Origin: Rhynchobatus australiae
Lineage: Eukaryota
DNA length: 64,000 nucleotides
Assembly: GCA_034780895.1 (NCBI GenBank)
Contig: JAUZTB010000062.1
Coordinates: 19,147,607-19,211,606 of the forward strand
Direction of reading: 5' to 3'
Position 1 is the first letter of the stretch; each line of letters opens with the position of its first letter. A program made the position numbers and the translations under genes. Below are positions 1-64,000 of the stretch, one piece after another. Under the pieces are notes generated by a model, which was not told the DNA's origin, searched no databases, and saw nothing but the letters and a program-made list of their open reading frames with translations.

Positions 1-70
1 TTTAAACCTCCGATGTCTTACCTTAAACCTATGCCCTCCAGTTTTAGAGATTTTGCTGTAGGGAAACATT
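1..70 (-). mobile_element. CR1-clade LINE 3' fragment
   Basis: CTTAAACCTATGCCC matches the better preserved CR1 copy at ~13820 (antisense of the GHRFK motif). Confidence 0.6.
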
Positions 71-993
71 NNNNNNNNNNNNNGTGACTCCTGCATTGGG
101 GTGGGTGGGAAGGAGGGAAGATTGTGTTCCTAGAAAATGGTTTGTATCACAATATTCCATCATGCCATCTACCTCCTATTACCAAACCAATTTTGGATCC
201 AATTTGCCATCTTGGATCAGTGGGCTTTGATCCTTTGGACTGGTTTCCCAATGTGAGGTATTGATGGTGTCAATGTAAACATTTTCTTTCTCTTCTACTC
301 CAGATTCTAGAACACACAATAAACATGGAAATGTCGATCCAACAGGTATGCAGTGAGGGTGTAAAGAGATTTGCTTTGCCATTCATTGGCAGTTAGGAAT
401 GTTAAAGTGTCTGGACAGGAGCAGGTTCATCCTCACATCTGCGGTGGATACTGGCCCAAGTACTGCCAAGGTTAGTTGCCTATCAGTGTCTCTAATACTG
501 GCTCCTGGGAATCAGTCAGCTTCCTTGTTTCAGTGCCGCTCCCCATTACATGGTCCAAGTGACTTCTTTTGGTGCCCTTTTGCCTCACCAGCAATCCCAG
601 ATTTGACAAATCCTACACTAGGGAAACAGCGTGTCGTCACATGACCATTTACAGGCTCACCTTGTGTGGCCACAATTTGTTGGTTTCCTTTGTGTCCCAC
701 ATGTATGCACTGCTATATCTTATATTAAATAATATATTGTACTTTGGGGGCTGAAAGATTTAATGTTACAGGGGTAATGCATGCTGACTGATAGCCACTT
801 GATTTTATTCTTCACCTTTTCTTGAAAAGAAGTGGANNNNNNNNNNNNNNNNNNNNNNNNNNNNNNNNNNNNNNNNNNNNNNNNNNNNNNNNNNNNNNNN
901 NNNNNNNNNNNNNNNNNNNNNNNNNNNNNNNNNNNNNNNNNNNNNNNNNNNNNNNNNNNNNNNNNNNNNNNNNNNNNNNNNNNNNNNNNNNNN

Positions 994-1720
994 GTGATGA
1001 GCTACCCAATCTAATCCTACCTTCCAGGACTAGGTACGCTGTTCTCCAGGTCATGGCTTTTCAAGCACATACTTAAATGTGATACAAGTTTTAGCCTCTA
1101 CCACCCTCTCGGCCAATGAATTCCAGACCGCTAGCTAAACTTATGCCCTTGGTTTTTGACCCTTCTGATAAGATAAACAGATCCTTTCAAAATACTCCAT
1201 CTAGGATTTTCATAATTTTGTACATCTCAATTAGGTAAAAAACAGTTCTAGTTTTTACAATTTTTGTCCTAACTACTATTTTCTCGTCTTGGCAACATTC
1301 TTGTAAATTTCCTGCACTCCCTATCCAGTGCCATCTGAAATATGGTGACCAGAAATGTATTCTAGCTTGTGTAGATCATAGTACTAACATAAACTAACAC
1401 ATTAGTACGTTGTATTCCTTTCTAACCACCATATTGACCCGTGCCATTACCTTAAATGATATGCATACAATCCTCCACCACAGCATGAATACGCCACAAA
1501 TTACTGTTTATTCTCTTGCCTTGTTGCACCTCCTCACACGTGTCAGGGTAAAGTTTCATTTGCCACTTATCTGTGCAACAGACTAGACTAGCGACATCTT
1601 TCTGCAGTCTAAAAACTTCCCTTCTCACTTTCAACCACAAAGCCAACTTTTGTATCATCTGCAAGTTTGTTCACTGCATTTAAGTCTAATTCATAATGTA
1701 TATTACAAAAGAGGAAGGGA
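994..1720 (-). mobile_element. CR1 (HER1-like) LINE, decayed 3' part of ORF2 and tail
   Basis: Minus ORF 1452-1664 QKDVASLVCCTDKWQMKLYPDTCEEVQQGK resembles the CR1 RT motif LQxDxDxLxxWAxKWQMxFNPxKCEVMHFG. Confidence 0.85.
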
Positions 1721-2471
1721 CAGGGTAAAATTGTGCAGACCATGTGGTTGACTCTCCATTTCCAGCAGGCCAGGTCACCTGCTTGGGAACACAGAATTGG
1801 ATAGGTGCTGATTACACTTCAGCTCTATAAATATTGAAGTAACCATTGCTCCCAGGCTTTCACTTTATGCTATTGATTTACCCAAACCGGTGTACATTTC
1901 AAGAAGTTGATTTGTAAATAAAATTAGTAATTGCAAAAAGCATAAGTTCAAAGATTATAAGCTGAGAATGCTATATTGGAAAGCTTGTGTCTTCATATTC
2001 TTAGAAGTGATTGAAGCATGTATTTCAGAAGGTGTTGATTAGAAGAGGAAGGGATTTCTAATCAGTCATTTCATATTATTGCATGATGACTTTATTTATT
2101 AGAGTGGTAGATCAACATTGAAATATTATAATAAACTATGCCTGGAAAACTCAGAATGCAACTTTCCTGGAAAACAGAAATATTTCAAAAATTTTAATGT
2201 TTCCGATATATCATTTTACCGACACTTCAAACTGAAACTACAGTAGTCTAACTGCACTAGACACAGAACTGACCTGCAGAACACGGAGTAGTGCTGAGCC
2301 TTCTTTCCTATTTGTGAAATATTCCTCTACTGACAGATCCCTCAGATTATACGAAGCATTTTTATGTATAATATCCAGTTCTAATAGTTGAAGCAATTTT
2401 CTCAACTATCTTGTAAAATGAAACCCTGAAGCATGGGATAACCAAACAAAGTTTTCTTCTCAGAACTGGAG

Positions 2472-3017
2472 AGAAGAAATAGGAGCAGGAGTAGGCAATC
2501 TGTCCCTTCCAGACTGCTCTTCAATTCATCAATATAATGGCAGATCTTCTACCTCAGCTCCACTATTCCTGTGTTATTTCCATATCCCTCAATACCCTTA
2601 CTATCTAGAAATCTATGAATATCTACTTCAAATGTGACTGAGCCTCCAGAGCCCTGTCAGGTGGAGAATTCCACAGGTTCACCACTCTCAGAGAACAAAT
2701 TTCTCCTCATCTCAATCCCAAATGGCTTATCACCTGATTCAGAAACTGTGACCCCTGGTTCTGGAATGACTCAGCCAGGGGAAGCATTCTCTCTGCATCC
2801 ATCCTGTCAAGTCCTGTAAGAATTTTGTAAGTTTTGATGACATCTCCCCTCATTCTTTTCAACCTAGAGAATATGGCATAGCCTACACAATTTCTCCTTA
2901 TTTGGTAAATCTACTAGCTCAGTAACCAGTCTTGTGAATCATTGTTGTACTCCCTCAATGACAAGTATATCCTGATTTTAGATGAGGAGAACACAATGCT
3001 GCAGGTGCAGAACCACC
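2472..3017 (-). mobile_element. CR1 LINE 3' fragment
   Basis: Begins AGAAATAGGAGCAGGAGTAGGC (antisense CR1 tail); GAATTCCACAGGTTCACCACTCTC reads RVVNLWNS on the minus strand. Confidence 0.8.
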
Positions 3018-4850
3018 NNNNNNNNNNNNNNNNNNNNNNNNNNNNNNNNNNNNNNNNNNNNNNNNNNNNNNNNNNNNNNNNNNNNNNNNNNNNNNNNNNN
3101 NNNNNNNNNNNNNNNNNNNNNNNNNNNNNNNNNNNNNNNNNNNNNNNNNNNNNNNNNNNNNNNNNNNNNNNNNNNNNNNNNNNNNNNNNNNNNNNNNNNN
3201 NNNNNNNNNNNNNNNNNNNNNNNNNNNNNNNNNNNNNNNNNNNNNNNNNNNNNNNNNNNNNNNNNNNNNNNNNNNNNNNNNNNNNNNNNNNNNNNNNNNN
3301 NNNNNNNNNNNNNNNNNNNNNNNNNNNNNNNNNNNNNNNNNNNNNNNNNNNNNNNNNNNNNNNNNNNNNNNNNNNNNNNNNNNNNNNNNNNNNNNNNNNN
3401 NNNNNNNNNNNNNNNNNNNNNNNNNNNNNNNNNNNNNNNNNNNNNNNNNNNNNNNNNNNNNNNNNNNNNNNNNNNNNNNNNNNNNNNNNNNNNNNNNNNN
3501 NNNNNNNNNNNNNNNNNNNNNNNNNNNNNNNNNNNNNNNNNNNNNNNNNNNNNNNNNNNNNNNNNNNNNNNNNNNNNNNNNNNNNNNNNNNNNNNNNNNN
3601 NNNNNNNNNNNNNNNNNNNNNNNNNNNTCTAGTACAGGGGTAAAATCTGTTCAATGAAGAATAATATTATTCTGCACAGCATACCTGGAAGACTGAACTG
3701 AGTTTGTCATGACTGAAGTTTTGAAGCCAGAATCTGGATCCCTATTAGACAGAGACACAGTCCACAAACTTTTCACAAGCTATGTATGCATCTATATAAC
3801 TATCTTTACATATGCTTAACACGTTAGTAATGTGAACAAATGTAGTGTATGAGTTAATACACTAAACCTGGTGCTATCTCATTTCACCCACTATTGTACT
3901 AATAACTATTAGTTCTCATTACTTTCCCAATTCTTTATTAAAACAGTTGATTCTGATGTTGATTGAGCTATTAAAATTAGATTAAGGTAACTCTGGAATC
4001 ATATGGGGTGGAAGTTAAACTGCTACAGAAGGGCTGTTTATATTTGTTTGTATTTATAGGTAGCCATAGTAACTGTATATATCATTAATCTCCCTCTCGC
4101 ACTGAAATGTCATTTGAATTTCAATCTTTACATTTACCTCCCTCCAGGGAAATGTAAATTGGAGAGGCTCTTTTTGTCCTTAAGTGGGTAGAAACAATTC
4201 ATTACTGCCTTTAAGTGCCTTGGAGCATGTTTGAGGAAATGCTAATTTTATATATTTTATATCTTGTGCTCCTCCTCACTGCAAATCTTATCCAAAGGCA
4301 GTTAAAATTTGTACAGTAAAAAAATTCATACATTTTCTGAGAAGGTATCCTTTATTGTTGGTTCAGCAGAAAAAGAGGATATTAAAGTTAAGCAGTAATT
4401 TCAAATTCAGGAAGACATTTAACAATAATAAGGAACTATTTCTCTCCTATCAATTTTGAATGGGAGCAAGGTGTGGTGGGTGGGGAGGCATTTCTTTCAG
4501 TGGCCTAATATAAAGTCAATGACCATTTGAAGTAAGTGCTTTAGCTATTTTGGTTGGGCTGGTTATGCAGACCTTTATTGTTCAACTGTTTGAGCACTCC
4601 AGAGAGAAAATACAAGCTTAACGTTTTATATATTAATCTGAGGGCTGGTCTGTTAATAGGGACATANNNNNNNNNNNNNNNNNNNNNNNNNNNNNNNNNN
4701 NNNNNNNNNNNNTTTTAACTGAAGGTCTTAGAAAACAAAATTGGACTTGTTGGTTTGCAATGGACCATAGTGAGAAACACTGAGAACTCTTGATGTCACC
4801 ATACACTACTGGTAAGCTAACATAATTGTTTTTCTGTTTTCCGTTTCAAG

Positions 4851-5003
4851 GGTGACGGATCAGAAGATAAGCCCACGAGGAAAAGGCAACACATTTTCTC
4901 TGGAACAACACAATGCATTTCCCTTTTTCAGTTAATGGCGGAACATTTCTGGGAGCTAAGCCAGAAGGAGATATTATATCTCCCACTCACTGGAAGTTTG
5001 TGA
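4851..5003 (+). CDS. Candidate spliced (possibly terminal) exon of an unidentified gene
   Basis: CTAAC branch point 4817-4821, pyrimidine tract TTGTTTTTCTGTTTTCCGTTTCAAG, then purine-rich sequence. Reads GDGSEDKPTRKRQHIFS...TGSL* (stop 5003) or VTDQKISPRGKGNTFSLEQHNAFPFFS* (stop 4935). Protein not recognised. Confidence 0.3.
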   Translation, partial: GDGSEDKPTRKRQHIFSGTTQCISLFQLMAEHFWELSQKEILYLPLTGSL

Positions 5004-5929
5004 ATTGTTCATTTTTAAGTAAATTCAAGCTGATAATTTAAAATGTATGAAGCAATTACCCTTTCAGACTTGTGGTTTTATGTTCAGTACATGGATCAGT
5101 TCCTGATTTGTAGTACCCACAGCTTACTCTCCAAAACCAACCCTTTGACTTTCTAACATTTATTTCCTTCAGATTTTGGTTTCCTTTACTTGTGGGATGT
5201 GTATTTTAGGGTTCTAAAATCTTGACACAATGCAAAGCTTTCTCACTGATTTATAAATCCTTTTGCAAAGAATGTGCATTTCTAAATCAATTTTTACTAG
5301 ATTTGCTTCACCTCACTCTTACTTATTTATAAAGGTCTATTTTAAAATCAGAACATATTTAAACATTAAGTCCAACTGTAAAGTAAATACTGTGAAACCC
5401 AGTAATATCTTTCCCATAAGAACTGTGTTACTATTTAAAAACTTAGTCCCGTTCAATCCTAATTATTGAAATCTCAATTGTTGAAGACATTTATAAACTC
5501 CTTTATAATTAAATCCTTGCTTTAAATCTTACAGGAAAGTAAAGATTTATATTAAATTAGTTAATTCTGAAGCCAAAGGTTTAGCGAGATTTAGTAAATC
5601 ACATTTAGTAAATTGCACTAAATTCCAAATGTAATATTTAGATAAACCAAATCTGAATTTTAACAGTCATATTTTGAAAGTAAAACATGAATAAATCTGG
5701 AAATCATAAATAATGTAACAAATGGAAATGCGAATGTGTACATGAAAACCTTGTACCTTATCTCAATGAGTGCTTGAATCTTACAGTATGCAGTAAATAC
5801 CATTGGATTCTATCAAAGACTGTACTATCCCAGTCAATTAATTAATTTAAAGTAACAGAAATGCCAATATTTTGGGAAGTTTTAGGAAATCTGGTAATTC
5901 AGTTACCTCAGTTAGAAAATTTACACCTT

Positions 5930-6560
5930 ATAGATTACATTATAATGGAACTATTTGATTGGACCCTGTGCAAATGGAAATAAAATGACAGTCCCTGGGA
6001 CAAAATGTTAGCAAAAGGAAAGCATCAATAAGCTTCTGTAGTTATGGCAAGTGCACAATTATTTCATTGCACCCCTATCTTACAGCCGCTGGCACAGTTA
6101 ATTAAATGAAAAATATTATATTTTATAAAAACAAAATCAATTTGGACTTTGGAAATGAAGACTGACAAGGTAAAGTTGCCCAATCAGCAAAGTTGCCCTT
6201 CTGCTCTTAATCAATATCTGAAATATTCAGCCTTTGCAATGCCGATGCTTTGGCAGTGTTCAAAAAGCAATGCTGGTTTAAAGGTGAAAAACAATCATTT
6301 TCAGCTTTTATTCTGATGAATTGGCAAGCCTGAGACACCAGCCAATTATGCTATTTGATTTCAATGAAGTCATTAAAGTGAGCAGTTGATTAAAATTTAG
6401 CATGACAAAATGAAACTATTCAGCACAACCAGGAACGGACCTCTCTGTCAGTGCCAACTTTCCCATTTACTAAACTAGAATCTATCACTCGGGGACAAAA
6501 GAAAGATCTGAGCTCATTCAGTGGCATAAAATATTCAGCATTCTGGCACACTCAGAATTA
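5930..6560. promoter_or_regulatory. Putative conserved non-coding element / enhancer
   Basis: Repeat-free and rich in homeodomain-type motifs (TGACAG, CTGTCA, TTAATTAA, CAATTA). Conservation not tested. Confidence 0.3.
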
Positions 6561-7489
6561 CAGCCATTTGTTCCCTTCACGCTGCTGCCCTCTCTCTCTT
6601 TTTAAGGCAAGTATAAAAACAAGCTTTAAAAAAACGAAAAGGGAGTTTTATTCAATTGCAGGGCTATCAAATCACTTTCTTCTCCTGATGGGAGAGGCAA
6701 TGTGTAGTTTTCATGCTGGGACAGTATGAACTTTGGCAGTCTGCAGATCAACACTGGGACCTTAAGGTCACATTGGTCTGGAGAGGTAGAAGCCAAATGT
6801 GGTTTCCCTAATGAGTTAGTCTGAGGATTTAAAGCCTGGTATTGAGTGTGGGTGNNNNNNNNNNNNNNNNNNNNNNNNNNNNNNNNNNNNNNNNNNNNNN
6901 NNNNNNNNNNNNNNNNNNNNNNNNNNNNNNNNNNNNNNNNNNNNNNNNNNNNNNGCGCATTTGTTGATGCTGAGTAAGCTTGCACTTCCACTTTAATTGT
7001 AAGCGGGGATAAGAAATAGGTTCATAACAATTCTTGACTATACATTCAATAATAGTTAACAGTGCATCTCCCAAGATAACATGCAACTCCTAAAACATAT
7101 TCTCCATGCTGTATCTTCTAAAATTTGCATTAGAGCACATCCAACGCAAAGTTTTAAGGGTGAAGATAGCTAACCAAATATCAGATCTCTATGGGAATGT
7201 CTCTTTAAGAATGTTTATTCTTTATTAGAGTGTATGTTATTCAATGTTTTTAGACAGACCTTCATGGATTTACTGTGTTACAAACAAACAGAAGCACAGA
7301 GTATAAGATGGCTTGGAGATTTTCTTTCACTGGAGATTTTAAAGTGGTTGCTGGGAAAAGCATTCCAAAATTCGGTAGGAGTGCACATCCTACCAAGTGA
7401 GTTCATCCTCTTTGGATCCAGGAAACCTAGACCAGACACGAGGATGAGCAGGGAGACGTAGGGGTCCAGGCACAAGTAGGAAATGAAAT

Positions 7490-8036
7490 TGAAAAGGCTA
7501 ACCAATGTTTATGTTAGGGAGCCCAAAATACCAAGGTCTAAAAATTGTGCTGCAGCTGTACAAACCTCTTGTTAAACTGCATCAGGAATACAGTATTCAA
7601 ACCTTGGGAAGAATATATTAGCTTTAGACTGCAGATTCTCTGAATGATACCTGGGCTGAAAGGGCTTAATTATGAGGAAGATTTACTTAGACCAGGCTTG
7701 TATTCTGCTTGCATAACCTAACAGAGGTGTTTAAGATGATTTAAAGTACTTTACAGGGTAGGTGGAGAGATACCACTTCCTTTCAAAATTAAAGCTAGAC
7801 CATTTGGGGATAATGGCACAAAGTATTCTTCATTCAAAAGGATGGAAGAAATTAGGAATTCTCTCTAAAAGCTGTCAATCCTGGGTCAGTGGAAAATGTC
7901 AAAACTGAAGTTGAGAGATCTTTGTATGTGTGCAAAGGGATATGAGTCCAAGACAATTATGTAGAGTTGTGATACAGCTCCACCATGATTAAATGGTGGA
8001 ACAGACCCAGAGATTGTATGGTCTTCTCCTGTTCCA
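7490..8036 (+). mobile_element. CR1 LINE 3' end
   Basis: CAGCTGTACAAACCTCTTGTTAAACTGCAT (LYKxLVxxHLEY-like), TATGAGGAAGATT (YEERL-like), tail ending GGTCTTCTCCTGTTCC. Confidence 0.8.
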
Positions 8037-8203
8037 AAGTCTCAGGATTTAGAGATTTCAGACTGTATTCATCAATCTGACATATATTGTTTTAAATAAT
8101 AAGCAACTCTGGTCTCTATTTCCTCACTCTCCTTGGCTAAAATTCATAGTTGCTTCAGGTGGTAAAGTCTCTTTGCCTTGATCTTGTTCCTTCATTCATA
8201 GTC

Positions 8204-9087
8204 TGTTATGAACCAGCAACAAAAGAAACACACTAAGTTATGGTTCAGTGTTTAAAAACTACTTTATTAATAACTACTTATGATAATAAGAAAAATAAAA
8301 GTAAAACTGTTAAAGCCTAAACATTAACCCCAACTAACTAACTAAACTAGTCGTGTGTGTGTGGCAAATTCCTAAACTCCACATCCAGGAATGGTTCTCA
8401 AAGTTCAGTTCAGTTCAGCAAGCCATAAGGTGAAACACAAGTAAAGGCTTCTTCAACAACCACTGTTGACTGAAGACAAAACGTAGATGTAGAGAAAATA
8501 GAGTAATTACGAAATCCAAATGTTCCATGATGGAACCCAAATGACTCCTCAGTGTTTACTCAGCAGTGACGACTCCACCGCATCTTCCTCACCCCGAAAG
8601 GCTCTTGAATGATCCACTATGAAACCCAAATGACACCTCAGCGTCTACTCAGTAGTGACTTCCTCACCCCAAAAAATATCTGAAACGTGGCTGTCCACAC
8701 AAAATACCTGTTTCCTTCTACAGGGCAACAACAAAGTGAACTCCACTTCTTTGTTCTGACGTGTCTGCCACACCTTAGAGCATCCGTGACGTGGCCGTCC
8801 ACACAAAACCTGTCTTCCTCTACAGGTTAACGACAAAGTGGACTCCACCGGATTACTCCCAAAAATCCGTCCATGGAAAGTAGTGCCAGTCACAGTTATT
8901 GTTTCTCATCCATTGATAGAGAAAACAAGTAGGCTAGTGTCCCTCGCCGTCGCTGTCCCCCTCCCCCCTCCCGGCTTTCCAACAACGTCATGATGTCCTG
9001 TATCTTCTGTGACGTAAGCACACCACACACACACACACACACACTATCTTAAAGGGACATTCACTAATAGTAACCTGGTCCGTAACA
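8204..9087 (-). mobile_element. Solo LTR, probably Gypsy-type (copy 1, 884 bp)
   Basis: TG...CA termini with a 13-bp imperfect inverted repeat (TGTTATGAACCAG / CTGGTCCGTAACA). Minus-strand AATAAA at 8263-8268, internal (CA)n, homologous to 10093-10874. No PBS or internal ORFs. Confidence 0.8.
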
Positions 9088-9190
9088 CTATGTCTTCTCA
9101 TGGCTACTATTTCAGTCCTGGGGAAAAGCCTCTGACTATCTACCCGATCAATACCTCTCATCATCTTGTACACATCTATCAGGTAACCAT
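9088..9190 (-). mobile_element. CR1 ORF2 C-terminal fragment interrupted by the LTR
   Basis: Translation LIDVYKMMRGIDRVDSQRLFPRTEIVAMRRH is typical CR1 C-terminus. Confidence 0.85.
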
Positions 9191-9289
9191 TCAGATAACC
9201 ATTCCTTCCCACTTAATGTAGGAATAAATCAGCAGCAAGTACTAAATTTTGTGTATTTGAACCAGATTAGAACAATGCTAGTTGAAGAA

Positions 9290-9600
9290 CAAACAATCTT
9301 GTATTTCTATTACATCTGTAGTGATCACAAAAGATCCCAAAGTACATTATAACCAATTAAATTCCTTAACATCTGTCAGAATTGTAATTAGGGGAAACAT
9401 GATAACCAATTTATGCTCATCAAGGATTTGCACAAACAAGTGGAAATAAAAACACTTTTTTAAATTATCTTGCTTTAAGAATAAGTAATCCCTAGGATAA
9501 AAATAGATCTCTCCCACTGCTCCTTTGAATAATACTGGGAGATCTTTCATGCACTCTGGAAAGGGAAAGTGTTTTAAGAAGACTTGTCTGGTAACAGTGT
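9290..9600 (-). mobile_element. Deu-domain SINE (SacSINE1/AmnSINE-like), old
   Basis: ATCCCAAAG...AACCAAT and CTGCTCCTTTGAATAATACTGGGAGATCTTT blocks are shared with the copy at 51735-51990. Confidence 0.55.
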
Positions 9601-10092
9601 CTTGAGATTCTCTGAGATGATGTGTTCAAGCAGGTGAAACACAGGGTAAAGCTTACAGTTGAATAATAGTTTGAGATGCATAATCTCTAATTATTGTTGG
9701 GGCTTTGGCATTTCATTTTGAATCTACTTCTTCACCCTTGTAACTGTATCTCATTTTACTTGAAGTCATCATTCTACGTGGGAAGAATCATATGTCTGTT
9801 GTTGATTGGTTTGATATCCTACATGGTGGTTCTTTGTCACTATATTACATCTTCATTTCTGTTTTGAAAGTTCAAGTTCCTTTCTATTGGATTTTATTTT
9901 CACACTTTATAATCTTTAAGCTGTCTGGTTTAATTTTGGCCATTCAAGTCTTAAGTCAACTGCAAGTCACACTCTCTGCTTGATATGGTGCTNNNNNNNN
10001 NNNNNNNNNNNNNNNNNNNNNNNNNNNNNNNNNNNNNNNNNNNNNNNNNNNNNNNNNNNNNNNNNNNNNNNNNNNNNNNNNNNNNNNNNNNN

Positions 10093-10129
10093 GTCATGAT
10101 GTTCTTTATCTTCTGTTGACGTAAGCACG

Positions 10130-10170
<41 letters not shown>

Positions 10171-10206
10171 AAAAGGGATACTCACTAATAGTCCTAGTCC
10201 GTAACA
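10093..10206 (-). mobile_element. LTR copy 2, terminal part only (rest in N gap)
   Basis: Homologous to ~8986-9087 and ends CCGTAACA. Confidence 0.8.
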
Positions 10207-10767
10207 GAAGTAAAAATGTTAAACCTTAAGCATTAACCCCCAAAAAACTAACTAAACTCGTCATGTGTGTGTGTCAGATTCCCAAACTCCACGTCCAGGA
10301 ATAGTTCTCAAAGTTCAGTTCAGTTCAGCAAGCCATAAGGTGAAATATGAGTAAAGGCTTCTTCAACAACCACCATTGACTGAAGAAAAAACGTCGATGT
10401 AGAGACAAAATAGAAAGTAATTACGAAATCCAAATGTTCCACAATGGAACCCAAACGACTCCTCAGTGTTTACTCAGTAGTGACGACTTTGTTCCAAAGT
10501 GTCTGCCACACCCAAGACCATCCATGATATGGCCATCCACACAAAATACCTGTCTTCCTCAACAGGTTAATGACAAAGTGGAGTCCACTGGATTACTCCC
10601 AAAATTTCCGTCCGTGGATTGTAGTGACAGTCACAGTTATTGTTTCTCCTCCATTGATAGAGAAAAAAAGCAGGCGGGTGTCACTCTCTCTCTTTTCTTC
10701 AGACTGGCTCTGACTGACTGTTCCAACAACATCATGATGTCCTTTATCTTCTGTTGACGTAGGCATG

Positions 10768-10817
<50 letters not shown>

Positions 10818-10874
10818 AGACACACTCTCACTATCTTAAAAGGACATTCACTAATAGTAACCTATTCCGTAACA
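10207..10874 (-). mobile_element. LTR copy 3, lacking the first ~95 bp
   Basis: Collinear with ~8299-9087 apart from an internal deletion; ends TTCCGTAACA. Confidence 0.85.
10769..10825. repeat. (CA)n microsatellite inside LTR (also ~9019-9043 and ~10131-10166)
   Basis: Directly visible; length differs among the three LTR copies. Confidence 0.95.
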
Positions 10875-11199
10875 GTCTCCTTTAAACCCAATTCTATGAC
10901 AAGGCTTTAATGTCAACAACACTTTACCTTCTTTGCTTCAGCATCAATTTTTACCTGATCACACTCCTGTGTGATACTTTGAAATGCTTTCCTAGCTCAG
11001 ACACTTAGAAATTCAAGTTATTGTCTTTAGTTCTTGTGAGCAAGATCACAAGAACTGAAATCATGATTGGCAGTCCTGGAATTGTTCCTGCAAATGTCTT
11101 CACATCACCTCCATTCTATACACCTTTAATTTTGCGTCCTGTTTCTTAGGCCAACCTATTCTAATATCTCACTGTGCGTCTTGGTGGCAAATTGTTATC

Positions 11200-11625
11200 A
11201 GGGGAACAGGAACAGGTCATACAACCTCTCCAGCCTGTTCCACAGTTCAATAAAATCATGACTGGACCAACCTTTGGCCTCCAAGTCATTCTCCTAATGG
11301 ATCCAGGAAATTCCATTATATTCAAAAGTATATTCAATGATTCAGCTCATTGGAGTCGAAATTGCAAAGATTCACAAACATCAGAGAAAAAGAAATACTC
11401 CTCATCTCCATCTAAAATGGGCAACCCATTATCCTGAGACTATGCTCCCTAATGCTAGGTTTCCTTACCAGAGTAAACAGCATCTTGTAATCAATCCTAT
11501 CAAGCTTTCCTATATTTCAATAAGATCATCTGATTTCTTCCAAACTTTTCTCATGCTTTTCATTTTTCAAAATACCAGAGAGTATGGATCCTATCACCTG
11601 AAGCTGCTAATCAGCCTACTATTAA
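11200..11625 (-). mobile_element. CR1 LINE 3' fragment
   Basis: GGAACAGGAACAGGTCATACAACCTCTCCAGCCTG antisense tail, similar to the 2472 and 45860 copies. Confidence 0.7.
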
Positions 11626-11967
11626 GATTTTGGAACATTTTACCTTTAAAGGCACTATATATAAATGCACACTGTTGTTAAATCATCTTAGTTCCAATGA
11701 AGTTGATGGACCTGATGCTGTCTTTGCTTTGTTGCCCTGACATGGAGAACAGTGTGTTTATAGTCCTCAATTTAAATCTTGGTTTTGAATTACAAATTTA
11801 AAAAATGCTGTGATACAGCTTGCATCTTGAGTGGATAAGCTACCTAGAAGGCAAGATAACAGTGAGATGCAGTTTGTGCATCATGTGTGTTTTCAATGAA
11901 CAAAAATATCAGTAGAATTCTTTGAAGATTTTCAAGTGGCAGTATGTTAATGATACTCAGCAAGGCC

Positions 11968-12081
11968 AATCATTAATCAGTGAATACAGATTAATTAGCT
12001 ATCTGTTCTACAGGTAAAGGGTAATTATCACATTTTATTCAACACTGAGTAATGCAATCAGTATTCAAAAGAACATTCAAC
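11968..12081 (+). repeat. Direct repeat; second diverged copy at 12659-12767
   Basis: AATCATTAA-CAGTGAATACAGATTAATTAGC...TTATCACATTTT...CAATCAGTATTCAAAAGAACATTCAAC is present in both. Confidence 0.95.
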
Positions 12082-12606
12082 TGTTAAGCAACAGCATATG
12101 TCTCTTCACAAATGTGTATGCTCAAAATATTGTTACCTATGACTAATCATCTTGTGAAGGAATATAAATTAATTAATTAGTGTAAGCGGCTGTAAATTGA
12201 GTAGGACTGTTTTCTTTCACTTCCCACACAGAAGCCATTTTTATCTTGTATTGAGTCAGGATGTCTTAAATGCAGCCTATCAGCAAGAAATCTTTACAAC
12301 CATGTTATGGCATGAAGATGATTCCTATCACATCCCATTTTTCAGGTTGAACATGAACATATAGGAGATTTTGCATTAAGTATTAACTTCAAAGGGATAT
12401 TTGATTTTTTTTTGCTCTTGCCTAATTTACATGGATTTTGACTTTGCCAGCACTGCCTGTAGTTTTTGTAGGTAAATAGCGCTAGAGTGAGTCTAATTAG
12501 GGAAACACAACTTCCTGAAGGTTAACTCCTCAGCAATTCTGTATCATTGTTTTATTGTTTAACCTCTTACACCATAATCATTTCCTCTTGCTTTTTATGC
12601 ACTTCT

Positions 12607-12858
12607 TCTGAAATAAAACTGAAAATGCTGGAAATAGTCAGGCAGCATCTGTGGGGAGAATCATTAAGCAGTGAATACAGATTAATTAGCAATCTGTTAC
12701 CTAAAGCATAGTTATCACATTTTGTTCAATACAAGTAATTCAATCAGTATTCAAAAGAACATTCAACAATTCTGATGAAGGGTTATTGATCTGAAACATT
12801 TTTCTTCACAGGTGCTGCCTGATTTGCTGAGTATTTTCTGCATGTTGTTTAATTTATA
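12607..12858. mobile_element. Penelope-like element remnant: inverted arms enclosing duplicated local DNA
   Basis: Left arm AAAATGCTGGAAATA..TCAGGCAGCATCTGTGG is the reverse complement of right arm CACAGGTGCTGCCTGA..TATTTTCTGCATGTT. The same tail follows the GIY-YIG remnant at 39040. Confidence 0.75.
12767..12800 (+). ncRNA. Degenerate minimal type I hammerhead ribozyme core (Penelope-associated)
   Basis: CTGATGA (12772-12778), imperfect stem II, GAAAC (12793-12797); stems I/III eroded. Confidence 0.55.
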
Positions 12859-13544
12859 ATAGATTATAACTTTGGTCACCCAGTGTAAACAAGGCAAATT
12901 CAGAAATGACTCACATGCCTGGTAATACTGATTTCATGATTGCTGCTGCCTTCTTCAGAGAGCTCATTAACTGGTTAATAGAGGGTTTCCCATTTCAAGC
13001 CAGATATTCCATGCAAATTGAGGCTGGCAGGGTCTTATGACTTGTATGATACTCAATTTGCAGTTTAAGAGCAAAAGATAGCAGAAGATCGAAATTTGAA
13101 ATTTTGCAATGTCGAAGGTTCGACAAGGTATTAAAATAATTATCCTTAAAAATAGTTATGAATGGCCATGAGATGGAATGTGGAAGCTGCTCCTCTGGGT
13201 TGCACAGTGTGGAGTTGCTGCTGTCTTGAGCGTCTTCCCATCGGTGTTCACTGTTCCTTACTTTCCCCCGTCATCTAGCTCTGCCACCTGGGTCAACCAA
13301 TATTGGACCTGCCTGGAATTTGTGAAAGGGATTGGGAAATGTGGTCGGCATAAGGGGATCTTTCAGAATGCACAGAATAGTCACATGCCAACTAGAAAGA
13401 AAAATACCAGGGGGAGGACCCAGCATTTGCTACAGAAAAAGAGATAGGTGGCAGGTGAGAAGATTGGACAGAATATATAAAGAAAGGAGAGTGACTAAAA
13501 AGATGAGGGAAAAAAGTGATGTACAGAATAAAAGGTAACCATAA

Positions 13545-14035
13545 GTAAATAGAGTCATAAAATAATACAGCACGGAAACAGGCCCTTTGGCCCAACTGGT
13601 CCATGCCGACCAAGATTCCCATCTAAGCTAGTCCCAATTGCCTGTGCTTGGCCCATATCCCTCCAAACCTTTCTTATCCATGTACTTGTCCAAGTACCTT
13701 TTAAATATTATTAATGTACCTGCCTTAACCACTTTCTCTGGCAGCTCATTCCATATACTGACCACTCTCTGGGTGAAAAAGTTACCCCTCATATTCCTAT
13801 TAGATCTTTCCCCTCTCATCTTAAACCTATGCCCCATAGTTCTTCATTCCCCAACCCTGGAGAAAAAGACTGTGCGCTTTCATCCTATCTATGCCCCTCA
13901 TAATTTTATACACCTCAAAAATTCATCCCTCATTCTCCTTTACTCTAGTGATAAAAGTCCCAACCTGCTCAATCTTGCTCCGTAACTCAGTCTCTCAAGT
14001 CCCAGCAACATCCTTATAAATATCCCCTGCACTTG
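13545..14035 (-). mobile_element. CR1/HER1 LINE 3' end, relatively young
   Basis: ORF 13628-13837 GHRFKMRGERSNRNMRGNFFTQRVVSIWNELPEKVVKAGTLIIFKRYLDKYMDKKGLEGYG, plus tail ACAGCACGGAAACAGGCCCTTTGGCCCAAC. Confidence 0.95.
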
Positions 14036-14044
14036 GTGCTATAG

Positions 14045-14680
14045 GAAGTGAGTCTAGGAAATTAATAATGAAAAACGGGGAGATGGTAGATGAATTATAC
14101 AGGTATTTTGCTTTAGTCTTCAGTGTAGAAGACACAAGAAACAGCCCATAAGTATCTGTAAATCAAGAATTGGATGGGAGGGAGGGAGGAACTCAAATTG
14201 CAATCATCAGGGAAGTGGAACTGACCAAATTGTTGGAGTTACAGCTAATAAATCTCCAGGTCCCAATGGACTTCATCCCAGGGTTTTAAAGTGAATTAGC
14301 TATTGAGATAGTCGATGCATAATTTTTAATTTTCCAAAGATTCCCTATATTTGAGAATGGTTCCATAGATTGGAAAGTAGCAAATGCATCTCTCCCATTC
14401 AAGAAGAGAAGAGGAAATTACAGGCCAGTCAGCTTAACATATTATCACACGGGGTGTTCAAAGCTATTATTAAAGACATTCTGGAATGGTATGTTACGAA
14501 AATTTCAAGGCAATCAGACAAAGTCAACATGGTCTTGTGAAAGGAAAATCATGTTTGACCAATTTATGGGAGTTTATTAAAGATGTACATGTGCTGTGGA
14601 TAAAGAAAAACTGGTGGATATTGTATACTTAGTTTTTCAGGTGTCTGATAAGTTGCTGCATCAAAAGGTTCAGGGTGTAG
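14045..14680 (+). mobile_element. CR1 ORF2 fragment (RT N-terminal region)
   Basis: Decayed motifs KSPGPNGLHPRVL, NYRPVSLT, SQHGLVKGKSCLTNL and VDIVYL read from the DNA. Confidence 0.9.
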
Positions 14681-14689
14681 GAGATGTGT

Positions 14690-16072
14690 CCGGGAAAGTG
14701 TTTTGATGTAATATGTAGATAGACCAAGAGGGGAGCATCACTGGACCTAATCCTGGGGAATGTAGCCAGTCAAGTGAAGGGGTGTCAGTAGGGAAGCATT
14801 TTGGAGATAGTTACCATAACTCCTTACACTTTGAAGTGATTATGGAAAAGGATGAGGATGAACCAGTAATTAAGGCCTTAAACTGAAGCCAATTTCATTA
14901 TCATATGGGAGGAACTGACAAAGGTAGATTGGGAACATCTATTTACAGGCAAATCTACATCTGCACGGTGGNNNNNNNNNNNNNNNNNNNNNNNNNNNNN
15001 NNNNNNNNNNNNNNNNNNNNNNNNNNNNNNNNNNNNNNNNNNNNNNNNNNNNNNNNNNNNNNNNNNNNNNNAGAAATAGCAAGAGTTCAAGACTGACATG
15101 TTCCTGAAAGGGTTAAAAAGCAGGGTTAACAATTGTAGGAAAACATGGACGTTGAGGGTATAGGGAACTAATGACAGGGGAGGCCTGTCATGAGTATTAG
15201 TATAGGGAGGCAAGGGAAGATCACAAAAAATCACTGGCACTGGTAAATCTGAAGGATTCTATAATTATCTTAAAGGCAAAACAATAACCAGGGAAAAAGA
15301 AGGGCACAAGAGTAACAACAGAGGTAATCAGTGCATGGAGCCAGAAGATATAGGTGAAGGCCTAAATGAATACTCTTCATGGGTATTCACAGAAGAAACA
15401 GACTTCATAGTTAGAGAATTCAGTGAAGGGGTAAGTGAAAGTCCAATATACGTCCCCATAAATAAAGAGGAGGTACTTGATGCTCTGGCAGGCTTAAAGG
15501 TGGAGAAATTTTCCAGGACCAGATGGGATTTATCCCAGACTGATATAGGAGACGAGATTGCTGATGCTCTGGCCAAGATTTCTAAATCTTTGAGGTGCCA
15601 GATAGGTCAAAAGTAGGCAGCAGGGAAAATCCTGGCAGCTATAGACTTGTGAGCCTATCATCAGTAGTAAAGAAGATTCTAGAAGCAATTCTGAGGGAAA
15701 GATTGTGTGGCTAACAGGAAACAGAGAAAGGCATAAATTGGTTGGCAAGATATATTGTGCCACAGGTATCAGTGCCGGGCCCTCAAGTTTTCATGGTTTA
15801 TTTAAATGACATGGATAAAGGCACCAAAAGGTGTAGTTGCTATATTTGTTGATGGCACAAAGGCAGTTGGGACAATAACTTGTGAAGAGGAAATAAGGTA
15901 AGTTACAAAGGGCAAGATTTGACAAATGGGGTATAATGTGGGAATATGTGAGATTCTGCAGATGTTGGAATTTGGAGCAATACACAAAATGCTGGAGGAA
16001 CTCAGGAGGTCAGACAGCATCTATGAAGGGAGATAAATTGTCCACTTTAGCATGAAAATAATGAAGCAAAAG
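14690..16072 (+). mobile_element. Second CR1 ORF2 fragment (endonuclease end through RT), internally deleted
   Basis: HFGDSYHNSL (GxSDHN-like); ORF 15335 EDIGEGLNEYSSWVFTEE...EEVLDALAGLKVEK; IFVDGTK (FADDTK-like) near 15845. Confidence 0.85.
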
Positions 16073-16224
16073 CACCTCAGCCTCACCCGATAAGATATTC
16101 CTTTTATCTAGTGTACTCCTCCCAAACCTTCTCTGAAAGTTAATTACTCCCTCCCACCTCCCTCCCCCCCCCGCCCACCACCCAATTTCTCAATTCTGAC
16201 AAGAGGGTCTTTGACCTGAAGTGT
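15956..16224. mobile_element. Penelope-like remnant inserted in CR1: inverted arm, ~36 bp CR1, forward arm with decayed hammerhead
   Basis: 15956-16036 is the reverse complement of the tail at 29845-29902; CTGACAA-GAGGGTCTTTGACCT-GAAG at 16196-16221. Confidence 0.7.
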
Positions 16225-16711
16225 NNNNNNNNNNNNNNNNNNNNNNNNNNNNNNNNNNNNNNNNNNNNNNNNNNNNNNNNNNNNNNNNNNNNNNNNNNNN
16301 NNNNNNNNNNNNNNNNNNNNNNNNNNNNNNNNNNNNNNNNNNNNNNNNNNNNNNNNNNNNNNNNNNNNNNNNNNNNNNNNNNNNNNNNNNNNNNNNNNNN
16401 NNNNNNNNNNNNNNNNNNNNNNNNNNNNNNNNNNNNNNNNNNNNNNNNNNNNNNNNNNNNNNNNNNNNNNNNNNNNNNNNNNNNNNNNNNNNNNNNNNNN
16501 NNNNNNNNNNNNNNNNNNNNNNNNNNNNNNNNNNNNNNNNNNNNNNNNNNNNNNNNNNNNNNNNNNNNNNNNNNNNNNNNNNNNNNNNNNNNNNNNNNNN
16601 NNNNNNNNNNNNNNNNNNNNNNNNNNNNNNNNNNNNNNNNNNNNNNNNNNNNNNNNNNNNNNNNNNNNNNNNNNNNNNNNNNNNNNNNNNNNNNNNNNNN
16701 NNNNNNNNNNN

Positions 16712-18620
16712 TGCTTGTAGCTGTTGTAATAAAAAAGTTCCCGATATTACTCCATTATGCCTCAGATTCATTCAATCTGGTTTGTTGGTGCAGTATTACC
16801 ACAGCAGTAAAACTGTGCCTGAGCAGGATACTGATTGCTGTCATACTGAAAACAATCTCTGGCTTTAAATGTGTTACAAGTATGGGGCATGGTCTTGCAG
16901 TTTAGATGATGTCATAAATCAAAATAATACAGCACAAGTGGATTATAAAGTCATTTGAACTCAAGGTTGTGTTATACAACCTTGTAACATAGCACAAGCT
17001 AGCTTCAATTTAAATGCTCAAATCAGAAGTAAATTGTACATATTATAAATCTTACTTTGACTCCCTGGGGTTAGTGACAGTTACAGTGACATTGCATGGC
17101 AGAAATGACAATATTGATGTAACTCCTTGTGATGTAAGCACTTATGTGGTAGGACAAGAGCATTTTATAGCAATTATGATGCTTGACCTGCCTTGTTTAA
17201 ACAGTGTGTTACCCCAGGACATGGCCCGACTGAAAAATAATAATTTATATTGTGTCATAACCACCAAAACATTACTGTTATATCGTTGGCTCTGTGATGC
17301 GTGTACCCTAGCAACTGAGGAGGATCATAAGGAAGAAAAGTATTTTGTCTTTTTTTGAAATATAGTGCTTGTAAAGTATGCATGCTAAAACTTTGCTGGT
17401 AATGCAGGTGAAGTATCACTGAAGAAAAGGTAAAATTACATTACATTAAATTTTTTTTAAAAGTGATCCAGCAGTGCATTCAAGCCTGGATGTCTGTTGC
17501 TGCTCAGTATTACAGGAGTTGAAATCTTTTTACAGTATTATGCTGCATCATAGGCGGCCCCGTTAATGAGATGGGATTCTGTCATTGGAGAGATCATTTG
17601 GGGAAGGAAGGCACTTTCACCACAGATATAAATTTGGGTACAACCTCATAATGAGTCCTGGAATGGGAGGCTGTTTTGTAGCTATGTTGCATAATAATGA
17701 GAAAATGTCACCTGTTCTGAAAAAAAGTGCTGCATTTGTGTCTCTTTCCAAATATTGATTCATTTTTGGTATTTGCAAACTATTTTTGTGGGTTGTACAA
17801 TGCAAGCGTCTCAGTTGTTTGTGTTGTAAGCTCACTGGTGAATATTAATTAGTTTATCTGTAATTATTATGCGTATTCATACAAATTACTGCTGAACTGT
17901 ATCCCTACTACTGCAGGTTTTGTCACATGATACTAGTTAACTCTTGGGGATGACTGACTATTATCAATAGTGCCCTGTACGTCCTTAATAAAATGGCATT
18001 ACTCTTTCCGACTCCTAAAATGGGAAAATTTCTGCATCAAGGAGCAATGTGTTGCTGCTATACTTCAAAAAAGGCATCAGAGAAGCTCTAATTTACTGCA
18101 AACAGACAACGCAGGCAAAAAAAAACAATAAGCAGAGACAGCCTGAAGTCAGTTAGCCATTCATTTTCATCTATGCATTGTAAAACTCCAAAAGCCCACA
18201 TAGTAAATCATAATACACAAGTAAAAAGATTTGAAAGCCATAATCTAATCTTGGGAGGCATATGAAGTGCTTGAACCGATTGAGCCAGATGGCTTATGTT
18301 GTGATCAGAGGCTCTTTGATTGGATTATTACCTCTTCATTACTTTCCATGCATCGATTTATCCTTGTGCATTGCAGATTATGGTGCACCTTCATTTGGAA
18401 TTGTATAGTACAATTCTTGGGCTCTCAGAATTTTACTTTGAACGTGCATCACAAATTAGCAAACACGATCAACTTGCAGCTATCCTGCAGAGATTAAAAC
18501 TGTAAAACTTCATAGCTCCCTGCTGTGGCATGGAATGTTACTTGTTATTTTGTAGATCCTCAATTAATCTCTGGAGCAATGGCCTGTTGTGCCTTTTATT
18601 TGGAAGCATGGAATTGGTAA
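16712..18620. promoter_or_regulatory. Repeat-free block with putative conserved enhancer elements
   Basis: No recognisable repeat over ~1.9 kb; CATAAATCA (~16914), GTAAATCA (~18203), several TGACAG/CTGTCA and TAATTA motifs. Confidence 0.35.
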
Positions 18621-20462
18621 TGTTTCAAATCCCTCCTCCTGATTTTGGATTGAGTGTAGTTAGGAAGAAAAAGAGAAATACATTTTAATTATCACTCATT
18701 CACCTTTGCCCTGCAATATCGGAGGCTGAAGTTCAACTCTTTAACCCACCATTACTGTATTCGATATTTAGCATCCAGGACGAGCATCTCTGAACTAGAA
18801 TCTGATGAAACAAACTTAGATACAATCACATGTACTGTGGAATCCAATCCTGACAAGGCAGCTGGAAAGCTGCACTGATTGTTGCATCTCTTAAATAGGT
18901 TTTAAGGTATTGATTGCTCTCATTTTTAAGGTATTTATTTATATAAGTGAATGCATCTATCCAAAAGTCTCTTGTGAACTTGTTCATACTCGCCCTTACT
19001 GACCTAACCTGAACTCCATACTGCTGCAGTAGCACAAGTGTCATGGACTCAGAAGGTTATGGGGTCAAGAAATAATGAAAATAAAAAGGAATTAAAATAT
19101 TTTAAAGGAAAACTGATATTTGCACAATGTATCTGATCTGAGTATCTGAATTTTCCCTTTGGTTTGAAAAACAGATGACAGACTGGCAGTCAAGAGCACA
19201 TCCTGAATGGTCTGTGCACATTGGATTCCAAGGAATTTGTTACTGTATTGCTAGTGCACAGCTCACAAATATATGCATTTCTACAGCCAATTTTTTTAAT
19301 GCAGATCACTTTCATCTCAAAGGCAACTCTATATGGAGTGACTAACACAGGCAATATTGTCCTAATAACTCAAGACCATTTGGAAAGGGATGAGAGGACA
19401 ACAGTCATCTAATCCAGGGTTACTGCTCTAACATTTTAACCAGATATAGACACATGTTTGGCAGATTCCCCTAGATAATTTAGTTCTGGTGAGCTGGTTA
19501 TTTTGTTGGAGTATGGTTATTTTATTAGATGATTAATAAATATGTGTACTTTCATCAGTCAATAATTTACAATAAACCCAATTCTTTTGGAAAGAATTGT
19601 GAATACCTAATCCAGGCTAATGCCTCTGTGGTGAGCTGAGAGTCTGCTTGTGTTCTCTCAAGTCCTATTGTCAAAAAATAGTTGAGAGTAATAGTTCCTT
19701 TCATTTTCCAAAGTGTTGCAGTTTTCCAAATTTTGATAAGTTGTTGCTTTGATGAAAAGGACTGGACATTATATTCTTAGTTATTTTTTAATACCTCTCC
19801 ATCACTTTGCAAAGGTGAACTGTTCCACTGTGGGATAGTAAATGTACTAAAAAGAGAGAGTGATCAGATGGGAAATATTCTTGAAACATGAATCTAGGCC
19901 TTCATTGAGGGCTTATAGTTTACATTCACTGACAGGAGAGAATTTTGATCAATAAGGAATGGAAAAAAAAGAGGCTTTTTTGTTTTGATTTTCTGGAATT
20001 GAATAGATGCTCTCTAGATGCACCCTCAAAAAGATCTAGAAGGCCTAAGGAAAAGCTAATTTTTAAATATCACAAAAACACACATCTGTAATACCATCAT
20101 TTTTATTATTTGAAGTTCTTTTTTTGGTCTTGTAAGAAGAAGACAAATAATGCTTTCACTTATGGTCAATTTTGGGAGAAATTAAATTTTAAATTTACTA
20201 GAACAAATTGATGATTGAAAAATTGTTCTTCACTTAATTTCAACTTGTGCTCAGAGTCAAAGTATAGTTGTAAAGTTGGAGGACACAAAACATGGGAATC
20301 ATATTGGTTCAGGTAAACTGCACCAGTTGCAGTAGGTGGTGACCATAGACTGTTTGACACTCNNNNNNNNNNNNNNNNNNNNNNNNNNNNNNNNNNNNNN
20401 NNNNNNNNNNNNNNNNNNNNNNNNNNNNNNNNNNNNNNNNNNNNNNNNNNNNNNNNNNNNNN

Positions 20463-20638
20463 ATTTATTATTATTACTGCATTATTATATTTATGTTTTA
20501 GGTAAAATATATACTATATAATAAGACAAACATTTGATGCTAGATGTGATCTGTACATAACTGTTCTGACTTGCATACAATTCCATTTACGAACAGACTC
20601 AAAAACTGAACCTGTTCGTAATCTGGGGACTTCCTGTA
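20463..20638. mobile_element. pogo/Tigger-type DNA transposon right end
   Basis: Ends GTTCGTAATCTGGGGACTTCCTG followed by TA (Tigger-like TIR plus TA target); left part lost in the N gap. Confidence 0.65.
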
Positions 20639-21239
20639 CTTATTGTTTTCCATCACCAAAACTTATTCCTCTCCTGTTCATATCGTTAATTTTCCTTGAA
20701 ATGCCTCCTGCTGTTTACATTGTAGCTGTTCCACGTTGACAAGATTTTGGTGTCAACAAGGAGAATGCCTGTTGTTCATTTTCTTCAAAGTCTGAGCAGC
20801 CTTTGAATGTGTAAAAGGCTTTGACTGTTCCTAGAATTAGTGTTGAAACTCAAGCATCAATTGTGAACGTGCTTTTCAATAGAGTCGTAGAAAGGTACAG
20901 CATGGATGCTGATCAATGACCACCCATTTAATTAATGCTACATTGATCACAATCAGATGGGAGCTTAAATTTTGATCCTATCAAATGATCAAATAGTGCA
21001 CCTATTAATACTTCACTCTAAGCCTAGGTTTTTGGCTTGGGTGAAAATTGAATCCACAGCTCTCTAATTCAGCTACCAAAGGCTAAAACCCAACACTATG
21101 TATTAAATTTAACGGAATGTAGCAGTGCGAGGTCATATCCACCAAGAAGGGTTGAACTGTCCATGGTCTATTCTGTTGAAATGAGAAGGCTGAAGTCTTA
21201 GATTTAAGAAAATGTTGCATTCGTGTAGGCGAACATGAA

Positions 21240-21405
21240 GTTGGTTGGTTAATTGGCCACTGGAAATTATTCCTTGTGTGTAGGTGATTGGTAAAATCTA
21301 GGCTATTAATGAGGATGTGGGGAAAATAAAATGGGAGTAGTGTTATTGGGTGCAGGCTTGATGTGCCGATGGGTCTGTTTCCAACCTTACTGTTTCTGTG
21401 CTATT
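21240..21405 (+). mobile_element. HE1-like SINE 3' half
   Basis: GTTGGTTGGTTAATTGGCCACTG..GTGTGTAGGTGATTGGTAAAATCT aligns with 37350-37520. Confidence 0.7.
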
Positions 21406-22469
21406 TACTGACATTTACTCCAAGTGGTCTGTCAAAGGTGAGATTCTGCAACAGAGTTGAGGCAGTTCTTCAGGTTGTCTTTGAAGCAATTTTCCCATAC
21501 CTCAGCTCTCCATAAAAGATCTGAATTAGGAAATGGTGCTCCTCCATTCTATATCTCCAGCCTATTTCTTTCAGTAGCATTTCCTCTTTGTTGGTTGAGT
21601 TTTTACTCTCAAGCACCTAACTGCTGATCATTCCGTCCTGTCTACAAATGTTCATTATTGAGCAGATGAACCCTAACCCTAATCAAGTGATGCAAAGAAC
21701 AAAGGCATTGCCCTGCCACCTGCAAAATGATATGCTAAACTACTTAAGCTGTTTAATATATTATGCATAGAGAGTTTAAGTATCAGAAATATTAAGGGGA
21801 GATGTTGGATCTCCACATCGTTGATTACATTGTGGAGAGGTGGCAGTTGTTTTGGTTGACAAACTTTGATCTGAGTCAGTCGGGATTGGCTGACTTTTCA
21901 TCCTGATATAGGAGATGTTGCTGAGTGAGGAATGGAGGTGGTTGGTGCAGGAGTGGAACAAGACCTCTTCTCATTGAACCTTATGATCAGGCTACTAAGA
22001 TGAAATGCTTTAGAATATCCATTAAGAATGACATGAAAATCATTGTGCCTGTGCAGTCATCTAGAAAGAATGATTTATCAAGAAATCTTTGTGTTATCTT
22101 TAATTCTTTGAAGATCTAAAAGGGAATCATGCATCTAAAAGGTGTATTCACTGGATCCAAGTCCTTTCTAGCATGACTAAGGACAGGCAGAATATATTGA
22201 ACAACATTAGGACAAGTATGCAAACTGTTTACTGTTCTTTCAAAATTCTGGATGCATCAGAGGAGTCACCACTGTAGATTAATTACCTAATCATTGTCAT
22301 AGAACCGATGGGAGACTTGTATGGATTTAGATGGGGAATAACCCCAAACTTCCTCTGGCCACGTGGAAGATTTGGTCAAGTTAATTAAGTTAGTATATGG
22401 GGCCATGTTTTGCTCTTAGCATTTTTCTAGAAACTTCTGAACATTGAACTAGTTCCATTTTATCTGTTG

Positions 22470-22545
22470 GCTTGCCACAGATCTGCTCAGTTTTACCAGC
22501 GTTGTTTTTATTTCAGCTTTCCAGTATTTGTAGTTTTTGATTCTA
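22470..22545 (+). mobile_element. Penelope-like tail fragment
   Basis: CCACAGATCTGCTCAG..CCAGCGTTGTTTTTATTTCAG..TTCCAGTATTTGTAGTT resembles the other PLE tails in this window. Confidence 0.55.
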
Positions 22546-23269
22546 ATTTCCATATTAGTTCAAAACCACACTGCTCTTCTGGCAGATCCTCATTTGTTTG
22601 CAATTAGTCTCATTGGAAAAATGTAAAAATAATATGTTCAACACTATATGGTGCAGAAAATGCTTCTGTATTTTTGAAAGTGGTACAATTGTGGAATTCT
22701 TGGAAGTCTTGAGCATTTCTTCTTTCATCCAAACACAACTCGAGCTTCAGTGAAGCACTTTGACAGACTTTGAATCTGCTGATTTGTACACTTCCCCAGG
22801 GATCCCACTATTGTTGGATGCCTTCTCAAGATCACAGATACTCCATGGCTCTTTAGACCTCCGGTAAGAAGTTGAGATTCTCTTTAGATTTCTTTGGTAG
22901 TTGATCAAGGGCACATTGGTGACAATGGATTGTCTGTTAAGTAGATTGTTGAATGTTCATCCCATCTATGTATAATTTGTTATTTCTTCTTGAGGGCTGG
23001 TCTAAACTCCTTGAAATTCCTAATTAGCAGTTTTGGACTTTTAGAATACTCGCTGCAGTGGTTAACAAAGGATGCTTGCCATTATCTTCTGAACTGTAGT
23101 TAGAGCTGGGCGGTAAATGCCCTGCCAGTAAAGCATCGCATATTCAGCTAATGGACAGAAGCATGTAAATCCTCTGAGTAAACATAATCACTTTTTCCTT
23201 CATTTGTGGTTTGTTACTTAAGTACATATTCCAATAATGCCAACTATGTAGAACCATTGGAGTGCTGCT

Positions 23270-24160
23270 TATTTACAAATACAATTCTTTGGATGAGATA
23301 AACTCTACTCATTGAAATTCGTATCCCAGGAGGAAATAATTTCCACAATTATGTCTACACTGTCCAAAAAATCTTCAACCCATTTCCGATTGTCCTGGAG
23401 CTTTATAGTGCATCAACACTCATCCAGGTCCCTCAGATTTATACACCCAAATTAAATCTCCTCTTACCCTCATTTGTAAACAATTTCAGCCCAGCCAATC
23501 TCTTTTCATACTTAATATTTTGCATTATCCTCCACAGTCTTGTAAATCTCTTCTGTATATTCCCTATCCTTTCACATTCTTTCTGTTCTGTAGTGAACAG
23601 AACCATACACTTTATTGTAGCTGTGGCCTAACTCGCTTAATAAGCAATGGTAGCAGGTCTTCCCTGCTCTGATGCATTTTGTTTGAACAATAAAGGCAAG
23701 CATCCTTTGTGCCTTTTTAACCACCTTATTTACCTGTGCTATTATCTTCAGGGGTCTGTGGATGCAAACTCCATGATCCATTAGCTTCTCTGCACTTTTT
23801 GGTATCATATCAATTATTGTGTATCCTGTTACCTTGTTTCCCAAATGCATTTATACACTTCTCCAGATCGATTTCTGTTTGCAATTTTTCTACCTACCTA
23901 TCTAGGCAGTTTATTGATATCATCTTGCAGTTCAAAGGTTTGTTTTTCACTATCAACCACTCTGAAGTAAAAGCTACAGTCTTCTTAATCTTAGCTCTCA
24001 CACTCATTCAAGTTAATGATACATGCCACACAAAGCAAGATCTCCAAACTCACAGCATATAACTTCACAATCAGTAAAAATCTTGCTGAGTTTTTGATTT
24101 TCAATAGGCTCCATGGGCTTTTACTTTTCTAATCAGTCTGGAACATGCTAAAGTCTATTT
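23270..24160 (-). mobile_element. CR1 ORF2 RT fragment
   Basis: ORF 23572-23850 MHLG...DHGVCIHRPLKIIAQVNKVVKKAQRMLAFI. Confidence 0.9.
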
Positions 24161-25309
24161 GTTAATGTTCAAAGAATGACAGAGTTGTCTTGTTTCCCGG
24201 CCAACACTCTTTCCATAAAGGCCTTAATCATTGCTTTCTAAAAAAATATGTAGAACCTCGTTGACAGTAAAAAGACAATTGGGTTTGCCTACATATTGAC
24301 ACTTTATTTTGGGACATTTCTGAAAGTTATCATTGTCATGCTTTATGGATGCAAACCCTTTTACTTTTCACTAACCTCTTGGACAATTGAGGTGATAAAG
24401 ATGTTATCATATCTATGGGGTCCTTGGTTAAACTGAACCAATTGTAAAAACATTGGGATTTTAAATGAACGATTTTTTCCACGATGTTCTGTATTAATAA
24501 CTAATTATTGTAGTTTTAGAAAACAATGTAGTTCTTTCTTAAAAAGAATCCCAGGTATCAAAAGGTTAAACAATTCCAGTTTGGTCAATTAGAATACCTT
24601 GAATAGAACTTGTACTTCTATTCCCTCAGACTTTGTGATTGAGTTTAAATTTCCTGAATAATTAATACCATTTGTTCTGTACTTCAAAGTATTAATTAAA
24701 GTTACTTATCTCTTTTTGATAATGTGAGTTTAGAATTGAATAATATTGTTCCGGTACTCTAAAGGCATTAACTTTTGTAATGAACCTTGCCAGTAGAACT
24801 GAAGGCTTATGCCTTAAGTTACCCGTAGCAGTCCATGCGGGGAATTACCAAAGGATTTGAATCACTTCTCTTATGGGCTATAGCCAGCGGTGTTCCTTCA
24901 GAAAGATTGGTGGTATGGGACTGAACTACATTTGGAGTTCAGGCTGAGTATAACAATTTGAAAGTCATTTGAAATAAAAGATTAATGTAGATATAAAAAC
25001 ATTGCATTAAACCATACAATTATGACCTACTTTTGAAACATTTATTTGATGACCATTTGATATATGGTTGGATCTTAATGTCTAAATTTAGGTCACTTCA
25101 GAGAGCAGATGCCACAATTGTCACATAACAAGTGACTGCCAGAGGGCTGTGATCCAAGCATAACTTTGTCAATAATAATAGATTTATGAAGTTAAGATTA
25201 CAAACTTCAATGGAACAGTCCTCTTTGAAAATGATACTATAAAATTCTTCAAAACAATTTTGTGTATTGCATGGGAACACAAGAACAGTTTTCCCTCGAG
25301 ACTGGTGTT

Positions 25310-26400
25310 CCATGCAATGAAATCATGGCTGATCACTGACCTAACTCCACCTCCATGCTTTTGTACCATATCCCTTAGCATCTTCAGTTAAAGGAAAATC
25401 CTATTAATCTCAGATTTAAAATTCATAACTAAGCTGCCTTGCTAATGTTTGCGCAAGGGATTTCCAAATTTCTAACATCCTTTGAGTGGAGAAGTATTTC
25501 TTAACTTTACCTCAAAAAGTCCAATTCTAATTTTTGGTGTGCTTACCTAGCCTTAGATTAGCCGACCGAGAGAAATTGTTTTCTTACATCCACCCTATCA
25601 TTTCTCCATTTAAACCTCTTCTAAATTCTAGGACTACAATCCTGGTTTGTGCACTCTCCTTTCTGAACTCTTTCAGACTCCAGATACGTTTCTAGTAAAT
25701 TTATATCATACTCCCTCCAAATCCTTCCTCAGCTACAGTACTGATTGTACTCCTCGGACCTAACCAGGTCCAAGAGCTGCTGCAGCATGGCTTCTAAGCA
25801 CTTGTATCTTAGGCCTCCTTATGTAAAGGCCAGCATTCCTTTGTTTTTTTTAAATTATATTTTTTACCTATCCGCAACATTTTAATGATTTATGAATATC
25901 AACCACCACTGCCACCCCAGAGTCTTTTTGGAACTCCACTGTTTCTGTTCTTTCAACTTTTAGGTAGCACTCTATTCTTTTAGATGCAAAGTGGATGATC
26001 CTATACATATACTGAAAGCTACTCATCATATTCAATTAACTTATTAATACCTCTTCATAATTTCATGCATTGACTACCACATTTACATTGCCACCTAACT
26101 TGCCACACTGGGTCATGTGGCCTTGTGCACCATTTCTGTTTAAAATAAACAGTGAATTGTTGAGGGCACAGCAGAGACCTCTCTGGGTTGTAGTCACATC
26201 CTTACAAAGCTCACCCCTACCGTCCTCACTCTGCCTCCTGTCATGAATTTGATTTCTTAAATAGATTAACAAATCGCCTTTAATTCTGGATGTTTAAATA
26301 AATCTTTAGACATTACCCCAGAATACTACTTAATCATCTCTTCATAAATTTCAATCGTGTTCCTCAGACATGATCTGACTTAGACGCTGGCTAATCAACC
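25310..26400 (-). mobile_element. CR1 LINE decayed 3' portion
   Basis: Antisense tail TGAAATCATGGCTGATC; AAAGGCCAGCATTCC (GMLAF); GACATGATCTGACTT (KSCL) near 26370. Confidence 0.75.
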
Positions 26401-27379
26401 TGAGCCCAATGACATGTTTGGGTAAGATCAGCTTTATATCCCGATAGAACATTTGGATCAGGTCAGGACATGCCAGCATGACCTTGCAATTTATTCAGGC
26501 TTGCGTGATTTGCTTGGCATTACTGTGTGTGTCCTTTTTTCTCGATCAATTGATATACGTGCTGCAGTAGGAAGTCTCTTTTGATGCTCTTCAGCAAAAC
26601 ATGTTGGATTGGATATGGAAATCAAATTAAGTATTCAGCCTTAGGTTGGGTTTGGATTGGCCATGGTTGGCACGAGTTTAAATAGGGTTTTAATTTATAT
26701 TTAAGCAGAGGTCTATTCTGCATCTCTTTCTGAAAAGCTGAACATTTTCAAAAAGTTCAGTCACTCTATCCTTAATTATGGACTCTATTAATTTCTTGAC
26801 AATAGATGACTAACTGGTTTAATTCCCTGGTTTCCTTTATCAACTTTCTTAAATAGCAGAATTACATGTGCAAGTCTTCAGTCTAAAGCATTGTTTTTGA
26901 ATTGGGATAATTTTGATCACCATATGGGCATCTCCAATCTTTTCACATCCTTTATTTAAATCTTGATTTAGTTTGGTTCTGGAGATCTGTTTCCCTTTCA
27001 TGTCCGGCATATTTAAGTACCTAATGTACACGGATCTACTATGTACACATCCCACCATGTGAGGTACATTAGGAAAAAGATAATGGCAGTCTAGTGATGT
27101 TATTGATTAGAAAGAGGACAATACTGCACAGTGAAACATTCATTTTAAGAATGGGCTACAACTCATTCTCCATGTACTAACGTTCATTACCATCTCTCCA
27201 GCATAGGAGATTATGTATTGTATTTAATTTTTTGTAAATTTGTGCTTTCATCTGCACTGCAAACCATACCATCCTTCAACAGTGTGATACACTGTACTGT
27301 TCATTACTTCCTCTAATGGTACAGTTCCCTTTACCAGTGAAGGCTATAGGAGTTTAACAAGGTTATTTGTAACCATTCT

Positions 27380-28200
27380 ATAAATATTTTTCTTCCTGCT
27401 CACAAGGTAAAGAACCTGATGGCCATTAATGAATATTGAGCACAATGAAGTGGTTTTATATCCTATTTAAGGTGATCTTATATTTTGTGCATTTGCAAAA
27501 TCTCTTGCCTGTGTCTTCACTCTAAAATAAATCACACTTATACCCTTTTACACAAATCTAGCTTCCATCTCTGTTAATATTCAACTGAATTTTGACAGCC
27601 CCTTTAATGCTTTCATTCTGTTTCCAAGTTGATCGACTTTTCTGACTTCAATCTGCTTATGGGCTGCCTGAGTGCTGAGCTGTCATGGCATAAATCAGGG
27701 ATATGGCCTTGTGCCTGACGCAGACATTCATTAGCATTGTTGGTAAATTCAGTTCTATCAGTATTCATTGATTTTACTGCTGTCACAATTCAGATGCAGT
27801 GTTAGGAAACTCCTACACTGGAGTTATTCCCCAAGGAGTAATCTGTCTGGCTAACAAACATTTGAAACTGCACATTTTCTTTCTGCTGGTGTATACAGAC
27901 TAGATTTGAGAATAATCAGTCAATCGTCAGCCAGATTTGCTGCTACCTAAAGCAAATTTGCAATAACAACTTGCAAACTATCTTTTCGGGTCAAGGCATC
28001 TTCATTCATGATATCAAATAGTGAATAAAGAGCAAAAGTGCATCGGAGGTGATGAAAAGTTAATGGAGTGACAGGGAAGGATAAGTCAATCAGCTGGTTT
28101 TCAGATTTTGCAGAGGCTGTGATTTATTCATTCCATTAACACTACAGCCTATATTCTGGGAGTGACTGGTGTGGATCCATTCAATACAAACTCCCCCAAT
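27380..28200. promoter_or_regulatory. Putative conserved enhancer with PBX-HOX plus MEIS motif pair
   Basis: CTGTCA 27680-27685 lies 3 bp from CATAAATCA 27689-27697; further TGACAG/CTGTCA and TGATTTAT (~28120) motifs; repeat-free. Confidence 0.45.
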
Positions 28201-29844
28201 ATAAATGTCACTGATGTTAGAATGGTACAAGTGACAGTGCAAGGCTTTTAGCTTTTTCCTTTGGTCTCAAGCAGCATGGAATGTCATACCATATTATGCT
28301 CTGAACATCCAATAGGAAAGGTTTTAAATCTCTAAGAGAGTCTTGCCCATATCCAGAGTGAATCAAATCAGGAGACACCCTAAGCTATGCCAAAATGTAA
28401 CTAAATGAATGGTTCTGGATAGAACTCATGGGGATTACTATTCCCATTGGAAAGAAAAATGGAAGTTATGGCAGCTGTCCATCTCCCAGCCTTCTTTTAA
28501 CATTGGGATCCAATTTCCTATTCACACATTCCAGCCTTTACATTCCCTTCAAATTGGGAATCGCAGTGCTTTGAAATTACGATTTGGTGGGATTCTGATG
28601 AAGATGCATTCAGTCATAATCCTGCGGATGGCAGCTTTGCGTCATTGGCTCCAAGTATATACACCAAATGTCCGAACCTGCATCAGGTGGAGCCTGAAGG
28701 AAAGAGCACATCTATTTTATTTAGCAATATCAGAGTCTCCACTTTGAAGGGTAATAAGTTTATCTCCCATCCTCAAACAAATGGCCTAATGCTGTATTAT
28801 TCCCTATATTTATTTAAACATTCTTATGCTGAAGAATTCTTTGTGTCCATTGAAGGAAAGAATGCAATGTGGGAAATGCAGGAACATTCATATTTTTGAT
28901 TTTTGGTTTGAGTTGGCTGCTGCTCCGGCCTCAGAATATTGCCCCCTACAGGACCGATGTTAATTTTCACTTCCACACAGGTCACCCTTATGGTTGATCT
29001 GAGTGAAATTGCGGATTGGTGTTAAATTATCAACTAGGTTGAAACTGCTTAAACTCATGTTTATAGAATTCTTACTCTTCAAAAAAAAAAGGAAAGTTAA
29101 CAGAAGCTTTTAATGTGCTGGCCCACTATATCACCCAATTATCTCAGCAACTGACATCTGGTGTGTGCTGCTTTCATCTCGGACAACATAGGGCTTAACA
29201 TAAAGCTATTAAACTTGTGGATTTTTGTAGGTATAAAAATATTCTCATAACTCTTCAAGAATATATTTTAATTCTTTATAGTTTGCATCTTGTCACCCTG
29301 TTGGTCCTATTGCCTTGTTTTGGGTAACTTATAGCGTAGTTTCAAATAGGACATTAAAATCCAATTCAGTACAATTTGTTTATCAAATACAATCAATCTG
29401 TATTGGCCTAATGTAATGCTTTATGTATAATGCATGGTGGCAAAACTGAATGCTTTTAAGGCACTGTGCATGAGAAAGCTAGGAAGACAGCAGACAAGGT
29501 ATGGAGGGTGAAAGTTCAAGGGCTACATATTTGGAGCAGGGTGCTGCTTTTCTCTGCTGTTTTGACTGTGCTTGCTTCCTTTTATGGAGACCTTTGGGTT
29601 GTCCCTGGAAAGAATCATGTAAATTAGGCTTTCACTATCTGGTATTTCCAGTTCTATTTTCAGAATATATATAACCTTTCTGGACAGATATTCACTTGGG
29701 CTTTACTCATGTGTTTGTTCAGAGAACAGACAAGTTTTCTACAATGTGGAGGCGCAGCTTCTTTCTGTGAATAGTGTGAGCTGAGCAATTGAAAAGTCTG
29801 TGGGTGTCAGGTAACTGGTGTTGTTTAGGGCCAAAAATCAAGGA

Positions 29845-29902
29845 CCTCCACAGATGCTGCCTGACCTGCTGTTCCTCCAGCATTTTTTTGTGTGTTGCTT
29901 CA
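29845..29902 (+). mobile_element. Penelope-like tail fragment
   Basis: CTCCACAGATGCTGCCTGACCTGCTGTTCCTCCAGCATTTTTTTGTGTGTTGCT. Confidence 0.75.
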
Positions 29903-30035
29903 TAANNNNNNNNNNNNNNNNNNNNNNNNNNNNNNNNNNNNNNNNNNNNNNNNNNNNNNNNNNNNNNNNNNNNNNNNNNNNNNNNNNNNNNNNNNNNNNN
30001 NNNNNNNNNNNNNNNNNNNNNNNNNNNNNNNNNNA

Positions 30036-30480
30036 CATTAAACATTTCCCAAACAATGACAGAGTGCTTCCTGGCGCTCTGGGCATACAGCTTGCTTACG
30101 CCCAGGGGTCCCCCAGCCTGAAGCTCCAACATCCCTCCCACTCCCCGGACTTTATCCACCCTGACTCCCCCGCAGCCTGGTACTTACCTGAGTCCTTCTG
30201 CTCAATGCACAATGGCAGAGTGAATGGAGGAAAGGACTTCTTCGCTGCAAAAGATGCAAGGCCTGTTCTATTGCACGTGGTGGTCGGGCATCGAGGCCAT
30301 ATTGTGCCCACCTCCCCATCCCCAACGCATTGTCCAGTTTATGAACAGCCCCTATTCAGGCAAGTCTCTTATTCCTCCTTAGTAATTCCCTTACCCCTTC
30401 AAGAATTGAAGGTTATCAGGATGTTTGTCTCTGGGCTGCTGCCATTGCAACTGTAAGAGGCATTAATATATCCCTCCCTA
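30036..30480 (-). pseudogene. Decayed Cys-rich glycoprotein-like frame, possibly a retroviral env SU remnant
   Basis: One frame of ~148 codons with 4 stops, many Cys/Trp and sequons NAS, NGS, NRT; GC higher than the flanks. Confidence 0.35.
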
Positions 30481-31394
30481 TAAGAGAACCAAGGCTTTCA
30501 TGTCACAGAATACTGTTGACTGAAACCAATGCATAACCATTCTATTCCACAGGCCATTGAAATTACGTTTAATTTTCTAAAAAAAATCCCTTTGCTGTAA
30601 CAGTTTACCATTTTGTGACTTATCCATATAAAACTCTTAAAAGTATCTTTCTAACTTTCAAATTAGTTTGGACCTGGTACTGGAAGAATCTAAAGTGGGA
30701 ACCATTCCAGTAAGTGCTCACCATCACTTTAAAAGTGCTAAAGTTAATTACTGTTTGTTAACTTTACAACCTGATGTGTAATTGCTGAATATATTAAAAG
30801 ATAATGGAAACAACTCAGCTTGAATAAATCCATACATTCTAACTTTTTACCTACTAGATTCCAATTGGCTTCAGCTGGTAACTTGATGACAGGACAATTA
30901 ACACCAACCTTTCTCCACATGGGAAATCACTGGTGTAGAACAGTCCATTATGAGAAGTACACTGGGCACTTGCTGGAGGGGAAATTACTCTAGGCTAGTC
31001 TCCCACCTTCTAATAGCTGGCTTAAGATTGGCACTGCAGAGATATGGAAGCAAGTGACTTGCCATCCTCTCGGCTACTGATAATTTACTGTCTGGGGAGA
31101 TGTAATGAGAGACATATAAATAGCAGCAAAAGCATTTGTTAATACACCAATAGATAGGTGTCAAAAATGCTTTATTTTTGTCATTTGTAATACATCAAAT
31201 ATTTAACTGGGACCCTTAATCTCTTATTTATTATTATTAACCACCTTGAGCTTCTTATTCATTTAAATTGGCCTTTTGGAAGATTTCTTTACTGAAGATG
31301 ATTTTTGCATTCTTCACAATTGCTATTAGTAGAAGACTGAAAATTCAAAAACTTGTTTCGTTCTATATGTTCGATAGAGCCATAATCTAGGGCA

Positions 31395-31610
31395 CGTGAA
31401 TAAAATATTCCATTGTATTTTTCAAACAGCAGATGGCCCTCCCAGGTTCTTGGCCAGCACTCATCCCTCAAATGAACACCACTGGAATGCATCAATTATC
31501 CCACTGCTGTTTGTGGAATAATGCTTATTAGACTACTACACCTACTTATAAAACAGACGTGGCTGAACTTTGACTGGCTTTGAAGGTACCCTGAAAAATT
31601 GGAAAGCTCA
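31395..31610 (+). mobile_element. Deu-domain SINE 3' part, old
   Basis: GTTCTTGGCCAGCACTCATCCCTCAA..TGCTGTTTGTGG resembles the sense strand of the 51735 copy. Confidence 0.45.
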
Positions 31611-32269
31611 ACCCCAATGCAATTTTCCAAATCGAAACAAAAGAAAAAAACAGACTAATTTCCACTTCCACNNNNNNNNNNNNNNNNNNGGCGAACTTCC
31701 CTGGATTTTGCAGAGCATTGTGCTGGGGAAGTGACTGCATGTTGAAATTACTCACCGTCTTTCAGTGTAATGACAGTAATGTTGAGCTTATGCACAGGTT
31801 TCGTAATGAACGGAAAACAGAAAATGGGAGGTATTTTGTACTTAGAAACTTGAGAGTGGATAAACCATTGAGGAGATGCTTAGGCAAGTTGGACCTACAG
31901 AAGGAACTGGAAAAGCCATTCAAACTCACGTTTGTTTGGCTTTTCAATATACATGTTTTTGGCCCTTTTCCCTATTAACTTTGGTTGCTAAAAATCTATC
32001 AAAGTCACAGTTGACCCAACATCAATACTGGTTTGCTGAAGAGATTTCAAAACTCCTCCCACCATGGATACATAGAGCTGTTTGCCAACTTCATTTCTGA
32101 AAGGCCTATATTTAACTTTAGATAATTGCTCCCTGGGCCTAGGCTTCTGAAACAGTTAAAGCACCTTGGATCTATCTTGGTGATTAACCACCATGTCCTA
32201 TTTGATGAGTGACCAGTACCAAGATGTACGCACCAATAATGAAGCCAACCTGAACCTCCTAATTAAAAC

Positions 32270-32600
32270 CTCCTCGTGGCTGCAGCTGGTGGTGATGGAA
32301 GTCATTAGGAGGAGCGCTTGCAGGAATGCATACCAGACAAGGGCAAGAGTGGCCAGTCAGATTTTCTGACACACCACTGGAGGGATTGCAGGATAAAACG
32401 GCAAGGTGGAGAGGATGACAGAAGCCCTGCATTCATAGAGAGTCAGGAAAAGCACACAACTCTAGTCAATCAACTACGGCAGGAATGATACTTAAATCAC
32501 TGTGAGCAGAGCGCACTCATATGCTAACTTCTCCCTTGCAGGCCAAGATGGCACACAATTAGTGCAAGTGCAGATCACCCCATTCTCACCTGGAGTACTG
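32270..32600 (+). mobile_element. Possible PIF/Harbinger Myb/SANT gene remnant
   Basis: LQLVVMEVIRR...HWEG, then GCTAAC-pyrimidine-CAG acceptor (~32540) and AKMAHN; loose resemblance only. Confidence 0.3.
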
Positions 32601-33084
32601 CTACTGTGGAATCGCCCAGAGAATTGTCCATATCCAGAGGAAACGCAAAGATTATTGAAGATGATGTTGCGTTCCTACATTGTTCCTTTTTTCAGATACG
32701 ATTTCCCCTAATCCCACAATCTCAGATTTACCAGCAGGATGTGGTGTAATCATACACCTCTTAATTGCCCCTTCATTTCCTCCCCTTACCCTTTCTCCTT
32801 TCAGGCAAGGATTCTCACTTGACCAGGCAGCAGTGGCTGAGCACCATGAAAGCTATGAAGAAGGCATCCTGCAATTAATCTGACCTTTACATGAATGAAC
32901 AGTCTCAATGCTCATGGTAGCAGTGTGGAATTTAGATCAGAGGCAGGATCTATACACAAGGAATCATTGGGTGTGTGGCCCGCTGTCTTGCCAGGGATAA
33001 GATTAGTTCTAATACCAGAGGGTGAGGTTGCACACGAGTTCTTCTGATGAGTTGCTCCTCGGTGAGAACTGTGTAGCAGAACTA

Positions 33085-33575
33085 GACATTGGTAATTGGC
33101 TTATTGTTGTTACATGTATTGAGATACAATGAAAAGCTTTTGTTTGCCACCCTTTCATTCCATACACAAGTATTTCAAGGTAGTACAAAAGGAAAAAAAG
33201 ACAGAATGCAGAATATAGTGTTGCAGTTACAGAGGAAGTGCAGTGCAGGTTGACAAATAAAGTGCAAGGGCCATGATGAGGTAGACTGAGAGATCAAGAG
33301 TTCATCTTTATCGTACAAGATGTATATTCAGGAGTCTTATAACAGTGGGATAAAAGCTGTCCTTGGGCTTGGTGGTATGTGTTCTCAAGCTTTTGTACCT
33401 TCTGCCCTGATTGGCCTGGGGGTGGGGGAGTTGGAGACAGAATGACCGGGGTGGGAGGGGTTGTTGATACGTTGGTTGTTTTCCCCAAGGTGGTATGAAG
33501 TGAAGTGGAGGCAGAGTCAATGGAGGGAGGCTGGTTTTTGTGATGGACTGAGCAAAGGCACACAGAAAAATCACA
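33085..33575 (-). mobile_element. Rex1/Rex-Babar LINE 3' end
   Basis: ORF 33308-33574 AQSITKTSLP...GRRYKSLRTHTTKPKDSFYPTVIRLLN, followed by a 3' UTR ending TACATGTAACAACAATAA. Confidence 0.85.
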
Positions 33576-34049
33576 AATGTGAGTAGTTGCCTGTACGGTT
33601 TTTGACATGGTTGGATATAGAAATCTGGTTTGAAATGCTGCTATGCTCTGGTCATTGGAGTAAAGTGGGAGCTGAGATGATTAACATCCACATTATTCCA
33701 ATGACAGAGTACAGGACCAGACCACGGAGAGAAGGCAACATGGGAACTGTGCAGGAAATGGGATCCTGTTTATTGAAAGTACAGCTTGATAAATTGGTCG
33801 GTGAATACCAGGCCAGAAATTAGCTCGCCACATTCCTCCTTCCACTCATCCCACTCCATAGCTGCCGGTGAGGTCTGATTCCACATTATTACCAGGTTGT
33901 GGAGAATGCAACACACGAGCATAAATTTGGTGACCGATTGTGTAGTGTACTACAAGATGCTTCAAGTGCAGTTTACGCACAACGCAGTCCATTCATTTTA
34001 CCGAATTCTCGTCCCTTAGTAAGTTTTCTTGGATGGCCAGCGTGCTAAC

Positions 34050-34940
34050 TACTCCCCTACTGTAAACACTAATGCAAAGTAATTATTCAAATTATCTATC
34101 ATTTGCTTTCTCTCATTCATAATATTGTTGTGATCAGTTTTCATTTTTCTGATGGGTCTCTTTTCCCTAATGTGATAGTACCAATATTTGTAGAATCATT
34201 GAATGGTTACAGCACAGAAAGGGGCCATTGAGGCCATCACGTCTGTGCTGGCCCTCTATCAGAGCAACCCACTAGTTCCATGCCCCAGTTCTATCTCTGT
34301 AGCCCCGCAAATTTTTCTTCATCAAATATATATACCCAATTCCAATTGGAGGTCATTTTGCTGTCCCTTAATTTAAAAAATCATATTCTCCTTTTGTCTC
34401 AGTTATGACCTATTTTGTCACCTTTTGCTGTTCATTGCTTTGTCCTGTTAGTTCTCCACTTTTATGCTTTCTTTTAGTTGCCCGTTGCCACTTACCTCTA
34501 TAGTCAATTTTGGCTGAATTTGTTTTGAAAGTATTCCATCTGCTTCATATAAATGGTTATATTAAATTATATTTTTTATATTTTCAACTCTTCCACTGAT
34601 TTTCAGTCATATGCCCATTAACAAATTTCTCATTTTTCTGGGACAGTCTCTACCTCACCACATTGAAGTCAGCCTTCCTTAAATCTGGAACCTTAGTCAG
34701 AAATGTGAAACTGCTTCTATCAAACACTACGCCAAATTGAATTATACAATGATGGTTATTTAATAAATATTCATGCATCATTAGACCAAATCTAAATCTA
34801 ACATGGCTGTAGCTTGTTGATTCCAGTGCATACAAGTGCAGTAACATACCTTGAAAACATTCAAGGAATTCACCTTTCTGACATGAACTAGTCTGCGTAT
34901 TCCAGTCTAGATGAATGTTAAAAACCCCATTCAATCCTCT
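34050..34940 (-). mobile_element. CR1 ORF2 fragment (APE endonuclease end) with a nested CR1 tail at ~34190-34350
   Basis: ORF 34650-34934 GVFNIHLDW...EFLECFQ...NNHHCIIQF...KVPDLRKADF. Confidence 0.8.
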
Positions 34941-35134
34941 TGGTGTTTCTGGAAGACTGCAAATGAGTTTCGGCTGCTCTTACCACTTTTAAACTGTTCA
35001 AAATTAAATCATCCTGAAAATTTTGAAGCAAACTTTTGAAAATATTCTTAGTCCAAGTTTTCCCTGGAATATAAATGGTCTCTGCTGATTTTAAAATTCT
35101 GTCTTTTGATCATGTTTTTCTGTTTCTCTGGCAG

Positions 35135-35212
35135 GAGATGATAGCAACAAAAAGACAAAGGCACAAGACTCGGCATTTTAATGATCCAAGTGCGGGCAGT
35201 GTATCTCAATAG
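35135..35212 (+). CDS. Candidate terminal coding exon of an unidentified gene
   Basis: Acceptor TGTTTTTCTGTTTCTCTGGCAG, then EMIATKRQRHKTRHFNDPSAGSVSQ* (or xDDSNKKTKAQDSAF*); unique purine-rich sequence. Confidence 0.4.
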   Translation, partial: EMIATKRQRHKTRHFNDPSAGSVSQ

Positions 35213-35634
35213 GCTGTGGAGAGATGGAGGACAGAGCTGTGCACTATATTAGCTTAAGAAATCTCATAAACAACCAGATGCACACCACAGGATCAGACAG
35301 CAGAATTTAACTTTAACTGCACTGCCCAACAAGTGTGGATGCAGTGCTGGAAGAAACTCAGTGATCTTGTCATAAGGGGCAACCAAGATATCGACTGACT
35401 TTGATTTTCACCAAGCCAAATGAGATTCCTGAATGCAATCAGCTTTTCTCCCCCATGATTTCTTTAGCAGATTCCTTCCGCCGACAATCTTCTAACCTTT
35501 AAGTTCTATTTATTCTCAAAGACTGAGCATATACAATGTTGCACACTCCCTTGCTATTTTGGCTCCTTAATCTTAGGAAGTCCTTTAATGTTTTATCAGG
35601 GCCCCTACCTGACTTGAGTTTCTTTATTATTACT

Positions 35635-36226
35635 GTGCAAAATGGCACAGCATTTAGCACCACAGTCTCAAAGTTCTAGTGACCTCTATTTGATCCTGAC
35701 ACCCAGTGCTGGCTGTGTGGAGGTGGAGTGTGCATTTTCTTCCTCCAACGGTGTGGGGGACCCCCCCCAACCCTCCCCCAGGTGCTCTGGTTTCCTCCCA
35801 TATCCCAAAGGCTCGCAGGTTGGTAGATTAACTAGCTGCTGTAAATTACTCCAGATGCACCTGGGTGCCAGGGGAATTGGGTACGTGACTATAGTGGGAG
35901 AGTGCAGCACCAGCGACCCTGGTTCAGTTCTGCCGCTGTAAGGAGTTTGTATGTTCTCCCTGTGTCTGTGTGAATTTCCTTCAAGTGATCCGAATTCCTC
36001 CCNNNNNNNNNNNNNNNNNNNNNNNNNNNNNNNNNNNNNNNNNNNNNNNNNNNNNNNTGTTGATACAGGAAGAGTGGCGACACTTGCTGGCTGCCCCCAG
36101 CACATTCTCAGTAATGCAAAAAAGAGTCTGTTTTGATGTACATGTGACTAATAAATAAAATATATTATCTTATTGCTCTGATAGCTGGCTTAGACTCAAT
36201 GGGCAGAAAGGCCTCCTTCGTAGTAA
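35635..36226 (+). mobile_element. HE1-like V-SINE with CR1 tail, interrupted by a younger SINE
   Basis: tRNA-like head, V domain GGTGCTCTGGTTTCCTCCCATATCCCAAAG; tail TAGACTCAATGGGCAGAAAGGCCTCCTTC resumes after 36173. Confidence 0.8.
35903..36173 (+). mobile_element. 5'-truncated V-SINE with Rex1-type tail, nested
   Basis: Collinear with 56067-56340 (CAGCACCAGCGACCC..GTAAGGAGTT..GATGTACATGTGACTAATAAA). Confidence 0.9.
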
Positions 36227-37239
36227 AAAATATTAAAACAAAATATGGAAAATTATAGCTCTGAATTTATGACCTCTATCCCCATTTCATTTTGTACCAT
36301 AGAAAATAGCCTGCAGCATAAACTCATGCTTAACCATGAAAGGAGAGAAGCCCCCATAATGTACCCCACCCTGTACGACCATCAGCCATCCCTACCTATA
36401 AGAAACAAGATTATCTCACTGTGGAACACTTCAGCAACATAGTTTAAACACTATGGTGTGATGTTACAAAGTAGTATTGAATTAGGAAATTTAAATAAAA
36501 GTTTGGATTTTAACATTTCAAAAGGAAACTCATGGCAAGGTTAACACAATGGATTAATTTGCAGTCGAAACTCTTGATGTTATCTGGCAACTTTCCTTGC
36601 TCTCAACCAAAAGAAGTCAATATTCATCAAGGGGTTATAAATGCCATTACTCCTGGGAAATTTGGAGATGAAAACAAAGTTTCAATGCGAGCCTGCATCT
36701 TTGTGAAACTTGAGAACAATTAGTTTTATTAAAAGTTACCATATGACACCTAAAAGGGCAATGTATACATTGAGGAAGAATTCATCATTCTGAAGTATTG
36801 GGTGAAGAAATGGGATAGCTTGAGAATGCACTATCAATAATGGAAAGCAAGACCACTGAGTGTTTCTCAGCACTGTATCAGTGCTTCTGAGCAGCACAAC
36901 TAAAGTTTAGTTCCTCTAATATCTGCTTCCACACGTAATAGATAAGAATTAAGTAGTGAGAGAGTGATGAGGAAGTGAATCTCAAAATATATCTGAATTT
37001 GAAAATGCCATCAACGTTCCACCAGTTGTGAAATCATTCAGTAATTTGACCAGAATCAGCACATATTTAGAGTCTTTATACTTATGTAAGTGTTCCAAAC
37101 CACAGCATCTCTCTTCCGTGAGGAAGATTCCCTCACGGCTACACGCCTTCATATTAACATCACAATGTTTACATTTACAGATTTTACTGCATATAATTCA
37201 TTTTATTTGAGCACACTGTTACTTTGCAAAAAAATTAAA

Positions 37240-37520
37240 ACACAGTGGCAGAGGTGGAAGAGCTGCTGCCTCACAGTACCAGAGACCTGGGTTCAATTCT
37301 GTGTGGGGTTTGCACATCCTGTCTATGGCTGCATTTGTTTCCCAGGGTGTAGGTTGGTGGGTTATTTGGTCCCAGTGTGTAGGTGAATGGTAGAATCTGG
37401 GAGGAATTGATAAATACGTGGGAGACTAAACTCGGATTAATGTAGGATTAGTATAAATGGGTGGTTGGTGGTCAGTACAGACTTTGTGGCCTTTTTCTGC
37501 GCTGCATCTCTCTATGACTC
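37240..37520 (+). mobile_element. HE1-like V-SINE
   Basis: Head CACAGTGGCAGAG..GCTGCCTCACAG..GACCTGGGTTCAATTCT (A/B box-like), partial V domain, tail CTGCATCTCTCTATGACTC matching CR1 3' ends. Confidence 0.85.
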
Positions 37521-38799
37521 ACTCTTTGAGAATATGCTGACCAATGAGAATATCCTTACTCATTTAAATGCCTACTGAAGTAACCGTTAATCAAACTTTG
37601 TTACAAGAGCTAAGCTTCTTCAGAATGATTCAGGTCCACAACTATATTTTATACAGCTATGCAAATGGTGGAACAATCTGGACATGCATTGGAAAGAACA
37701 ATAGTTCATTTCTTTGGCACACAGGTTTGAGGTCTGTGCCCTATTTACACAATGGGTAATATTCCAGAAGGCTTCAAGTGGAAAGGCTTTGTGACTACTA
37801 CAGCATGCCCCAGAGCTTTAGCTTTGACTTCAACATATGCTGGGGGTGGAGAGGTGAGCGGAAAGAACATACGTGACTAATCAAATATCTTCCCAGAGGT
37901 ATACGTTTCTCTATANNNNNNNNNNNNNNNNNNNNNNNNNNNNNNNNNNNNNNNNNNNNNNNNNNNNNNNNNNNNNNNNNNNNNNNNNNNNNNNNNNNNN
38001 NNNNNNNNNNNNNNNNNNNNNNNNNNNNNNNNNNNNNNNNNNNNNNNNNNNNNNNNNNNNNNNNNNNNNNNNNNNNNNNNNNNNNNNNNNNNNNNNNNNN
38101 NNNNNNNNNNNNNNNNNNNNNNNNNNNNNNNNNNNNNNNNNNNNNNNNNNNNNNNNNNNNNNNNNNNNNNNNNNNNNNNNNNNNNNNNNNNNNNNNNNNN
38201 NNNNNNNNNNNNNNNNNNNNNNNNNNNNNNNNNNNNNNNNNNNNNNNNNNNNNNNNNNNNNNNNNNNNNNNNNNNNNNNNNNNNNNNNNNNNNNNNNNNA
38301 CTGGGTTATGGAACAAATGACAATAACCTTATTTTTGTCCTAGGAAGAAAACAGTGATCAAATGTTCTTTGCTAGGCTTGATAATTAGGTAATGTGTCAG
38401 ATTTTCAGAAGCAAGTTTAAGCCTTGATTGGAACAAAAATGTTCCTAGTATTGATGTTACTTAACACATTTAACTGAGGTCATAGCTGCCATGAAGCAGA
38501 AATATGACCAGTAGATTTGTCTGTTACTTTATATAGAGAATCTAAAAATATCTTGACTGATAAAATATGAAGAACAGGTAACACAAAATGAAATAACAAC
38601 AAGTTAGCAGAGTTTTGTTGAATATGTGTACAAGTAATCTGAAACTTGGAGCAAATGCTCCAGAAAAGCAGCATTTATAGTTATAGTGATCAATCTAGTT
38701 GCCGTTTATCCATTTGTTATCATTCCCAACAATTAATATAATAACAGGCGATATATTGGATGTACTTGTTGGATAAGGGATAGTAACTTTAAATAGCCT

Positions 38800-39615
38800 C
38801 AGCATAGTCTAAATGTTGAATAGTTTATTCTCTGCACAGACAGTCTGATCTGTTGAGTCTTTTCAGCATTTGCAGTTCTTCATTCAGACTTGCAGTGCCT
38901 GCAGCACTTTCCTTATGGTTATGGAATATTTTGGTCTTCTGACTTCAAAAAGAACATAAAAAGAGCTCAGAACAGTGTGACCAGGCTGACTTCTGGCTTT
39001 ACTTTAAGAACTTGAAGGCTTTCTTTTATTTTCAGGGATCAGTTTAGTTCTCCTTCCTACTCCCATTCTGAATTCCCTGCCTTTGGTTCTTTCACTGTTC
39101 CAATAAAGCCGAACACAGTTTGAGGAACATGACTCGTCTTCCAACTTGGCACGTTATTGCCCTCAGAATACAACACTGAATTTAGCAATTTCAGATTACT
39201 AGCCTTTTCAGTTCACATCACGAATAGCCTGTAATAGCAACCTTTGTCTTGACTCCACAAACGCTGTACAGTATTCTTTTTCTTACTTCAGATTTCCAAC
39301 ATCTGCTGTGTTTTTATTGCACCATTTCAACATTTTATTTCCTCTTGCTTTCTCAATGTTAATTCATATTTCCATTTATATCTCCAGACAAATCAGCTGT
39401 GATTAATAAAGCTTCACCAACGTCTCTCAGCCAGCACCACCATCGTTTACATCATTAGGTTCCACCATATCACAGATGCTCCCCTCCCCCCTCTCTGCAA
39501 CTTAAAACACATTTGATTTGTAATCTTTGTTTTTTCCTCAGTTCTGAATGAAAGATCATCAACCTGAAGTGCCAACTCTATTTCCCTCTGCCTGGCCTGC
39601 TGAATATTTCCAACA
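38800..39615 (+). mobile_element. Penelope-like cluster: GIY-YIG C-terminal remnant, tails and decayed hammerhead
   Basis: 39050-39200 reads approximately SPSYSHSE..HCSNKAEH..EE..LVFQLGTLLPSEYNTEFSNFR. Tails at ~38830, ~39280 and ~39590; CTGAATGA..AACCTGAAG at 39544-39569. Confidence 0.75.
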
Positions 39616-41724
39616 AAGCCTGAAATTAAAATTAAGTTATAGAGATTGGCTCAAATGTTTAATGTTTATTCTAAAAATAGAAGATTGGGGCTGTGATTTT
39701 ATAGTCATATTATCTAATATTACCTAAACTAAAATTGAAGTATGACGTGTACATACCTTGACTAAAGTCAGAGATTAGAAAAAAAACATCCCCAGAGGTG
39801 AATAGATATTTAGAAGAGATTTATTATTCAATGATATTTTAAAAGGGAGCTGATTATAATTTGGCAAGACGTGGTATTAAATATCACAGTCAGGCTAATG
39901 AAAGTAGAAGTAACATTGGGAAATATTTTCAATGTATACAAGACCATGGGGCCTGTATATGCTACTGGAAAACCCAGTCCAATTTTCACAAATTGCAATC
40001 CAATGGCTCACTAAAAATGCTTTAAATTCAATGGAACAATATGAATCACTTATAATTCTCAGACAAGGTCAGACATATGGTAGCTTCCACTAAAGGGAAC
40101 AATTGCATTTTTCACTATTATATTATCAAATGCATCCTCTTACTTTGGACATTTAAGTGCTAAGCTAGTGATAAATTCTATTCCAGTGGGCTTCATTTGA
40201 TTTTGGGGATTTTAAACATAACAAATGTATTAATTACTACAAAATTAACTATTATTGGATATTATACTTTTTGTTGGAGAGAGTGGAGAGGAATGGAGGT
40301 ACATCTACCTGGGAAAGTGTAGAGAAGTCTGTCTTCAGAGGCTTCATTTCNNNNNNNNNNNNNNNNNNNNNNNNNNNNNNNNNNNNNNNNNNNNNNNNNN
40401 NNGACAGCACATTGGGTCTCCATATTCAAATTTGAAACATTTGAAGTGACAAAACATCTTTTCCTTTTCTAGGATTCCTCCTTGTCTGTCCTGTTTAAAC
40501 CTTTTGTATCAGAACTGAATGAATATAAATTTCTGTTCTCAGCATTTCAGAACAACATTATTCAATTCTTAGACATTCAGTGGTCACACTATTTTCCCAA
40601 GTTCTCTTCCCTTTGCTATGTATAATCCTTCTTCTATTTATATGTTGTTCTGTGCTAAGGTAACAAAAAGTTGCCAAAGACTTTCAACTTTAAAAAAAAC
40701 AGCCATCATTTGATAGAATTCTTTTCCCAAGTTATATGTATATTTTTCCAATAGCTACACTTTTAGCTTAAGTAGAAGAATCAGTATTACCAAGTAATTC
40801 ATTTCTGGTCATTGTACGAAATGTGCTATACAGCAGCACCAGTAGGTTGTACTGACTGCAAAATATATTCCAATGACTTCACTACACAACATATTAGTGT
40901 GACTTCTGGCCATATATTCCTTTAGGAATACTGTCCAGGAAAAGCTTTTGTGAGAATCTATTTCTCAATTATTTATAAAGACAATGAAATTACCAGAAAA
41001 AAACATGGTCACATGATACATCAAGTTGTCAACAGAAGTGAACTTCTGATTCTTGCCACCTCATTCTTTGCATAAACAATTTAAACATGATTTTTCACAT
41101 TAAAATAATCTTATTTGCTTAATATATATTCTGAGAGATTGTTCTGGACCAGACAACGTTTACAATGGCATTGAACCTATATCATATTTTCATGGCCCAT
41201 GGTTTGATGAAGAGGGCGGAGGTGAGATTATCAAGGTCCCTGTTGCAGGAGGCATGCAATGTGTTAGAAATGTAAAAATCCACTCTAATGAATAAAACTG
41301 AAATTGTATGGATGAGTTATGAGATTATAATACCCTATGTCAGGATGCTAGACCAAAAAAACAATAACAACTTTATTTAAATATTTCCTTTAATGTAGTA
41401 AATGTTGTCATCCCTAATTTCCACTCTGCATTGCCACTTACATTCAGGTTTCCCCAGGGGATGTGTGCCAATTTGAGAAAGGGCTGTCTTCTCACATCCA
41501 GGTGGGCCAAATGAGGAGCAGCTTTGATGCAATCAATGAAGATCTGGGTTAGAAGAATTATCATGATTCAGAACTGATGTGGCTTGTGTCACCCGGGACA
41601 GAAAGTGTATGTTGGGGGGGGGGGGTGTGTGTGGTGGTTGGTGGGAGGAAGAGGACACCAATTTATATTTTATTTTTCAAAACACTTTTACAAATATCCA
41701 TTTCTAACAAAGAATCCATCCTTC

Positions 41725-41847
41725 GATTGGTATTCTTTGGAGTACTACAAAGTTTTATCTTTGGGCCTTTCCTCTTTAAAAATATGTATATTAATAAGCT
41801 GTTTGGTACCTACAGACATACAGGAATATCAGCATATGCAGATGTTG
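41725..41847 (+). mobile_element. Non-LTR RT core fragment (CR1/L2 group)
   Basis: GVLQSFIFGPFLFKNMYINKL...ISAYADV matches GVPQGSVLGPxLFxIYINDL...YADD. Confidence 0.75.
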
Positions 41848-43042
41848 NNNNNNNNNNNNNNNNNNNNNNNNNNNNNNNNNNNNNNNNNNNNNNNNNNNNN
41901 NNNNNNNNNNNNNNNNNNNNNNNNNNNNNNNNNNNNNNNNNNNNNNNNNNNNNNNNNNNNNNNNNNNNNNNNNNNNNNNNNNNNNNNNNNNNNNNNNNNN
42001 NNNNNNNNNNNNNNNNNNNNNNNNNNNNNNNNNNNNNNNNNNNNNNNNNNNNNNNNNNNNNNNNNNNNNNNNNNNNNNNNNNNNNNNNNNNNNNNNNNNN
42101 NNNNNNNNNNNNNNNNNNNNNNNNNNNNNNNNNNNNNNNNNNCAGATTTGTTTTCAATTTACTAACAGAGCCTAGTGATAGAGTGAAATTGAATACAAAT
42201 TGCCCACCCTGGATAAAAATGCCATATTAATAAAGTAAAATTGAGTTATCGTTTTCTAGTTTCTGTTTTACTATCGTACAAACAGAAATGATTGAACAGC
42301 TTTATTCTTATCATTGAATATCATCAAGACCACTTGTACCTTGCCTCTATGAGTTGTTACATTGCTGTCCCTAAGGAACAGAGAATGTTTCTCAGGAAAC
42401 TGAATTACCAAATGGTAATGAAGTTTGTAACCCACAAGTTTCCAATTTCCTTCAAAACTGATTTTTTGTTTGTACTTGATTTGGGAGTAAGGGGTAGTTT
42501 TGCTCACATTTTTCAATCCTTCTAATCTGCTTATCACAGTGCCTTTGAGAAGGGGTTTAATCAGGTAATGGTCTCACAATCATTAGCAAATTTTCCTGCC
42601 ATTATTTGTGCTTTCTGGTAGTTTATCAATTTGTTTGACAAACTTGGTAAGTATTAGGTGTAGATAGTAGAATAGTGCTCAAAAGATCACTAAAAGCTTC
42701 TTAGCAATAGTGACTCTTTTGTCTTGAAAGGTTTCAGGATAGGTATTTAAATTGTGGAAATAAGATACACATAATATACAGCAATCAAAGGATAATTTAG
42801 GTTACTTTTATCCCCCCAAATGTATCAAACATATTTTATTGAAATCTAATACAATAGCAATCACTTTTATTCCAACTGTCCTCAGCAATAACTGTTCTCG
42901 TAGTTTAATTAAATGCCTTGGCCTATGCCCACAGCATTTAAATCAGCATTGAAGCCATTTACTGCCTTTTACACTCCAGAAAAAAATGTAAGTTATTGCT
43001 TAATTGTTTATGGCTTCCTCATAAATAGAAAAGATACAAATG

Positions 43043-43620
43043 GAACANNNNNNNNNNNNNNNTACCCTGGCTTTAGCATGCTTTTAATATGACTCTACAA
43101 AATGGCAATGTAGACAGAGTCTACTGTAATGCATGGCAGTTTGACATTCATGAGGGCTTGACCTTTTAACCACACCCAGTCTAGCGTGAATATTGTACTG
43201 CTTCTGACAGTCATGCTTTTCTGAATAAAATCAATGAATCTTATTTTAATATTTGCATTTAGTCCCTCTCTTTTCCTGTAAATGGCTCTGCTGAATTTTT
43301 ATGCAGAGAAGCGCAGAAAATTTATGGCCACAATTAGACCATTGCAGTCTGGTGAGCAAGCAATTACGAGCCTGCTGTTCAGCAATCCATAGAGTCTGAC
43401 CAAGTCTCAACTCCCAGGCGCCACTCAGCTCAGTCCCCTAGCACACAACACTAAACTCTCATTTTCAGCAAAATTAATATTTTCCCATTTATTTTTTCTG
43501 TATTCACAATTGCACAGTTATTAATTATGAGGAAAGGGAATGTCATAAATATCATGGGTTGAAGTATGCACAATAATGCCTGTGTAATTTCTGTTAATTG
43601 CCTAGAAGCAATTCTTTAAG
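43043..43620. promoter_or_regulatory. Putative conserved non-coding element
   Basis: Repeat-free; TTTATGGCC, CAATTACGAG, ATTTGCAT octamer and TGACAG motifs; several retained CpGs. Confidence 0.4.
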
Positions 43621-44749
43621 ATAAAAATCTCTTCAATATAAAGGGAATGTTTATTTCCAAGTTTTATACTATAATATACAAGTTAATATCACTGGGTTAT
43701 TCCAATTGAATAAACAGTTCTAAGTCAACGGAAATTACCATGCACTGTTAATCATTCTGACATTCTAATAGAAAGCTTTTAGGTGAACGTACAATAGAAG
43801 TAATAGTGGAATTTTTAATGAAGTACAGAATTTCTGTCACACAGTCTTCCAAATAAGAATCCTTTCATTATTTCACAGGCGCAGAAATAATATTCTGTGC
43901 ATTATTAAACAGCAGTTTAAGAAAACCCATAGATACTCTTTGTTAGCCTGATTTTTCGTCTGGGAAAATTCAAAGTGGAGACTTTTTTTTGCACAAAATG
44001 CAACTTCAAACAAAACTGCATTCCAAGTAGAGCTGCTTTTAAGACATTACTGGTTTTCTGTAATATGAAATTGTGTTCAATTAATATTTGCAATAGATTG
44101 TAAGACAACAATTTAAATATTAAGNNNNNNNNNNNNNNNNNNNNNNNNNNNNNNNNNNNNNNNNNNNNNNNNNNNNNNNNNNNNNNNNNNNNNNNNNNNN
44201 NNNNNNNNNNNNNNNNNNNNNNNNATGTTGATCACAAATATATTTGCCAGAAATTCCTCTCTATGGTGTTTTAAGTGGATTAACTAGGTTAAATTAACCA
44301 GTTCACATACTATAATTTCAACCTAAAAGATCTGATAATTATTTGTTCTAATTAGGGAATGTTTTAGTCCATCCAATAGATAGTAATCTTTTAAAATTAT
44401 TGCCAGACTTCATTCAAGATCCCCAGAATTTCATTCCAGTGTTTAAATTCACCAATCCCACATTCTCAGCAGGAAGCCGCATTTGAAGAGTGTGTGGTTT
44501 GCAGGCCAGGTGATGTCACTGTAGTGCAGATTCTTTGACTCCTACCAACTTGTATTACCAATTGTTGCTGTGTGGCATCAGTGAATGTGCCCTTTAAATT
44601 TTGCACCTTGCAATTTTGATGAGTTACAGATCCAGTTCAATAGGTTCGGGAGTATCAACTGCTTACTCTGGACAGTTGGCCTCAAGTCAATCCATTCTTT
44701 TGCTTCGTCAGAGTAGGCTGCGAGGTATCAAACATCCTCCTACATAACA

Positions 44750-44880
44750 TACCTTTCACTTAACTTCAGAGACTTGACCATGTTATCCAGGTGGACACTG
44801 AGGAAGTGTTGCATTGATGAAGTGGATGAGATGCAGAGCTAAATGTCTCCCTCTCAAGAGGATTAAAAAGATTAAGTAGA
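44750..44880 (+). mobile_element. Deu-domain SINE 5' fragment
   Basis: CAGAGACTTGACCATGTTATCCAGGTGGACACTGAGGAAGTGTTGCATTG..GGATGAGATG. Confidence 0.55.
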
Positions 44881-44904
44881 AACTCAACAATGCTTCAACA
44901 GTAT

Positions 44905-45570
44905 CACAGCATAGTTAATGGAAGAAGTCCATTTGGCCTGTCGAATCTGTACTGGCTTGTTCCACTCCACCTAAAAGTCTTCTGAATTCTNNNNNNNNNN
45001 GTCGAATCTGTACTGGCTTTATGCAAGAGCAATCCAGTTCATCCCTTTTGCCATTGCCCTGCAAATTCTTTCCTTTCCTTATCCAGATGCAAATGAATCT
45101 TCCTTCACTGATAGCGAAATCCAGTCACAAACTAGCAGTTGAATAAAATAATGTCTTTCTTCATATCACTCCTTGCCAATCAGTTTCATTTTGTCCCCAC
45201 ATTTTGACCCTTTTGCCAACTGGAACAGATCCTTTCTATATATTCAGTCTACATCCTTCATAGTTTTAAATGCCTTAATCACATCCCCTCACAAGCCTCT
45301 GTTCCATTGAGAACAAACCCAGCTTCTTCAGTCAATCCACAAAACCAAAGCCTTCCTCCCAGAACTCATTGAGTCAAGCCCCCCCACCAGACCCTCTTCA
45401 AAGCCTTTACATCTGTCCTAAAGAATGGTACCCTGAACTTGACTCAATTCTCCAGTTGGGGTTGACAAAGGCTCATTGTGACCACCTACTCTAAAGCTCC
45501 CTGCCTGTATTAAAAAAGTATACCCCATATGCTTTTATAATCACTTTTTCAACCTGCCCTTTCACTTTCA
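44905..45570 (-). mobile_element. CR1 LINE 3' fragment
   Basis: Antisense tail GTCCATTTGGCCTGTCGAATCTG..., GAGAACAAACCCAGCTTC (KLGLFS). Confidence 0.75.
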
Positions 45571-45859
45571 GACTGCCTGGAAAGACAAAGCAGTCAGTGC
45601 AAACCTCTTGTCTAAGTCACAGCAATTCCTGAAATGGAATATTACAGTTTTGTTCCCCCCCCCCCAAATCACTGAGCAAAATCATGAAAATTAGTACATT
45701 ACAGAACTGNNNNNNNNNNNNNNNNNNNNNNNNNNNNNNNNNNNNNNNNNNNNNNNNNNNNNNNNNNNNNNNNNNNNNNNNNNNNNNNNNNNNNNNNNNN
45801 NNNNNNNNNNNNNNNNNNNNNNNNNTCTATGAATAAATCTGTGGGTGCCCCATAACAAA

Positions 45860-47050
45860 CTGCAGCAGGAATAGGTTAATTGGTCCCTTGAGCCTGCTTT
45901 GCAATGAAATAAGTTTGTGCCTGATCCAATCTTAGCCACAACAGTACTTTACCACTCTCTCTCCCAATATCCCTTGACTTGAGGTTCAAATTTCTGTCAA
46001 TCCCTGCCTTGAATATATTCCACAGCTCCCTTGGGCAGAGAATTGCAAAGAGTCTCAATCCAATGAGAAAAGAGATTCTTCATAATAGGATAGTATAATA
46101 ATAGGATTCTTCTGATAGTCCATCATAAACATGCAATCCTTTATTTTGAAACCATGCCTCCAATAGGGGAGACATCTTCTGAGCATTCACTGTGTCAATC
46201 ATCCTCAGAGTATTACAAATTTCAATAAGATTGTCTATCATTCTAAACTTTAATGACTATAAGGTCAACTTGTTTAATTTCTCTTCACACATCAAATTCC
46301 ATCATTCCAGGAATCGATCCAGTGAATCACCTCTGCACTGTCTCTCATACAAGATTATCCTACCTTAAATATGAAGACCGATATTGTGCACAGTACTCCA
46401 GGTACAGTTTCACTTATAAAGCTGAATCAAAGATTTCCTAATTTTATATTCCACATCTCTTGCAAAAAAGGTCTATACTCCATTAGCCTTCCTAATTATT
46501 TGCTGTACCATTGTGTTTCATTCAATAGGACCCCAGTTCCCATTGCACCACAACATTTTATAGACTCACTCCATTTAAATAATAATTTGTTTTTCCATCC
46601 TTCCTTTCAAAGTGCATAGCTTCTCATTTTTCAACATTATATTCCTATGGCCAGATTCTTTTGCTGGGTCTTCATGTCATCCTCACAACTTGTTAACCTT
46701 TGTATTGTCAAAAGAGTTGGCTCCAGTACATTTCATCCCCTCACTGGAATCGTTAGTATACATTTTAAATAGTTCAGGCCCCAGCACTGATGCTTGTGGC
46801 AGTCAGTACCTACTAATTGTCATCCGGAAAGTGACCAACTCCATGCTTTCTGTTAGTTGGTCAAAATATTATTTCCAGCCCTGTGTACTCTTATCTTGTG
46901 TAGTAACCTTCTATGTGGCACCTTACTGAATGCCTTTGGGAAAACTAAATATACTACACTACTGGCTTCCATACAGTTTGAGAACACCAGCAAATTTGTG
47001 AAACACTATTTCCATTTCATAAAGTTACATTGACTCTGCTGTAGACGTAT
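45860..47050 (-). mobile_element. CR1 LINE RT-to-tail fragment
   Basis: TGTGCACAGTACTCCAGG (LEYCAQ), GGCCCCAGCACTGA (SVLGP) and AATGCCTTTGGGAAA (FxKAF) on the minus strand. Confidence 0.9.
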
Positions 47051-47659
47051 TTGATGGAGATTATACAAGGGTAAAATGGTAAAGGGAGTAGATAGTTCTG
47101 TTACTGGAGTTAGTTGGGGAAGAACACAAGGAGGCTTGATTTGAACACAAACAGTAGCACAAACTGATCTGCTGCTGCGGTGTATGTAATTTATGTAAAT
47201 ACAATAGCTAACATCCAGTGATGAAAATCTTTGATGAAGGTTGCATATAAACTTTAAGTCAGGATAATCAGTGGTCGTGAGTAAATGTTCCATCCCAAGT
47301 TATCCAGCACTGGTGAGCCTCATCAGGCTAATATACTTATTAAGGACTAGACCATACACTAATCATTAAATTTTCTTGGAATTTTTGCTCTGGTGCATTA
47401 TGTACATCAGTATATTCAATTCCTGAAACTGGGAACCATCTTGACTTTTAATGTTTTATGTTGAATGAGGCACATTCCTCTTTGCAATCACATTTGAAAT
47501 TAATCAATCTGAAATCACTTCTCTTTAAAAAAAAGTTTCTTTGCAAATAGGTTGCTAGGTTATCAGGGAAAAAAACGAGGTAATATGTAAATACAAGAAT
47601 TCATTCATTGCCATTGAAACTCCCTATACTACTTCACTCTGGGTCTACCTTCACTGTAA

Positions 47660-47760
47660 GAAGTGCAGTGATTCACCACTACTTGCTCAAGGGCAATTAG
47701 GAATGAACAATAGGTGCTGGATTTTCCAGCAACATCCACATTCCATCAGTGAATAGAGAA
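47660..47760 (+). mobile_element. L2/CR1-group LINE or SINE 3' tail
   Basis: CTCAAGGGCAATTAGGAATGAACAATAGGTGCTGG..CCACATTCCATCAGTGAATA, related to the end of the 58610 element. Confidence 0.6.
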
Positions 47761-48309
47761 AATCCTAGTCCCTCAGAAGATATTGTCACATCAACACCAC
47801 TTGAGAATTTTTCTGCTAAAAGCAGAACAATTATCAATTAAATGATTTGCAGAGCAAATAGTTAATAACATGATCAATTCAAAAGCACTTAATTCAGTGT
47901 CCAAATGCAGGCTGCTCATAATGGAAGCACATACCTCAGTTATCCATTGGTTATTTAGGTTTAAGAAAGTCATAACTTGCTCTCCCAGCAGTTCAGCTTA
48001 ATCTGTATTGGGAACATCCAGATCTGTGTTGAATTAACCATCTCTGTCAGCATGCAATATGAACACTAAAAGCAGAAACTGGGAAAAAACAATCACAAAT
48101 AAGGGATTCTATATCTGATTACAATACCTTTAACAAGTGTACATAGATAATTAGCAAGAGAGTAATGGGATTGGCTGAGATGACACTTGTGACTAATTAA
48201 CATATCAATAAAGGGGCTAGGAATTCAGCTCAATCAGTGGCAGAAAATGGATAGTATTGGATCAGTCAACTGTTACATATTTCTTTTATGTTCTCACACT
48301 TAAGGAGGA

Positions 48310-48530
48310 TTTCACTACCAATGCTAGCATCTATTGTCCACTAAATTAATTAGTTAAGAGCCACAGAGGTCAGACAGGGAAAAGATGGCAGATTTCCTTC
48401 CCTGAAAGACATTCATGAACCACTTGGGTTTTAATGAAACCAGCTTACATTTTAGGTATTTAAGTTAAAACTAGCCAGCTATTAATGGTAGTATTTGAAC
48501 TGACATCAAAGGTCCTGGATGCTATAATCC
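48310..48530 (-). mobile_element. Old SINE with L2/CR1-type tail
   Basis: GGCAGATTTCCTTCCCTGAAAGACATT core and ATTTGAACT B-box-like remnant. Confidence 0.5.
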
Positions 48531-48654
48531 AGCAAGTTTACTATTATACTCCAGCAAAGAATCTGTGGCTTGAACAAATAGATGCAAAAAAAGATATTTT
48601 TTGACAATACAACACCAACCTGTTATATCTGAATACACAAAAAAAGGTTGAGAC

Positions 48655-49960
48655 TGCATCCTTGAAGAAGTTCATTTACTTTCTTCAAGACTACTGGTGC
48701 ACATGTCTGCAAATACACTAGTTCCAGAGATCAACCATTGACTCAAGATAACCCCCAAAAAGCACCATGACCCCTGCTGGCTTGGAGTAGAACAGATTTA
48801 ATTATGTGTATATTATAACAATGAATTATATATATTGCTAATGTTCCACCCCTCCCTCAAATTCAACATATTTAACTTTTTTTCCAATATGCTGGAGATT
48901 TATTTTCTCTGGTAGAGTGTCTGACCTCCACTTGAGGCAGTACAGGCTTATTTTGCTGTTGTCAGTTTGATTTACACTGTACTCACAGGTAGAGTGTCCA
49001 GGTGATTCATTATCAGCACACCCTGAATCCATTATCAGCAGTTGTCTCTGGCACTGGAAAACAACTGATAGTTCTTCCTAGTACATTCATATGTTTTCAA
49101 GGTCAAGGTCCATCTTTGAACTCATGGAGAAACCATTTGAGGCAATGGGTTTCAAGGATCATGGAAATCAGATATTTTGACCTGTGTAAAAAGTGAAGTG
49201 ATATCCATAAACATATGTATCGAACTACTGCACTTCAAACATGACAGTAATGTCTCCTTTACCCTGCCAAGCGTACACTTTCCCTGTTGCATTCAGTATT
49301 CTGGAAGTAAACTTTATTGGCTTTTTAGAACCAAATTCATTGGTTGAATTCATCCTTTAGGAAGTTTATTGTCTTCAAGCCTGCTGAGTGCACATGTCTG
49401 CTGACACAGCCCTTGCAGAGATCAACCAAAAATGGCACCTGCCTAAATTCAACAGTGACACAAGGTCAGCTCTGAAATCTCTCGGACCCTGTGTTAACAT
49501 GGAGGTGAACATCTAATAACAACTTTATACATTCTATTTTATATAGAACTACATAAACTATACTGTACATTGCTACGATACATTTTAGGATTTAGAGCCA
49601 GCGATAATGAAGAAATGGCAATATACTGTATTTCCAAGTCACTATGTGAATGACTGATAATGGATTGAGATTTGACGGGTTGATTGGTGTGAAGTCAGTC
49701 AGTGCTTAAATCGAGTTCATCTTGTTCATTCATTATTGTTAACAATGCTGCAATCACATTGTATTGAGTTCTCATTAACAGCTTACTAAATCCCATTGNN
49801 NNNNNNNNNNNNNNNNNNNNNNNNNNNNNNNNNNNNNNNNNNNNNNNNNNNNNNNNNNNNNNNNNNNNNNNNNNNNNNNNNNNNNNNNNNNNNNNNNNAC
49901 AAGACAAACCCTGAAAAGCACCATGATCCCTGCTGGTTTGGAGGTAAACAACCATAACCT
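48655..49960 (+). repeat. Old local duplication; copy B split by ~470 bp
   Basis: ~48664-48740 matches ~49360-49430 (CTTCAAG..GTGCACATGTCTGC..AGAGATCAACCA); ~48745-48795 matches ~49900-49950 (AAAAGCACCATGA-CCCTGCTGG-TTGGAG). Confidence 0.85.
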
Positions 49961-51734
49961 ATACATACTTAATGATATATTTCTTGCTACAAAATAAATA
50001 TATTACTACACAACCATTAAGATGGTGGGGCAGAGTGCATGAGAACAATCAGACAATTGTAAGCCAATAAATATCAATATAGTCAGAAAACAGATATTTT
50101 TAAAGCGCACAGGAAACAGAAACCATAGCAACATCTCCCAATAAACGCAGGGTAATTTCTATAGAAATGTGCAGTGGACAGAGGATAATACATAGAAAAT
50201 AATTCTCAGTCATTTACAGCAGTAAGCCAAGCTTGGCAGACAGGGAATTATCGGATCATTTCCACTCTGGCTGGCTTTGTTTCTCAGAAATTTATTCATG
50301 CTTCACTGGATATTTTGTCTCAGTTTTCAATATTTTGTGGGAAAAAATATCCACTCTATGACCTTTTCTTTCCATTTTATTTTAGATTCCTTCCTTTTAT
50401 AGAATGCACAAAAAGAACAACAATATGCTGTACTACCTCAAAAAGTTAGATTACACAAGCACATGAATTATTGATCATGTTCAATAAAGCCAATGTAGGC
50501 ACCCAGTCAGTGAGATAACCATGAATGTTCCTAATACTGGTGTATTATCTGAGCCAACAAAATCTCTGAAAGATGAGCATAATTCATGNNNNNNNNNNNN
50601 NNNNNNNNNNNNNNNNNNNNNNNNNNNNNNNNNNNNNNNNNNNNNNNNNNNNNNNNNNNNNNNNNNNNNNNNNNNNNNNNNNNNNNNNAGAAGAAGTAGG
50701 AAGACAAATCACCTTATGTTTAAATAAGCCACTTTTCCCACTGAAGGTTGGAAACAGTAATTTTAATTTATTAGGTTGACACACTCTGTTGATTCATGAT
50801 GTAGATAAAATACTCTATGTGTATTATATCGTCATCATCACTCAGCCACTACGTAGTTCTCTGTGATGAATTTTTAGCTTGTTCAATCTGCGCATATTTC
50901 ACGTTGGGATGATGTGCAGCTTGTACTGATCAGCCGTAGCTCTGTGTTAATGGCAAGTTTTGGTCTTCTGACACTTGCTTGTTATAATGTTGTACCTTGT
51001 ATTCTTATTACATGACTGATCTGTGTTGTCACTCTTGGGTCATGGCAAATCATGGGTTGAGTTGTGCACACCATTACAGAATCTCAATGGAGAAATTTAC
51101 CTCACAGTAATGATCCTGCATCAGTCAGTGACTAAAGGACTGTATTTGTCCCATTAATCAAGGAAAAAGTACAGTAATGAGATGTTGGCCAAAGATATCC
51201 AAATGCAGAGTGAAAATGAATCTACCTAAGCTTTTAAAGATATTCACCAGGAAAAGAATGGACATGTTCACTTAGCAGCCTTCATTTTGTCAGGATATCC
51301 CCACCGCATTTTACACCCAATAAATTACTTTTGCTCTTTTTGATAGAGATACACTTTCTTTCCTTCTGCATGTTTTCAGAATTTATGGTTTTATTAATAT
51401 CATCAGAAATCTCCCAATTGGGTATTCATTTGGTTTGGAGCTGTTCTTTTCACTAGGTAGAACTAGAAAGTCAAACAGCTTTGGACCCACGCTTGCAATC
51501 TGGCTTCTGCTATCCTCAATGCCCCTGAGGTTAGTTACAAATTGTTTCAGTTCTATTTTAATGGAACGAACATTCTGAGAATATCAAATTCCAAGTCATT
51601 TCATCCATTCGGTAAAGAGTACTGCTTTAGTTCAAAAACAGCCTCAGCAGAGATGTAGCCAACTTTGCCACAAGAATATTTTAACATTCTGTTTTTCAAG
51701 AGGCAAAGCCTTACATTTTTATAACTTTTTTTTA

Positions 51735-51990
51735 TGTCCATTTCAGGACATCCCAAAGTGCTTTACAACCAATGAAATATCATTGGTGTATCTTAGTATG
51801 GTAGCCCATTTGTGCACAACGAGCTCCTGCAAACAACAATTTGTTAACGAGCAGATAATCTGTTTCTACCAACGTTAATTTCAGACTGGACAGGACACTG
51901 AAGTAACTCACCTGCTCTTCTCTGAAATAGTACTATTTTACATCCTCCTGGGAGACCAGAAGGGGTCTATTTCATCCAAAAGACAATAAA
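51735..51990 (-). mobile_element. Deu-domain SINE (SacSINE1/AmnSINE-like)
   Basis: TCAGGACATCCCAAAGTGCTTTACAACCAATGAA..TTTGTGCACA..CAGATAATCTGTTT..CCTGCTCTTC..GAAATAGT..TTTTACATCC..TCATCCAAAAGAC. Confidence 0.75.
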
Positions 51991-52199
51991 TTAATCACCG
52001 GAGTCTGACTTGGGATATTACTGGAAATACAGTCTTTCCATTCATATGTGCACTATCCCATAGAATTGGCAAGTATTTCATACAAAGGAATTGTACATTA
52101 ACTTTCAATGGCATAGACCAGCCTTTCCTTTCAGTTTGTGCAGTTAGTTTTATAATGTACTGAGACCCATTTCCTCCCAAGGTATAGAGTTAATGTACT

Positions 52200-52560
52200 A
52201 AAACCATCTTATTCATTATATATTTAATCTTATAATATCAAATCCAAATCACAGCTATAGTATAAAATTAAAGGTTATGGTTCCTACTAACTCTCATTTA
52301 AACAGAATTTGAATGTACCAAGTCAAATTTGCTTCCATTGTGCATAATTCCAGTGTTATTAAATTCCATTTAGTCCCATAGCATAGAATTCAAATGTACA
52401 AATTGTATTATACAGAATTCTAATGTGTCAAATCCCAAGTTTGCTGAATATAACTCATTATTACTAAATCCTATTCAATATTATTCCAGGATATCAAGTT
52501 GCTCCTTATTCATTCCCATTATGTAAATTCTAATTCACCAAATCACTTCCAGCTGACGAA
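52200..52560. repeat. Degenerate AT-rich tandem repeat
   Basis: Recurring AGAATT(C/T)xAATGT..AAAT variants at irregular spacing of roughly 30-80 bp. Confidence 0.45.
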
Positions 52561-53369
52561 CTGAATGAATGTTTTATTGGTGCTCTATTAATAAAGCTAT
52601 AAACAGAGTATGTTGACAGTTTGAGCGTGTCACAGAATGCAGAAGAGAGGGCTACGTCTATCTGATATTAATGTTGTTTTGTTTGAAACTGACATCTTTG
52701 CCATTATTTTTAACATCGAAACCTTTTTGAAGGCCATGTCCTACTCCTAATACAGATGCAAAACAGAGGCTGCTCAGTTTTACAGAGGCTGCAAAACTCA
52801 CACCTGCAGATGCTGTTTTTTTCTGGACCATGGGTTCCTCATTGATTTCAAGTTGGTGACAACTGCTCAATGCAAGTGTATTGTGCTGCCATATTGGTGA
52901 GGGTGTTGTATGTGATTCCATTGGGCATATCAAGTGAACAAAGTGGGCAGTTCATGATACCAGTTGGCCTGCAATAATCCCAGCACTGCCAAACTGGTCC
53001 CCAATGATTTAAATTAATTCCATCCCTTAACTCAATACTATTGAATATCTATTCAGCCACAGGAAAGTTCTCTATCACTGCTTAATTATTTACAGATTAC
53101 TTGTTGATTGATTTCCACTGGCTGTTGCAAGTGCTCTGTAGAGGTTTGGTCCTTTTTAAATTGACTATAGTCTGCAGGAAATGTCAAGTTGGGTGCTGAA
53201 AGACTTTGCCTTGACATCAAGCTACAGAAGGCATTGAAAATTTTTGATCAAATAAAATATCAATTATCAATACCCATTGAAAATCAAGCTTCTCTGCAAG
53301 TTAATGACTTGTTGACAATGGAGTGTGGCAAGACAAGGCTAACAGTAGAACCTTTTACATGAAGGATAG

Positions 53370-53660
53370 GTCGGTGAGGAGAATTCAAAAGATTCACTGT
53401 CCTCTGGGTGAAGAAAGTTCTTTTCATCCCTGTACTCAAAGGCTGACCCTAATTTTGAGACTGAGATCCCCTGAATGCACACAACCCAGTTGGGAAATAT
53501 CAACCCCTGGATAAGAGGAACATCATCAACCCTGTGAAGCCCCTTAAAAGGGAGAGGTTGTAGATATGTACTCTTCCAAGAGTACTTTTCATTCTTTTGT
53601 GTGAAAGAGCAGCAGGCAGAGTGCAGATGTGGCTTGGTGAGGACTGTAGTTTCCATAATG
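53370..53660 (-). mobile_element. CR1 LINE 3' fragment
   Basis: GAGAATTCAAAAGATTCACTGTCCTCTGGGTGAAGAAA (antisense FFTQRxVNLxNS). Confidence 0.75.
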
Positions 53661-56066
53661 CAGAATGCCATCCACTGTATGCACTTTGCTTTGTGATTAT
53701 TATATGTCAGCTTGGGGTTGGACCAAACTAGGAAGGATTCTCCTCTCTCAATACCCAGTTGTCACATGACCAAATCGGTCAATGCACAGTTTATTGCCAA
53801 TAATCACTATGCCTTCCATTTTTTAGTAGTTTGCTTCCAGTTGCATTTGAACCACCACAGCAAACCAAAGCATGACTCTTGTCTCTGATGTGCAAATGCA
53901 AATCACACCCATATACATAATATGTATTTAACAAAAGCCATGCTGCCATGCACAAAATGGTAGAAGAAACCATTACCATGCTCAACTGTGGCTGCAGTGC
54001 TTGGATTGTTGAAGAGGTGTCCTGCAGAACTTGGTAGAATGGGAAAAGATTTGTGATAGTCTCCTCTAAGCTGCCAACTGAGAGACTGCATTCCCTCAAA
54101 CCCAAAGCCTCCTCTTGGGCATTTGGGCCAAGAAGAGAGCCATAGGTTAAATAAACATGTGCCTTATTTTCCTTTCATGGATGATGTGGGCCCTTGTAAC
54201 AGTCCATTAGCTCTACCATCACTCTGGTCACATATGAAGGTTGGAAGCAACATATTTTTGTTTGACAAAAGCAGTAAAATGGTGTCACATTATTGATATA
54301 CTCCAATAGTTCGGAGCACAAAGCTCAGAGAGTTCATCTGGGAAAGAGTTGCACCTGGAAAACCTGTATGTGTCTGGTGGGAGTAGCTGGGTCAGTGATG
54401 TCAGTGATAAGAACACTCAAGGTATGTTTTGTCTACCCTGCCACTTTTTAACATTTTCACATGCATCCATCATCTCTAAACTGGCTGAGACTGCCCACAG
54501 GCACTGAGAATTAACCAAAACTAGATGTCGGTCAAGAATAGTGAAACAAATGAGATATATGGAATGGTTTCTGGGGATTTGAATCTGTCAATGGAATTGA
54601 TTAGCTTTGGAGCAGAAGTGCAGCAATCCAGCAACTATCCTTCATTTGCTATGTTACTGCATATTGAGAAGCTAATTTAAAATCTTGGCAGAAGGCCTTG
54701 CATTTGCTAATCTATAAATGATGTTCCAAAGTCGTACAATATTAACATCTTGAAAGCCAATACTTGCATGTCACGTTGTAAGATATCATTAAAAAAATGT
54801 AAGTGCCGGACACACGGGAAGGTTAAGCAGGAACAGAGTTGACGGCTGAATCTTCCTGACCTGGGCTTACCACTTGGAATTGTGGCCTGCGTTTGCTGGC
54901 CTGAAGTGTCCTGGACTCCAGTGGCACGGCCTGAACAGCTGCAAGTGCCCTTGTTGAGCACTGTAGAAGATCCTTACATGAAGTGTCCAGAAAGTTTCAA
55001 AAACTGGCTAAGCCCTGATTCTAGTTTTGCTGACAATACAAATTATCAGGCATTTTAAATAATTTTTAAATGTCTCTGAATGCTGGTGACATTTAAAAAC
55101 TAAAGGCCTGATTTTGTTAAACTTTCTTATAATATTGATTGGAACTCTGAGGTAGCCATTAAGGTAAACTTGGGTTTACTTTGTCATTCTATGAATTCAT
55201 TGGGAAATATTTTATTGCAGACATTTAAAAAATGAAGAAAATGTGATGTTATGTGAAAACATCTGAAATACATAAATAATTAAAAACATTAAACAGATAG
55301 AGGTAAAAGAGTGAACAAAGCTTCCCCTTTACTTGAAATTAGCTGGGTCTCAGTCCTGCAGCAGGTCTAACCTAGTGCAAGATCTGAAAGAAGATATCCC
55401 CACATACTGTGACTGCTGGGAATTTCAGCAGGATGGACTTCTACCAGTGGACTCCAGCAAGGAAGTGCTTTGAGAAATTTGGCACCATCAGTCACTTTGT
55501 AAATTTGAGACTTCATGTTTGAAAACATGTGGAAGTTTCAGACTTGCTGCTATTGGAACAACCATCATTTGCCAATGAGGCCCAGTCCAAGATCGACAGC
55601 CTTCTATATGTGGAAGGACAACTGTGTGACATATTTTAACTTCTGACTTCCAGTATCTGAGCAATTTTTCTTTCAAGTCGGTGTAAAATTTAATCTCTTT
55701 TTTGACTAGCACATCTTTTTAAGATCATTGGATGTAGCAGCTTGTGACCAAAGGTGTTAACATGTGTTTCATTTGGCAAGCTTGAAATGGCTATTGCAGC
55801 AGCAAGCAGCTTCAGTGAATAAGTTTGAGAGATGGGACCTGCCTGATGGGAGAATCAAAAATGAAAAGAAACTAATGGTTGTGGAAGGTGAGGATGCTCA
55901 TCTGTAAGAACAACAAATGATCATTTTGCTTAAACTGCCATCAGATCTTGGTTATTGCAGGTATTGCAGAGGCAGGGAGATATCATTAACCTCCTTTAAT
56001 TCCACAATGAAGAGCCTATAATGTGAAAGTGGACAGCAGTGCACCTCTGCATTGTTATGGAGGGAT

Positions 56067-56340
56067 GGGCAGGCACGGTAGTGCAGTGGTTAGCGTAACG
56101 CTATTGCAGCACCAGCGACCCGGGTTCAGTGTAAGGAGTTCGTACGTTCTCCCCGTGTCTGCGTAGGTTTCCTCCCACATTCTGAAGACATAAGGGTTAG
56201 GAAGTTGTGGGCATGCTGTGTTGGCGCTGGAAGCGCGGTGACACTTGCAGGCTGCCTCCAGAACACTCTACGCAAAAAGATGCATTTCACGGTGTGTTTT
56301 GATGTACATGTGACTAATAAACATATCTTATCTTATCTTA
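56067..56340 (+). mobile_element. Young tRNA-derived V-SINE with Rex1-type tail
   Basis: A box-like TAGTGCAGTGG, B box remnant GGTTCA, V domain GGAGTTCGTACGTTCTCCCCGTGTCTGCG, AATAAA and (TATCT)n tail; many CpGs retained. Confidence 0.9.
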
Positions 56341-58490
56341 TGTATTAACATGCAAAGGAGCATAGAACAAGTGGAATTTCTGCACTGATTTTAAGCACAG
56401 TTCTAAAGTAAGCAGGGAGTGTCACTGTTAAATTTGATGTTCAGGGGATCATTTTGAGGGATCACTGTGAGCTGGGCTAAGCCATAATGTGTCTTATTGG
56501 ATGGTATTCAGTTGATAAGCCCAGCAGTGGGGAATAAGCATAGGTTCACACTCCAGCTATTGTGGAGTCATTGCATAACCCTGCATATAGACACCATGAC
56601 CACCCCAGTGAAGTAAGCAGAATAATACTGATGCTTATGGCAAAATATGATTAAAGTAATAACATTGAAATTTTCTTCATCTCCAATACAAAGCCAAATG
56701 GATAATTAACTGAGTTACTTATAAGCTTCTAATCAAAAGTTAACTTTTTATGTAGTTTAAGCAATATCAGGCTGAACTTTCTGGCAATTAGCCATCTGCA
56801 CTGAATTAAATTTTGGACTTACAAAAACCTGCTGGAACCCTGCATCAAATCGGGAAGCCTGCCTTTCAGATCTGACATTAGTCAGAACTGGCGTAGGATC
56901 AGAGATCCCATTCATTCGATGGGGATTCCTGCCCAGGGAATTGCAAACACATATGAAGTTTTGATATTTATTTAAAGGTAGTTTTATTGATTTATTAGTG
57001 ATTTGATGTAATTCAAACGAACTTTTTTCTTTTAATTCAATGCCTATGTTTAATTTTATTTAGATCAATATTAGTGTTTTTATAGGTCTCTGAATGTTAG
57101 ACATTTAAGGATTGTTAAGTGTTTTGTTAGCTTTGTTAGAAGATCAAAGGTCCTTTCCTGTCAAAGGCTGTCAGGACATTCCAGAGACAAGGCTCAAGAC
57201 TATGCAGCTTAAGGTTTTATTATACAGTATCTCCCAGGCTGCCACTGAGGTCAGGAGGCTCAGAGAGGTTTCACCTGTCATCCATACTGGGGAAGTGCAG
57301 GTAAGTGGTGAAGAGTGGGAGAGCACGGATCCAGTGCAATTTGACCCGATTTTGTTCAACTTTATTCAAGCATCAACCAACATTCTCAGCTATTAAGATA
57401 AACTTGGATTTGTCTCATCCTTCTATACATTTATCAGGAAACGCTTTGTTTCTATTCCAGGAATCATTCTATTTGTTATTGGTAACCAATGAGCTCAAGG
57501 AAGACCTGGCGATGAATCTCCTGAGCTTAGGTGACATGCTGGTGTTTCTCTGCACTCCAGCTAGAGATTCAATTGGTAAATTCATTCTGTCTGCAAGGGG
57601 CAAAATAGATGAAAAATAAATGAGGAAGGAGTGAAGTAATAAGATAATCAATCAACCAGCAGCCTTGAGCCACTTTGGAGAAAAGGATACACATCCTCCA
57701 GTTCTATCAGGTACAGACTAAAGATATTGCAGACAAAAATAGCACCACTGACTTCTAAATCATGCTTACACTGATTACCTCCAAAGAACAATAGCAATAA
57801 CAGGCCCACTGGACTTCTCTTAAATATATGTAAATAATTGTTGTAGGCTATTGATTAAATGCCATCATTGTTATTATTTACCCTTGTACGAGCTGTTATA
57901 ATCAACCTTTGATATTACTGCAGATGTTTGGGTTTCAGTGCAGACCTTTCAAGATTCAAACCGACAATGTCAATCTCCCACTTAAATCAAGGGAAAAGTG
58001 CATAAGAAGGCTTGATAATTTAGGGACTTAATCAGTTAAGCGGAACCAATTATTTATGTTAAAGTTTTATATTTTTTACCTTGAGAATATAGGGATAAAT
58101 TCTGGCACTTGGACCTCAGATGAAAAGTCAAGGGGGCATGTTGATCTGCTGTTCAGGAGATATTCGGGGCAGTTTATATCCAATTTAAGAACCGNNNNNN
58201 NNNNNNNNNNNNNNNNNNNNNNNNNNNNNNNNNNNNNNNNNNNNNNNNNNNNNNNNNNNNNNNNNNNNNNNNNNNNNNNNNNNNNNNNNNNNNNNNNNNN
58301 NNNNNNNNNNNNNNNNNNNNNNNNNNNNNNNNNNNNNNNNNNNNNNNNNNNNNNNNNNNNNNNNNNNNNNNNNNNNNNNNNNNNNNNNNNNNNNNNNNNN
58401 NNNNNNNNNNNNNNNNNNNNNNNNNNNNNNNNNNNNNNNNNNNNNNNNNNNNNNNNNNNNNNNNNNNNNNNNNNNNNNNNNNNNNNNNNN

Positions 58491-58580
58491 TCCCTTTTAA
58501 ACCTTTCCCCTCTCATCTTCAGCTTTTGCCCTCCAGTTTTTGGTTCCCTTTCCATGAGAAAAACCTTCTGCCCCACCACT
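58491..58580 (-). mobile_element. CR1 ORF2 C-terminal fragment
   Basis: KVFLMEREPKTGGQKLKMRGERFKR. Confidence 0.8.
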
Positions 58581-58609
58581 TGCTGATATCCAGTTCAATC
58601 CTAAAATCT

Positions 58610-60090
58610 GTTTTTTTTTAGTTCATTTTTTTGAGATATAGACATCACTATCAAGGTTAATGTTTTTTTTTGCTCATCTTCACTGCCCTGAGAAGATGCT
58701 GGTAATCGAACTTGTTGAATTAAGTTCAATCCTTTTGGTGAAGGTTCTCCCACAATGCTGTTGGGTAAGGAGTTCCAGGATTTCGATCCAGCCGCAGTGA
58801 AGGAACAACAGATAATTCCAAGTCAGGATGGTGTATAGCTTGGAGGAGAACCTGTAGAGGGTGGTATTCTCATATCCGTGATGACCGAGTACTTCTTGGT
58901 GGTAGAGTCAAGGGGTTGGGAAATGCTATCAGAGCGGTTTAGCTCAGTAACAGCAAGGCATTTTGTACCTGCCATACACATCATTCACAGTACGACAGTA
59001 GTGAGAGAATGGATACTTTAATGGTGAATGCATCGTCCTGGACGGTCTTGAGCTTCTTGATGGAGATATCTCTTCACATTCCTGACTTGCTTTGTAGATG
59101 GTGAAAAGGCTTTGCGGTGTTAGGACGTGAGTCATCTTTGAACTGCTCTTGTAACAAATATATCTATATGGCTGGCCCAGCCAAGCTTTTTTTCAGTGGT
59201 GCCACCTTCCCAGATGTTGATGGCAGGGAATTTGGTGATGGTAATATCATTGAATGTCAGAGGCCAGTAGTGAAACTCTCTCTTTTTGGAGATGCTCAGT
59301 GGCTGGCATTTGTGTGACAGAAATGTTACTTGTCACTTATCAGCCCATGCCTGAATATTATCAAGGTCCTGTTGCAGGCACATAAGACGAGTTCACTTGC
59401 TGACGAATGGTGAGTAGAACTGAATATTGTGCAATNNNNNNNNNNNNNNNNNNNNNNNNNNNNNNNNNNNNNNNNNNNNNNNNNNNNNNNNNNNNNNNNN
59501 NNNNNNNNNNNNNNNNNNNNNNNNNNNNNNNNNNNGAACTGAATATTGTGCAATTATTAGAGATTAACTCCACTTCAGTTGTAATAATGGAAGGAAAGTC
59601 ATTGATGGAACAGCTGAAGATGGTTAGGCCAAGGACACAACCCCAAGGAGCTCCTGCAGTGATGTTCTGGGGGTTGGATGTTTGATTTCCAAAAACAATA
59701 TCTGTTTTCCTCCATGCAAGGCATGACTCCTGCCTTTCAAGTGTTTCTCCCTTGATGCCCATCGACTTCATTTTTATCAGGGTGCTTTGATACCACAGTT
59801 GTCAAATGCTGCCTTGATATCAAGGACACCTCTGACATTCAGATTTTTGATGCATGTTTCAATAAAAGCTGGAATGAGGTCTGGAGCAAATTGGTCTTAG
59901 AAATCCAATCTGGGCATTGGTGAGCAGGATATTGATACTGTACTGTCAACAACAATTTCCACCCACTCTGTTGATGATTGAAAGTTATTAATGGGATTGG
60001 ATTTATCCTGGGCAATTCTCCATATTGCTGGGTAGGTGCCAATATTGTAACTGCTGGGACAGCTTGACCAGAGCAGTGACTCATTCTGGT
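58610..60090 (-). mobile_element. L2/CR1-group LINE, RT to 3' tail, decayed
   Basis: ORF 59361-59771 ITAGAPWGCVLGLTIFSCSINDFPSII (GVPQGSVLGP motif); ORF 59897 IGTYPAIWRIAQ..KSNPIN; LDIKAAFD motif antisense at ~59800-59825. Confidence 0.9.
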
Positions 60091-60393
60091 TTACAAGTCT
60101 CCAGTATAGAGTCTGGTTGTTATCTCTTTCCATAGATTTTGGATCTAGTTTTTTCAGCCTGTGACTCATTTTTTTGGACATTGGCCTCCTCAAAGAAGCT
60201 TGGCATAATGATAATGGCCAGTGTGACAGTGGCAAGGGGCAGTAAATTTGTTCACACCATCTGCATTGTTTAATTGTCCTATTTCTGAGCACCACAACCT
60301 CAAATAATTCAGTAAGAACACTAACGAAGCAATCACTTAAGAGAGTAATTTTTTGCACGATTTGTACTTGCACAATTTTTTTGTCTGTGCACA

Positions 60394-60465
60394 AAAGCAC
60401 AAATCACAATTATAAGACACCCTCTGGGCCACTTCACAGAAAGTCACTAGACCTTTTCAGGGAGC
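60394..60465 (+). repeat. 72-bp exact direct repeat; second copy 61145-61216
   Basis: AAAGCACAAATCACAATTATAAGACACC...CCTTTTCAGGGAGC is identical; the first copy abuts a 6-N gap. Confidence 0.95.
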
Positions 60466-60619
60466 NNNNNNCCGATCTATGGGTGAATGACAATAAAGTA
60501 TAACTTGAACTTGAGTAAGCCAATAAGTTCATTAATCTTTTGAGATTTTTGTGTGTTGTGTTTTCCTGAGGACCCTACATCTCAGGTGATATGGATATTA
60601 ACACCAACAGTTAACGTAC

Positions 60620-60930
60620 ATAGAATGAAATCATAGAACTGTTGTAGCACAGAAGGAGACTGCTGGAACCACTGGGCCCCTGCCAGCTCCTAATAGGGTC
60701 TCTTTTCACCGCTCTTCCCCCACAGTTCTGAAAATTACTCACTCTCTAGTGTCTATCTACTTCCCTTCTTCAAGCACTCATTGATTGCTTCCACAGCTCG
60801 TAAACACTGTGAATTCTCTGTAAAAATGCCTTCCTTACATCCCTTGCCCAAAAATGTTAAATCTCCATCCCCGGCTACTTGAATCATTTACGAACAGAAT
60901 GAGCATCCCTCAACTTATTCTGTTCTAACC
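60620..60930 (-). mobile_element. CR1 3' tail fragment
   Basis: ATCATAGAACTGTTGTAGCACAGAAGGAG antisense tail. Confidence 0.65.
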
Positions 60931-61843
60931 AGTCAGCTCTGAATAGTGTGGAGGCTTGGAAAGGGGCTGTTTCACTGCTGAATTTCAGTGAGCTATTGCT
61001 GAATAGTTTCAACTGCAGGCAGATGTTTCAACATGCCTGCTTCTTCACCATCCTCTATTTCCCTAGCGTCACCTGCCTTACCTTGCTGAAGGCCCTTGTC
61101 CTTGTCAACGATGAGGGTTTCATTTTAGAGCAAAGTCACGCAGCAAAGCACAAATCACAATTATAAGACACCCTCTGGGCCACTTCACAGAAAGTCACTA
61201 GACCTTTTCAGGGAGCAGAGTCATTGCTTAAGGCCTTGGTTTCTCTGCTTCCTATGCGCTTTGGGTGACCCTGGATTTGATTTTAGGACACTTTGACTGT
61301 GAAATACATAGGTTACAGGGAGGAATGAATTAGGATCCAAGAGCAGCAGGAGCCAGCTTCTGTTTAGAACAACCAGCCTCTTGTTTGCTGTGCAGGGACA
61401 AAATGTGGATGTGTTGGCAGGGGCAAGTGGGGGAGGGATGGTTGAGGGAAGATTGATGCTGTATCAAAGTATCATGACAACTGCTCAGAAAATGGGCACA
61501 GCACAGTTCATCACACTCTAGTTTCACATTAATAGGATGGAAGCTTTTGAGATTCATGAAAGAAATCTGGAAGTCAGAATATTCAAAGCATCTTGCTGGA
61601 TGGTACTGAGGAGACTCCCAGTAACCTGCAGTTGCCTGAACTAGCATCTAATCCTGCTGCTTCCAGTTGTCAAGGGGAAAGTGATGGAAACATCTGTCAA
61701 TGTGCTTACTGCAAACATGAACTGCAGAATCATGGCCCTTAGTCACATTTCCTTTTACGCCCTGGAGGGAAAGACTGCAATGCTCTTGTCTGAAACAGAC
61801 AATGCAATAGAAGTTCTAGAAGTAAACTTCAGGTCTCAGTTTC

Positions 61844-61935
61844 CAGTCCAGATGAAGGGTCTTGACCCAAAACATCAACTGTTCAGTTCCCTCTACAGAG
61901 GCAGCCTGACCCACTGAGCTCCCCCAGCAGCTCTC
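61844..61935 (+). mobile_element. Penelope-like tail with decayed minimal hammerhead (61844-61881)
   Basis: CAGTC-CAGATGA-A-GGGTC-TT-GACCC-AAAA-CATC-AACTG, then CTCTACAGAGGCAGCCTGACCCACTGAG tail. Confidence 0.75.
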
Positions 61936-64000
61936 AGTCTCCCAGTTTACTCAGTTGTCTCCATAACTGGTCCTCTTGGTCTTTACTACTTGAATATTTC
62001 AGTTATCAGCAGCAGATTTGGAGATTGCTTTATTGTCTCTTTCTTCAAGTCATTATCATTCATTAATAACAACATTGTTCATAACAGTCCTTGAGGTTTC
62101 CCTCTCTGTGCCAGCCTCAGTGGGGAAGTGCAATCTCCTTAGGCACTGATCCTCATATGAATACAGAAACGTTTTCCCAGACCAGGAACTCTGGTGGGAC
62201 ATAAGATTTCCTGGAAGCTAATCCCATTCTACTTTATCTGCCTACATTGAAAGCACTTCTGGCTCCTTCATTCTTTCACTGCTGCTCTTCCTTCTCCTTG
62301 TCCTCGAGCCAGAATGGAACTGGCGGAAAAGTCCCAATGCAGAATAAAGTGAGTTGCCTGAGGTCACTGTAGATTTCAGAAGGTAGAAGAAACAATGGAA
62401 CCAACTAAAATGCCTGCAACCACATCAGGAAACAGGAACCAGCACAATGTTGCTCAAACCCTTTCAAATGAGAGCAGGTGACTACCTCTTAAACCAGTCT
62501 TGCAATGGCTATGTTTTACTGCTCCTGGCTTATTTGCATATTCATTACCATCTGTATGAAAAGGTTTCTGTAAAGCCCTTAGTTTTTAACTGTGTTAAAA
62601 GATCTGTGTAATTACAAGTTGTCACTGTATTTTAACCATGCATTCACCTTTGGAATCTAAATGGGAATCTATGGTCCTTGTTCAACACCCTGAAATGGTC
62701 TCTTGGTCCCACATATATTCTTTTGAAGATCTGAAAAACCTTTAGGCTCTTGGTTTCTTTCCCCTCAGTGTAACTTTCTCCAATTATTCTTCACGTTCAA
62801 CCCCATTTACTATCTTTATCCTTCANNNNNNNNNNNNNNNNNNNNNNNNNNNNNNNNNNNNNNNNNNNNNNNNNNNNNNNNNNNNNNNNNNNNNNNNNNN
62901 NNNNNNNNNNNNNNNNNNNNNNNNNCCTTCATACTGACTTACGGGCCAGGATGCCTCACTGTACAACTGCAAAATCACATACGCCTCAAAATATAGGGGC
63001 TTTGCCTAAAATATTTATTATTCGTTGAGGTTTATTTCTCAAGCTTTATATCCAAAGATTTAATGAGCCTTTCTCCCCACCACCACACATATGGTTAATG
63101 GACTCAAAGCACTGGAGACATACCACCAACACTAGTGCCACAAGGTCCTCCAAATCCACTAACAGGATTGAGGACCAACAATGGCCAGCATCCTTGGAAT
63201 TAAGGCTCTAATTACAATCAGCCAGTTGCAATGGAACAATCCTATTTTGTTGTGTTCAGTGATGGCAAGAGATTACCAGGCAGAGTGTAGAAAGATTCAA
63301 AGATGAAAAAGTTTAACATCTTTTACAACATAACAATTTTTGGTCCATGATTGGTCAAAAAGGAGTAAAAACATTTACTAATCTCTTTCAATTTTAAGAT
63401 TGCTATACATGTATCATCCAACTTTGCCAGTTCAAGCACACTTGAATATTTTCTTTTCTGCTGTCTCTTTTCCTCTTGTAATTTCCTGTGGGCTGTGTGC
63501 CAGTGGTTTTGCTTAAGTCTATATGTATTAAATTTACATAGTTCTCCTTGTCACTTAAGTCTGTTTTACCATCAATTTCATCATTTCATTAGAAGGGTAT
63601 GCCAGAAACATTTAAAGTAAAATTCAATCCTTTTTGGGAAGTGAACATTTTCATGTATTTATTACTGTTAACAATCAGATTTATTCTTTAATAGACTTTA
63701 TCCTTTACAAAAAAGGGACTATTTATTGTCTTTAGCATGGATACTTATGTATTATGTAAGAAATTATAAAATATTTTATAACTTAACACAAATCTGTTAG
63801 CTTGTAAGATCTTTGTAATCGATGATATAAAGTACCATGCAAATTAGCTAAGATGTCTGAAAGACAATTTTATGTCCAGGTTTAACTTTGGATACAAATG
63901 AAAGGAAATAACTTCCTAAATGTTAACATTTCAGCTTAATTGTGACTTGCTGTTGTTATACTTCTTTGCTCCAATATATCTCTTTACCACCATGCAACTC

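What the first reader, a model, noticed from the sequence alone, without database searches (positions are those of the whole stretch)
11968..12858. Penelope-like inverted arms enclosing a copy of nearby host DNA
Seen: a ~110-bp unique segment (11968-12081) recurs, diverged, 690 bp downstream (12659-12767). The second copy sits exactly between two inverted arms, and the right arm starts with a hammerhead core (CTGATGA..GAAAC). Established: Penelope-like elements (PLEs) form inverted pseudo-LTRs and carry minimal hammerheads. Inference: the RT jumped from the element onto nearby host DNA or RNA and back, producing a foldback element that duplicated local non-coding sequence. The captured piece has homeobox-like TTAATTAG/TCATTAA motifs. 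The source is preceded by ATACTCAGCA, which also occurs in the PLE arm (TGCTGAGTAT on the other strand) and could be a microhomology.
Basis: partly seen in the sequence, partly recalled or inferred. Interest (0 to 1): 0.7.

Follow-up and report, generated by a model that had tools for sequence, protein, structure and literature searches.

The report
Nearby DNA patched into Penelope junction
A 109-base copy of a conserved non-coding stretch lying about 580 bases away sits exactly between two back-to-back ends of a Penelope-like jumping gene, and the same pattern recurs at about one in six such junctions that hold unique DNA, likely because the cell's break-repair machinery copied nearby DNA while closing the insertion.

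Summary
12659-12767 is a same-strand copy of 11968-12081 (98 matches, 11 mismatches). It lies exactly at the inversion point of two head-to-head tails of a Penelope-like element (PLE), and four related organisms share it. The donor is part of a conserved non-coding element; the copy drifts.

Of 80 other two-armed junctions with unique filler, 14 have a donor within 5 kb (controls 3 of 1580). Donors lie mostly 0.4-1.1 kb away, in both orientations, and are about as diverged as the arms. All 16 captures sit at the inversion point (14 by script, 2 by eye).

But similar short local copies, at the same distances, occur away from these junctions, about one per 40 kb. That is the known repair-mediated duplication (Pace 2009). 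So host break repair at the open junction is more likely than a reverse-transcriptase jump. One junction holds U6 snRNA in two inverted halves, which points to RT jumps also happening here. The proposed 10-base microhomology is out of register and not enriched.

Verdict: a new variant of a known scar, informative about how PLE insertions are closed.

The parts
11908..12340 (.). Conserved non-coding element that contains the donor (edges approximate); has a distant paralog at G000:C127
   Evidence: 3 differences in 127 nt (11904-12030) in organism I; 33 differences in 11908-12404 in organism L, against about 82% identity in neutral flanks; paralog aligns over 11968-12289, 223 of 349 columns
11953..11962 (+). 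ATACTCAGCA, a 10-mer shared with the PLE tail; out of register with the junction, probably chance
11968..12081 (+). Donor of the captured segment (114 nt)
   Evidence: conserved in relatives while the copy drifts
12607..12659 (-). Left arm: 5'-truncated PLE 3' tail pointing outward; 8-nt internal deletion; lacks the hammerhead
   Evidence: 2 mismatches in 53 aligned nt to the majority line of 29 genomic copies
12659..12767 (+). Captured copy (109 nt), same orientation as the donor; 1-2 nt overlap with each arm
   Evidence: present in organisms D, E, I, J
12766..12865 (+). Right arm: PLE 3' tail starting just 5' of the hammerhead core; 9-nt internal deletion
   Evidence: 253 genomic candidates, a lower bound; 19 mismatches in 104 nt to the majority line
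12772..12799 (+). Decayed minimal hammerhead motif (CTGATGA, weak helix II, GAAAC-AT)
   Evidence: sequence; no Rfam hit; fold not recovered; motif class as in PMC4209133

Best explanation
A 109-base copy of nearby conserved DNA lies at the inversion point of two head-to-head Penelope-like tails, and it was likely made by host break-repair synthesis while the two ends of the new insertion were being joined. Steps: (1) the PLE endonuclease cut both strands, and each 3' end primed a short cDNA from the RNA's 3' end, giving two outward-pointing 5'-truncated tails (structure shown; mechanism inferred from the literature); (2) before the inner ends were joined, one 3' end annealed through 1-2 bases to DNA about 550 bp away and was extended by about 110 nt by an SDSA- or Pol-theta-type process (inferred); (3) the end released and joined the other arm (inferred). 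The copy has since drifted while the donor stayed constrained (shown). It is a repair-mediated duplication whose acceptor site is the open PLE junction.
For: Recurrence: own-flank alignment score >=40 in 15 of 79 fillers against 3 of 1580 foreign-flank controls. After dropping L234 (assembly-gap overlap) and adding three two-armed sites first left out, 15 of 81, or 14 of 80 without this locus. Position: all 16 captures (these 15 plus L136) have an antisense arm before the filler. Sense scored above antisense after it in 14 of 16 by script (margins small for L145, L136 and L176), and L171 and L172 were read by eye. None resumes the same arm. Age: filler-donor divergence 240/1232 vs arm-arm 171/971, paired p=0.35 (includes L234, lacks L176). 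Distance: 10 of 12 donors in 10-kb loci lie within 1.1 kb (p 6e-6), and 0 of 10 unmatched fillers have a donor at 5-10 kb. Host-repair signature: 12 direct and 4 inverted, copies 51-131 nt, one two-donor chimera (L171). 22 background local copies away from the sampled junctions show the same distances (p=0.70). All this matches Pace et al. 2009 (PMC2671141: donor <5 kb, mean 162 bp, chimeras). The PLE protein cuts and extends both strands in vitro (PMC11167929).
Against: Nothing here identifies the polymerase. L282 holds U6 snRNA in two inverted halves between the arms, which points to RT jumps at this junction type. About four in five unique fillers have no donor within the flank searched (1.5 or 5 kb). 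Paired divergences are not correlated across loci (Spearman 0.06), so the age match is only coarse. No empty site was found, so target-site loss and exact junctions are unknown. Of the 100 ten-kb loci, 80 were picked by eye from their first 80 nt (blind to flanks), so rates are not genome-wide rates. The background set was hand-filtered (22 of 98 rows).
Confidence: 0.55

Rival explanations
1. The PLE reverse transcriptase itself jumped from the element RNA onto nearby host DNA (or a local transcript), copied about 110 nt and was then joined to the second arm.
For: L282: left arm, then U6 antisense from its exact 3' U-run, then U6 1-58 sense, then right arm (Rfam E 6e-10 and 6e-9). This is the pattern expected of template switching plus twin priming on an RNA. 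Captures sit at the inversion point and are about as old as the arms. L1 insertions with locally templated genomic DNA are reported, with the ORF2p versus host share left open (PMC11702581).
Against: The same distance spectrum occurs without arms. U6 capture is rare: 1 of 5 hits of a genome-wide pattern, the other 4 being chance, and no Rfam hit in 70 further loci chosen for unique-looking centres. A nascent-RNA template would not be expected to confine donors to about 1 kb on both sides (inference). The proposed microhomology is unsupported.
Confidence: 0.25
2. The element first inserted as a near-perfect palindrome. Its centre broke soon afterwards (hairpin or cruciform cleavage), and the break was patched with nearby DNA.
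For: It would also put captures at the inversion point. The region still folds back. A break soon after insertion would look as old as the arms.
Against: No centre capture is clearly young (identities 74-90%), while 6 of 22 background copies are >=89% (difference not significant, p=0.38). The filler is already present in the more distant organisms I and J. The arms are short (50-100 nt).
Confidence: 0.17
3. Two independent PLE tails landed by chance on either side of an older local duplicate or low-copy repeat.
For: PLE tails are very abundant, and background local duplicates occur about once per 40 kb.
Against: The match ends exactly at both arms and does not continue outside them. It recurs in 14 of 80 other junctions against 3 of 1580 controls. 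The only other genomic relative is a distant paralog.
Confidence: 0.03

Closest known systems
Repair-mediated duplications (Pace, Sen, Batzer, Feschotte 2009, PMC2671141; read parts 1-4 of 8 of the text), and the 'doublets' of Thomas et al. 2004 (seen only as described in Pace)
   Same: A unique 50-200-nt segment copied from within 5 kb; short or no microhomology; occasional two-donor chimeras; donors sometimes conserved non-coding DNA.
   Different: Their acceptors interrupt an already inserted TE. Here the acceptor is the inversion junction of a PLE insertion and is about as old as the element. Distances peak near 0.5-0.9 kb rather than about 1.2 kb (a peak they call possibly artefactual).
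Inverted 5'-truncated PLE copies and pseudo-LTRs (Craig et al. 2021, PMC8557442, passages read; Frangieh et al. 2024, PMC11167929, parts 1-2 of 4 read)
   Same: Head-to-head truncated copies, hammerhead in the terminal repeat, GIY-YIG gene upstream in longer copies, both strands cut and extended.
   Different: The passages read do not mention host DNA or snRNA at the inversion point; they leave completion of the insertion to 'host repair', not yet validated.
L1 insertions with locally templated genomic DNA (PMC11702581; section 7 and passages read; supplementary Figs S9-S10 not seen)
   Same: A retroelement junction carries sequence copied from near the integration site; the RT versus host contribution is unresolved.
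   Different: Different element class, cultured human cells, three cases; distances not seen by me.
U6/LINE-1 chimeras (PMC13174262, passages read)
   Same: U6 captured at a retroelement's 5' junction, as in L282.
   Different: There U6 is full-length and sense. In L282 it is split into two inverted halves, one on each PLE arm.
Minimal hammerheads of metazoan PLEs (Cervera and de la Pena 2014, PMC4209133, passages read)
   Same: CUGAUGA, bulged base, helix II, GAAAC core in the terminal repeat.
   Different: This copy is decayed (weak helix II, broken 15.2-16.2 pair) and plays no shown role in the capture.

Membership tests
Repair-mediated duplication (Pace 2009) | Insert >=50 bp with a single donor elsewhere in the genome | tested here: met
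   109 nt; one donor plus one distant 76% paralog
Repair-mediated duplication (Pace 2009) | Donor more than 50 bp and less than 5 kb away (not tandem) | tested here: met
   577 bp between donor end and copy start
Repair-mediated duplication (Pace 2009) | No polyA/T tail on the insert | tested here: met
   sequence
Repair-mediated duplication (Pace 2009) | Microhomology, deletion or filler at breakpoints, judged against an empty site | tested here: inconclusive
   1-2 nt overlap at each end, chance level; no empty site found
Repair-mediated duplication (Pace 2009) | Made by host SDSA-type synthesis | not testable with these tools
   only indirect: same distance spectrum as background copies
Penelope-like element, Neptune/Nematis type | Terminal repeat with minimal hammerhead | tested here: met
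   core at 12772-12797, decayed; descriptor from PMC4209133; no Rfam hit
Penelope-like element, Neptune/Nematis type | GIY-YIG endonuclease gene directly upstream of the same tail | tested here: inconclusive
   In 5 of 29 loci with a GIY-YIG-like remnant (L335, L339, L340, L345, L349) a homologous tail follows 230-400 nt downstream on the same strand. These are a sister subfamily, recognised by a recalled motif. Pfam gave no hit on 13 decayed frames.
Penelope-like element, Neptune/Nematis type | CX2-5CxxC motif upstream of GIY-YIG | tested here: met
   CX4CxxC seen in L345 and L326; definition from PMC8557442; sister subfamily only
Penelope-like element, Neptune/Nematis type | Inverted 5'-truncated copy forming inverted repeats | tested here: met
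   this locus and 2,606 exact-anchor pairs
Penelope-like element, Neptune/Nematis type | Telomerase-like RT placed in the PLE phylogeny | not tested
   no intact ORF was recovered and no tree was built
RT template-switch chimera (U6/L1 type) | Captured piece derives from a cellular RNA, starting at its 3' end | tested here: inconclusive
   Not shown for this locus: the donor is non-coding DNA with no Rfam hit, and its transcription is unknown. Met for L282.

The most novel reading that the evidence does not exclude
The inner junction of head-to-head PLE insertions is a capture point worked by the PLE's own telomerase-like RT. It jumps onto cellular RNA (U6, twin-primed from both arms) and onto looped-back chromosomal DNA at a characteristic 0.5-0.8 kb. 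In doing so it systematically plants copies of neighbouring DNA, including conserved regulatory sequence, inside the new element.
Probability: 0.2. Interest if true: 0.7.

Novelty: new variant of a known kind. Interest (0 to 1): 0.45.

Why it matters
How a PLE insertion is finished after first-strand synthesis is unresolved; Frangieh 2024 leaves it to unvalidated host repair. Captures that sit at the inversion point and are as old as the arms imply that the two cDNA ends stay open long enough to copy other templates. The absence of donors within 400 bp and the peak near 0.5-0.9 kb give a physical ruler (DNA looping or resection length) that can be tested. The U6 case extends snRNA capture to PLEs. 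For this one locus the biological consequence looks small: the copy of the conserved element is drifting.

Tried and rejected
Microhomology model: rejected. TSD: best shared word between the flanks is 5 nt, not at the edges.

Copy co-opted as an enhancer: no support. In organism J the listed differences are 3 in the donor against 8 substitutions and 7 indels in the copy (tables are truncated).

Empty site: not found in 8 runs of 8 coded organisms. Organisms H, L and M show little or no cover of the copy, which proves nothing. No RNA holder was listed.

Pfam on GIY-YIG frames: no hits. Strict protein-motif scan: nothing. Rfam on 70 loci chosen for unique-looking centres: no hits. More U6 captures: none beyond L282. 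Donors at 5-10 kb: 0 of 10.

Rows dropped before counting: L234 (N-gap overlap); L039 (97% match across an N gap, element-like); L167 (donor is a repeat); L108 (match includes element, score 34); L274, L280 and L283 (no clear right arm; L274 scored 46); L106 and L210 (pattern not centred); 34 duplicate sites. Weak candidates L164, L189, L180, L190 and L162 (scores 34-38) were not counted as positives.

A naked-DNA looping curve (formula recalled) predicts 12/38/50% for <450, 450-1100 and >1100 bp; the data are more peaked.

Thomas 2004 could not be read. The nearest gene was not identified.

Full report
Observation. The window is G000:C62:19147607-19211606 in a 2.23-Gb genome. Earlier AI notes call it a ray or skate; I did not check that. 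12659-12767 aligns to 11968-12081 on the same strand with 98 matches, 11 mismatches and 5 gap columns. The match stops at both ends of the spacer, and no self-match extends outside the arms. A genome search with the donor found these two places and one 76%/84-nt hit on contig C127, which aligns over 11968-12289 and looks like an old paralog. The spacer is flanked by 12607-12659 and 12766-12865, inverted copies of an abundant repeat (253 candidates). The right arm starts with a decayed minimal hammerhead core.

What the arms are. Read with the hammerhead as sense, both arms are 5'-truncated 3' tails pointing outward. This is the inverted truncated structure described for PLEs (PMC8557442, passages). 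In 5 of 29 loci found with a GIY-YIG-like remnant, a homologous hammerhead tail follows on the same strand 230-400 nt downstream. Two loci show the CX4CxxC motif of the Neptune/Nematis clades. These are a sister subfamily, the GIY-YIG motif was recalled, and Pfam gave no hit on 13 decayed frames. PLE identity is therefore well supported but not formally closed. Head-to-head pairs are the ordinary form: 2,606 with exact 11+11-nt anchors. Most centres are element sequence only.

Relatives. Contigs of coded organisms D and E and of the more distant I and J run from the left arm through the copy into the right arm; G shows the copy/right-arm junction. The structure is therefore real and old. The donor lies in a conserved block (3 differences in 127 nt in organism I, against about 82% identity in neutral flanks). 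The copy carries many substitutions and indels in I and J. This fixes the direction of copying and argues against constraint on the copy. No empty site was found.

From eight pattern searches and five fetches I held 255 distinct sites, 85 with a unique run of 25 nt or more. Of the 100 ten-kb loci, 80 were chosen by eye from the first 80 listed bases, blind to flanks; 20 were wider versions of fillers already seen. Of 79 fillers, 15 scored >=40 against their own flanks, against 3 of 1580 foreign-flank controls. L234 is an overlap at an N gap and was dropped. Three two-armed sites first left out were scored later, one positive. That gives 15 of 81, or 14 of 80 without this locus. L136 is a further capture that fell under the final uniqueness filter. 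Copies are 51-131 nt; 12 are direct and 4 inverted. L171 has two donors, and L055 was later split by a nested insertion. As a share of all pairs this is small: at least 13 of 385 listed long-centre rows, a class that is 6 of the 50 pairs listed, so roughly 0.4% (hand estimate, lower bound).

Position, age and distance. All 16 captures lie at the inversion point. By script, antisense scored higher before the filler in 16 of 16 and sense higher after it in 14 of 16; L171 and L172 were read by eye. Plain pairs have 62-106 nt between the anchors (10 pairs), so random breaks would mostly fall inside an arm. If a third counted as junction, 16 of 16 has p about 2e-8 (hand calculation). Filler-donor divergence (240/1232) is similar to arm-arm divergence (171/971; paired p=0.35, but no correlation across loci). 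Ten of 12 donors in 10-kb loci lie within 1.1 kb (p 6e-6). None of the 13 donors within 1.1 kb is closer than 400 bp to the anchor (p 0.013 vs uniform). None of 10 unmatched fillers has a donor at 5-10 kb. After discounting intervening repeats and N, 11 of 16 distances fall at 460-760 bp (those repeats need not be younger than the capture).

The control that changes the reading. Self-alignment of 106 ten-kb stretches (0.90 Mb without N) gave 98 non-repeat rows. After removing by hand the focal captures, tandem arrays and near-100% copies at N gaps, 22 dispersed local copies remain. Many are not next to any PLE arm (output partly cut). Their distances match those of the junction captures (median 712 vs 815 bp, p=0.70). 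This is the repair-mediated duplication of Pace et al. 2009 (PMC2671141, parts 1-4 of 8 read): donors within 5 kb, mean 162 bp, some chimeric, attributed to SDSA. The simplest reading is that a general host process acted on the open PLE junction.

Evidence for RT jumps. At L282 (C77:4796941) the centre is U6 snRNA in two inverted pieces. The first is antisense from the exact 3' end on the left arm; the second is positions 1-58 leading into the right arm (Rfam). This is what template switching with twin priming would give, and it parallels U6/L1 chimeras (PMC13174262, passages). It is a single case: 1 of 5 hits of a genome-wide pattern, and no Rfam hit in 70 other loci. L1 insertions with locally templated DNA are reported with the polymerase left open (PMC11702581, section 7 and passages; its supplementary figures, not seen, may give distances). 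The RT model therefore stays alive at about 0.25.

Microhomology. ATACTCAGCA ends 5 nt before the donor but about 22 nt before the junction in the tail's majority line, and the present left arm has lost most of it. Tail 10-mers lie beside 2 of 32 donor ends, against 2.9% of random windows. True junction overlaps are 1-2 nt.

Novelty. Searches showed, by listing, no paper on local-DNA or U6 capture at PLE inversion junctions. The library lacks most subscription papers, including PLE work on host-gene retrotransposition that I know only as cited. The single locus is an ordinary, drifting scar. The junction-specific recurrence, the distance ruler and the U6 case are the new and testable parts. 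Verdict: new variant of a known kind, interest 0.45.

Noticed in passing
L282 (G000:C77:4796941-4797125): U6 snRNA captured in two inverted halves between head-to-head PLE arms, starting at its exact 3' end: a likely PLE-U6 twin-priming chimera.
   Followed up: yes
106 ten-kb stretches of G000: About 22 dispersed local copies of 45-240 nt in 0.9 Mb, far denser than the 0.08-0.65 per Mb of TE DNA in Pace 2009. The methods differ, so this is a lead only.
   Followed up: partly
window 60394-60465 and 61145-61216: 72-bp exact duplicate followed by a short N run and a retroelement-like tail. Probably an assembly-gap artefact like L234 and L039, or a very recent templated insertion.
   Followed up: partly
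window 48657-48787 vs 49351-49428 and 49900-49943: An old local copy (77-86% identity) made of two adjacent pieces that match sites 614 and 1113 bp away; no PLE arms beside it.
   Followed up: partly
window 8299-9087 and 10093-10874: Two or more LTR-like repeat copies (82-90% identity) with CA runs; observed only.
   Followed up: no
window 12108-12183; L003 (G000:C127:30070903): The conserved element has a distant paralog in this genome, and a second matching contig in organisms G, H, I and J. It may be a duplicated conserved element or an ancient low-copy repeat.
   Followed up: partly
L177:8339-8563: A 225-nt local copy (donor 1.6 kb away) inserted inside a single-orientation PLE fragment that resumes afterwards, unlike the junction captures.
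   Followed up: partly
L208, L242, L235 centres: Fillers that by eye look like internal PLE coding sequence placed between the arms, suggesting jumps within the element's own RNA; not tested.
   Followed up: no
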